From contig JAKURQ010000006.1 in assembly GCA_022449785.1 (NCBI GenBank), forward strand, positions 1 through 47,814: 47,814 nucleotides of DNA, written 5' to 3'. This document shows, one piece after another, positions 1 to 47,814 of this stretch. A program made the translations under genes and the position numbers. Under the pieces are notes generated by a model, which did no database searches, was not told the DNA's origin, and was given only the letters and a program-made list of their open reading frames with translations. Source of the stretch: Candidatus Poseidoniia archaeon (GTDB taxonomy: Archaea; Thermoplasmatota; Poseidoniia; MGIII; CG-Epi1). Each line of letters opens with the position of its first letter. Within the stretch, counting starts at the first letter, position 1.

Positions 1-1850
1 CCTGTGAAAGCCAAATCCTTAGCTCCCAGATTAATTTCCCAGTCAATATAGATAGACTCATTAGAACTTGGCAAATAATTGACCTGTTGCCAAGATTTAC
101 CATTGACACTGTACTCTATTCTATCTACAGAACCACTTCTTGACCAGGAGTGACCTGTGATTTTATTCGTAGAACTACCTGTTTGCCATCCTGTTTGGGT
201 GTCGATTATGTAAGTCTGTAAATCAACATTAATGTTCTCAGTATCTGTATTCAGTAAAGATGAGGTAACTGCTGCATGGGCATCTACCATACCCCATCCA
301 AAATGACGATTCCAATACGGATCTAACTCTGGTGCTGTTGCCCATGGTCCTTCTTCAACCCCTTCACCATCTGCTGACGATAAAGTGTCTTTTCTCTCAG
401 AAGTTAATTTCAAGATTTCTCGGAGCGCTAAAGGATCTAGATCTGGATTAGCTTCAATCATCAATGCAAGAATACCTGAAACTGCAGGAGTTGCATATGA
501 AGTGCCACTACCTCTTCCACTATATCCATTATTTGATGCGTCTTGTCCTGGAATTCTGTTATAGCAACCTCCGCCACTTGCATGACAGGCCTCGGCCTGA
601 ACTATATTTGTTCCTGGAGCTGAAACATCAGGTTTCATCTCATCGTAAGGATTACCGTCATTATTGTCTCTGCGTGGTCCTCTACTAGAATAAGAAGCTA
701 TACCATCATCTTCTCTGTCTATAGTATTTTTATCATCTAGAGCACCTACTGTTATAGATAGACTAGAAGCACCCATACCTGAAAGACCGTCATTGTCTGA
801 ACCTGAATTACCTGCAGCAACTGAAACTACAACACCTGCTAGAGTTGCCTCATCTAAAACTTGTGAAAACATATCAGAACCATCAGAACCACCAGTTTCA
901 TGTGAAGTTATTCCCCAAGACAAGGAAATTATATCTATTCCGTGGCTTTCATTGTCTGCACCAGCCCATGCTGTATCTTTGTTATCAATGACCCAATTAA
1001 GTCCGTCCATAGCTGATTCATAAAATTCTTGTTCAATAACGTAATTTTCAAAAGGACCTGCCCCAAAAGCAGTGCCTATTCTTACATCTACTAAATTAGC
1101 ATCAGGAGCAGCTCCTGTAAAATTAGATGACTCTCCACTAGGTAGAATCCCATTACTAGTTGCCATACCTGCACATGCAGTACCATGTTGATTTTGATCA
1201 TCTGGATCAAAGGATCCATCATCTTCTTGAAAAGAAGCAAGACACAAGGGGTCATCTGAACAAACTGCATCATATCCAGCAACCGCTTTTCCTGCTAAAC
1301 CAGGATGCTCATCATCTATACCTGTGTCAACAATTGCAACATTAACACCACTGCCAGTATATCCTAAATCCCAAGCACCTTCAGGATATATTGAAGAATT
1401 ACTAGCTTTTATTGCAGGAGTTTGAACATCTCCATAAAATACTACTTTACCATAGGGTTCAATCATCAAAACCCCTGGAAAATTACTTATTGTCTCAAAT
1501 AAACTTGAATTTACTGTACCCAACAATAGACCATTAACTGTGGTAACGTGGTATTTGACCTCTATACCTATATCATTTAATAATTGAAAATCGTCGTTTG
1601 TTAATTGGTGATCATACATAACACCAATCTTGTATTCATCTTCTATTTGCTCTAACCAGTCAACAATACCATTCCTATTCAAATCTCTAGAAGTTGTTTC
1701 CCACCAAGGTAATTCCTCCCAATTATTTTCCTTTACGACAGGTATTTCTGAAATTTCGGAAGCTAATGAATCAGGTGCACTTAGACCTGAAACTGGAAGT
1801 GCCGAGAAAATCAAAATTGCAACTATAGCTAGCGCACGTAATCTTTCCAC
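1..1850 (-). CDS. Secreted S8 (subtilisin-like) serine peptidase; 3' end runs off the window
   Basis: Not in the ORF track. Manual translation from GTG at 1850 stays open to position 1. Signal peptide (ERLRALAIVAILIFSALPVSG) and S8 motifs VAIVDTGID, HGTACAG, AAGNSG, KPDVSAPG, SGTSYATPAVSG. Confidence 0.93.
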   Translation of the reverse strand, partial: MERLRALAIVAILIFSALPVSGLSAPDSLASEISEIPVVKENNWEELPWWETTSRDLNRNGIVDWLEQIEDEYKIGVMYDHQLTNDDFQLLNDIGIEVKYHVTTVNGLLLGTVNSSLFETISNFPGVLMIEPYGKVVFYGDVQTPAIKASNSSIYPEGAWDLGYTGSGVNVAIVDTGIDDEHPGLAGKAVAGYDAVCSDDPLCLASFQEDDGSFDPDDQNQHGTACAGMATSNGILPSGESSNFTGAAPDANLVDVRIGTAFGAGPFENYVIEQEFYESAMDGLNWVIDNKDTAWAGADNESHGIDIISLSWGITSHETGGSDGSDMFSQVLDEATLAGVVVSVAAGNSGSDNDGLSGMGASSLSITVGALDDKNTIDREDDGIASYSSRGPRRDNNDGNPYDEMKPDVSAPGTNIVQAEACHASGGGCYNRIPGQDASNNGYSGRGSGTSYATPAVSGILALMIEANPDLDPLALREILKLTSERKDTLSSADGEGVEEGPWATAPELDPYWNRHFGWGMVDAHAAVTSSLLNTDTENINVDLQTYIIDTQTGWQTGSSTNKITGHSWSRSGSVDRIEYSVNGKSWQQVNYLPSSNESIYIDWEINLGAKDLAFT

Positions 1851-1887
1851 TAATTGCTATGTAATGGTTATCATAAAAGTTTTGAGG

Positions 1888-4800
1888 TCAGCTTTTAGAG
1901 CCAAAACCCCCTCCACCAGGGGTTTTGATAACAATGGTTTCACCTGATTGCACTACTTTTTCGAATTTGCCGCCTAAATCTATCTCTTCTCCTGAATTTT
2001 TTCGCAAGTGATTTGAACCGCACGAACCTTCATCACCTCCTGACATGCCGTATGGAGGGAAAGTTCGTCTTTCAGAAAGGATAGAAACCCTTCTAGGCTC
2101 TAAAAATTTAATTTCACGGATAACACCATCTCCTCCTCGGAAGAGACCATCACCGCCTGAACCTTGCCTAATTGCAAATTTTTCGAGTCTAATTTCTTCA
2201 AATCTATGCTCAAGAATCTCTGGATCTGTTGAGCGAGTATTAGTCATGTGGACTTGAACTGCTGATGCTCCATTATTTTGACTAGTAGCTCCTGAACCTC
2301 CTGCTATAGTCTCATAGTATTGTTTTCCAGAACCATCATCAGAGCCAAAAACAAAATTGTTCATGGTTCCCTGTGATGCACCTGCAATCCCTAAGGCTCC
2401 TAACAACACATCTGTTATCCTTTGTGAGGTCTCAACATTGCCTCCAACTACTGCAGCTTCATCTGTTGGATTCAATATTGATTCTTCAGGAATTATTATC
2501 TTTATTTGGTCCAAACATCCTGAATTTAGGGGTATAGTTTTGTTAATTAATAATCTAAAAACATACAAGACTGCAGCCTTTGTTACAGCAATGGGAGCAT
2601 TGAGATTATTTTGTGTTTGAGGGCTAGTTCCACTAAAATCAACAATTGCATAAAAAGGAGGATCCTGTGTTTCATCTTTCATAATATTTATCTTCACTGA
2701 TATACGAGAACCATCATCAAGAAAATCTTCGAAACTATTTTCTTTAGCCTCTTTACCATCAAGATATTTTTCTAAAGCATCACTCATCGCTTCTGCTGAA
2801 TTCTTTCGAATATGGTGCATATATGACTTCACAGTTTGTAAACCGTATTTAGAAATCAAGTTATCAAGTTCTTTTATTCCTCGCATCACAGCTGCAATTT
2901 GAGCATTAATATCGTGCTTTCTTTCATCTATATTCCGAGCAGGATAATCTGAATCTTTTAGTAAATTTACAAATTCCTTTTCCCTTAATTTTCCATTTTC
3001 CAATAATAGAAAATTATCAATAATTATCCCTTCCTCGTAAATTGTTTTGGAGAATGGAGGTATTGAACCAGGAGTTATACCTCCAATATCTGCATGATGA
3101 CCTCTGCTTGCAACATAAAATATAGGTGAGGTTTCAGTTGAGAAAACAGGAGATATCACTGTCAAATCAGGCAAATGAGAACCTCCTCTATGAGGATTAT
3201 TAATAAGGTAGCAATCTCCCTTCTTCATTTGATTCTTGTTAGAACTAATTATCGACTTTACAGACTCACTCATTGCCCCTAAATGTACTGGAACATGGGG
3301 GGCGTTTGCAACTAGATTGCCCTCACTATCAAATAGGGCACAAGAAAAATCTAATCTTTCTTTTATATTAACAGAATGAGACGTGTTTTGTAATGTAAAA
3401 CCCATTTCTTCTGCAATACCCATAAAGAGATTATTGAAAATCTCAAGAGAAATAGGATCTCTTTCTGATGACGTTTCTAACTTTTCTTTTGTCAATTGAT
3501 TTATTACCAAATGACTTTGCTTATTTACACTTATTTTGAAACCAGGTTCAACAACTGTGTTTGAATTGCGATCTGTCACTATGACTGGACCAACTAACTC
3601 AGTTCCTATCGGGAGATTCTCACGTTCATAAATCTCTGTTCTAACAAATTCATTCTCAAAAAAGACTTCGTATTGTGAAATGGGTTTTACTTTTTTAGTA
3701 TCTATGACATTATAGTCCGTTAATCTTGCAGTTTGGCCTCTAACTTCAACTCTTAAATTAGCAACTTCTAATTCTTTAGACGGGAAAAAACCAAATAAAT
3801 TCTTATGCCTATTTCTAAATTGTTTAATGACTGTTTTATAGTCTGCAAAGGGTATTGTCAAAAACTTATCAGTCCCTTTAACTCTCAAATCAAAAAAATG
3901 TTGACTAACAACATCTTCTATTCCTAGTTTGGTTATTTCATTAATTAATGGTTTTTCGAGATTTTTGAATTCAGACGATGATTGGGAATTAAAATCAGCC
4001 GTATATTCAGTTACTACTGATTTAACCTCATATCTAAACTGATCTGCATTTGCAATACCATAAGCTGAAAGAAGACTAGAAAGTGGATGGATTATTATTT
4101 CACTAATATCTAATGCTTGGCCAATACCACAACAATGTTGTGGAGCTGCACCTCCAAAACATACTAATGAATGATCACGTATATCGTAACCTCTTGATAC
4201 TGAAACTTTTTTGATAGCGCTTGCCATTTTTTCATTAGCTATTTTAACAAAACCCATTGCTAATTCCTCTATAGTAAAATTAGAATTAGTTTTGCTATTG
4301 ACTTCCAGTCTTAAGTCCTCAAAAGCTGCACGTGTCTTTTCAATATCTAATTTTGAATTTCTGTTAATGCCAAATGCTTTAGGGAAAAAATCTGGGCTAA
4401 TTCTTCCTAAAATTAGATTGGCATCTGTTATAGTCAAAAGACCATTGAGACCGTAACAAACAGGTCCTGGAATTGCTCCTGCTGATTCAGGGCCGACTTG
4501 TAATCTTTGACCATCAAACCACAACAGGGAACCTCCACCTGCTGCAACCGTTTCTATGTCAAGACTTGACGTCTGAAATTTTATTCCCCCGGCTTCTATT
4601 TCTGATGATTTAGTATAAGAACCATCATACCTAGAAACATCTGTAGAAGTGCCTCCCATGTCGAAACCAATAACGGATAGAGAATTGTTTGCTTCACCAA
4701 CAATTGCACTTCCGATAACTCCGCCTGCTGGGCCAGACAAAACTGAGTCTTTACCTGTTAATGATTCTGAGTCAATTAGCCCTCCAGAACTTTGCATAAA

Positions 4801-5502
4801 ATCAATAGGTATATTACCCAAATCCTCTTTTAATGATAAAATATAATCACTGAGAACAGGATAAAGATAAGAATCTACAACTGTAGTTTGTCCTCTATTC
4901 ACTACATTGATTAATGGCATGACTTCACTTGAAAGTGAGATGTTTGTAAATCCAATTTGTGTAGCAATATCGAAACAAATCTCCTCATGAATGGAATTCT
5001 TCCAAGAATGCAACAAAACAATAGCTATTGATCTATAACCACTATTGTACAAATTAAGAAGATTCTTTTCCAATTTTGTTTTGTCTAATTTAGTTATTAT
5101 ATTTCCACCAGAATCTAATCTTTCATTAACTTCAGTAACTGAAGCATACAATTGTTTAGGTTTGACAATAGAAAGATCAAATAATGAGGGCCTAGCTTGA
5201 TTACCTATTTCTAGAAGATCCTTAAAACCTGAAGTTATTAGCAATGCAGTAGTGGATCCTTTTCTTTCAAGCAAGGCGTTTGTTGCAATAGTTGTACCTA
5301 TTCGTATTCTTTGTATTTTATCATGAGGAATAACTTCATCCTCTTCTAAATTCAAGATTTGTCTTATTCCTTCAACTATCGAATCTTTATACGATAAAGA
5401 CTCAGAAAGAAGCTTGCTTGTATGAAGTTTTTTTTGGGGATCAATACCAATAATATCGGTGAAAGTACCACCTTTATCTATTGCAAAAACCCACTTGCTC
5501 AT
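1888..5502 (-). CDS. 5-oxoprolinase / hydantoinase, fused A+B (1204 aa)
   Basis: DKGGTFTD, GTTIATNALLERKG, SGPAGG, DMGGTSTDV (A part); NIKERLDFSCALF, HVPVHLG, GGSHLPD, GHHADIGG, QGTMNN, HMTNTR, TPGGGGFG (B part). Confidence 0.93.
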   Translation of the reverse strand: MSKWVFAIDKGGTFTDIIGIDPQKKLHTSKLLSESLSYKDSIVEGIRQILNLEEDEVIPHDKIQRIRIGTTIATNALLERKGSTTALLITSGFKDLLEIGNQARPSLFDLSIVKPKQLYASVTEVNERLDSGGNIITKLDKTKLEKNLLNLYNSGYRSIAIVLLHSWKNSIHEEICFDIATQIGFTNISLSSEVMPLINVVNRGQTTVVDSYLYPVLSDYILSLKEDLGNIPIDFMQSSGGLIDSESLTGKDSVLSGPAGGVIGSAIVGEANNSLSVIGFDMGGTSTDVSRYDGSYTKSSEIEAGGIKFQTSSLDIETVAAGGGSLLWFDGQRLQVGPESAGAIPGPVCYGLNGLLTITDANLILGRISPDFFPKAFGINRNSKLDIEKTRAAFEDLRLEVNSKTNSNFTIEELAMGFVKIANEKMASAIKKVSVSRGYDIRDHSLVCFGGAAPQHCCGIGQALDISEIIIHPLSSLLSAYGIANADQFRYEVKSVVTEYTADFNSQSSSEFKNLEKPLINEITKLGIEDVVSQHFFDLRVKGTDKFLTIPFADYKTVIKQFRNRHKNLFGFFPSKELEVANLRVEVRGQTARLTDYNVIDTKKVKPISQYEVFFENEFVRTEIYERENLPIGTELVGPVIVTDRNSNTVVEPGFKISVNKQSHLVINQLTKEKLETSSERDPISLEIFNNLFMGIAEEMGFTLQNTSHSVNIKERLDFSCALFDSEGNLVANAPHVPVHLGAMSESVKSIISSNKNQMKKGDCYLINNPHRGGSHLPDLTVISPVFSTETSPIFYVASRGHHADIGGITPGSIPPFSKTIYEEGIIIDNFLLLENGKLREKEFVNLLKDSDYPARNIDERKHDINAQIAAVMRGIKELDNLISKYGLQTVKSYMHHIRKNSAEAMSDALEKYLDGKEAKENSFEDFLDDGSRISVKINIMKDETQDPPFYAIVDFSGTSPQTQNNLNAPIAVTKAAVLYVFRLLINKTIPLNSGCLDQIKIIIPEESILNPTDEAAVVGGNVETSQRITDVLLGALGIAGASQGTMNNFVFGSDDGSGKQYYETIAGGSGATSQNNGASAVQVHMTNTRSTDPEILEHRFEEIRLEKFAIRQGSGGDGLFRGGDGVIREIKFLEPRRVSILSERRTFPPYGMSGGDEGSCGSNHLRKNSGEEIDLGGKFEKVVQSGETIVIKTPGGGGFGSKS

Positions 5503-5774
5503 ACTTTTTTAGAGCAATAAGGACACATAGACCATTTTTTATCTACTGCTTTACCACAATGAGAACATACTTTCATTTCTCTTTCTTTCTCATCTGGGGC
5601 TTCAGACCACAAATCCATAGATGGTGGCGGTGGTAATGGCTCTGGCCAAACAACAGCTATACCTAAACTTGCTAATAAACAAATGGCCAACAATAATTGA
5701 ACTAATAATTCATCGGTAAGAAGAAAATTAATTGCTGAAATAATACTAATGCCTAGAAATGAATATCTTAACAT
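5499..5774 (-). CDS. Small membrane protein with poly-Pro linker and C-terminal zinc ribbon
   Basis: Two hydrophobic segments, PEPLPPPP, CSHC-x10-CPYC; 4-nt overlap with the oxoprolinase start. Confidence 0.75.
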   Translation of the reverse strand: MLRYSFLGISIISAINFLLTDELLVQLLLAICLLASLGIAVVWPEPLPPPPSMDLWSEAPDEKEREMKVCSHCGKAVDKKWSMCPYCSKKV

Positions 5775-5778
5775 TCAA

Positions 5779-7569
5779 TTAATCAGTATACATTGCTTCT
5801 ATTTCTTTCGCCCAATTCTCATTAATCTGTTTTCTACGAATCTTGAGAGTTGGTGTTAATTCTCCCTCATCTACGTTTAAATCTCTTGGAAGAATTGTGA
5901 ACTTCTTAACTTGTTCAGGATTGTTAAATTTCTTATTCAATTCTTGAACCTGAGCATCTATTTCTGCTCGGATTTCTGGACTTTCAGTATAATCTGATAA
6001 CTTAGCTCCAAGTGATTCTAACTTGGCAATTTGCTCATTAGGATCCTTAGGTACTTCAGTTGCACCGTCTAAACCATGTTTATCTCTTAGAATAGCTCCC
6101 ACATCAAGTGTGAAAAGTGCACTACAGTATTTTCGATTATCACCAACTAACATACATTGTGATACTAATGATATTGACTTCATTGTCTCCTCAATAACTA
6201 GTGGGGCAATATTCTTACCTGCAGAATTAACATAAATCTCTTTTATTCTTCCTGTAACATAAACAAATCCTTCTGAATCTTTTTTACCTAAATCTCCAGA
6301 TTTTAACCAATCTCCAGTCATTGTTTCTGATGTTGCTTTTGGATTCTTGTAATACCCTTTCATTACATGACGGCCACGAAATTGAATTTCTCCATTACCT
6401 TGTTCATCCGGATTATGTATTCGTATTTCACCTGCAAAAGTTGTCCCAACAGAACCAATTTTGTTTGCACCTTTGTGCCCTATCGTAGCTCCAGCTGAAG
6501 TTTCGGTCATACCATATCCTTCAAACAAAGGTACTCCGAGTTTATGGAATAATTCTAAAATTTCTGGATTGATAGGAGCTGCACCTGTGATTGCATAGAC
6601 ACAGTTTGACATACCTATCTTTGCCTTTGCCTTTTTCTTAATAATTCCTCCCAGAATAGGAATTCCTAGAAGCTTAACTTTGCCTCCTAGACCTGCAACT
6701 AAATTCGAATAAACCTTTTCGTAAATTCTTGGAACGCCTATGAACAAATGAGGTTGTACTTCCTTACAATAGTCAATAGCATGTAAAGGATTGTCAACTA
6801 CATGCATATGCAATCCTTCACGTATCCATGCATGATTGTCAACTAATTGCCCGAATACATGAGCGCATGGTAACCAAGAAACATACTTGTCACCTTGATT
6901 ATAGCTCTGTATTTCAAGAACTTTTGATATCTCATACTCAAAATTATCATACGTTAATTCAACACCCTTAGGGTTTCCTGTAGTTCCTGAAGTATAAATC
7001 AAAGTAGCTGTGTCTTCTGGCTTTATTGATTTAATAGATTTATGGATCTTAGACTCCTTTGTATCTTTTCCTTTTGATATAAAATCAGACCAGGATATTG
7101 CCTTATCATGTTTGGGCATATCTACTCCATCCATGACAACTACATGCTCGACTTTGTCAAGTGAATCAAGGATCTTATGCAATCTGTGCGAACACATTTT
7201 CTCAGTATCACCACCATCCATTGGATTATGACCTACAAACACAAACTTGGAATCTGAATTACCAACAACCCATTCGACCTCTTCAGGTGAACATGTATGG
7301 TATACTCCTACCCCTGCACCATTACAAAAATTAGCTGCTGCATATGCAATGTACCATTCTTTTCTGTTGTAAGAATAAATGCTTAATTTATCATTCTTTT
7401 GAAAACCAAGTGCCATAAGAGACTTGGATACAGCCATAGTATCATCATAAAATTCAGACCAGGTTGTTGTATTCCAATTTCCTGAAGTGTCTTTAGAAGA
7501 TAGTGCAGATTTATCTGCATATTTCTTTGCATTCTCAATCAAATATTCGGAGGTAGTTGGAGCTGACAT
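5779..7569 (-). CDS. Long-chain fatty acid-CoA ligase (AMP-dependent synthetase)
   Basis: TLIYTSGTTGNPKG, EGYGMTE, SGDLG, TGRIKE, GELTPTLKIRR. Confidence 0.92.
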   Translation of the reverse strand: MSAPTTSEYLIENAKKYADKSALSSKDTSGNWNTTTWSEFYDDTMAVSKSLMALGFQKNDKLSIYSYNRKEWYIAYAAANFCNGAGVGVYHTCSPEEVEWVVGNSDSKFVFVGHNPMDGGDTEKMCSHRLHKILDSLDKVEHVVVMDGVDMPKHDKAISWSDFISKGKDTKESKIHKSIKSIKPEDTATLIYTSGTTGNPKGVELTYDNFEYEISKVLEIQSYNQGDKYVSWLPCAHVFGQLVDNHAWIREGLHMHVVDNPLHAIDYCKEVQPHLFIGVPRIYEKVYSNLVAGLGGKVKLLGIPILGGIIKKKAKAKIGMSNCVYAITGAAPINPEILELFHKLGVPLFEGYGMTETSAGATIGHKGANKIGSVGTTFAGEIRIHNPDEQGNGEIQFRGRHVMKGYYKNPKATSETMTGDWLKSGDLGKKDSEGFVYVTGRIKEIYVNSAGKNIAPLVIEETMKSISLVSQCMLVGDNRKYCSALFTLDVGAILRDKHGLDGATEVPKDPNEQIAKLESLGAKLSDYTESPEIRAEIDAQVQELNKKFNNPEQVKKFTILPRDLNVDEGELTPTLKIRRKQINENWAKEIEAMYTD

Positions 7570-7606
7570 GAACTTACTGATATGCCCAGATTATATTAAG
7601 TTTAAG

Positions 7607-8839
7607 TTATAGTTTCAATAGTTTTGATTTAGCAATAACAAATTCTTCTTCGCTTAGGATCCCGCTCTCTCTCATTTCAGCTAACTGAACTAATTTTGAC
7701 ATGAGTTCATCCTCTCCTGAGTCTGCTCCAGAAGTCATTGAGGACTGCTTTTCCATTTCATTTCTTTCAATCCTTCTTTCATTAGGTGTCATTTCACTTT
7801 CGATAATACGTGCTTCACGTGCAGAACGGCGAGCTTGTTGTACAGTAACTAGAAAATCAAGATGGTTACCTGATTTGAAATTAGATTCAGCAGACTTAAA
7901 GTATTTTTTGGCAGTTGTTGTATCTAAATTCTCGTTAAAAGCCTTCTCTATTCTTTTACGAGTATGCAATAATAAACGTTTCAGATAAGGCTCTAAACTG
8001 TACTTGTAAACGCCACCTCTTCCTCCCAAAAATACTGAGCCACCTCCACTAGCCATAACTCCTTTGGGAGATGGTCTCGGTTTAAATCCCCAAACTTTAC
8101 GACCCTCTTTCGTGAAAAGGGTTATCTTTGCTGAGGATTCTCCTATTGTTACAAAATCTGCAGTTTGTGTCATGTCAATCCAAACCGGTTGCTGATCGAA
8201 GGTTTTTTCCCATAAAATTCGTGAGCTTTTAACACCAAAGTAAAAAGTCCGGTCTGCCGTCAAATATCCAAGATAGTCTCCATTAGAACTTATACAAGTT
8301 TGTAAAACTTCTGCAGACGTTTCCTTAGCCCAAAGAATTTCTCCATTCCTATCATATAAATAAATGTGTGAATAATCAGTTCCAGCCAAAATAAATTGGC
8401 CATCTGATGACACATTAACTGTATTCACGGGAAAATCCGAATTACTGAGATGTGTTTCCCATTTAACTTTGCCCTTCCCATCGTAAACAATTAGGCGCCC
8501 TAGAGAAGTTCCAACAGCAATTAAATCTCCATTAGATGAGATACTGGTTGAAACTGCTGAACTTTGTAATTCTCTATGCCAAATAGCTTCCCCGGTGCGC
8601 TTTACAAGATAAATGACTTTCTGTGCACTGGCTATAGACATCTTGCCAGTTCTTGTTGAAACGGAAATGTCCTTTATTCTACGTATCTTATTATTATTCC
8701 AAACTGGGCGTCCATTTTGATTAAGTAAAGTCAATCCTGATTTGTTTCCTACTCCTGCAAATTTACCATCTAAACTTATAGACAATGCTGTAGGAGAGGC
8801 TCCGCCCTGAAATGTCCATAATGGTGCACTTTCACGCAT
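7607..8839 (-). CDS. WD40/PQQ-like beta-propeller protein with C-terminal SHOCT domain
   Basis: ~40-aa repeats ending G-x-x-(L/V/I)-W; C-terminal LVQLAEMRESGILSEEEFVIAKSKLL is SHOCT-like; no signal peptide. Confidence 0.8.
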   Translation of the reverse strand: MRESAPLWTFQGGASPTALSISLDGKFAGVGNKSGLTLLNQNGRPVWNNNKIRRIKDISVSTRTGKMSIASAQKVIYLVKRTGEAIWHRELQSSAVSTSISSNGDLIAVGTSLGRLIVYDGKGKVKWETHLSNSDFPVNTVNVSSDGQFILAGTDYSHIYLYDRNGEILWAKETSAEVLQTCISSNGDYLGYLTADRTFYFGVKSSRILWEKTFDQQPVWIDMTQTADFVTIGESSAKITLFTKEGRKVWGFKPRPSPKGVMASGGGSVFLGGRGGVYKYSLEPYLKRLLLHTRKRIEKAFNENLDTTTAKKYFKSAESNFKSGNHLDFLVTVQQARRSAREARIIESEMTPNERRIERNEMEKQSSMTSGADSGEDELMSKLVQLAEMRESGILSEEEFVIAKSKLLKL

Positions 8840-8892
8840 CTTGCAAAAAATAGCAAGTTATTGTAGCATTTAAGCAATTTGGTCATTTTAAT

Positions 8893-9459
8893 TCATAGAA
8901 CTAAAACTGCTGCTGCAACCGTAGTGGTCCAACGTCCTTCTACATCTACTAGTCCAGTTTGAACTACAGAACGGGTTTTTACTATTCTATTATCTATGCT
9001 CCACAATTCTCTCTTTTCATCCCAAGAGGCATCCGGATCAAACTTGATTCCATATGTAGTAGCTAGCATTTCCGCCGCTAAATCTTCAACATATTCTTCC
9101 ATTTGATTATCATCCATATCAAATCCATGATGTTCTGAAAGATAACCATAGTGCTCTTTGTCACGCGGTACTGCAACACCAACTCCTGAGCTAACAAGAG
9201 TTGAGGGTTTGTTACTCTCTGATCTAGCTAATACAATAGGTACTATCTGGCCTGGAGACAATAGTTTGACTCCAGTTTCTTTATCCACAAATTCACATTC
9301 AGGTGGAAGTATACTTGAGACTGTAATAAGATTCAATGCAGCGATACCTGCATCTCTTAAAGCTAATTCAAACGAAGCAAGCTTTTCCTTGTGTACACCA
9401 ACCCCCTTCGTCAGAAAGATTTTTCGCGGTACAAAATTTGTTGAATTCACTTTTTTCAT
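8893..9459 (-). CDS. pdaD: Pyruvoyl-dependent arginine decarboxylase
   Basis: SFELALRDAGI, NLITVSSILPP (Ser-Ser self-cleavage site), GYLSEH; AGGTG SD-like sequence upstream. Confidence 0.9.
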   Translation of the reverse strand: MKKVNSTNFVPRKIFLTKGVGVHKEKLASFELALRDAGIAALNLITVSSILPPECEFVDKETGVKLLSPGQIVPIVLARSESNKPSTLVSSGVGVAVPRDKEHYGYLSEHHGFDMDDNQMEEYVEDLAAEMLATTYGIKFDPDASWDEKRELWSIDNRIVKTRSVVQTGLVDVEGRWTTTVAAAVLVL

Positions 9460-9560
9460 TAAAATTACACCTATTTAATATTTCCATAAAATAGAAGAAT
9501 AAGTTAATTGCCGAATTATAATACACATATAATTAAATAGATGCGCCAAAGTCAATAATT

Positions 9561-10241
9561 GTGCAGGAACAACTCACTAGACGTATTGCTGGAGAAATTG
9601 TCGTTTCGAACAAACCAGGAGACACTCTTAGGAAGTGGAGAGAAATTTTCCATCTTTCCCAAAAAGAATTTGCGACTCTTTTGGAAGTAAAACCATCTGT
9701 TGTCTGTGATTTTGAGAAGGGCAGAAGAGCATCTCCAGGAATAGGGACTGTAAGAAAATTCGTAGAAACTATGGTTGATTATGACTATGCACATGGTGGT
9801 AAAATTATCAATAGTATGTCTGGAAGACGTACAAACGAAGCTATAGTTGACATCAAAGAATTTACTAGTGGAATATCTATCGAAAGCATGCTAGATACAA
9901 TAGAAGGTGAAATACTTGCTGGAAGCGAGGAGTTAATTGGAAGGCCAATTTATGGATACACCATGGTTGATTCATTGAAAGCAATAACTACTTTCAATGC
10001 GTTTGGAGAAATGTATGGTTGGTCTAATGAAAGAGCCGTGTTCTTTTCAGGTGTACAATATGGAAGATCGCCAATGATTGCAGTTAGAGCACATCCTGTG
10101 AAACCAAGAATGGTAGTATACATAAAACCAAAATCTGTCGACCAGCTAGCACCTAAATTAGCTGATATGGAAAGAGTTGTTCTAGTTAAAACCAAACTTG
10201 ATGAAAAAACAATAATTGAAAAATTGAGGTATCTAAAATAG
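9561..10241 (+). CDS. Archaeal XRE-type HTH transcriptional regulator (COG1709-like)
   Basis: IAGEIVVS, LRKWREIFHLSQKEFATLLEVKPSVVCDFEKGRRASPG; C-terminal GRSPMIAVR. Confidence 0.85.
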   Translation: MQEQLTRRIAGEIVVSNKPGDTLRKWREIFHLSQKEFATLLEVKPSVVCDFEKGRRASPGIGTVRKFVETMVDYDYAHGGKIINSMSGRRTNEAIVDIKEFTSGISIESMLDTIEGEILAGSEELIGRPIYGYTMVDSLKAITTFNAFGEMYGWSNERAVFFSGVQYGRSPMIAVRAHPVKPRMVVYIKPKSVDQLAPKLADMERVVLVKTKLDEKTIIEKLRYLK

Positions 10242-10250
10242 GAGAAAAAT

Positions 10251-11297
10251 ATGAACGGAATCGTAAGCTACGGTGCATATGTACCCAGTCACAAAATAGA
10301 AACTGGAGAAATAGCATCTGTATGGGGTGCTGATGGTAGTGCTTGGGCTAAAAATCTTAATGTCTACTCAAAATCAGTACCTGGCCCTGATGAAGATGTA
10401 ATAACCATTGCAGTAGAAGCTACAAGACAAGCAATGAAAAGAGCCAATTTGAATGGTGATTTAATTGGTGCTATTTACACAGGTTCTGAGTCTCATCCTT
10501 ATGCAGTAAAACCAACTTCAACAATTGTAGCAGAAGCAATTGGAGCAACGCCTAATCTGACTGCTGCAGATTTTGAATTTGCATGTAAAGCAGGTACTGC
10601 AGCAATTCAAACTTGCTTAGGAATGGTTGGAGATAAACAAATAGATAATGGAATTGCAATCGGTGTTGACACCTCACAAGGTGCACCTGGTGATGCACTA
10701 GAATATAGTGCCTCGGCAGGAGGTGGTGCACTGGTTATCGGTACTAAAAATGTAATCGCAAAAATTAATCATACTACTTCCTATACTACTGACACTCCTG
10801 ATTTCTGGAGAAGAGAAGGTCAAAAATATCCCAGACATGGAGGAAGGTTTACTGGTAAACCTGCATTTTTCAAGCATGTAGTAAGCTGTGGAATGATGAT
10901 GATGCAAAAAGCAGGTACTGAAGCAAAAGATTATGATTATGTTGTAACACACCAACCAAACGGAAAATTTCCAATCAGGGCTGCAAAGACCTTAGGATTT
11001 ACAAAGGAACAATTTGAAACAGGATTGTTAACTCCTAGAATTGGGAATACATATTCTGGGGCTGTTTTCTTGGGACTTGCAGCAATATTAGATATAGCAA
11101 AACCAGGTGATAGAATATTAGCAGTAGCTTATGGATCTGGAGCTGGAAGTGATGCTTTCGATATAACTGTTACAGATGAAATAGCTAAAATGGATAGAAG
11201 TGAAACAGTAGAAGAATTAATCTCCAGAATGAAAATTGTAAATTATGCAACATATGCTAAATATAGAGGCAAACTCAACATGGGGGCTTCAAAATGA
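10251..11297 (+). CDS. Hydroxymethylglutaryl-CoA synthase (archaeal type)
   Basis: [19 protein letters not shown] (catalytic Cys), [30 protein letters not shown]; SD AGGAGA at 10240-10245. Confidence 0.95.
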
Positions 11298-12460
11298 GAG
11301 AAGTAAGTATAATTGGAATAGGAATAACCAAATTTGGCGAATTATGGGATAAATCTCTTCGCCAATTAGGCCTTGAAACTGGCCTTGCTGCAATCAGTGA
11401 TGCAGGAATTACAAGTAAGGATATTGATGCATTGTACATAGGAAACATGGCTGCAGGATCAACTCTTCAACAAGAACATGTCAGTGCTTTGATGGCAGAT
11501 TATTGTGGATTAGCCAGTCAAAATATACCTGCCACAAGAGTCGAGGCTGCATCTGCATCAGGTGGTTTAGCAGTTCGCCAGGCATACATGGCTATTGCAG
11601 GAGGATTCATAGATATTGCAGTTGTTGGTGGTGCTGAAAAAATGACTGATGTAAGTGACTCTGAATCATCATATACTGTTAGTATGGGATCTGATGAACA
11701 ATGGGAATCAAAAGCTGGAGCAACATTTGCATCTTTACATGCAATGATGACCCAAAGTCATATGGCTGAATATGGAACAACAAGAGAAGAACTGTCAGCA
11801 GTATCTGAAAAGAATCATTTTCACGCCTCAATGAATCCAATGGCTCAGTTTCCGTTTGCAATAAGCGCTGAAGCGGTGTCAAACTCGGGAATGGTCTCAA
11901 GTCCACTAAGAATGCTTGACTGTGCTCCAAACAGTGACGGGGCTGCGGCAATTGTTCTCTGTGCTACAGAAAAAGCAAAGAAATACAAGAAAAAATCGAT
12001 TAAAATCATAGGATCTGGTCAAGCTTCTGATACTTTAAGTTTGCATCATCGTAAGCACCTAAATCAAATGCCAGCAATAAGAATGGCTGCTAAGAGAGCG
12101 TTCAAAAGTTGTGGTAAAAAAGCTAGTGACTTAGACTTAATAGAAATACACGATAATTTTACAATCTCTGAGATTATTGCATTGGAAGAAATAGGTATAT
12201 TCAAGAGAGGAAAAGCCGCTCAAAGTATATTGAAAGGCGAAACTAAACTTGGTGGTAAAATTCCAATTAATACGAGTGGAGGTCTAAAAGCAAGAGGTCA
12301 TGCACCTGGTGCAACAGGAATTGCCCAAGTCGTAGAGATTGTGCAACAGCTTAGGGGTGAAGCCGGAGATAGGCAAGTTAAAAATGCAAAAATTGGAATG
12401 GTAGAGAACCATGGAGGAACTGCTGCAACTGCAGTTGTTCATATTTTGGAGGGTGAATAA
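11294..12460 (+). CDS. Acetoacetyl-CoA thiolase family protein (archaeal/SCP2-type) with both catalytic Cys substituted
   Basis: [35 protein letters not shown]; lies between HMGS and DUF35. Has EAASASGG and HDNF in place of EAACASG and HDCF. Confidence 0.9.
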
Positions 12461-12909
12461 TGTCTGTACCTAGATTCTGGAGAGAGTTAGATACTAGATA
12501 CAATTTGATTGGTTCATATTGTAAAATAACAAAAACTTACCATTACCCAAGAAGAAGTTTTAACCCAGAGGCAGGAAGAGAATCAATAGGCAGCATGGAG
12601 GACTACCAGTTCAAAGGAACTGGAGAAATCGTTAGTTCTACAGTTGTCCATCAGGCACAGACAGGTTATGAGATGTTTGGACCATATTGTATAGCAATAA
12701 TAAAATTGGATGAGGGGCCACAAATAACAACGCAAATTGTAGACTGTGATCCTGAAATTGTTAGGCCAGGGATGAAAGTTAAATCTGTTTTTAGGAAGTT
12801 GGGTGAAGATAGTGAAAGTGGAATATTACACTATGGAACTAAATTCATATTGAATGAGGTTTCTAATTTAGAAGAGCCCGAAGAAAACATACCTGATATT
12901 GAAGTTTAA
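12460..12909 (+). CDS. DUF35 family Zn-ribbon/OB-fold scaffold protein
   Basis: PRFWRE, PYCIAIIKLDEG, GMKVKSVFRKL, YGTKF; third gene of the HMGS-thiolase-DUF35 cluster. Confidence 0.9.
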   Translation: MSVPRFWRELDTRYNLIGSYCKITKTYHYPRRSFNPEAGRESIGSMEDYQFKGTGEIVSSTVVHQAQTGYEMFGPYCIAIIKLDEGPQITTQIVDCDPEIVRPGMKVKSVFRKLGEDSESGILHYGTKFILNEVSNLEEPEENIPDIEV

Positions 12910-12914
12910 GCTTT

Positions 12915-12928
12915 CGAAACTTATATAT
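12915..12928 (+). promoter_or_regulatory. Archaeal BRE/TATA promoter of lonB
   Basis: CGAAAC followed by TTATATAT, ending 30 bp before the ATG at 12958. Confidence 0.6.
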
Positions 12929-12957
12929 CTGTAGCCAATAAGGTCTGTTCCTTACTA

Positions 12958-14910
12958 ATGGCAAAGAAGACCACAAAATTAGAAGACCCACGAAAATGGG
13001 TGAAAAATTTAGATATAGAATCTACAGAGGATATTGCCGTCCCAAAAATGCTCGTTGATCAAGTAATTGGTCAAGAGAAGGGTGTGGAAATTGTAAGAAA
13101 AGCAGCTGAACAACGAAGACACGTTATGCTAATTGGAGATCCTGGTACTGGAAAATCAATGTTAGCTCGTTCAATATCTGAGCTTCTACCTAAAGAAGAA
13201 CTACAAGATGTTTTGGTTTACAATAATCATGAGGACAATAATGAACCTCGAATACGTGTTGTGCCAGCTAGTAAAGGAAAAGAAATTGTTCAAGTCCAAA
13301 AAGCTCAAGCAATGATTGAGAAAGAGAAGAAAGCAAAATCTCAGATGCTATTGATATTTGCCATTATTGGAATTGGAATTATTTTCTTCATTAGCACTGG
13401 ATTTAATCCAATGATGATTTTCTACTCTCTAATCGCGGCTGCCTTTGTTTTTATGGCTATGAGATATGCTACTCAGAGAAACGAAAATGCAAATATTCCC
13501 AAAGGACTTGTACTCCATGATAAAGACATGACTGCACCATTTGTAGATGCAACTGGCACACACGCAGGGGCACTATTGGGTGACGTAAGGCATGATCCTT
13601 TCCAATCAGGAGGGCTTGAAACTCCTGCTCATGATCGTGTAGAAGCGGGAGCAATTCACAAGGCTCACAGAGGTGTACTGTACATTGATGAAATTAATTT
13701 ACTAAGAATTGAATCTCAACAATCTCTATTAACTGCAATTCAAGAAGGTGAATTTTCTATTTCAGGTCAATCTGAAAGATCTGCTGGGGCAATGACAAAA
13801 ACGGAACCTGTGCCTTGTGATTTTGTACTTGTAGCGGCTGGAAATCTTGATGCAATACAAGGAATGCATCCTGCCTTAAGGAGTAGAATCCGCGGGTACG
13901 GTTACGAAGTTTATATGAATTCCACAATACCTGACTCAAATGAGAATAGAGAAAAATTGGTAAGATTCATTGCCCAAGAAGTATCTAAAGATGAAAAAAT
14001 AGGTCATTTTTCCAAAGAGGCTATTGGTGAAATCCTGCATGAAGCTCAGCGAAGAGCTGGAAGGCAAATGCACTTGAGTCTTAGATTAAGAGAACTAGGC
14101 GGCCTAGTTAGAGTGGCAGGAGATATTGCAAGAGAAGTTGGAGAAGATACTGTTACGGCTGAACATGTTGTCAAAGCAAAAACAATTGCAAAACCATTGG
14201 AGCAGCAAATTGCGGATAGATATGTCGAGCGTAGAAAGGACTACAAGACTTATTCAATTGAGGGGTCTGAAATAGGAATGGTAAATGGTTTAGCTGTGAT
14301 GGGTGCAAATTCGGGAATGTCTGAAATGGCTGGAATAATGATGCCTATTGTTGCTGAAGTTACGCCTGCACAATCAAGAGATAGAGGTAAAGTAGTGGCT
14401 ACTGGAAAACTTGGGGAGATAGCAAAGGAAGCTGTTGAAAACGTCTCTGCTTTAATAAAAAAATACACTGGTGAAGACATTTCCAAGTATGATATTCATG
14501 TTCAGTTTGTAGGAGCTTATGAGGGCGTTGAAGGAGATTCTGCATCTGTGTCTATTGCAACTGCCGTAATTTCTGCACTTGAGAATGCTGAAGTCGATCA
14601 AACCGTTGCTCTTACAGGATCATTAAGTGTTAGGGGACAGGTTCTTCCAGTAGGTGGCGTAACTGCAAAAATAGAAGCTGCTGCTGAATCTGGAGTCACT
14701 AAAGTATTGATACCTGCAATGAATATGCAAGATGTTCTCTTAGATTCAAAATATACTGACATGGTGAAAGTTATTCCTGTAGCAACCCTAAAAGATGTAT
14801 TAGATAATATACTAATTGCTGGACCCAAAAAAGAAGGATTGTTGAAAAATCTTACAAAATTTTTACCTGGTTCTGGTCTCACCAAAAAAGTTGGAAATCC
14901 AACTGCCTAG
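12958..14910 (+). CDS. lonB: ATP-dependent membrane protease LonB
   Basis: Walker [11 protein letters not shown] insertion, Walker B LYIDEI, catalytic VEGDSAS and GGVTAK; no intein. Confidence 0.96.
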
Positions 14911-15722
14911 TATTTTCTGACCTCTCCAAATTTTTCCAAGGAACTAGACAATGCATCTATGTCTTCTGATGTTGCAATAATAGATGTACCTAAGTGTGCA
15001 ACAGAAGAAACTGTTCCAAGTGGCATTCTATCAATTATCTCAGATATGTTGTCATTAATTAATCCTGATTTCTCAGTAAATAAACGGCCAACTTTAATTG
15101 CCGATCTTAAGTTTACATTGTTGAAATGTATCCCTAGAGCTGCTGAATTAATCAATTCAACCCATTTTTCATCAGATATAATCTCGGAAGTATCTCTCCC
15201 CAGACCTGATACACAAATTGCAAATTTTTCTTTTATTTGAACACAATCTACTTTGCCCTCATATCCAGGAGTATTGCGAATTACTATGGCTGGAAACATG
15301 GTCTGTCTAATTGATTCAGCTATAGCGACCACATCACCTAATCCTGTTCTAAATTCCACTTCAGCTTGATGAGCTGCTTTAACACACAAATCAATATCCT
15401 TTTCCAATTCCAAACAAGCTGCTAAAGCTGAAGCTCCTGATATACCAAAACCAGAACCTAAGGGTAAATCATGCCTTAGATAAATTGTCAAACTTTTGTC
15501 TTTAAAACCAAGTAAATCTATAGCTCTTAGAGTTACTGCATCATCAACCTCTTTATTCTCTCTTATAACTCTATTTTGTTTTACTTCTGATTGTTCCTTA
15601 ACAATTGCACAATGCACTCCTTGTGGTAAGACAATACCAATACCTGTAGAACCCATTTTCAATAAATCTTTATCTGGCCATATTGCAAAGGTTAGGCTGA
15701 CATGCCCTGGAGCAAAACTCAC
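14907..15722 (-). CDS. Pantoate kinase (GHMP kinase family)
   Basis: [36 protein letters not shown]. Confidence 0.85.
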
Positions 15723-16834
15723 AGTATTTCCTCATAAAGTGAAATAGTCTTTTCGATAGTTACAGACCAAGTTCTTTCCTTCGAAGCATAAGTAAATGCT
15801 GAATCTGCTAATTCATTCAACAGTTTGTTATTGTCAATAATTCTAGAGATGGCATCGGGCATTTGGCCAGGTCTTACTAACAAAGCATGGCCTTGTGTAG
15901 CTTCTTCTACTGAAGGTAAAAGTGTAGCTACAACTGGAAGCTTGCACCCCATATATTCATAAATTTTAAGTGGTGAAAAACCATAATCAACGTTCGGATA
16001 AGGTGCCAAACCAATATCTGCCTCAATTAATAGTTGAGGAACTTCATCACGAGTAAGGCGACCTATGTGATACAAATTATCTACAACAGGTATATTTTCG
16101 CCATAACCGCCTCCTGCAACAACAACATTTATTGAAGGGTTTTTCTTAGCTATCTGTACTAATTCATCAATACCATGCCAAGGCCCTAATGCACCCACAA
16201 AGACCGCAATTTTTCCATTCAAACCTAACCTTTTTTTGATTCCCAAAGGTTCAGCACTCATATTGAATCTATCATCTTCATATCCATTCTGAATAACTGA
16301 AAACTGCTTTGCTTTTTTATTCCAAACAGAAATTTGATCCCTGAGTATAGAACTTACAGTAAAACCTCCATCGGCAAGTTCTATCTGTCTACGGCAAGAT
16401 CGAATAGCTTTCTCATGGTAAGGCCACAATCTAGCAATTCTAGTTGCTGATAACTCAGAGCGCATCCAATTATCATCTACCTGCAAGACTGATTTTACAC
16501 CCATTTCTGAGGCTGCTTGCACTCCTGAACCTGCAAAAATATATCCTCTGTCATGTACAATATCAAAACTTTCAGATTTTAATTCTTCCAAGACTTTCTG
16601 GTATGCGTGTCTAGTGAAAATTATCCTTTCAAATGGAATTCCGGGATTAACTATGGAAACAAACTTCAGATTAGGATGGAATTTTGTGCCTTTTGAAGCA
16701 TCTGCATTGTATCTACATAATAGAGTTACCTCAATTCCTGACTCTGCTAAACCATTAGCTAGAGCTAATTGATGAAGTGTCTGGCCTAATGTGTCGGGGA
16801 CCCTCACAGAGGGGGCTACCATCAAAACTTTCAC
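15719..16834 (-). CDS. GT4 family glycosyltransferase
   Basis: FDIVH, QNG, FVGALGPWHG, SPLKIYEYMGCKLPVV, TW near the C-terminus. Confidence 0.88.
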   Translation of the reverse strand: MKVLMVAPSVRVPDTLGQTLHQLALANGLAESGIEVTLLCRYNADASKGTKFHPNLKFVSIVNPGIPFERIIFTRHAYQKVLEELKSESFDIVHDRGYIFAGSGVQAASEMGVKSVLQVDDNWMRSELSATRIARLWPYHEKAIRSCRRQIELADGGFTVSSILRDQISVWNKKAKQFSVIQNGYEDDRFNMSAEPLGIKKRLGLNGKIAVFVGALGPWHGIDELVQIAKKNPSINVVVAGGGYGENIPVVDNLYHIGRLTRDEVPQLLIEADIGLAPYPNVDYGFSPLKIYEYMGCKLPVVATLLPSVEEATQGHALLVRPGQMPDAISRIIDNNKLLNELADSAFTYASKERTWSVTIEKTISLYEEIL

Positions 16835-16883
16835 AAAAACTCATTGATGAACAGGGTTTTAGAACTGTTCCTATAGGTGCATT

Positions 16884-17975
16884 GTGGCAAATATTGCAGT
16901 AATATGCGATCGCGAATTCTTTCAACCCTTTGACCAACGCGTCTATAAAGAAGTTTTAACACTCAAAAAAGCAGGCCATAATGTAGAAATTATCACGCCA
17001 CATAATACTACTAAAACTAAAGAGATTGAAGGCATCAAAGTACATTGTTTGACAAAAGAGGGAGTGCCTGGTTCTACAGCATACAGATTGATTAAAAAAG
17101 CGTTAGAAAATAATTATGATTTATACTATTGTCATGAATTAGATCCATTAATCTATAGTTTTTTCTTGAGATGGGCAACTAGGAAACCGATAATCTGGGA
17201 TTGCCATGAATACTTAGTCCCTATGAAAAAAGAATTGCAAGGTAACCTTGCAGCAGTCCTAACTGATATTGCAATCAGAATTGCTGCACCACGCGTAAAT
17301 CATATTGTAACAGTTGATAACTTACTTGGAAGACAACTTGTCTCTTTGAACAATACAACAGTGATACCAAATTATCCTACTCTCGCTGATTTTCCCGTGG
17401 CTGAAAGAATACCTGATAAAAAAATACCAAATTTACTCTATGTAGGTGGCTTAACAGAGGAAAGAGGACTCAAGGTCATGCTTAAAGCACTTAAAATTGT
17501 TAAATCTGAAATTGAAGTGAAGCTTACCCTCGTTGGAGGTTTTTATGACAAAGAATTAGAGAATTGGGCAAAGAATTATGATAAGAAAAATGATCTCGAT
17601 ATAGAATGGGTTGGATGGGTTAATTATAGAGATTTAGCACCTATCTTCTCAAGAGCAACTCTTGGCTTATGCCTTTTACAAGACCAAGCCCGTTATGATA
17701 GAGCAATAGCAACAAAGATTTTTGAATATTTGTTAATGGGAGTTCCAGTTCTAACTTCAAATGGATATTTGGTTGAAAAACTAATTCAAAAAGCCGAATG
17801 CGGTAATGCTGTTAATGCAACTAATATTTCAGAAGTAGCTGAAGGAATGATAACTTTACTTGGGAATAGTGATTTAGAAAAAATGGGTAAAAGAGGAGCT
17901 GATTTTTCTAGGGACAAATTTGTCTGGGAGAAAAGAGAAACTAATCTTTTAAAAATTATAGAGGAAATGATATAA
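16884..17975 (+). CDS. GT4 family glycosyltransferase
   Basis: DQRVYKE, WDCHE, IPNYP, YVGGLTEERG, TKIFEYLLMGVPV. Confidence 0.88.
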   Translation: MANIAVICDREFFQPFDQRVYKEVLTLKKAGHNVEIITPHNTTKTKEIEGIKVHCLTKEGVPGSTAYRLIKKALENNYDLYYCHELDPLIYSFFLRWATRKPIIWDCHEYLVPMKKELQGNLAAVLTDIAIRIAAPRVNHIVTVDNLLGRQLVSLNNTTVIPNYPTLADFPVAERIPDKKIPNLLYVGGLTEERGLKVMLKALKIVKSEIEVKLTLVGGFYDKELENWAKNYDKKNDLDIEWVGWVNYRDLAPIFSRATLGLCLLQDQARYDRAIATKIFEYLLMGVPVLTSNGYLVEKLIQKAECGNAVNATNISEVAEGMITLLGNSDLEKMGKRGADFSRDKFVWEKRETNLLKIIEEMI

Positions 17976-18098
17976 TTATCTACTAGATTAGGTAATACAA
18001 ATATTCAATGCTAATATTTTATACTCGTGGAAAACTATACTAACTCCAAGGTAATGGAAGCATTCCAAATCTGGTGTAGCTAAAAAGTAAGGAGTAAA

Positions 18099-19700
18099 AT
18101 GGCAACGGGACAACCACAAAGTTACGGATCTATACGCGAATTCTTAGATAACTTGCCAAATCAGCCTTGTATCTGGCAGCCAGAAAATGCAAATATTTGT
18201 GTTACTTGTTTGAGAATAAATGAACCTGTAGCAAGAATTTGTTCAGTTTGGGCTCAGGCTCTTGAAGAAGCCCCATTGGAGGAAATTGATTTCGAAGAAG
18301 AAGTAAGATCGTTGCCTTCTGTTGTTGAAGTTGAAGATGAATTCGAAATAGTAGAAACTGCACCTGCTGTAGAAATGGCCGCACCTGTAGCTGAAATTGA
18401 TATTGTAGAAGCAAGTAATGATTGGGACTTGTCAATAGAACCAGTAACGGAAACTGCTGAAGAGATTACCGAGGATGTAGCTACTGAAGAAGTAGCTGAA
18501 GCTGCTGTTGCAGAACCTGTGGCTGTTGAAGATACTGAAGAAGTAGCATTGGAAACTGTACAAGATGCTGTAGATGCTGAAAATATAGCAAAAGAAAATG
18601 TAGAAATTGCTTCCCAAGAAGAAGAAATGGCTGCTGAAGCTGTTGTTGAGGCTGTTGATAAAGAAGCAGAGGCTGTTGAAGCTTATGCTGAAGCTGTAAA
18701 AGAAGAAGATACAGCAGCTGAAGCAGTTGTCGAGGCTATTGAGGCGGAAAATGTGGCTACCGAGGCTGTGATAGAAGCAACCGAACAGATTACTGAATTA
18801 GTTGAGAAAGAGGCTGATGAAAGTGAAATTGAAGAAGCTGTAACTGAACTAAAAGAAGTCGTTGAAAAACAAGAAGAAGCAGAAGAAGCTTTAGTTGAAG
18901 CTGTCACAGTTGAAGAATCTGCAGCTGAAGTGGTGGAAACAACATCTACCAAAGAAGAAGTGGCTGCTGAGGGATTAGAAAAAGCTATTCAAGTAGAAGA
19001 AGAAGCTAGTGAGAAATTAGAAGAAGCTATAGTCAAAGAAGAAAAGGCTGAAGAAGAAGTCAAAGAAACAATCGAAGTCGCAAAGAATGTTGAAGCTGAG
19101 GCTGAAGAAACAGGTACTGAAGAACCATTTTCAATAGGAGAAATGGTCTCGCATGGTGTTTATGGAGATGGAGAAATACTTGATTTGAATAAAGCTGGAA
19201 AACATTGGTCTGTAGAAGTTAATTTTGAAGAAGGAAAAAGAAGAATACTTGGGACCTTTTTGACCTCTAAAGGAAAGCAAAATAAGACAAAAGAGATTGA
19301 TGAAGAATCATTCAAAAAACCTGAAGAAACAAAAAAGGAAGAAATTACTGCTGTTGTGGCTGATACAGTAGAAGTTGATCATGGAGAATATGAACCTGGA
19401 ACTAAAGTTAAACACGAAATTTTTGGAATAGGTGAAGTGAAAGAAAGTACTCCTAAAGGTGAAAATTATCGCTTAATGATTAAATTTGAAGATGAGACTT
19501 ACAAAACTTTACTATCTACATTTGTTGAAATAGTAAAGAATAATAGTATAGATAACGATGAAGCTGTAGAAGCCGAACCTGTAGTAGCTGAACCTGTAGA
19601 AGCCGAACCTGTAGTAGCTGAAGTAGACATTGTGGACACTAACAGTGTTTACAGTAGGCCAAAAGAAGAAAAGGAAACCGAACCTGAAGACAAAGACTGA
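18099..19700 (+). CDS. Acidic E/A/V-rich coiled-coil protein with N-terminal 4-Cys cluster and two UvrD/PcrA-CTD-like Tudor domains
   Basis: SD AAGGAG at 18089-18094; 14-aa periodic repeats; two G-x2-V-x-H-x2-(F/Y)G-x-G modules at 19128-19262 and 19389-19526. Confidence 0.75.
   Translation: MATGQPQSYGSIREFLDNLPNQPCIWQPENANICVTCLRINEPVARICSVWAQALEEAPLEEIDFEEEVRSLPSVVEVEDEFEIVETAPAVEMAAPVAEIDIVEASNDWDLSIEPVTETAEEITEDVATEEVAEAAVAEPVAVEDTEEVALETVQDAVDAENIAKENVEIASQEEEMAAEAVVEAVDKEAEAVEAYAEAVKEEDTAAEAVVEAIEAENVATEAVIEATEQITELVEKEADESEIEEAVTELKEVVEKQEEAEEALVEAVTVEESAAEVVETTSTKEEVAAEGLEKAIQVEEEASEKLEEAIVKEEKAEEEVKETIEVAKNVEAEAEETGTEEPFSIGEMVSHGVYGDGEILDLNKAGKHWSVEVNFEEGKRRILGTFLTSKGKQNKTKEIDEESFKKPEETKKEEITAVVADTVEVDHGEYEPGTKVKHEIFGIGEVKESTPKGENYRLMIKFEDETYKTLLSTFVEIVKNNSIDNDEAVEAEPVVAEPVEAEPVVAEVDIVDTNSVYSRPKEEKETEPEDKD
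19564..19622 (+). repeat. In-frame 30-bp tandem repeat (~2 copies) encoding VEAEPVVAEP
   Basis: ctgtagaagccgaacctgtagtagctgaa occurs at 19564 and 19594. Confidence 0.9.
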
Positions 19701-20194
19701 TGGAACTTCAAAGTGAAAGACTTACTCTTCGACATTATATGAAGAGTGACAAAGAACCATTGATAGATTTATTAAACGATAAAGAAGTTAGTAAATGGAC
19801 TGAGAGAATCCCTTTTCCATATCTAGAAAAACATGCAGATTGGTGGATTAATAACAAACCAGTGAACGAACACGTATATGCAATTATCAAAAGAGATGAA
19901 AACTGTCTAATTGGTGGAACTAACATATCTATCAAAGGTGAAATTGGATGTTGGATTGGTCGTAGTTATTGGAATCAGGGATTTGCCACAGAAACAATAG
20001 AAAGAATTGCAAAATTCGGATTTGAAGAACTTCAGGTTGGAAAAGTGTGGGCTGCAACACGAAAAGAAAATGAAGCCGTTTTCAGACTAATGGAGAAGAC
20101 CGGATTTTCAAGAGTGAAGGATCGACCCTATTATGTTGAAGGTATTGGTGACACTAAGATAAGGCCACACTTTGAATTGCTAAACAGGCCTTAA
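19700..20194 (+). CDS. GNAT family N-acetyltransferase (RimJ/RimL-like)
   Basis: SERLTLR, IPFPY, EIGCWIGRSYWNQGFATE, N-x6-MEKTGF; TGATG overlap with the upstream gene. Confidence 0.88.
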   Translation: MELQSERLTLRHYMKSDKEPLIDLLNDKEVSKWTERIPFPYLEKHADWWINNKPVNEHVYAIIKRDENCLIGGTNISIKGEIGCWIGRSYWNQGFATETIERIAKFGFEELQVGKVWAATRKENEAVFRLMEKTGFSRVKDRPYYVEGIGDTKIRPHFELLNRP

Positions 20195-20220
20195 ATCACC
20201 CCCTCCTGTGAAATAATCGT

Positions 20221-20296
20221 GGCCCTGTGGGGTAGTTTGGCATCCTTGTGGCTTTGGGAGCCATAGACCCCGGTTCAAATCCGGGCGGGGCCACCA
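20221..20296 (+). tRNA. tRNA-Pro(TGG), CCA encoded, no intron
   Basis: Acceptor stem GGCCCTG/CGGGGCC; anticodon arm GTGGC-TTTGGGA-GCCAT (TGG at 20255-20257); T arm CCCGG-TTCAAAT-CCGGG; ACCA end. Confidence 0.96.
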
Positions 20297-20298
20297 CT

Positions 20299-21309
20299 TT
20301 ATTTGTACGCAGATTTAGTTGTAGTAATTATCACTGATGCAATTTTGTATGGGTCTCCATTAGATGAAGGCCTACGATCTTCTAAGCGACCTTTCCAACC
20401 ATCCTCTACTGTCCCTACTGGAATTCTGATAGAGGCACCTCTATCTGAGACTCCGTATGAGAATTCATGAATAGATTGTGTTTCATGTAGACCTGTTAAC
20501 CTCTGCTCATTGTGTGCACCATATACATCCATGTGTTTCTTAATATTCTTTCCAAAGGCTTCACAAACCTTGTTGAAAACTTTCTCATCACCACATTTTC
20601 TTAGAGTACTATCTGAGAAATTAGCATGCATTCCAGAACCATTCCAGTCTGTAGCTCCGAGAGGTTTAGGGTGCCATTCTATAGCAAGCCCATATTTCTC
20701 TGCATTTCTCTCAGCTAAATAACGTGAAACCCAAATTTCATCCCCTGCATTTTTAGCTCCCTTTGAGAATATCTGATATTCCCATTGACCTACTGCTACT
20801 TCAGCATTGATACCTTCAACATTAAGTCCGGCATCCAGGCATTGGTCAAGATGGTCCTCAATTATTTCTCTACCGAAAGTATTCTTAGCACCAACTGAAC
20901 AGTAAAACTGACCTTGTGGTGTCTGGTCCCTTGGAAATCCTAAAGGAAGGTTTGTCTCTGGATCCCACAAAAAATACTCTTGTTCAAATCCAAACCAAAA
21001 ATCATTATCATCATCATCTATGGTAGCTCTAGCATTTGTATCATGAGGAGTGCCATCTGCATTGTAAACTTCATTCATCACCAAATATGCATCTCTCCTA
21101 TCAGGATCTGGAAATATTGCTACTGGTTTTAGTATACAATCTGAATCATTTCCTTCTGCCTGGCGAGTTGAACTACCATCAAATGACCAATCAGGGCAGT
21201 CTTTCAATTTGCCTGAAAACTTTTTTCGAATTAAAGTCTTACTTCTAAGACTCTGTGTTGGCTCAAAGCCATCTAACCAAATATATTCTAATTTTGAGAT
21301 TTTACCCAT
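20299..21309 (-). CDS. glnII: Glutamine synthetase type II; ATG at 21309 preferred over TTG at 21318
   Basis: ~336 aa; EYIWLDG, WSFDGSST, NAEVAVGQWEYQ, HPKP, DWNGSGMHANFS, RLTGLHET, RGASIRIP, EDRRPSSNGDPY. Minus-strand TTTATATA at 21337-21344 fits a leaderless start at 21309. Confidence 0.93.
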   Translation of the reverse strand: MGKISKLEYIWLDGFEPTQSLRSKTLIRKKFSGKLKDCPDWSFDGSSTRQAEGNDSDCILKPVAIFPDPDRRDAYLVMNEVYNADGTPHDTNARATIDDDDNDFWFGFEQEYFLWDPETNLPLGFPRDQTPQGQFYCSVGAKNTFGREIIEDHLDQCLDAGLNVEGINAEVAVGQWEYQIFSKGAKNAGDEIWVSRYLAERNAEKYGLAIEWHPKPLGATDWNGSGMHANFSDSTLRKCGDEKVFNKVCEAFGKNIKKHMDVYGAHNEQRLTGLHETQSIHEFSYGVSDRGASIRIPVGTVEDGWKGRLEDRRPSSNGDPYKIASVIITTTKSAYK

Positions 21310-21314
21310 AATAA

Positions 21315-21435
21315 TCAATGTTATATTGAAACATAGTATATAAAAAAAACGCTAAAATTAGTTTATTCATCTAAAAAAACAATAATAATTGAATTGAAAC
21401 ATAGATATTTATATATAGGATGAACAAATGTTCAT
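21315..21435. promoter_or_regulatory. Divergent glnII/lrp promoter region with candidate operators
   Basis: TATA boxes at 21337-21344 (-) and 21408-21415 (+); inverted repeat ATGAACA-AA-TGTTCAT at 21420-21435; direct repeat ATTGAAACATAG at 21325 and 21393. Confidence 0.6.
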
Positions 21436-21438
21436 TTT

Positions 21439-21885
21439 ATGGCGCTGAATTACAAAGATTCTGAACTTTTGAAACATTTGAGCAAAAATGGGAAAGCATC
21501 TCAAAGAGAACTTGCAGAAGTAACCGGGCTTGCGCTAGGTACTGTGAGCAACCATCTAAAAGTGCTTGAAAAGAATAAAATTATCAAAGGATACTCTGCA
21601 AATATTGATCCTGAGAAAGTAGGATTCACACTATCTGCAACAATTCACTTAAGGATAACAAAAGGGAAAATAATGGATGTTCAAGCATCTATTGCTAAGC
21701 ACCCTAGAGTTTACATTGTATATGATATAACTGGCGAATGGGACTCCTTAGTCTTAGCACGTTTCAAAGATCGAGAAGAAATGGATGAATTCATAAAAAC
21801 CACATTATCACAAAAAAATATAGAACGAACTAGTACATCTCTAGTTCTAAATAATGTGAAAGAAGAAATGAGAGTAATAATCTAA
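21439..21885 (+). CDS. Lrp/AsnC family transcriptional regulator
   Basis: N-terminal HTH (SQRELAEVTGLALGTVSNHLKVLE), IKGYSANIDPEKVG, YDITGEWD, RTSTSLVL. Confidence 0.93.
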   Translation: MALNYKDSELLKHLSKNGKASQRELAEVTGLALGTVSNHLKVLEKNKIIKGYSANIDPEKVGFTLSATIHLRITKGKIMDVQASIAKHPRVYIVYDITGEWDSLVLARFKDREEMDEFIKTTLSQKNIERTSTSLVLNNVKEEMRVII

Positions 21886-21925
21886 AATTATTATAACTGT
21901 AATATGTCTGCGGCCAGTAGGTACA

Positions 21926-23338
21926 GTGATGAGGAATATCATTAGAATTGCATTTTTGGTTTCCATAGCCCTTGTTGTTTCTGAAGATGTAGAGGCTGCT
22001 GAGCCTGAACAAATACATTTAGCAGCTAATGGAAATAAAGGCGAGATGGTGATTCAATGGGGCACTATAGAAGACACATGGAACTTCTGTCCCTCATCAA
22101 ATAATGTTGAATATGGTTTTGATAGTGATAATTTAAATTTTACAAAAAGTGGAAGCAGTGATATGTACCTATGGAATACCTGTACACACACAGTAATTTT
22201 AACTGAACTAGAACCAAATATGACATATTATTATCGTGTTGGGGGCGACGGAGAATGGAGTGATATTTTTTCATTTGTTACATTAGAAGAAAATCCTGAA
22301 AGAATTGTTGTTGGAGCCATTGCCGACCATGGAACGTCAAGTAATGCCCAAGAAACAACAAACAATATGGAAAATGAAGACATGGATTTAGTAATACATG
22401 CCGGAGACCTATCCTATGCTAACGGTGCTGGATCTGGGAATGGAATTGGAGATCAGAGTGTTTGGGATGAATATCAAAATCAAATTGAAAATGTAGCATC
22501 AAGAACACCTCATATGTATGCCCCTGGAAACCACGAAGAAGATGCTGAGCCCTATGGTTTTGACGCTTATGAAAGCAGATTCTTTAATCCTGGCCCTAAT
22601 AGTTTTTGGTACAGTTTCGATTTTGAATTCATACACTTCATTTCAATTTCTGCAGAACATGATTATGAACCTGGAAGTAGTCAATATAGTTGGCTACTGA
22701 ATGATCTTGAAGAGGCAAATGAAAATAGGGAAAATGTACCTTGGATTGTGATATTTGCACATCGCCCAATGTACAGTTCAAATGGTGACGGAGATGGGCA
22801 TGGTAGTGATATAGAATTTAGAGAAGCAATGGAAATTTTACTTTATGATTTTCAAGTTGATTTAGCAGTATGGGGTCATGACCATCATTACGAAAGAACA
22901 TATCCTGTTTTCGAAGAGAATGTATACTCAAATAATAGTGGGACCATGACAGACCCTTATTACAAGCCTGGTGCGACAATTCACATAGTTGCAGGAATGT
23001 CTGGAAGGTCGGCATATGATGGATTAGTTGAGCCAAAACCTGCCTGGAGTGCATATAGAGAAGTTGCATATGGATATACTATTTTTGAAGCGACCCCAAC
23101 AAGCATAAATTACAAATTTATTAGAAATAGTGATGGAAATGTCGCCGATGATTTTTGGATTATTAATACCTTAGAGGTAGATTTACCTATAGAAATTCCT
23201 AATAATAGAACCACAAATGAAACTGATGATGAAACAATAATTGATCAAATTAAAGAATTGAATTACAATAGTTTTGCTCTAACAACGGCAATTGTCGCTT
23301 TAACAGCGATATTTAATTTAAAGGTTAGAAAAAAATGA
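21926..23338 (+). CDS. Membrane-anchored purple acid phosphatase-type metallophosphoesterase
   Basis: Signal peptide, PEQIHL FN3-like domain, motifs DHG, GDLSY, GNHE, IFAH, GHDH; C-terminal TM plus RKK. Confidence 0.88.
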   Translation: MMRNIIRIAFLVSIALVVSEDVEAAEPEQIHLAANGNKGEMVIQWGTIEDTWNFCPSSNNVEYGFDSDNLNFTKSGSSDMYLWNTCTHTVILTELEPNMTYYYRVGGDGEWSDIFSFVTLEENPERIVVGAIADHGTSSNAQETTNNMENEDMDLVIHAGDLSYANGAGSGNGIGDQSVWDEYQNQIENVASRTPHMYAPGNHEEDAEPYGFDAYESRFFNPGPNSFWYSFDFEFIHFISISAEHDYEPGSSQYSWLLNDLEEANENRENVPWIVIFAHRPMYSSNGDGDGHGSDIEFREAMEILLYDFQVDLAVWGHDHHYERTYPVFEENVYSNNSGTMTDPYYKPGATIHIVAGMSGRSAYDGLVEPKPAWSAYREVAYGYTIFEATPTSINYKFIRNSDGNVADDFWIINTLEVDLPIEIPNNRTTNETDDETIIDQIKELNYNSFALTTAIVALTAIFNLKVRKK

Positions 23339-23653
23339 ATTCGCTTCTTCTATTTGATTAATAGTTAGGCCTTGTCCAAGAATACCGTTCCATCTTTTCA
23401 CTAACGCCCCATTCCTAAAAACAGCCATAGTAGGTACAACATTTATATCAAAGGAATCCCATAATTTCGAATCAACATCTGTAATATCTGCAATAAAAGT
23501 AGATTCAATATTTCCATAATCTTTCCAATTATTAAAAAAAGATACACAATAAGGACACCAATCTGCTGAAAAGAAAATAACTGATTTACCTTTATGTTCC
23601 TTAATTTTCAAATTGTCAAAATTAGAATCGTTAAGTCGTGGTAAATCTTTCAT
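23318..23653 (-). CDS. Thioredoxin family protein
   Basis: FSADWCPYC and VVPT cis-Pro motif. Confidence 0.88.
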   Translation of the reverse strand: MKDLPRLNDSNFDNLKIKEHKGKSVIFFSADWCPYCVSFFNNWKDYGNIESTFIADITDVDSKLWDSFDINVVPTMAVFRNGALVKRWNGILGQGLTINQIEEANSFFSNL

Positions 23654-24252
23654 TTCTTTTTCCAGCGCATAAAAATTTCACGGTTCGCACGAGGTTCTAT
23701 AGACTCTCTAGGCATCTCTTCTTCTTCTAAAACCCAATGTAGGCTGAATAATTTGTGGAGATCCATAATATCTACACCCCAAGGAGGGCCTCCCTCCTCA
23801 ACTTCCTTATCTAATGGAAAAAATAAACCCAAAAGTTCTCCTTCTGGCTTTAACAATTGCCAAACAACTCTATCATATTCAAAGCGCCTATCTGGACTAA
23901 TGGCACAAAAACAAGTATACTCCATAACATAATCAAATTTACCATGTAATTCTTCAGGTAAATCAAATATATCTTCACGTAAGACCTTCATTGAGACTGC
24001 AGCATTTCTTGCATTTTCTCTGGCCTCTAAGACGGCAGTCTCTGTAAAATCAACTGCTGTGACATCGAAACCTGCTTTGGCAAATGTAACAGCATCATAA
24101 CCTCGACCACAACCAATTACACAAATTTTTCCTTTAGGAATCTCAGAAGCTAGCCTTTCGAAGAATGGAGTAGGGCCACCTAAATCCCAATTATCCATTT
24201 CTGTTTCGTAACAAGCTTCCCAGAATTCTGATGTATTTACGGGGTCTTCCAC
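23650..24252 (-). CDS. TPMT / thiol-halide class I SAM methyltransferase
   Basis: WDLGGPTP, IGCGRGYDA, EYTCFCAI, GGPPWG. Confidence 0.85.
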   Translation of the reverse strand: MEDPVNTSEFWEACYETEMDNWDLGGPTPFFERLASEIPKGKICVIGCGRGYDAVTFAKAGFDVTAVDFTETAVLEARENARNAAVSMKVLREDIFDLPEELHGKFDYVMEYTCFCAISPDRRFEYDRVVWQLLKPEGELLGLFFPLDKEVEEGGPPWGVDIMDLHKLFSLHWVLEEEEMPRESIEPRANREIFMRWKKK

Positions 24253-24323
24253 AATATTCTCAAAAAGAGGTATTGTTAAAAGATAGGGTCAAAGCTTTTT
24301 GACACCTCTCTTAATCATATTGT

Positions 24324-24803
24324 ATGACTACTGTCATGATGAGAACAAGTGCTGGAGATATAACTATAGAGCTATTTGATGATAAAGCTCCTAAGACCGT
24401 CGAAAATTTTTTGAAATTAGTCGATAAAAGATTTTACAATGGATTGCATTTCCACAGAGTTATCAAGGATTTTATGCTACAAGGAGGGTGTCCTAATTCA
24501 AAAGATCCAAATAACCCAAAAGCTGGAACTGGAGGTCCAGGATACCAAATTAATTGCGAATTTCATCCTGAATTGAAACACGATAGACCAGGTCTACTTT
24601 CTATGGCAAATGCTGGACCAAATACTGGCGGTTCCCAATTTTTCTTAACCACTGTACCTACTCCTTGGCTTGATGGGGCTCACGCAATATTTGGTGAAGT
24701 GACTAATGGTATGCAAACCGTTCAAAAAATTGAAAATTGTAAAACAGGCCATATGGACAGACCGAACAAGCCTCAACAAATCATATCAGTGTCGAGACTT
24801 TAG
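24324..24803 (+). CDS. Cyclophilin-type peptidyl-prolyl cis-trans isomerase
   Basis: [46 protein letters not shown]. Confidence 0.96.
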
Positions 24804-24811
24804 TTATCTAA

Positions 24812-25348
24812 ATGACCGAAGATTTAGAAGAACCTAAATTCAAGGTTATACGAGAATATGAGGGTTTTGAAATCCGCAAGTATGCTGATACAATACAAGC
24901 ACAAGTTGCTTCAGCGTTAACTAAAGAAGTAAGTTCCAGTACTCATTTCAGAGAAATTGCAAGTTATATTTTTGGAAATAACCGTAAATCTCAAAACATA
25001 TCAATGACTGCTCCAGTTCACACTTGGAATAAGAATGATGAAACTCTAATGGCTTTTACAATGCCTTCTAAATTTAATATTGAAAAATTACCTAAACCAA
25101 ACAACGATAGAGTGAAATTACTGAAAATTGAAGGCGAATTTATAGCTGCATTAAAATTTTCTTGGTTTTCTGGAAAGAAGCGGGCTGAAAAACTAATACA
25201 AAAACTTCAAAAGTTGATTAAAACTGAAGGATTAAAACAAACTGGAATCCCTAAATTAGCAGTCTATGATAATCCAATGACAACTCTCCCATTTGCGAGG
25301 AGAAATGAAATACACATACCAATTGAATGGCCTATTAATCGTCAGTAG
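24812..25348 (+). CDS. SOUL heme-binding family protein
   Basis: EEPKFKV, FEIRKY, YIFGNN, ISMTAPV, MAFTMP, RRNEI. Confidence 0.9.
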   Translation: MTEDLEEPKFKVIREYEGFEIRKYADTIQAQVASALTKEVSSSTHFREIASYIFGNNRKSQNISMTAPVHTWNKNDETLMAFTMPSKFNIEKLPKPNNDRVKLLKIEGEFIAALKFSWFSGKKRAEKLIQKLQKLIKTEGLKQTGIPKLAVYDNPMTTLPFARRNEIHIPIEWPINRQ

Positions 25349-27140
25349 AAGAACCTTCTTCCATATAGGGCATATCTATGTCTAACTGAGCGATATACAA
25401 ACCTGAAGTTATACAAGAAAGATAGGTATAGCCATCATGATATTCTGCAGCCCATAAGAAAGGAATCCAACCAAAATCGTAGAAATTAGAATCTAAAGGT
25501 TCACCATAGGCATTATTTTGAGGTAAAATATAAGCTACTGTTGATGATAAATGAGAAGCATTTCTATCCTCAGAATTTCCTGTTGCAATTATTGTTTCAA
25601 CATCAACAATCCATAATCCTGCATGGTAATGTGAAATGTATAATCTTCCATCCCATCCTCCACCATAACTTCGATCTGGCTTTTCTTCATCAGTAATAAA
25701 GTGACCTGAATCTAAATTATGTGGACTAAAGAGTAACCACTCATCACCATTCGCATGAGCTTCACATGAAGAACCAAAACAATGCAGTCCAGATGTAGGA
25801 ATTTCCCAATCTCCTACTAATTTAGGGAGGAAACGTAAATTTCCATTTACTACTTCATAATCTGTATTATCAATAACATAAATCATTCCTGTACCTACTG
25901 TAGTTGACAGAACCTCCACTGCTGCTGTGATTAAATGACGCTCACCTTCTAATTCAGGACGTATATGTGAGATATCAACCATTTCAGGATAAGGCTCCGT
26001 ATAATGTATGTAGGAGGAACGACCGCCATTTTCATTACCTGTCGAACCACTATCTGGTTGTCCATCACCATCAAAATCTGCAAAATCCATCCAATATCCT
26101 ACTTCAGGAGCACGCCACAGACAAGTCACTGGTGACCCAATTGTACTTTTACATCCTAAACCATAAAACAAATAATTTTCAGGGCTGTTGATTGGGTGAG
26201 GGACGTCCGTTACATCACCAATTCTTACGCCAGCCTCCCAATACGCTCCATACACATATGTCCTTCCATAACGAGGATCTTGCGGATCATTACCTGGCCA
26301 AGTTTGTACTGTCATATCATGAATGTAAATCCATCCACCTCTTGTTGTTTCCCAAGCAACTTCATATTCTCCAACTTTGATTACTGTATGGCCATATCCT
26401 GCACCAGGTACTCCTTCCAAAGTTCTAGCTACTGAACCTTGAAGATTCAAATGAGCTATAGTAACTCCTCCGCATGCTTCTCCAACAGCAATATCACAAC
26501 CTTCATAGTCTGGATTTGCAACGAAAATATACCATTCACCATCTATCATATGTGTGTACAAATTATGTGGTCCACTAGGATGATCTGAATCATACCAGCT
26601 ATCAACCCAAACTGGATTTGTTTTATCTGTAACATCAACTAAGACTACACTGACTTGTGTTGGATCGCCCCACTCACCAACTTGCGGATCTGCATAGCCA
26701 GGATCGACCAATTGGTTTTGTAAAATTACGTATTCTCTACCACTAAATTCAAGATATTTAATATCTAAAAGTTGGGTATTAGGATCAGTATATTTTCCCA
26801 TTACTGTTGTGTTGTAAGGATCGGTAACATCAGTTATATGAAATTCGGACCAGCCTGCCTGATAAGCATATGTTCTACCATCTGGAGAATCTGCAACTGT
26901 AACTTCTGCATTACCTCCATTTGTTAGTGGATTATATGATATTTGCTCAATATTGCCACTACTCATATTGTGCATTGATGCGTCCATATGATCATGACCC
27001 TCATCTTGTAGAAGTGGATCCTCAAGTACTATTGTGTCATTATCTGTGGATGTTTCATCATCTGATACTAAAAAATATGTAAGTGCACTGATTAGACTTA
27101 TACCAATCAAAGCTGCCAGTGCTATCTCTTTAGTCTGCAT
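25335..27140 (-). CDS. N-terminally anchored extracellular LVIVD-repeat-like beta-propeller
   Basis: N-terminal TM; blade motifs ITDVTDP, LVDVTDKTNP, YWEAGVRIGDVTD, HYHAGLWIVDV; repeated PHN/IHD motifs. Confidence 0.65.
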   Translation of the reverse strand: MQTKEIALAALIGISLISALTYFLVSDDETSTDNDTIVLEDPLLQDEGHDHMDASMHNMSSGNIEQISYNPLTNGGNAEVTVADSPDGRTYAYQAGWSEFHITDVTDPYNTTVMGKYTDPNTQLLDIKYLEFSGREYVILQNQLVDPGYADPQVGEWGDPTQVSVVLVDVTDKTNPVWVDSWYDSDHPSGPHNLYTHMIDGEWYIFVANPDYEGCDIAVGEACGGVTIAHLNLQGSVARTLEGVPGAGYGHTVIKVGEYEVAWETTRGGWIYIHDMTVQTWPGNDPQDPRYGRTYVYGAYWEAGVRIGDVTDVPHPINSPENYLFYGLGCKSTIGSPVTCLWRAPEVGYWMDFADFDGDGQPDSGSTGNENGGRSSYIHYTEPYPEMVDISHIRPELEGERHLITAAVEVLSTTVGTGMIYVIDNTDYEVVNGNLRFLPKLVGDWEIPTSGLHCFGSSCEAHANGDEWLLFSPHNLDSGHFITDEEKPDRSYGGGWDGRLYISHYHAGLWIVDVETIIATGNSEDRNASHLSSTVAYILPQNNAYGEPLDSNFYDFGWIPFLWAAEYHDGYTYLSCITSGLYIAQLDIDMPYMEEGSSTDD

Positions 27141-27191
27141 TAATTTAGTTAGTATAACCTTTTATTTATAGGCTATTTGCAATACAAATAC

Positions 27192-27803
27192 ATGAAGGCG
27201 AAAGAAGTAGTACTAAGTGTAGCGATTGGACTGCTTTTCTGCTTTCAAATTATTTTCCCCGTAGCTACGGCACATACTGGAGGAATCTTTACAATAATTG
27301 TTTCAGAAAATGGCGTTGTTCCTGGAAATGTGCAAATGCTAGTAAATGATACGGCCCGTTGGATTAACGTAGATGACAGAGAAAATATAACTCATAGAAT
27401 TCTAGTAGACTCAGATTCGGATGGAATCTATGATGGAGAAAATGATTGGGATTCCGGAAACCTGACTGATTCTTGTGAGCATGTAAACGGAACAAAAGTA
27501 GATGAAAATTGTAACGCTTATTTTGATGTTATTTTTAATGAAACTGCTTTGAATATGAGTTATTATGACATTGTAGGGACGTATGCATTTGTCGATATTG
27601 TTTCTAATGGAGAAAAAGTCTATGGAAATGTAACTGTCAATCCCGATACACATCTTACAGCTGGCTTCCAAGAACCAATAAATGAAGAAAAAGATGATGA
27701 AGGTGAAGAAAGGCCTGCTTTCTTGCTAATAATTGCAGCTGTGTCTGGCATCGGTGCTGTAATACTTGGAGCTATGATTATCTTTGGTAGTAAAGACGAA
27801 TAA
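27192..27803 (+). CDS. Membrane-anchored cupredoxin-like protein; ATG at 27192 preferred
   Basis: Signal peptide ending ATA|H; PGNVQMLVNDTARWINVD...THRI resembles a cupredoxin N-terminal half; C-terminal TM. Confidence 0.55.
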   Translation: MKAKEVVLSVAIGLLFCFQIIFPVATAHTGGIFTIIVSENGVVPGNVQMLVNDTARWINVDDRENITHRILVDSDSDGIYDGENDWDSGNLTDSCEHVNGTKVDENCNAYFDVIFNETALNMSYYDIVGTYAFVDIVSNGEKVYGNVTVNPDTHLTAGFQEPINEEKDDEGEERPAFLLIIAAVSGIGAVILGAMIIFGSKDE

Positions 27804-28320
27804 ACAAGACCTCCTTAAGGGACTATTACTCGGATTAATAACTATCTCAATACTAAGTAGTGTATATTACCTAAATACTAATTCAAACCAGAAGGAAGAT
27901 CCCATAGGAAATGATTATCTTAAAAGTGAGATATGCTATTATGCATTACAAGGGATAAAATCGGATTACCATTATCATTTACAATTGAACATAACCATTA
28001 ATGGCGAACGGATTGAAATTCCAACTAATATAGGGTTTGAGAAAGATGAAAATGGTGATACTCTCTTCTTACATCCTATTCACACCTATGACAACAGTGG
28101 AAGAATACATGTAGAAACTACAAGAAATGCAACGGCCGAGTTAGGGTTCCTTTTTGATATATGGGGAGAGGATTTCTCAAGAAATAAAATTCTTGATTAC
28201 AATGTTGATGAAGAACATATTATTGAGATGACCATGAACGGTGAATCGGTAGACACATTTGAGAATACTATTTTGGAACCATATGTTTTCATCGATATAA
28301 ATTATAAAATTAAAAACTAA
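27784..28320 (+). CDS. Membrane-anchored His-motif hypothetical protein
   Basis: N-terminal TM; HYHLQLNITING-x5-PTNIG and LHPIHTYDNSGRIHVE. Confidence 0.7.
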   Translation: MVVKTNKQDLLKGLLLGLITISILSSVYYLNTNSNQKEDPIGNDYLKSEICYYALQGIKSDYHYHLQLNITINGERIEIPTNIGFEKDENGDTLFLHPIHTYDNSGRIHVETTRNATAELGFLFDIWGEDFSRNKILDYNVDEEHIIEMTMNGESVDTFENTILEPYVFIDINYKIKN

Positions 28321-28351
28321 ATTTTATTTTAGCGCCCTAACATAATGAACT

Positions 28352-29818
28352 ATGGGCTCTATTATGGATGGATTAAAACCAGAAAATGTATGGAAACATT
28401 TTGAAACGTTAACTAAAATCCCAAGGCCTTCCAAGCATGAAGAAAAAATATTGCAATATCTAAGAAACTTCGCTGAAGAAAGAAATCTAGAGATGAGAGA
28501 GGATTCTACAGGAAATATAGTAATACTAAGGCCTGGAAGTGGAGGTGGAGAGAATGCACCTACTGTGATTATTCAAAGTCATGTGGATATGGTCTGTGAG
28601 AAGAATCGAGACGCAGACCACGATTTCATGAATGATCCCTTGGACCTTTACATTGAAGATGGGTGGTTGAAAGCAAAAGAAACAACTCTTGGAGCCGACA
28701 ATGGAATCGGTGTAGCTTCAGCTATGGCTTTACTAGAAATGCCTAATGAAAGTCGATTACCGCCTCTTGAGTGTCTTTTCACTGTTGATGAAGAAACAGG
28801 ACTTACTGGAGCATTTGCTTTGAGCGGAGACATAATCAAAGGAAGAACCATGCTAAATCTGGACACTGAAGATTGGGGAGAAATTTGCATTGGTTGCGCT
28901 GGTGGTGGTGATTCAAGCATAAACTTGCCTATTGAATATAGAGATGCACCAACAGATTTTCTTTCTTTTCAATTATCTGTAGAAGGATTGAAGGGAGGAC
29001 ACTCGGGAGTAGATATACATGAAGAAAGAGGCAATGCAATTGTTTTCTTATCATCTATTATGGATGCAGTGCAAAATGAAATGGATTGTCGCTTGGTATC
29101 TATTCAAGGAGGCGATAAACATAATGCAATACCAAGAGAAGCTTTCGCTACAATTCTAGTTAGCCCTGAATCTGCTGCAGATGCGCAAATTATAGTTTCA
29201 AAAAGAAGTGATGCCTTATCAAAAGAATTCGGTTCTATGGAAACCAATTTACAAGTTAATTTATCAGGACTTGATGATTCTCCAGATAAGACATTAACTA
29301 AAGATAGTCAAATTCAGATTATTTCGCTATTGCGTACACTTCCTCATGGCGTATTGAAATATTCCCATGATGTAGAGGGTTTGGTGGAAACATCTAACAA
29401 CTTAGCTTCTGTGAAGATGGGAGGAGCAAATATTACCGTACATTGCTCAACTAGATCCTCTATTGCTGAAGCTTTGGAAGCACAAAGGGAACGAATTAAA
29501 ATCATGGGAGCTTCATACGGAGCTGTTGTTGAACAAGACGAGCCATATCCTGGATGGGCTCCAAATTTAAATTCACCGATCTTAGAAACTACTACAAAGA
29601 TTTACACTGAAATTCTCGGTAAAGAGCCTCATATATGTGCTATTCACGCAGGATTAGAATGTGGAGTTATAGGTGAAAAAGTGGAGGGAATGGATATGGT
29701 ATCTTTTGGACCTACGATTAAGGGACCTCATTCACCTGATGAAAGAGTAGAAATTGAATCAGTCGATAAATTTTGGGATTTGTTACTAAAAATCCTGAAA
29801 AACCTTGCAGCAAAGTGA
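28352..29818 (+). CDS. pepD: Aminoacyl-histidine dipeptidase (peptidase M20C)
   Basis: IPRPSKHE, QSHVDMVCEK, TTLGADNGIG, DEETGLTGA, NLDTED, GGHSG, IHAGLECG, HSPDE. Confidence 0.93.
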   Translation: MGSIMDGLKPENVWKHFETLTKIPRPSKHEEKILQYLRNFAEERNLEMREDSTGNIVILRPGSGGGENAPTVIIQSHVDMVCEKNRDADHDFMNDPLDLYIEDGWLKAKETTLGADNGIGVASAMALLEMPNESRLPPLECLFTVDEETGLTGAFALSGDIIKGRTMLNLDTEDWGEICIGCAGGGDSSINLPIEYRDAPTDFLSFQLSVEGLKGGHSGVDIHEERGNAIVFLSSIMDAVQNEMDCRLVSIQGGDKHNAIPREAFATILVSPESAADAQIIVSKRSDALSKEFGSMETNLQVNLSGLDDSPDKTLTKDSQIQIISLLRTLPHGVLKYSHDVEGLVETSNNLASVKMGGANITVHCSTRSSIAEALEAQRERIKIMGASYGAVVEQDEPYPGWAPNLNSPILETTTKIYTEILGKEPHICAIHAGLECGVIGEKVEGMDMVSFGPTIKGPHSPDERVEIESVDKFWDLLLKILKNLAAK

Positions 29819-30467
29819 AACATTGATAGAAAGACTTCAGAAAAGATTAGCAGGAGAATTACCTGGAATTAAGTCATGGGAAAGAATGGCTGTAAAGTCC
29901 CAAAAAGGACAAAGTATTGAAAGTGAAAGCCTCCAGAAATACAGTGACTGGTTAACTAAAGAAAAATTGTCTGTAATGAAAAAGGCAGCTGTATTAATTG
30001 GATTATTCCAAAGGGATGGTGAATGGTATTTTCCATTAATAAAGAGGCCAATGCATGAAAAAAACCATCCAGGTCAAATTGCCCTTCCAGGAGGTGCAAT
30101 GGAACAAGATGAAACCCTTGAAACTACAGCTATAAGAGAAGCATTTGAAGAAGTTGGAATAACGCCTAATGATGTTGAAATAATAGGTGAAATGACACCT
30201 TTACCTGTTCCAGTTTCAAATTATGTAATATCTCCATTTGTAGGAATAATAAATAAAGAACCTAAATGGAAAATTAATAAGGATGAAGTTGAAGAACTTA
30301 TAATACTGAAATTAGACGATCTAATTAGTGCAGATAATGGCTATTCAGAAGATTGGAATCTAAGAGGTAACCAAGTTAAGGTACCAATTTTCAAATTAAT
30401 GGATAAAACAATATGGGGAGCTACAGCCACTGTATTGTGCGAATTGATTGACCTAATCAAAGAATGA
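29805..30467 (+). CDS. Nudix CoA pyrophosphatase; start uncertain
   Basis: AAVLI, HPGQIALPGG, Nudix box ...AIREAFEEVG, IWGATA. Confidence 0.87.
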   Translation: MQQSETLIERLQKRLAGELPGIKSWERMAVKSQKGQSIESESLQKYSDWLTKEKLSVMKKAAVLIGLFQRDGEWYFPLIKRPMHEKNHPGQIALPGGAMEQDETLETTAIREAFEEVGITPNDVEIIGEMTPLPVPVSNYVISPFVGIINKEPKWKINKDEVEELIILKLDDLISADNGYSEDWNLRGNQVKVPIFKLMDKTIWGATATVLCELIDLIKE

Positions 30468-31370
30468 ATTAATTGGTTCTACAAGATAAGTTGAGAACAA
30501 ATCTCCAAAAAATGCAGTAGCAAAGAAAGCTAATGTTAATGGAATTATATACGGTATCTTGAATGATATCCAAGGTTCAGTAATCCCTTTTTCCTCTAAT
30601 TTATTCCATTGTGATTCTGAATCTACTTTCTGCTTAACAAAAGTAACTAAAATTGGTTTCTCCCCAACAATTTGTTGCATTGGCCAGACGAAACTTTCAC
30701 GTGCTTTGTCCAAAGGCATTTTAGTCCCAAAAAAAATCTGGAAATAGGGTTTTTCAATATTACCTTTAATTAAATTATAAACGGCCAAAGCAAGAGGAAT
30801 GGCCAAATAAAGTAAAAGTGAATTCATAAAAACAACAAAAGGATAAGGAAAACCACGGGTATCGAAAGCCATCATTGGATTATCACGTATTGAGAAAGTA
30901 AAAGGAACAACTAAGCCTATAGTCATTATTGCTTTTACATCAGCACCTCCTATTGTGGGTCCAAAATAGAACCAAACATACATCAGTATCATTAAAACAG
31001 AGATTGCTAAAACATCGAGTAATTTGTAGTTGTCATAAGAGACTTCTTCGGAATCAACCTTAATGAAAAAATATATTGCTGAAACTATTGCCAAAATTTG
31101 TGTAGCCTGCCAAACCATAACTTGATTGGCATCAAGAACATACTCATCAACGAATGCATTATAGAACAAGACAATTGTTGCAAAAATAAGAGCCCAAATA
31201 TGATAATCCCATTCTTCAGCAGACATTTCATAAATTAATAGTAAAGAAGCCAAACTCCCTGAAACAAGCCAAACTTGATTCGGGACACGACGAGTCATTA
31301 AATCTGTCCAGGACCCATAACAAAGCATTGAAGCTCCAAGAAAAAAACGAATCCAATCAAGTAATTCCAT
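30453..31370 (-). CDS. A24 family prepilin/prearchaellin peptidase (FlaK/PibD-like)
   Basis: Polytopic membrane protein; catalytic Asp motifs WTDLMTRRVPN and GGADVKA; C-terminal WISFKIPYIIPL. Confidence 0.85.
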   Translation of the reverse strand: MELLDWIRFFLGASMLCYGSWTDLMTRRVPNQVWLVSGSLASLLLIYEMSAEEWDYHIWALIFATIVLFYNAFVDEYVLDANQVMVWQATQILAIVSAIYFFIKVDSEEVSYDNYKLLDVLAISVLMILMYVWFYFGPTIGGADVKAIMTIGLVVPFTFSIRDNPMMAFDTRGFPYPFVVFMNSLLLYLAIPLALAVYNLIKGNIEKPYFQIFFGTKMPLDKARESFVWPMQQIVGEKPILVTFVKQKVDSESQWNKLEEKGITEPWISFKIPYIIPLTLAFFATAFFGDLFSTYLVEPINSFFD

Positions 31371-31420
31371 ATTTGTCCAATAATAAGGGCTATTAATTTG
31401 TCTTCTTTCATAAAATCATT

Positions 31421-33130
31421 TTGAAAAAGTTAATTATAGATGCATGTTCACCTAAAACAGTGGATATAACAGAACAATTCCTGCCAAGTGAGAAATTTCT
31501 CAAAAAATATGACGATGTTACGGTCGATAGGAAATCCGGATTCTCTATTGTTGTAACCAATTTACGTATATTCATAGCAAACCAGTCTGAATTATGGGAC
31601 ATACAGACTGACAAAATAGACTATCTGGGAAGGACATTCATTCCTAGGTTTTCGTGGTGGTGGCAGCTTCTTTTCATACCTTTAGCAATGATTAGCGTTT
31701 CTAATCCTCTGTTTTTTGGGTTATTTCTACTTTTATCTGTTGCTAGACAATTTGTTAGAATTGAAGCTTTGATTATTGGAATTTATTCAAAGGAATGGAA
31801 GATAAGCAAAGATAATACAACACTTGATCAAATAGTCGAAAATATACGTGCAAATTCAATTGTGGGATTAAAGAGAAGTGATGGTAAACAAATCTTGGAT
31901 GCAGATTCAGTTGATGAGGAAATTACAGGGTTGGAATTAGATTTAGTTGGTGAAAATGAATCTAGAGTATTAAAAATGGCATGGACTTTTGCAATTTTGT
32001 CATTCTTTTCATATTACATGGGTTCTTTTCGTATAGGTACTGGATTTTGGACGTTTCTTTTTGCTGCCACATCTTTCGGATTTTTCGTATTACATCGTGA
32101 TAAAAGAAAAACCAACGAATTCAGAAATGTTAAAGCAAAAAATGGATGGACTTTGCAAGCCTGGATAGCTATTCTTAATTTCATGAAAATCCAATTCATA
32201 GAGGCTAAATGGTCTTTCAAAGTATTTGACACTGTAATTGATGTAAAAAAATTAGGTTATCAATTATGTTGTGTCTGCCTTTTCTTAGGATTATTATTTA
32301 CACATACTCAGGCCAGTATGATTCCATTGCTTCAAAGCATCTGTATTGGTATTCCTCTTTATCTTACTGGAAAAGTCTTAGCAGGAATTCCAAGAGAAAA
32401 ATGGCGAATGGCCCTACGAACAACAGGGGCTGCATTCATTGCATTAATTATTGTATGGCCTTGTTTAGCACTAATACCATTGTACGAAACCTCATCAGTT
32501 ATGATTCCAAAAGAACACATCCAGGGCGATTCTGGTAATGGCTGGAAAAGTGTAATGAATGAATATGATGAATATGGATTAGGATTAGCCTCAAGCTCCT
32601 TTGTTCTTTATGCAGATGATGGCATGGATGAAGAGGAAAATCAGGATGGCTATCCTGCATTATTGTTTGTAGTAGCAATAAAAGTTCCATTTAATCTTGA
32701 AGAAGAAAATATGTTAAGTGTATTGGACGAACAATTTAAAGAAATGGCAATCGATCAAGAAATTGATTTAGATACTCAAATAGAACAAGGAAGTCGGGTT
32801 ACGACTCAGGGTTATAGTACTCAATACTCAATTTATAATGGAACTGCAAAAACGGAAGAATTTGGATTTGGGGACTTTACTAGAAGTGTAACTAAGGGCT
32901 CTGAGAGTAGATATATTGGAGAAGTTTGGAAAGCTCCAGAACACAATCTAATTGTTGTGGCAATGGGTATAGCAATAATTTCTGAAGAAGAAATTAATGA
33001 TCAAACAGGAATAGAACCTATTGATGACATTATAGATATTATACCAAATAACCCTAATGATACTATTGACACACAGAATTGGGAAGAATTACAGAATCTT
33101 ATACTCGAAACTATGTGCTATAATAGTTAG
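31421..33130 (+). CDS. Multi-pass membrane hypothetical protein with acidic C-terminal soluble domain
   Basis: 569-aa ORF with about 7 hydrophobic segments; N-terminal VVTNLRIFI resembles bacterial PH-like domains. Confidence 0.7.
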   Translation: MKKLIIDACSPKTVDITEQFLPSEKFLKKYDDVTVDRKSGFSIVVTNLRIFIANQSELWDIQTDKIDYLGRTFIPRFSWWWQLLFIPLAMISVSNPLFFGLFLLLSVARQFVRIEALIIGIYSKEWKISKDNTTLDQIVENIRANSIVGLKRSDGKQILDADSVDEEITGLELDLVGENESRVLKMAWTFAILSFFSYYMGSFRIGTGFWTFLFAATSFGFFVLHRDKRKTNEFRNVKAKNGWTLQAWIAILNFMKIQFIEAKWSFKVFDTVIDVKKLGYQLCCVCLFLGLLFTHTQASMIPLLQSICIGIPLYLTGKVLAGIPREKWRMALRTTGAAFIALIIVWPCLALIPLYETSSVMIPKEHIQGDSGNGWKSVMNEYDEYGLGLASSSFVLYADDGMDEEENQDGYPALLFVVAIKVPFNLEEENMLSVLDEQFKEMAIDQEIDLDTQIEQGSRVTTQGYSTQYSIYNGTAKTEEFGFGDFTRSVTKGSESRYIGEVWKAPEHNLIVVAMGIAIISEEEINDQTGIEPIDDIIDIIPNNPNDTIDTQNWEELQNLILETMCYNS

Positions 33131-33291
33131 CCTTCTTTAGACAAATCAGATATTAGAGGAAAAGAAACAAAGTCTCCCTCCCAGCGGACTTCTGCATCTT
33201 CGTCAATTAGTCCTGCATCAACCAATTTCCCCATCATCATCTCTGCATGCTCTTTAGGAACTTTCATGTACTGTCTTTCGTCTTCACTCAT
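33127..33291 (-). CDS. 54-aa protein resembling a stand-alone Trm5 N-terminal (D1) domain
   Basis: Manual translation MSEDERQYMKVPKEHAEMMMGKLVDAGLIDEDAEVRWEGDFVSFPLISDLSKEG*; starts 1 bp after the ALDH stop and fills the gap exactly. Confidence 0.7.
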   Translation of the reverse strand: MSEDERQYMKVPKEHAEMMMGKLVDAGLIDEDAEVRWEGDFVSFPLISDLSKEG

Positions 33292-33292
33292 G

Positions 33293-34804
33293 TTATCCAA
33301 ATTCTATTCCCTGTGCTAAAGGTAAATCATCAGACCAATTAAGTGTATTGGTCTGTCTCCTCATGTATATCTTCCAAGAATCTGAGCCTGCCTCTCGCCC
33401 ACCGCCTGTATCCTTTTCACCACCAAATGCGCCACCAATTTCTGCACCACTGGTTCCAATATTTACATTAGCAATTCCGCAATCACTTCCTGCATGTGAA
33501 AGGAAATTTTCTACAGATTGCATATCTCTAGTAAAGATTGAGGAGGATAAGCCTTGATCGACTGAATTGTGCATTGAAATAGCTTCATTTAAATTCTCAA
33601 ATTCAAAAAGATACAGAATTGGAGCAAAAGTTTCTTCACGTGTAATTTCCATTTTGTTGTGGGCCTTAACTAGAGTTGGTTCAACAAAGAAACCGGGCCT
33701 ATCCAGCTTGTTTCCTCCATACAAAATTTCACCCTTTTCCTTTTTAATAATTTTCAGTGCTGCTTCGTAATCATTTACGGCACCACCATCCACCAAAGGA
33801 CCCATTATGGTGTCTGGATTAAGTGGATTGCCTATTTTTACTTGAGAATAAGCATCCACTAAACGTTGAGTGATATCTTTTGAAATATCTTTGTGTAAGA
33901 ATAAGCGTCTCGTACTTGTACACCTTTGCCCAGTAGTCCCTACTGCTCCAAATACAACAGCTCTAAGAACTAATTCTGGATCTGCATCAGGCATTACAAT
34001 TATTCCATTGTTACCTCCTAACTCAAGCAAGGAACGACCTAGTCTCTTAGAAACAGCTCCACCTATCTTACGACCCATATTACAAGAACCTGTTGCAGAA
34101 ATCAGTGGTGCTCTTCTGTCATGTACTAACATTTCTCCAACATCTCTGCTTGATCCAACTAAAAGTGACATTACGCCATTCCAGCCCAATGGTTCTAAGA
34201 CGCGATTAACTATTTTTTGAATGGCTATTGCTGTAAGTGGAGTTTTAGAAGACGGCTTCCAAACCATTACATCACCACAAACTGCAGCAATCATTGCATT
34301 CCAAGCCCAAACTGCTCCTGGGAAATTGAAAGCGGTAACAATTCCAACTATTCCTAAAGGGTGCCATTGCTCATACATTCTATGATTTGGACGCTCTGAA
34401 TGCATTGTTTTGCCGTATAATTGACGACTTAGACCTACTGCATAATCTGCAATATCTATCATTTCCTGGACTTCACCTTCACCTTCTGCCTGAATTTTAC
34501 CCATCTCCCAAGAAATTAGTTTACCAAGAGAGACTTTGTACTTTCTAAATTCGTTGGCTAAGAGCCTGACAACTTCCCCTCGCTTAGGGGCTGGCTCCAT
34601 TCTCCACCTTGTGAAAACATTAGATGCATCTTGCATTATTTTTTCATAATCTCCAGAATCACACTGTTGAATACTGGCAATTTTACTTCCATCTGCAGGC
34701 GCAATAGATTCTAATTCATTACCTGAACCTAACCATTCTGTAGAAAAACCACCTAAATTAACATCTTCAATACCTAACTCACTAAGAAAATCAAGCTTAC
34801 TCAT
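33293..34804 (-). CDS. Aldehyde dehydrogenase family 7 (aminoadipate-semialdehyde / piperideine-6-carboxylate dehydrogenase-like)
   Basis: GEVQEMIDI, TAFNFP, LELGGNN, GQRCT, EETFAPILY, GAEIGGAFGGEKDTGGGRE. Confidence 0.92.
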   Translation of the reverse strand: MSKLDFLSELGIEDVNLGGFSTEWLGSGNELESIAPADGSKIASIQQCDSGDYEKIMQDASNVFTRWRMEPAPKRGEVVRLLANEFRKYKVSLGKLISWEMGKIQAEGEGEVQEMIDIADYAVGLSRQLYGKTMHSERPNHRMYEQWHPLGIVGIVTAFNFPGAVWAWNAMIAAVCGDVMVWKPSSKTPLTAIAIQKIVNRVLEPLGWNGVMSLLVGSSRDVGEMLVHDRRAPLISATGSCNMGRKIGGAVSKRLGRSLLELGGNNGIIVMPDADPELVLRAVVFGAVGTTGQRCTSTRRLFLHKDISKDITQRLVDAYSQVKIGNPLNPDTIMGPLVDGGAVNDYEAALKIIKKEKGEILYGGNKLDRPGFFVEPTLVKAHNKMEITREETFAPILYLFEFENLNEAISMHNSVDQGLSSSIFTRDMQSVENFLSHAGSDCGIANVNIGTSGAEIGGAFGGEKDTGGGREAGSDSWKIYMRRQTNTLNWSDDLPLAQGIEFG

Positions 34805-34882
34805 AAATCACTTATTTAAAGGCAAAATAAAGAGGTTAGCCTGCACTATTCTCTTTTAATCAGACCCTTAATACAGATTATA

Positions 34883-35554
34883 ATGAAGTCATCAAGACCT
34901 GAACTTCAAGGGTACGACTCCGAACAAATTGAGATGATGGAGGAAAATTGTATTCTTGTTGATGAAGAAGATAATATAATTGGAAAAGATTCAAAGGTTA
35001 ATTGTCATCTAGGTGAGGGTAAATTGCATAGAGCTTTTAGTGTTCTTCTGTTTAATAGTTCAGGAAAATTACTGATTCAAAAAAGAGCTAGGGAGAAAAT
35101 AACCTTTCCATCAATATGGGCTAATAGTTGCTGTAGTCATCCTTTACACACTGAAACTGAAATTAATGGCGTAGACGGTGCTAAAAGAGCTGCTAAAAGA
35201 AAAATGGAACAAGAACTTGGAATTAATCCAAAAGAAATTGACTTGGATAAACTGAACTATATTACTAAAATGAGATATAAAGCGAGAGCTGATAAAAAAT
35301 GGATTGAATATGAGATTGATTATATTTTTGCAATAAAATGTGATGTTGAGATTAACCCAAACCAAATTGAAATAGAGGATACAAAATACGTTAATCCTGA
35401 TGAATTAGAAAATATTTTCCAAGACGGAGAATCTAAGATCGGGCCTTGGTTTAGAATAATAAAGGAAAACTTTTTGAATGACATTTGGAAGTCATTGGAT
35501 TGCTTGGAAGAGGTTGGGGACAAAAAATTACATCATATGGGAGATTGTGAATGA
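34883..35554 (+). CDS. idi: Isopentenyl-diphosphate delta-isomerase, type 1
   Basis: LHRAFSVLLFN, QKRAREKITFP, NSCCSHP (Cys), EYEIDY (Glu), PWF. Confidence 0.95.
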   Translation: MKSSRPELQGYDSEQIEMMEENCILVDEEDNIIGKDSKVNCHLGEGKLHRAFSVLLFNSSGKLLIQKRAREKITFPSIWANSCCSHPLHTETEINGVDGAKRAAKRKMEQELGINPKEIDLDKLNYITKMRYKARADKKWIEYEIDYIFAIKCDVEINPNQIEIEDTKYVNPDELENIFQDGESKIGPWFRIIKENFLNDIWKSLDCLEEVGDKKLHHMGDCE

Positions 35555-36531
35555 ATCTAAAAGAAAAACTAGCAATTAAGGCAAAACCAATCAATAAAGC
35601 ACTTGAAGAGTACCTAAAAGTCAGAGAGCCTGAAAAACTCTACAAAGCAAGTGCTCACATCCCCTTAGCTGGCGGTAAGAGACTGAGACCTGTAATGGCT
35701 ATGATTACATGTGAGATGGTTGGTGGTGATTCTGTGAAAGCAATCCCTTTTGCTGCAGCCTTAGAAGCAATACACAACTTTACTCTTGTACATGATGATG
35801 TAATGGATGATGATGACTTGAGGCACGGAGTGGATGCATGTCATACCATATATGGACTTTCAACTGCGATTTTAGCTGGAGACACTTTGTTTGCATATGC
35901 CTTCGAAATGATTACGGACTGCGACATTGATGATCGTGTTAAAGCAGATTTGGTGAAAAATGTAGCATACATCGTCCGGAAAATTGCAGAAGGGCAGCAA
36001 ATGGATATAAATTTTGAAGATGAAGAAACTGTAGATGCTAAAGAATACTTAGAGATGATTCGCCTCAAAACTTCTATTTTGTTTGGCGCTGCAGCTTATG
36101 GTGGAGCCAAAATAGGAGGTACTTCTGAGGAAGAAGCTCGAGAATTAGAGATGATGGCAACCAATGTAGGACTTGGATTTCAAATCTGGGATGATTATTT
36201 GGATGCAACAGCTACTGAAGAAATATTAGGAAAACCTTCAGGATCAGACATAAGACAAGGAAAAAGAACTCTACTAGTTATCGAAGCACTTAATCGAGCG
36301 AATGCTAATGATCGTGAAAGACTTATAGAAATTTTAGACTCAAAAAATACAGATGAAGAGGTAGCTGAAGCCGTGGAGATTATGGATCGATGTGGGGCTT
36401 TAGAAGAATGTCACAAACAAGCTAATGGATATCTTGAGGGTGCACGTAATACACTATCTAATTATCCTGAAAGTGAAGCTCGCCAATTATTTGAAGAATT
36501 ATTAGAATATATGGTTACAAGAGGGCATTAG
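35551..36531 (+). CDS. idsA: Geranylgeranyl diphosphate synthase (polyprenyl synthetase)
   Basis: GGKRLRP; FARM HNFTLVHDDVMD with Phe at -5 (short-chain, archaeal GGPPS type); GQQMD, KT, FQIWDDYLD. Confidence 0.92.
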   Translation: MNLKEKLAIKAKPINKALEEYLKVREPEKLYKASAHIPLAGGKRLRPVMAMITCEMVGGDSVKAIPFAAALEAIHNFTLVHDDVMDDDDLRHGVDACHTIYGLSTAILAGDTLFAYAFEMITDCDIDDRVKADLVKNVAYIVRKIAEGQQMDINFEDEETVDAKEYLEMIRLKTSILFGAAAYGGAKIGGTSEEEARELEMMATNVGLGFQIWDDYLDATATEEILGKPSGSDIRQGKRTLLVIEALNRANANDRERLIEILDSKNTDEEVAEAVEIMDRCGALEECHKQANGYLEGARNTLSNYPESEARQLFEELLEYMVTRGH

Positions 36532-36533
36532 TC

Positions 36534-37952
36534 ATGAGTGATTCTGATGACTCTTGGAGCTCTAGTGTAATTAACGAACAATTGCGTAAGAGACTAGAAA
36601 CGCACAACTCTGCAAAGGTGACGAACCTCAATTCACAGCCATGTATTGCAGTAAATATGCCACGTGAGAAAACCCTTACCTTTGATGGAGATGCTGGAGA
36701 TAATTTTGGAGGAATGAATAATGGAACTAATATTGTTCTAAATGGTGATGCGGGTCGATTTGTTGGAAATGGAATGAATAGTGGTGAGATTATCATAAAT
36801 GGAAATTGTGAAGATGGAGTAGGTCATTGCCTTTCAGGTGGTATGATTGTGGTACAAGGATCTGTAGATGGCAATGTAGGCCCTTCTATGAAAGGAGGCG
36901 ATTTGATAATTTCTGGAGATGTCCGTGGAGATTTAGCCACATGTATGAGTGGTGGAAGTTTAATTGTCTGCGGAAATGTTTTAGGAGATATTAGTAAGAT
37001 GCAAACGGGAGGAAAAGTATTTGTTGGCGGAGAAATAGATGAGAATCCAAATATTATTGCTAAAAATATAGCTCCTGCTGATTGGAAAGCTGTTCAAAAA
37101 ACACTTAGAGATTATGGTGTAGACCCAAATGGTCTAAACTTTAGAAGTATAGATACAAATTTCAAGGCCGTAGGAAAACAGCCTACTGAAGAAATTGGTA
37201 AGTCAATAAGTGACACTATTACATTGCTTCATGCTAAGCTTAGTAGAAGGCCAAGAACCGTTAACTTAGATGAAATCAATATGTCTTTATCTATTGGGAA
37301 TAATAAAGAAGAGCCTCTAAATTTAACAATACCACTTTTGTGGACTGGAAACAATGCACCAACATATTCAATCTGGGGAATAAATGAAAAATCGCCAACG
37401 AATCTTGATTCAGCCAATATGGCTATAATTGACCTAAGTACTACTGAAATAAATCGAAGACTTGATATGAAAAGGCCTACAGACTTAGCATTTACTGTAG
37501 AATTAATAAGGCAGAGCACTTCCAAAAGAATACCTATAATGATTAAGTTAAAAGCCGGCGATGTGGAAAACGATCTAAGTATTATTACTAAATCTGGTGC
37601 AGATGGAGTTATATTAACAAATGGTGAAATGCCAATAGAAGCTGCAATTACTGCTGCTAGACCTCACAAAGATAACCTGACGATTTTAGCCTCTTGTAAA
37701 GAATTAGATTGTCGATTTGCTGCAAAAATAATTGCATTGGGAGCTTCAGGCCTATTTTTGGATGGCGAATGTCAAAGTGCAAAACTAAAAACATTTGGTA
37801 GCGACCTCGCCAAAACTATTGGATCACTGGGCGTTGGTAACATAAGTGATTTGAGTAGTGATAATCTCCGAACAACCGATCAGAATACTGCAGCAATGAC
37901 TGGTGTTGCAATAGCTGGGTATGATTCTGTTTTACCTATGTGGCGACATTAA
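36534..37952 (+). CDS. GXGXG beta-helix (GltB-3/FwdC-like) fused to a degenerate glutamate-synthase FMN barrel
   Basis: 19-aa Gly-rich repeats (GDAGRFVGNGMNSGEIIING); IPIMIKL, SGADGVIL, AKIIALGA, DNLR, AAMTGVAIAG. Confidence 0.75.
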   Translation: MSDSDDSWSSSVINEQLRKRLETHNSAKVTNLNSQPCIAVNMPREKTLTFDGDAGDNFGGMNNGTNIVLNGDAGRFVGNGMNSGEIIINGNCEDGVGHCLSGGMIVVQGSVDGNVGPSMKGGDLIISGDVRGDLATCMSGGSLIVCGNVLGDISKMQTGGKVFVGGEIDENPNIIAKNIAPADWKAVQKTLRDYGVDPNGLNFRSIDTNFKAVGKQPTEEIGKSISDTITLLHAKLSRRPRTVNLDEINMSLSIGNNKEEPLNLTIPLLWTGNNAPTYSIWGINEKSPTNLDSANMAIIDLSTTEINRRLDMKRPTDLAFTVELIRQSTSKRIPIMIKLKAGDVENDLSIITKSGADGVILTNGEMPIEAAITAARPHKDNLTILASCKELDCRFAAKIIALGASGLFLDGECQSAKLKTFGSDLAKTIGSLGVGNISDLSSDNLRTTDQNTAAMTGVAIAGYDSVLPMWRH

Positions 37953-38488
37953 GACTTCATTTGTGAAGAGCGTAAATAAGCCCAAGTAGAAATTGAAGTC
38001 AATAAAGCTGAAACAGTCATTACCGTTTCATATTTATCCCAACTTGTAGCGATTATTACTAAAGAAACCAAACCAATAATTCCGGCCCAAAATTTTGCTT
38101 TATCTGGATCGTCGGTGAAAAAAGAATGATTCTTTCCAGACATAAAAACCCAGATTGTAATGAAAACCATAGCGGATATCAAAATTGATGTTGAAAGGGC
38201 TCCACTTGTATTACTAATATTAGTATTTGGGCTAAGTATTGGAATATCCATCTTTTGATGAATTACAAGAACAAGATAAACCACAAGTGCTCCATAACCT
38301 ACTCCTGCAATCAAGTAAAGCATACCTCTTTGAGAATCTTCGTCACTTGTTCCATTAGTCCAAGTTTCTGCGGATGAAGAAGTTTTAGTTAATTCTGATT
38401 CGTTTTCACGACGGATTTCTTCAGTAGATTCTTCTTCCTCTAATTCTTGTCCTGGCAAGGAACCGTCAATATCCAAATCATCCATCAA
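37949..38488 (-). CDS. Membrane protein with acidic N-terminus and ~4 TM helices
   Basis: Hydrophobic segments; 4-nt overlap with the upstream regulator. Confidence 0.7.
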   Translation of the reverse strand: MMDDLDIDGSLPGQELEEEESTEEIRRENESELTKTSSSAETWTNGTSDEDSQRGMLYLIAGVGYGALVVYLVLVIHQKMDIPILSPNTNISNTSGALSTSILISAMVFITIWVFMSGKNHSFFTDDPDKAKFWAGIIGLVSLVIIATSWDKYETVMTVSALLTSISTWAYLRSSQMKS

Positions 38489-38991
38489 TCTTCCTCCTTT
38501 AATGGAACTATATTATGGCCCTTGAAATCAAATTCAACGGAACGGCGCACTAAGCCTTTCAGTGTTAAGGAACTGACGCCTAAATCTCTAGAAACATCAT
38601 TAGCAAACGTTCCTTCGGAACCAATCAATTCTACTATCTTTGCTTCGTATTCTTTGAATTTCTTTTCTGGCATTAATACCACTGTCAGAAGTTCTTGAGT
38701 TTCATCAAAGGTTAAAGATGTTGAAATTTGAAAAGCATTGTAAAAAGTTCGATAACCTTTCTCTGGACGCCCACTCTCATTATTAACTTCCCACCTTGAT
38801 TCAACTAATTTGAATTTCTCAAAGTAGGTTATTGCTGCGTATGCACCCTCACCATGCTTAGATACCAAATCACTAATCATCGTCCAACCTTCGGCTAGTG
38901 TAGTGAGTACATCACGTCTTTCTTTAGAATCAACTGCTCTAAAAAGTGCCACTAACTCGGCAGGGTCATTAATGAGTTTTACGCGTTTCAT
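38485..38991 (-). CDS. Archaeal ArsR-like winged-helix regulator (COG4860-like)
   Basis: KLINDPAELVALF, LVESRW, PEKGYRTFY, LKGLVRRS; AGGAGA SD upstream. Confidence 0.78.
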   Translation of the reverse strand: MKRVKLINDPAELVALFRAVDSKERRDVLTTLAEGWTMISDLVSKHGEGAYAAITYFEKFKLVESRWEVNNESGRPEKGYRTFYNAFQISTSLTFDETQELLTVVLMPEKKFKEYEAKIVELIGSEGTFANDVSRDLGVSSLTLKGLVRRSVEFDFKGHNIVPLKEED

Positions 38992-39046
38992 CTTTACTAT
39001 AATCTCCTATACAACATTCCCTATAAAATAGCAGTATGCACCCTTC

Positions 39047-41626
39047 TTAGAGGTCTATTTCTCCTTCCAAGCCACATTCAGAGCATCTAATTTCTTGAGT
39101 TCCTGAAACTTTAGGAATATCCATTCTTGCTGAACATTCTGGACACTCTATGGTCATAGTCTCCCTAACAACCTTTCTCTTTCGAACTCTACGCTCTTTG
39201 ACTGGGGATGGTTCGGGAACTACTGACTCCATAAATTCAGAACCTGAAACTGGTTCTGCTTTAGGAGGTGGTTCATAAGCTGAAGAATCTTCCCTTCGAT
39301 TCATGTAAAATAAAACTGCGCCAACAGCTACTATTACTAACAATATACCGCCGATACCAACTATTATCTCATTTTGAGAAAATGAACCTACAGTATTTCC
39401 TGAAGAAGCTTTACCTGTACTTATTTGTGAATTGTCATCCACAATACTTATTGTACATGTATCTCTAGCCACAAGACCATCGTCATCAGTGACTCTTACA
39501 ACAACAAGATATGTAGAATCTAGAGGTGTAAAATTGTAAGCATGAGTAGCAAAATCTGCGCCTTTGAAATCAACTGAATCAATGTCGCCAGTAGAACTAT
39601 TGAAATCCCACTCATACAACACTATACGGCCTCCTCCCTTATCACTAGCAATTGCTGTAAACAAAGCTTCCTCATTTAGAACCACTTCTTCATCACACAC
39701 TGCTGAAACTAATGGCGGGGAAAGTATCTGGATTGTGATAGTTAGTGATTGACTAGTAGCTCCAAAAGAATCTGTAACTATTAGATAAACTTCTTTCTCG
39801 CCAATATCAGAATCTGAAGTAATAACACTAGAACCATTATCTGAACTTTCATATAAATTCTGACCATTTGCAAAGAATAAAGATTCTGAAGTCCAGGTAT
39901 AAGTTATAGAATTACCATCAGGGTCAAAAGCCTCAGCGAACATAATAACACTCTCTCCTGCAACAACAGGATCTGGATCTACAGTAACAGTATTTAGAAC
40001 TGGAATACCATTAACAACTAAATTCGCAGTTACGTTAGATGACCAAAAACCAATATCATTAATAGCTCTGAAAGTTATTAAATGTGAGCCTCGGGACAAA
40101 TCAGAGGTACTGAAGGTTGGCTCTTCTGATAGTTGACCATCTATACTAGAAATCCATTGATAACCAACTACTTCTGTATCTTCTGATGCTTCAGAAACGG
40201 CTGAACCTGTGAAAACTACTGAAACTCCTTCACCAATAACACAATCTAGAAGAGATAAACAACCAGTAATTGAATCTATACTGGCTTCGGGGAAATCTCC
40301 GATACCAATATTCATTGCTACTTCTTTACTCCAGCGACCTTCATTATCCATCACACTGAAAGAAATAATATGATATCCCATACTCAAATTTGATATCGTG
40401 AAATTTGACGCATTTGACAAATTACCATCGAGATTTGAATGCCACAAATATGAATCAATAGTCCCATCAGAATCTAATCCTGAACCAACCATAGTAACAG
40501 GCGTGTTTGGTAATGCAGTAGTTGGATTAATAGATTCAATTATTGCAATTGGCACTTGATTATCTAACTGCCTTTCATAATAGAGAGCCAAGCCTGCATC
40601 AGTTCCAACAGCAATGTTCTCACCTCTGTAAGACAATGCCACACTGTTTATGTCTCCAAAAACGGAAGTACGCCATAACTCATCTCCATTACTTGTGTTA
40701 GCCAGAACTAATTTTTTGTTAGTAGATCCTGCAACCAAATATTTTGCATCTCCATTGAAATCAATATCTGTAATGGCTCCTCCTATGTTTTTATCCCACA
40801 ACTTAAAATCTATAGATAAATCAAGAACTGTAATTAATCCTTGATCTGTTCCAAACGCATAAAAATCAGGATTGAAACTACCTGTAACACAAGTTACCTC
40901 ATCAGATTGACCATATTCTAATGCAGGGTCTCCTCCCTCTGAAGCATAAACATAAACTTTCCCATTTTCAGATCCGATAATCAAGTAATTACTATCTCCT
41001 GAGAAAGCCAAATCTGTTATTTTTCCGTCAAGTGTACCTGAATGATACCAGTTTGGATTCTCTCCTGATGATGTTTCATAAACATACACGTTTCCATCCT
41101 CTGTACCTGCTGCAATATATTGGTGATTTGGAGATATTGCAACTGCAGTCATGGTATCACTTGCATGGTTATCAACCCAAATTTCATCATCTGAATTTGT
41201 ATTGAAATAATAGACATTACGGAAATCGACTACTGCTAGTCTTGTACCATCTGGAGTCAGAGCAACTTCGCCTACACTCAAGAAAAAATCAGTTTTTTCC
41301 CAATTTTTTGAACCTTCTTCCCAAAGGGTTACGGTAGTATCTGTTTCTTCACCAGTAACAACAAATCTACCACTCGATGACATATCCATAGATGATATTC
41401 CTTGGCCTACTGTCTTAGAATTATATGGCGTCGAGGTATCATTTCTCCAAAGTGAAACAGTTTTAGCATATGTAGCAGAGATATTTACAGAATCATCGGA
41501 TATTTCTACATTTGAAATTGCGTCTGTAGAATAATGCTGCCAAATTGGATCTTTATCTGCTTGAACGCCCGAAAGTGTGAATGTGAGTGCCACTAAAATC
41601 AATACTGCTACATCTAAACGTCTCAT
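39047..41626 (-). CDS. Surface protein: signal peptide, WD40/PQQ propeller, PKD/Ig-like domains, TM, cytoplasmic zinc ribbon
   Basis: Propeller repeats (AISPNHQYIAAGTEDGNVYVY); PKD-like DSDGTIDSYLW, YEWDF, RVTDDDG; TM; CPEC-x16-CSEC. Confidence 0.8.
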   Translation of the reverse strand: MRRLDVAVLILVALTFTLSGVQADKDPIWQHYSTDAISNVEISDDSVNISATYAKTVSLWRNDTSTPYNSKTVGQGISSMDMSSSGRFVVTGEETDTTVTLWEEGSKNWEKTDFFLSVGEVALTPDGTRLAVVDFRNVYYFNTNSDDEIWVDNHASDTMTAVAISPNHQYIAAGTEDGNVYVYETSSGENPNWYHSGTLDGKITDLAFSGDSNYLIIGSENGKVYVYASEGGDPALEYGQSDEVTCVTGSFNPDFYAFGTDQGLITVLDLSIDFKLWDKNIGGAITDIDFNGDAKYLVAGSTNKKLVLANTSNGDELWRTSVFGDINSVALSYRGENIAVGTDAGLALYYERQLDNQVPIAIIESINPTTALPNTPVTMVGSGLDSDGTIDSYLWHSNLDGNLSNASNFTISNLSMGYHIISFSVMDNEGRWSKEVAMNIGIGDFPEASIDSITGCLSLLDCVIGEGVSVVFTGSAVSEASEDTEVVGYQWISSIDGQLSEEPTFSTSDLSRGSHLITFRAINDIGFWSSNVTANLVVNGIPVLNTVTVDPDPVVAGESVIMFAEAFDPDGNSITYTWTSESLFFANGQNLYESSDNGSSVITSDSDIGEKEVYLIVTDSFGATSQSLTITIQILSPPLVSAVCDEEVVLNEEALFTAIASDKGGGRIVLYEWDFNSSTGDIDSVDFKGADFATHAYNFTPLDSTYLVVVRVTDDDGLVARDTCTISIVDDNSQISTGKASSGNTVGSFSQNEIIVGIGGILLVIVAVGAVLFYMNRREDSSAYEPPPKAEPVSGSEFMESVVPEPSPVKERRVRKRKVVRETMTIECPECSARMDIPKVSGTQEIRCSECGLEGEIDL

Positions 41627-41682
41627 GTCTTATTACCAGAAGTGCTATTCGCTTAATAATAGGGGGGATTATTACAGTGCGC

Positions 41683-42282
41683 CTAACCTCTCATCAAATT
41701 ATAGCGTCCTCTCAACTCTAAAACTTTTAGAGCTTCAAGTACTGATTTAGAAGCTCCTGTCGAATAAGCTTCAAGAAAGATATTGCGACCATTAATTTCT
41801 GAATGATGTGAGTCTAGTGACTCTAGAAAAACACGCAAATCAGAGGCTCTATCTTCATCATCATCAGATATACTAGAAAGGCCAAAATCAATTGCATAAA
41901 TTTTATCATTAACTAAAAAATTACTAGTTGTAGGATCGCCATGTACTACATTTAATGAATGAATCCTCGATAGGAGATGAGCTGTTTGAATTAGATGTTT
42001 TTTGAAGTCTTTTCCACGCAAGGCTCTCTCAAGGGTCTGACCTTCGATAAATTCCATAAAAATACTATTGTCAGATGTATTAACACTGAAAATTGCTGGA
42101 ACTGGAACGCCTTGTGAAATTAGTCTTTCCATTATACGAGATTCGCTACGTAATCTTTCCACAACTAACCTTTTTTCCAAAGCAGGATGACGATAGCCTC
42201 TCTTATTACGCATTTTAGATATGACTGTTTGGCCATTCCACTCTATTGTTTCAACAATAGCCTCCGCACCCCTAAATTTCAT
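41683..42282 (-). CDS. bud32: KEOPS kinase/ATPase Bud32; ATG at 42282 (ATGA overlap with kae1)
   Basis: RGAEA, YRHPALE, HGDPTTSN, IDFGL, RGRY. Confidence 0.92.
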   Translation of the reverse strand: MKFRGAEAIVETIEWNGQTVISKMRNKRGYRHPALEKRLVVERLRSESRIMERLISQGVPVPAIFSVNTSDNSIFMEFIEGQTLERALRGKDFKKHLIQTAHLLSRIHSLNVVHGDPTTSNFLVNDKIYAIDFGLSSISDDDEDRASDLRVFLESLDSHHSEINGRNIFLEAYSTGASKSVLEALKVLELRGRYNLMRG

Positions 42283-43262
42283 CTCCAAGTAACCTCAACC
42301 ATATCTGTTCTATATTTCTGATTAACCATATTATCTTCGTCTTTTATTTCATAATTTGCAGCCATCATCTGATAACCAAGCCAGCCAATCATTACACCAT
42401 TATCAACACACAAAGCCCTCTCAGGAACAAAACATTTGACTCCGCGCTCTTCTGCCATGGTCATAGCCATCTCTCTAAGTCGTGAATTACAAGCCACGCC
42501 ACCTCCCAATACTAGCTCTGTCTTTCCAGTGTGTGCTAAGGCTCTTTCAGAAACTTCACAAGACATTGCAAACGCAGTTTCCTGAACTGAATATGCAACA
42601 CTAGGTAAGGAATAACCAGAATCTACTTTTTGCTTTGCTGCAGTCATTAGTCCTGAGAAGGCTAAATCCATTCCCTTAACTGAATATGGTAAATCTATTA
42701 GTTCATCTCCTTCTGCAATCTTTTCAAGTTTGGGACCTCCTGGAAAACCCATGCCTGCTTCTCTAGCAAACTTATCCAACCCATTCCCTATTCCTATGTC
42801 AATAGTTTCCCCAAAAACTCTGTAACGGCCATCGGCATATGCAATAACTTGTGTATTTGCACCTGAAAGATAGAGTAAAACTGGATCTGTTGCACCCTCC
42901 AAAAGACCTATCTCTAAATGAGCCACGCAGTGATTCACACCCAAGAAGGGGATATTGTGTGCATAAGCGAAGGCCCTAGCTGCAGTTGCGCCAGTTCTTA
43001 GACAGGGACCTAAACCGGGACCTCTTGCATAAGAGACTAATGTGATATCCTTTGGGGACAAATTAGCTTCCTCGAGAGCACTCTTGAATAATATTGGAAA
43101 CTTTTCTGAATGATGATTTGCAGCTTCTCTAGGATGTATTCCTTCTCCTTTATCTGGAATATAAACTGACCTTTGATTAGAAAGAATCTTACCTTCTGAG
43201 GTTATTATTCCTACACCTGCAGTATGTGCTGTTGACTCAATACCAAGAATTATTTCGCTCAC
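42279..43262 (-). CDS. kae1: KEOPS t6A tRNA threonylcarbamoyltransferase Kae1
   Basis: GIESTAHT, GPGLGPCL, NHCVAHLE, SGANTQ, GETIDIGIGNGLD, DNGVMI, YRTDMVEVTWR. Confidence 0.96.
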   Translation of the reverse strand: MSEIILGIESTAHTAGVGIITSEGKILSNQRSVYIPDKGEGIHPREAANHHSEKFPILFKSALEEANLSPKDITLVSYARGPGLGPCLRTGATAARAFAYAHNIPFLGVNHCVAHLEIGLLEGATDPVLLYLSGANTQVIAYADGRYRVFGETIDIGIGNGLDKFAREAGMGFPGGPKLEKIAEGDELIDLPYSVKGMDLAFSGLMTAAKQKVDSGYSLPSVAYSVQETAFAMSCEVSERALAHTGKTELVLGGGVACNSRLREMAMTMAEERGVKCFVPERALCVDNGVMIGWLGYQMMAANYEIKDEDNMVNQKYRTDMVEVTWR

Positions 43263-43267
43263 TTCAA

Positions 43268-44701
43268 TTACTCTTCTTCAGATGAAGAATCTGGTATTGC
43301 CATTTCCCTTTTGTCCTCATCCTGAACTGCCTCACTATTTGAGTCTGGTTCTTCTTTAGATTCACCAGAATCGGATATTTGGTCCTCAGCTCCAGTGTAT
43401 ATTATGTAACAGCATAGACTTAATATGATGAAAATTGCCAAAAGACCAGCCCAAGAACCGTCTGACTTTGAGAAATCATCTCCAGATTCAATCTCTATGA
43501 ATCTGTTCAAAGATATAGTGTAATCATCAGTTGAATTGTCGCTATAATCAACAACAACTGATTCTACTGAAATTGAAAGTGGACCTTCTTTAGAAGCAAT
43601 CCAAGTTACATTTGTTATTTGTGTGCTGTTAGATGTAAGAGAAATACTCGATCTAGAAGATGTGACCTTATTATTAATGAAAAGATTGACATATAAATTA
43701 TTGAAATTTATATCTGTTGGGTTAAAAATAGACACACTAAAATTAACATTAGAGAATTTAGGTGCTTTTTCACCTATGATATATGGACTTTCATCCACAA
43801 AAAGAGTACCTGATTCAAATATGACTTTTGAATGATTAAGGTCAAAAGATTCAATGATATCTGTATTATCATCAATATACCCCTCCCATGACTTTTCTAC
43901 ATAGCCAAAACCAAGATTTAGATAGAATGTGAATCTAGCTTGATGGTCTAAAATTTGGCCTGAAGAATCAATCTCATATTGTTTTGCCCAATTCCAGGAC
44001 CCGACAAGCATTTCTCCATTCCACTGCCTTACTTCAAATCCTTCAATAGGTAAGTTTGTTGAAGATTCTAAAGCTGAAAAAGTAATCCACCATTCTTGTG
44101 TCATGCGTGTACTGCAATTGTAATAATATATCGACTCTAAATCAGGTTCTGAACCAATAGAACGTAACCCTAGTGTGTAATTTCTTATATTGACTCCAGA
44201 AGCAGTTAGATTAGTATCTTCCGAGAAAATACCATAGTTAATCTTACTAAAACCATCAAGTGCTAAACCTGTAATATCTGCATTGCCTCCAACCAACCAT
44301 ATCATGCCATAGTAAATTGTTGAATCATAAATTGATAAATTTCCTGCATCTGAAACTAAGGTATATGGAGAGATTAGAATTTCACTAGTATTTTCACCAA
44401 GATGGTATTCGGAGGTACTTATTGTAGTGTTAATTATATCTAATTGACCACCTGGATTGATTCGAATCTCAGAAGTTGTGTAATCTAAGGTCCTATTAAC
44501 ATTCAAATAAGAATCTTTTATTACTAAATGCCCATCAATAAGTATATCTCCACAAAGCCAAATATGTTCACTATCTAATACTATACTTTGATCACTAGAT
44601 ACAGTCATATTCTCATATTGGCATTCTTCAGATTCTGCATTCAATGTTAGAAAGAGAACCGCGAAAACAAAAATAGCGCTTATTATACTCAGGACACGCA
44701 T
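43268..44701 (-). CDS. Secreted beta-rich surface protein with Ig/CARDB-like domain, TM and acidic tail
   Basis: Signal peptide; beta-helix-like N-terminal half; VNFSVSIFN...NVTW; C-terminal TM; many N-x-S/T sequons. Confidence 0.65.
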   Translation of the reverse strand: MRVLSIISAIFVFAVLFLTLNAESEECQYENMTVSSDQSIVLDSEHIWLCGDILIDGHLVIKDSYLNVNRTLDYTTSEIRINPGGQLDIINTTISTSEYHLGENTSEILISPYTLVSDAGNLSIYDSTIYYGMIWLVGGNADITGLALDGFSKINYGIFSEDTNLTASGVNIRNYTLGLRSIGSEPDLESIYYYNCSTRMTQEWWITFSALESSTNLPIEGFEVRQWNGEMLVGSWNWAKQYEIDSSGQILDHQARFTFYLNLGFGYVEKSWEGYIDDNTDIIESFDLNHSKVIFESGTLFVDESPYIIGEKAPKFSNVNFSVSIFNPTDINFNNLYVNLFINNKVTSSRSSISLTSNSTQITNVTWIASKEGPLSISVESVVVDYSDNSTDDYTISLNRFIEIESGDDFSKSDGSWAGLLAIFIILSLCCYIIYTGAEDQISDSGESKEEPDSNSEAVQDEDKREMAIPDSSSEEE

Positions 44702-44791
44702 GATATTCTAAAAGAGTCTCCATATAAATACAATCTATGGTCGCTCTTTAGTGTGATATTAGTTTTAAAGGGAGCTTTATTTGACATAGTA

Positions 44792-45607
44792 ATGAAGCGC
44801 ATTTTAGGAATAATTCTGACGTTTGTTTTGCTTTCACAGCCATTAGTAAGTAGTGAAACTGATAATTACGTGAGTCATCCAGGAAACATACCTGATTTTC
44901 ATAATTTTGCTACTCCTCAATTAGAACCTGGTGAAAGTGGAGATTTTGCTTTAGATATTTACAATAGATATGGATATTCTCTAGACAATGTAACCATCAT
45001 GGCTGAAATATACCATAGAGCAGACATAGATGAATCTGAAGCTTTAGACAATATTCAATCTGCTGAAAGGCCATACATTAACAAAAAATGTTGGAAATCA
45101 TTACCTGAAGGGGATAAAAACTGTGGAGATAATGAAGGAGAATTAGTTGAATATAGCATAGGAACTATTGAAACCAATACTACAATATTTCTTGAGTTTA
45201 ATATTGTCACTAAAGAAAATACCAAAGAAGGAACCTATTTTGTTAGATTCTCTATGGATTTTGAATATAACGGAACTGCCAGAAGCATGCAGTCCAGAGG
45301 TCACTGGAACATGGAATTGTGGGAAGAAGCCACTACGAATGTGACTGAAGGATCACCTGGCAATATCAATTTAGAAGTTCTAGGAGTAGATGGAATTATC
45401 CCGGATTCTTCTTTTGGAGTCAAAAAGCCAATACCAAAATGGCCATTGTATGCTCTTATTACATTAACAATTGTATTTGCAGGGCTTTCTGTTATATTTT
45501 ATCTTGAAGAAGAAGGGAACTATCCTGAATTAAATAAATGGCTTCAGAAGCAAAGGGGCAAACTTAATGAGCTTAGGTTGCGCTTTAAGTACAGAAAAGG
45601 CAGCTAA
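44792..45607 (+). CDS. Membrane-anchored Ig-like hypothetical protein; ATG at 44792 preferred
   Basis: MKRILG signal peptide; TPQLEPGESG, TKEGTYFVRF; C-terminal TM and basic tail. Confidence 0.7.
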   Translation: MKRILGIILTFVLLSQPLVSSETDNYVSHPGNIPDFHNFATPQLEPGESGDFALDIYNRYGYSLDNVTIMAEIYHRADIDESEALDNIQSAERPYINKKCWKSLPEGDKNCGDNEGELVEYSIGTIETNTTIFLEFNIVTKENTKEGTYFVRFSMDFEYNGTARSMQSRGHWNMELWEEATTNVTEGSPGNINLEVLGVDGIIPDSSFGVKKPIPKWPLYALITLTIVFAGLSVIFYLEEEGNYPELNKWLQKQRGKLNELRLRFKYRKGS

Positions 45608-46708
45608 AGAAGCATAATCTAAATCACCTGTTTTTTCTATTGCATCTTTTACTTTGGGTTCACCAAGTATTGATATTATTTCGGACAATTGATCATCACT
45701 TAAACTCAGGAAAGCCTTACGCAAATGGTGCCCTTTCGTCAATTCACCACCTATTCTCTGACTTATAAGATCTTGATATGGGCTCAAGGTTTTCGAGTCC
45801 AATTTATTTTTCTCTAAGGCCTTATTTGCGACTTCAAAAGCGGCATCCGCAGAAATCAAACCTGAATATATTCCACCACCAGAAGTGGGTTTGGCCATTC
45901 CTGCCGCATCTCCTGTTAAAAGAACATTGTCTGTATAACTTGGATTTCGAGTACCAAACGGAATCAGACCACTAACTCGATTAATTATCTTAGCTCCTCC
46001 AAGTAACTTTGAAGGTGCTCCTTTGTGAAAATAATCTCTGAAGAAATTTTTAGGTCTATTTGGTAAAACAGTTGCCATGCCTATTCTACCTTCATTAGGT
46101 CCAGTAGGAATTCCCCATCCAAAAAATCTTGGTGCCAACTCTGAACCAACGAAAAGGTCAACATGATTATCACGGCCTTGATATCCCTCAACATCAGCTC
46201 CAAAGGCTGCCAAGACTTCTCTTTTAGTGCTAAGTCCTGCATCACGTGCAACACGAGAAGCAGGGCCATCTGACCCTACAATCAAACGAGACTTAATCTC
46301 AATTTTACCATTTTTGCTTTGGACTGTCGCAGTAATTCCTTCCTCGGACTTCTTATGGCCCAAATATCTATGACCTGCTCGCATTTCTGCTCCTGCATCA
46401 ATTGCCCTGTTAGCAATTGATCTATCCAAGTCAGGCCTATCTATAACCAAAGCTTTGGTCTCTGATGCTTGAAAATCAAGAAACGAATCATTGGGACCCC
46501 ATAATCTTGCCCCATTCATTTCTTGAAATACGGGACGTTCATATCCTAAATATTCAAACGTACGAGGTGTGATTAATCCTGCACATTGACACGGTTCTCC
46601 TATGATTTCATCTTCTTCTACAATTGTTGTAGAATAGCCTGCCTTGGCTAGATTCCATGCCGTCCTAGAACCACTAGGTCCAGCCCCTATGACTAAAGCA
46701 TCAATCAT
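45530..46708 (-). CDS. Geranylgeranyl reductase family (digeranylgeranylglycerophospholipid reductase-like)
   Basis: VIGAGPSG, PCQCAG, IDRPDLD, GSDG, FGWGIP, GDAAGMAKPTSGGGI. Confidence 0.88.
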   Translation of the reverse strand: MIDALVIGAGPSGSRTAWNLAKAGYSTTIVEEDEIIGEPCQCAGLITPRTFEYLGYERPVFQEMNGARLWGPNDSFLDFQASETKALVIDRPDLDRSIANRAIDAGAEMRAGHRYLGHKKSEEGITATVQSKNGKIEIKSRLIVGSDGPASRVARDAGLSTKREVLAAFGADVEGYQGRDNHVDLFVGSELAPRFFGWGIPTGPNEGRIGMATVLPNRPKNFFRDYFHKGAPSKLLGGAKIINRVSGLIPFGTRNPSYTDNVLLTGDAAGMAKPTSGGGIYSGLISADAAFEVANKALEKNKLDSKTLSPYQDLISQRIGGELTKGHHLRKAFLSLSDDQLSEIISILGEPKVKDAIEKTGDLDYASLAAFSVLKAQPKLIKFAPLLLKPFI

Positions 46709-46717
46709 TATGCCTTA

Positions 46718-47814
46718 CTATTCGAGGGGGACTAAATCTATTTGGCAACTATCTGTCAAACCTGCATCAGCTAATGACAGATTAACGTCAACTGCTGCAC
46801 CATTTAACATAACTGCAAAATTAGCATGTGGTAGTTGGAATTTCTCAATACAATTCTGTAATAATTTATTTACAGGCATGTTTGAAGGAACTTTAACGTT
46901 TGCCGTTTTACCATCTACTGTAGATACGATTACTACTCCTATCTTCGAAGGAACTGCTGTAGTTTCTTCTTCACCGGAATCATCATCTGATTCTTCATCA
47001 TCTGTAGGTCTTGATTTAGATCTTCCACGGCCGCGTCTTCTCAAGATTGGTACTGCTACCATTGCAAGAACCAAAGCAATACCTGCTAATGCGGGATAAA
47101 GAAGAGGAACTCCCTTAATCAATTCTCTCTCAGTTAGATAATTAATAGCTTCAATCTCTCCTAAAACTGCAGGCAATACTAGTGGCAATGTATCTGTATA
47201 TTCATCATTGTCAGTTCCACCGCCTGGTGATGAATCATCACAAGTATCACATTGCTTAATTTCGAAATTACCAGTTCCTGCATCAATTGTCCAGGTCAAT
47301 GTAAGCTCATCCTTATTGTCCTCATCAGGGACTGTCCAAATGAATTTTACTTCAGTTGTATCTGCTTGATTAATTGATTCAGATACTGATTCTGATTTCT
47401 CATAACCAGTTCCATCCTCAAATATGACGGATAATGTCTTTGTTGGTGACCAATCAGCATTACCTATGTTCTCAACTGTTACTGTAATCTCAACCTCTTC
47501 TCCAACTTCTGGATTACGTGGATCCATCACTACTTTCTTAATTCTGAAATCTGGAAGAGTTTCAAACTTAACTTCTACCTCATTCTGTGTGAAAATTCCG
47601 GAACGTGGATATTCATTATCTGCATACCTGCCTAATTCATCAAACATACGGTCCGTTTCAACTGCAAAACCATCACCTTCTGATTCACACTCGAATTCAT
47701 GGATGTTGTAATCATCACATACTGGATTTACTTCAGCCCTGAAAGAACTCCATTCTTCTCCAACTGTCTTCCAACGGAATCTAACATCTGTTGTTTCCCC
47801 TGCATCAACATCGA
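46718..47814 (-). CDS. CARDB-repeat single-pass membrane protein with cytoplasmic ubiquitin-like domain; 5' end beyond the window
   Basis: Frame stays open from 47647 to the edge (DVDAGETTDVRFRWKT...); CARDB motif PDFRI...PEVGEEVEITVTVENIGNAD; TM, RRRGRGR, acidic linker, 74-aa beta-grasp-like C-terminus. Confidence 0.82.
   Translation of the reverse strand, partial: DVDAGETTDVRFRWKTVGEEWSSFRAEVNPVCDDYNIHEFECESEGDGFAVETDRMFDELGRYADNEYPRSGIFTQNEVEVKFETLPDFRIKKVVMDPRNPEVGEEVEITVTVENIGNADWSPTKTLSVIFEDGTGYEKSESVSESINQADTTEVKFIWTVPDEDNKDELTLTWTIDAGTGNFEIKQCDTCDDSSPGGGTDNDEYTDTLPLVLPAVLGEIEAINYLTERELIKGVPLLYPALAGIALVLAMVAVPILRRRGRGRSKSRPTDDEESDDDSGEEETTAVPSKIGVVIVSTVDGKTANVKVPSNMPVNKLLQNCIEKFQLPHANFAVMLNGAAVDVNLSLADAGLTDSCQIDLVPLE

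Follow-up and report, generated by a model that had tools for sequence, protein, structure and literature searches.

Results

A giant gene runs off the end of the contig

The window analysed here is a whole contig of 47,814 nucleotides from a Candidatus Poseidoniia archaeon. An open reading frame (ORF) on the minus strand, 46718..47812, runs off the contig end with 364 amino acids visible. Judged from a relative of 1774 amino acids, the rest of this giant gene, ~1410 codons, lies beyond the end of the contig. The other contigs of the same genome contain no match to the visible part in tblastn searches. Likewise, tblastn with the 364 amino acids or with the last 90 gave no paralogue in this genome; only the gene itself was retrieved, and the next best match had an E-value of 0.69. 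The features at the locus are the following:

45530..46708, minus strand: gene for a geranylgeranyl-reductase (GGR)-family flavoprotein of 392 amino acids, order-specific by sequence comparison, directly downstream of the ubiquitin-like (Ubl) codons on the same strand
46709..46717, minus strand: spacer of 9 nt between the stop codon of the giant gene and the ATG of the next gene
46718..46720, minus strand: stop codon TAG of the giant gene
46721..46942, minus strand: Ubl domain of 74 amino acids at the C-terminus of the putative giant envelope protein, predicted cytoplasmic, ending ...LVPLE without Gly-Gly
46943..47041, minus strand: cytoplasmic linker (predicted) of 33 amino acids, basic (RRRGRGRSKSR) and then acidic and Ser/Thr-rich; composition 8 K/R, 10 D/E and 8 S/T
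47042..47113, minus strand: single transmembrane (TM) helix, hydrophobic segment GVPLLYPALAGIALVLAMVAVPIL
47114..47812, minus strand: visible membrane-proximal ectodomain of 233 amino acids, including a CARDB/DUF11 Ig-like domain at ~47279-47554

A preliminary description of this DNA had placed a ubiquitin-like domain in the last 74 amino acids of the ORF, behind CARDB repeats, a TM helix and a basic stop-transfer segment. Its coordinates are correct and the last 74 residues are exactly the peptide that it quoted. The three upstream elements are also present: the visible ectodomain matches the Pfam models CARDB (38.6 bits; cut-off 22.7) and DUF11 (27 bits), there is one hydrophobic helix, and the basic stop-transfer RRRGRGRSKSR is located immediately C-terminal to it.

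Full-length relatives predict a cytoplasmic tail

The full length of the giant protein was taken from its relatives, of which 94 were found with lengths of 703-2000 amino acids. One of them, P0002 (1774 amino acids), is identical to the window protein over the last 165 amino acids, and it shows the probable layout of the full gene, which the preliminary description had lacked. This protein consists of a signal peptide, an Ig-like/CARDB array, a TM helix, a linker and the Ubl domain. Besides the Ubl domain it contains FixG_C, CARDB, NPCBM_assoc and DUF11 domains, its ectodomain has 20 N-X-S/T sequons, and its only hydrophobic segments are those at residues 7-33 and 1641-1669. The NCBIfam model “choice-of-anchor T” scores 160.9 bits (cut-off 70), and the 60.6 bits obtained with the model “putative S-layer protein” (NF033506) fall short of its cut-off, 110.

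In the full-length relatives, the N-terminus carries a signal peptide and a single TM helix lies towards the C-terminus, and in the window protein the 15 residues after this helix contain seven K/R, against two in the 15 residues before it. Because of the signal peptide, the single C-terminal helix and the positive charges on the side of the tail, the Ubl domain should be located on the cytoplasmic side, and the location proposed earlier is thus backed by the predicted topology of the whole protein.

The tail belongs to the ubiquitin family

When the 74-amino acid peptide alone was compared with Pfam, the models TUG-UBL1 (E = 2.1e-7, 31.4 bits, cut-off 23.3) and Rad60-SLD (E = 6.9e-7, 29.4 bits, cut-off 23.8) scored above their cut-offs, and the “ubiquitin” model, with 23.2 bits, just below its cut-off of 25.4. 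A profile of 13 tail sequences was also used to search all PDB sequences. Its best match was 2mlb, “redesigned ubiquitin” (E = 9.7e-6), and SUMO2, mS68, ISG15 and the DSK2 Ubl came next; Ubl4A and midnolin were matched too. The matches to SUMO2, ISG15, the DSK2 Ubl, Ubl4A and midnolin are near full length, and the best 60 of the 81 matches are all ubiquitin-type chains. This likeness is well beyond what chance would give. Judged by this homology, the tail is a genuine ubiquitin-family domain with a predicted beta-grasp fold, and the claim of a ubiquitin-like domain without Gly-Gly is borne out by the two Pfam models above cut-off and by the C-termini of the relatives (see below).

Profile comparison with hhalign gave a probability of 98.9% against a set of ubiquitin repeats and of 98.6% against bacterial YukD-type Ubl domains, scores that are partly circular because both comparison sets had been picked as matches of the tail. 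Over the 74 columns of the alignment to the ubiquitin repeats, identity is 22%, and strand 1 contains a single gap of one residue. Therefore, the earlier gap-free alignment to ubiquitin made by hand (13/69 identities) was about right, but its first strand is displaced by one residue. In a search with the tail profile, which is partly circular for the same reason, the highest scores among single domains outside the family belong to prokaryotic domains of the YukD type (25-36 bits), and canonical ubiquitin repeats score 8.5-8.9 bits. The Pfam YukD model (PF08817) stays below its cut-off of 27, with 16.9 bits for the window tail and 19.4 bits for that of genus g3, and the EccD model TIGR03920 gives 12.2 bits (E = 0.057). 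Hence, the term “eukaryote-style” holds in part: by Pfam and PDB the domain is of ubiquitin/SUMO type, but the YukD-type domains were rated the same as ubiquitin.

The only independent comparison among the ubiquitin, YukD and ThiS sets is that with ThiS. The ThiS model (PF02597) does not match the tail at E<=10, and hhalign gave a probability of 0.3% against the order's own GG-ended ThiS proteins; of two such proteins scored with the tail profile, one received -1.9 bits and the other was not matched. The tail is therefore distinct from the ThiS/MoaD/SAMP group, as had been anticipated. The UBX model (PF00789) likewise gave no match at E<=10. Ile44 of ubiquitin is its usual receptor contact; the equivalent position of the tail is occupied by M, H or K, differing between genera.

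The tailed giant protein was found in one order only

The Ubl tail is present in 42 of the 45 genomes of the order, including all nine high-quality ones, and in none of 156 genomes of two sister families. The ectodomain follows the same pattern (42/45 in the order, 0/56 in the sister families). Some of these relatives are filed as “Marine Group III euryarchaeote” and “Poseidoniales archaeon”. A phylum survey of 401 Thermoplasmatota genomes for the CARDB-TM-Ubl architecture, a check that the preliminary description had put forward, found it confined to the order of the window. It was not found in the 391 other Thermoplasmatota, and the only two tail matches outside the family are not built in this way.

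There is one tail per genome, always at the end of the giant ORF, which is 1774-2389 amino acids long where complete and shorter where a contig end cuts it. One genome (G001) gave two tail matches, the second ending a different ORF of 476 amino acids. A PrsW-family intramembrane protease from the deepest family of the order carries a similar tail and represents a second such membrane protein. Several short, seemingly stand-alone Ubl genes (P0096, P0100, P0102-P0105 and P0108) were read as fragments, two of which (P0096 and P0103) begin within or just after the TM helix; for this reading, the contig extent was checked for P0103 alone (858 b). P0117, which matches the tail of family f2, is probably a fragment as well.

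Pairwise identities are 70-99% for the Ubl domain, 53-92% for the ectodomain and 27-67% for the linker, and the Ubl domain is the best-conserved region of the giant protein in all nine pairwise comparisons. Residues K20, P22, M25, A63 and G64 of the tail alignment (A1), taken to lie at the surface, do not vary within the order. Its single copy, its presence throughout the order and the conservation of its ectodomain make the giant protein look more like a structural, S-layer-like envelope protein than like a receptor. S-layer-type features are present, in that the protein has a signal peptide, an array of Ig-like domains and a TM anchor and is encoded by a single copy; with the S-layer model under cut-off, the S-layer reading by itself is weak, and we consider it an even call whether this is the S-layer or main envelope protein.

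No sign of conjugation

None of the 94 relatives ends in Gly-Gly. The C-termini vary by genus (LVPLE, LVSLEE, IDAIEE or LAPKQ), and in family f2 the domain is followed by a further 30-amino acid Pro/Ala tail. A search for the E1-like protein ThiF yielded nothing in either of two genomes from the window's genus (G000, 86% complete, and G012, 92%), and ThiF was found in all three genomes of genera g3 and g2. Only genus g3 gave matches to ThiS, and these proteins end in SGG and adjoin ThiF. JAB and UQ_con were each found in none of the five genomes of the order that were searched, although for UQ_con the positive control was silent as well. For comparison, one single-cell genome from Marine Group II is reported to encode a UCH as well as C3H2C3 RINGs and a RINGv E3 (Grau-Bove et al., PMC4327156).

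These data bear on the possibility that the tail is the precursor of a conjugatable modifier, which would be excised and attached like ubiquitin or SAMP. The ubiquitin-family sequence and the ThiF of genera g3 and g2 would fit such a role, but we consider it close to refuted, given the relatives without a Gly-Gly end, the genus-specific C-termini, and the negative searches for ThiF in both genomes of the window's genus and for JAB and UQ_con (control silent) in all five genomes.

An order-specific GGR-family gene follows the Ubl codons

The gene directly downstream of the giant gene encodes a GGR-family protein that scores 206.8 bits with NCBIfam TIGR02032 GG-red-SF (cut-off 158.8) and far under the cut-offs of the lipid-reductase equivalogs. 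A GGR-family gene adjoins the Ubl codons in every one of 15 loci, which come from four genera, and its start lies 9, -4 (GTGA overlap), 12-13 or 16-20 nt from the stop of the giant gene. Orthologues within the order are 46-85% identical, and other paralogues and the best sister-family matches reach at most 31%; by these identities the paralogue downstream of the Ubl is order-specific. The three genomes without the giant gene also lack the GGR paralogue. This order-specific gene tight behind the Ubl codons is new here and was not visible in the preliminary description. Other conserved neighbours are small surface proteins and Kae1/Bud32.

Contigs from RNA libraries contain the giant gene in four runs and span the giant-gene/GGR junction in three runs from three studies; such contigs cannot prove a single transcript, these libraries may contain DNA, and stretches that they do not cover carry no meaning. 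Expression cannot be ranked from these runs because they are kept as contigs, the depth of which is uninformative.

Discussion

A proposed tethered docking module

The overall reading that we favour, with modest confidence, is that the 74-amino acid tail is the non-conjugated cytoplasmic Ubl domain of the order's one giant type-I envelope protein and serves as a docking module. The docking role itself is drawn by analogy and seems somewhat probable to us. According to this reading, the Ubl tail would never be released for conjugation and would remain tethered under the membrane, where it would act as a fixed protein–protein docking module, in the way that the YukD/EccD Ubls hold parts of the type VII secretion machine.

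A candidate for the docking partner is the translationally coupled downstream GGR-family flavoprotein, although we regard this assignment as rather doubtful. If correct, the GGR-family protein would be retained at the site of glycoprotein insertion into the membrane and could act there on lipid or dolichol-type prenyl chains. The adjacency of the two genes can also reflect co-regulation of the envelope with lipid/dolichol synthesis, without any binding. A wider, speculative and improbable version is a small ubiquitin-type recognition system for envelope organisation, in which the tail as a hub would capture the prenyl reductase, and possibly zinc-ribbon tails, and by which lipid/dolichol saturation, glycoprotein insertion and lattice growth would be coupled.

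Other roles for the tail

The preliminary description had proposed a receptor-like protein coupled to an internal AAA-ATPase/proteasome or signalling partner. In a model of this kind, Cdc48/VAT, PAN or the proteasome would be recruited by the tail, much as by UBL/UBX proteins in eukaryotes, and the giant protein would be a receptor or would have a built-in handle for extraction and turnover. The ubiquitin/SUMO-type assignment by Pfam agrees with this, CDC48_N is present above cut-off in four of five genomes of the order, among them one of the window's genus, and the tailed PrsW-family protease of the deepest family would fit a general quality-control tag for membrane proteins. However, the tail has no UBX match at E<=10, its Ile44 equivalent is M, H or K depending on the genus, the search for CDC48_N gave no match in the genome of the window itself (86% complete), and a general degradation tag would hardly be expected on just one protein per genome, as in the main family, all of which makes this role unlikely in our view. 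The same protease could be taken to favour regulated release, in which a signal from the Ig array would lead to cleavage within or next to the membrane and the linker and Ubl, once freed, would signal in the cytoplasm. The protein has the appropriate build, since a single pass joins a large ectodomain to an inner domain that is small and highly conserved. Yet the linker, only 27-67% identical, has no conserved cleavage motif, the short “stand-alone” tail matches read as fragments and the inner part contains nothing resembling a transcription factor; we therefore consider regulated release very unlikely.

The tail may also be a structural anchor that ties the surface lattice to the cytoskeleton, the division machinery or envelope proteins, and in one version it would bind zinc-ribbon tails. 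Four large surface proteins of the window's own genome have a TM helix and a C-terminal zinc ribbon; one of them, a WD40/PKD protein of 859 amino acids, is encoded 5 kb away in conserved synteny, and its ribbon is strongly conserved, with 15 invariant columns out of 52. The zinc-ribbon tail query matched 38/42 and 2/2 genomes in the two families of the order, and in the sister families it gave weak, mostly off-ribbon matches in 6/26 and 22/50 genomes at E<=0.01, so that the pattern of co-occurrence is not a clean one. Against this anchor, the query matched neither of two genomes of genus g2, which has the Ubl tail. Co-folding of the Ubl tail with the zinc-ribbon tail of the 859-amino acid protein and Zn scored 0.00 in two runs, which speaks neither for nor against binding. 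An anchoring role appears decidedly unlikely.

Relation to known systems

The docking reading has its closest precedent in bacterial type VII secretion. The cytoplasmic Ubl of EccD contacts EccC and EccE (PMC6986878), and YukD is described as an assembly factor (bioRxiv 10.1101/2025.01.24.634720). YukD is not conjugated, and actinobacteria have its homologous domain fused to a protein with 12 TM helices (PMC1779556). The archaeal tail shares with EccD, YukD and EsaB a GG-less, non-conjugated Ubl at the cytoplasmic face of the membrane, in the case of EccD also fused to a membrane protein; those Ubls serve assembly or contact, and it is from them that a docking role of the archaeal tail is suggested by analogy. 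Whereas the EccD Ubl is N-terminal on a 12-TM protein, however, the archaeal tail forms the C-terminus of a single-pass giant surface protein. It differs from the type VII secretion Ubls also in its Pfam YukD score under cut-off, its archaeal host and its conserved neighbour, a GGR-family gene.

With the integral UBLs of eukaryotes (TUG-UBL1, Rad60 and DSK2/Rad23/Ubl4A/midnolin) the tail has in common that it is a built-in, non-conjugated domain of adaptor type, with Pfam scores above cut-off. Those proteins are soluble, cytosolic or nuclear, and have known receptors, whereas the archaeal tail is fused to a membrane protein; in addition, its “ubiquitin” score is below cut-off and its Ile44 equivalent is variable. 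A eukaryote-type E2, RING or DUB context was not found (JAB and UQ_con in 0/5 genomes, with a silent UQ_con control). Because the domain is equally close to YukD-type domains and comes without conjugation enzymes, it has no bearing on the origin of eukaryotic ubiquitin signalling. The archaeal Ubls of the SAMP/ThiS/MoaD/Urm1 type are described as small beta-grasp proteins (PMC2948915); unlike these, the tail lacks Gly-Gly and is fused to a membrane protein.

Finally, the giant protein resembles archaeal S-layer proteins and large Ig-domain surface glycoproteins in its signal peptide, long Ig-like array, many sequons, C-terminal TM anchor and one copy per genome, and it departs from them in that the NCBIfam “putative S-layer protein” model scores under cut-off here. 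Among the papers listed by full-text searches of the literature, none reports that a surface protein of this kind carries a folded cytoplasmic domain of ubiquitin type.

Implications

The abundant archaea of Marine Groups II and III have not been cultivated, and next to nothing is known about their cell envelopes. For the order studied here, a clear molecular signature is provided by a single operon that encodes a giant envelope protein, with its ubiquitin-type tail on the inside, together with a dedicated prenyl reductase. The tail also offers an experimental handle, as a soluble domain of 74 amino acids that could be expressed and used as bait. If the recognition system outlined above were true, it would amount to a non-covalent “ubiquitin code” in an archaeon apparently without E1, E2 and DUB enzymes. 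Non-conjugated Ubls acting as assembly modules of membrane machines have so far been documented in bacterial type VII secretion, and the docking reading would extend them to an archaeal type-I surface protein.

Results

A ubiquitin-like domain at the end of the giant envelope protein

The window genome comprises 1.04 Mb in 97 contigs (37% G+C, 86% complete), and the window is one whole contig, C56, whose end cuts the gene of the giant envelope protein.

Features of the window and, last, of other contigs of the same genome (G000)
Contig end 47812 to TAG 46718-46720, - strand: giant gene ORF, visible 364 aa
46721-46942, - strand: ubiquitin-like (Ubl) tail, 74 aa, C-terminus of the giant gene ORF
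Directly downstream of the giant gene, - strand: geranylgeranyl-reductase-family gene, 392 aa (TIGR02032)
44753-45607, + strand: predicted surface protein, 284 aa, signal peptide and C-terminal TM helix
43268-44701, - strand: predicted surface protein, 477 aa, acidic Ser-rich cytoplasmic tail
41683-42288 and 42279-43262, - strand: two overlapping genes that, on our own reading, look like those of KEOPS subunits Bud32 and Kae1
39047-41626, - strand: zinc-ribbon-tailed protein, 859 aa, WD40 beta-propeller and PKD outside the cell
C5:5435-8788, C15:5928-9662 and C25:7748-11971: three other ribbon-tailed proteins

The 74-aa peptide quoted in the preliminary description corresponds exactly to codons 46721-46942. 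Upstream of it, the visible part contains, in this order, an Ig-like domain (CARDB, 38.6 bits; DUF11, 27 bits), a hydrophobic helix, the motif RRRGRGRSKSR and an acidic Ser/Thr-rich stretch.

Searched alone against Pfam, the tail exceeds the cut-offs of TUG-UBL1 (31.4 against 23.3 bits) and Rad60-SLD (29.4 against 23.8 bits); 'ubiquitin' is slightly below its cut-off (23.2 against 25.4 bits), YukD is also below (16.9 against 27), and ThiS and UBX give no match at E<=10. We compared profile A1, made of 13 tails drawn from four genera, with all PDB sequences, and the best 60 of 81 matches are exclusively ubiquitin-type chains. The matches include 2mlb 'redesigned ubiquitin' (E=9.7e-6), SUMO2, mitoribosomal mS68, ISG15, the DSK2 Ubl, Ubl4A and midnolin, and most alignments span positions 4-76. 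A phmmer search of the tail against 1.84 billion representatives gave 34 matches at E<=0.001; besides members of its own family, these are real polyubiquitins with LRLRGG at the end and proteins of prokaryotes that carry YukD-type Ubl repeats. In hhalign, A1 reached 98.9% with a ubiquitin-type repeat set (an alignment of 74 columns at 22% identity, with a single 1-residue gap, in strand 1), 98.6% with YukD-type domains and 0.3% with the SGG-ended ThiS proteins of the order itself. Since both the ubiquitin-type and the YukD-type set were picked among the tail's own matches, the ThiS contrast is the sole independent control. By sequence, then, the tail is a ubiquitin-like domain, as had been proposed. 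Because of the Pfam, hhalign and single-domain scores, it is assigned to the ubiquitin/YukD assemblage, outside ThiS/MoaD/SAMP, in line with the earlier expectation. The ubiquitin-type match stands, but the term "eukaryote-style" went too far, since the tail profile scores 25-36 bits with single YukD-type domains versus 8.5-8.9 bits with canonical ubiquitin repeats.

Full-length relatives and topology

A search for longer proteins yielded 94 relatives of 703-2000 aa. The best of them, P0002 (1774 aa), is 100% identical to the window's protein over its last 165 aa. Its only hydrophobic segments are 7-33, a signal peptide, and 1641-1669, which is followed by seven K/R in 15 aa and preceded by two in 15 aa. 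These signals place the Ubl tail in the cytoplasm by prediction, where the preliminary description had put it. The P0002 ectodomain is acidic, with 20 N-X-S/T sequons; the Pfam domains ahead of the Ubl are FixG_C, CARDB, NPCBM_assoc, DUF11 and DUF7507. In NCBIfam, P0002 exceeds the cut-off of 'choice-of-anchor T' (160.9 against 70 bits) but not that of 'putative S-layer protein' (60.6 against 110 bits). Relatives are named 'uncharacterized membrane protein', 'FixG Ig-like domain-containing protein [Candidatus Poseidoniales archaeon]' or, in another case, a hypothetical protein of 'Marine Group III euryarchaeote CG-Epi3'.

For one relative, P0052 (936 aa, on a 3.7-kb contig), the precomputed Pfam list has SMC/AAA-type N-terminal families (PF13175, PF13476, PF13555, PF02463) in addition to CARDB and the Ubl tail; its N-terminal part may be different, or the assembly or the gene call may be chimeric.

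Conservation and conjugation

The Ubl was the best-conserved region in all nine pairwise comparisons: its identity was 70-99%, while the ectodomain reached 53-92%, the TM helix 25-92% and the linker 27-67%. As previously noted for the window's protein, there is no C-terminal Gly-Gly, and none of the 94 relatives has one. The tails end in LVPLE, LVSLEE, IDAIEE or LAPKQ depending on the genus, and in the deepest family of the order the Ubl is followed by a 30-aa Pro/Ala tail. The E1-like ThiF was not found in the window genome nor in a congeneric genome that is 92% complete, and the ThiS-type family was likewise not found in these two genomes; ThiF is present in genera g3 and g2 of the order, and ThiS in g3 only, adjoining ThiF. 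There, ThiF and an SGG-ended ThiS-type gene lie side by side (G036:C11:35632-36947 and G038:C57:33782-35106). JAB was found in none of five genomes, nor was UQ_con, searched for without a positive control. The lack of Gly-Gly, the varying ends, the failure to find ThiF in the two genomes of the window's genus and JAB in five genomes, and the high Ubl identity therefore indicate that the tail is a permanent, strongly selected part of the protein that does not depend on conjugation enzymes.

At the site that corresponds to Ile44 of ubiquitin, the tails have M, H or K depending on the genus. Invariant across the order in A1 are K20, P22 and M25, in the strand 2-helix loop, and A63 and G64, before the last strand, which we presume to be surface positions on a face of the fold.

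Distribution

The tail is present in 42 of the 45 genomes of the order, including all nine of high quality. It is single-copy, except in G001 of the deepest family, which has a second, weaker match, and always lies at the end of a giant ORF (1774-2389 aa if complete, shorter if cut by a contig end). The membrane-proximal ectodomain is distributed likewise (42/45 in the order, 0/56 in sister families). In the three genomes without a match (64-81% complete), tail, ectodomain and downstream gene are all missing together, and the locus is probably unassembled. From the two other families of the class, 156 genomes were sampled, and A1 matched in none of them. In a phylum survey of 401 genomes, two of the 391 outside the window's family match the tail, neither with the giant-protein architecture: one encodes a stand-alone DUF2604-type Ubl adjoining a weak Prok-JAB, the other a Ubl-FHA protein.

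The former (L076 3750-5618 (+), G434, another Thermoplasmatota family) starts with the 91-aa Ubl (DUF2604, 42.2 bits), followed by ORFs of 166 and 165 aa and a GAGAVG-motif ORF cut by the contig end. The 165-aa ORF has the motif HSHPG...SDEDD and a Prok-JAB score below cut-off (20.1 bits), and the locus may represent a prokaryotic operon of the Ubl-conjugation or defence type. The latter (L077 4625-5206 (+), G265) encodes 193 aa; the N-terminal part matches the tail profile (24.4 bits), and an FHA domain (26 bits) lies at the C-terminus. Within the order, a second Ubl-tailed membrane protein is encoded in G001 (L042 7810-9225 (+)): a 471-aa PrsW-family intramembrane metalloprotease (115.9 bits) with a long Gly/Pro/His-rich linker and a C-terminal Ubl (TUG-UBL1, 24.9 bits) ending in ...IIAPG.

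A reductase-family gene and other conserved neighbours

The start of the reductase-family gene follows the giant-gene stop in every one of the 15 loci, which come from all four genera, with spacings of 9 nt (g1, the window's genus), -4 nt (g3, GTGA overlap), 12-13 nt (g2) and 16-20 nt (g4); translational coupling is probable. The 392-aa protein scores 206.8 bits with TIGR02032 (cut-off 158.8) but stays far below the cut-offs of the lipid-reductase equivalogs. Because of this adjacency, and because the orthologues are 46-85% identical within the order versus at most 31% for the remaining GGR paralogues in these genomes and for the top matches in five sister-family genomes, the two genes form an order-specific module. 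In RNA libraries, contigs from three runs, each of a different study, extend across the junction by 31 nt or more in both directions, which shows its presence in these libraries, short of proof of a single transcript.

Further downstream, the predicted 284-aa and 477-aa surface proteins, the Kae1- and Bud32-like proteins and the 859-aa WD40/PKD protein are kept within the main family. The 284-aa and 477-aa genes, whose products match no Pfam or NCBIfam family, are syntenic with the giant gene across that family; the 284-aa gene also occurs in one locus of the deepest family, and ~78 nt of its ORF are shared with the 3' end of the GGR-family gene, which is convergent to it. The Bud32/Kae1-like genes lie inside the cluster in g1, g3 and g2. 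A Ubl-Cgi121 (KEOPS) fusion in Thaumarchaeota is noted by Makarova and Koonin (PMC2948915); at this locus, the KEOPS-Ubl link is probably a coincidence.

In four large surface proteins of the window genome (stop-to-stop ORFs of 860-1408 aa), a TM helix precedes a short cytoplasmic tail with a CxxC...CxxC zinc ribbon at its end. The ribbon of the WD40/PKD protein is strongly conserved (15 of 52 columns invariant), and relatives have 2-13 ribbon matches per genome.

Discussion

The best-supported reading, to which we give somewhat better than even chances, is that the Ubl tail would act as a non-conjugated module docking partner proteins under the membrane. Analogues are the EccD Ubl, described as contacting EccC and EccE (PMC6986878), and YukD, described as an assembly factor (bioRxiv 10.1101/2025.01.24.634720; PMC1779556). 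The downstream reductase is a tentative candidate for the partner. GGR-family enzymes are described as reducing archaeal lipids and, for one enzyme of Haloferax volcanii, also dolichol phosphate, which carries the N-glycan (PMC10821996, citing Naparstek et al. 2012); the link to the giant protein could therefore be metabolic, physical or both.

Recruitment of Cdc48 or the proteasome, the coupling inferred in the preliminary description, is consistent with the presence of Cdc48 in four of five genomes and seems unlikely overall. Anchoring of the tail to a scaffold or to the ribbon tails is slightly less probable still, and its regulated release is improbable. Conjugation of the tail, given its ends and the failure to find ThiF in the window's genus and JAB in five genomes, is barely credible.

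PF11470 and PF11976 are already in the databases' precomputed Pfam lists for relatives of the giant protein, so the Ubl match already sits silently in public data; our full-text literature search found no paper on a Ubl tail of an archaeal surface protein. Non-conjugated, membrane-tethered Ubl adaptors are known; what would be new is such an adaptor on a giant archaeal envelope protein.
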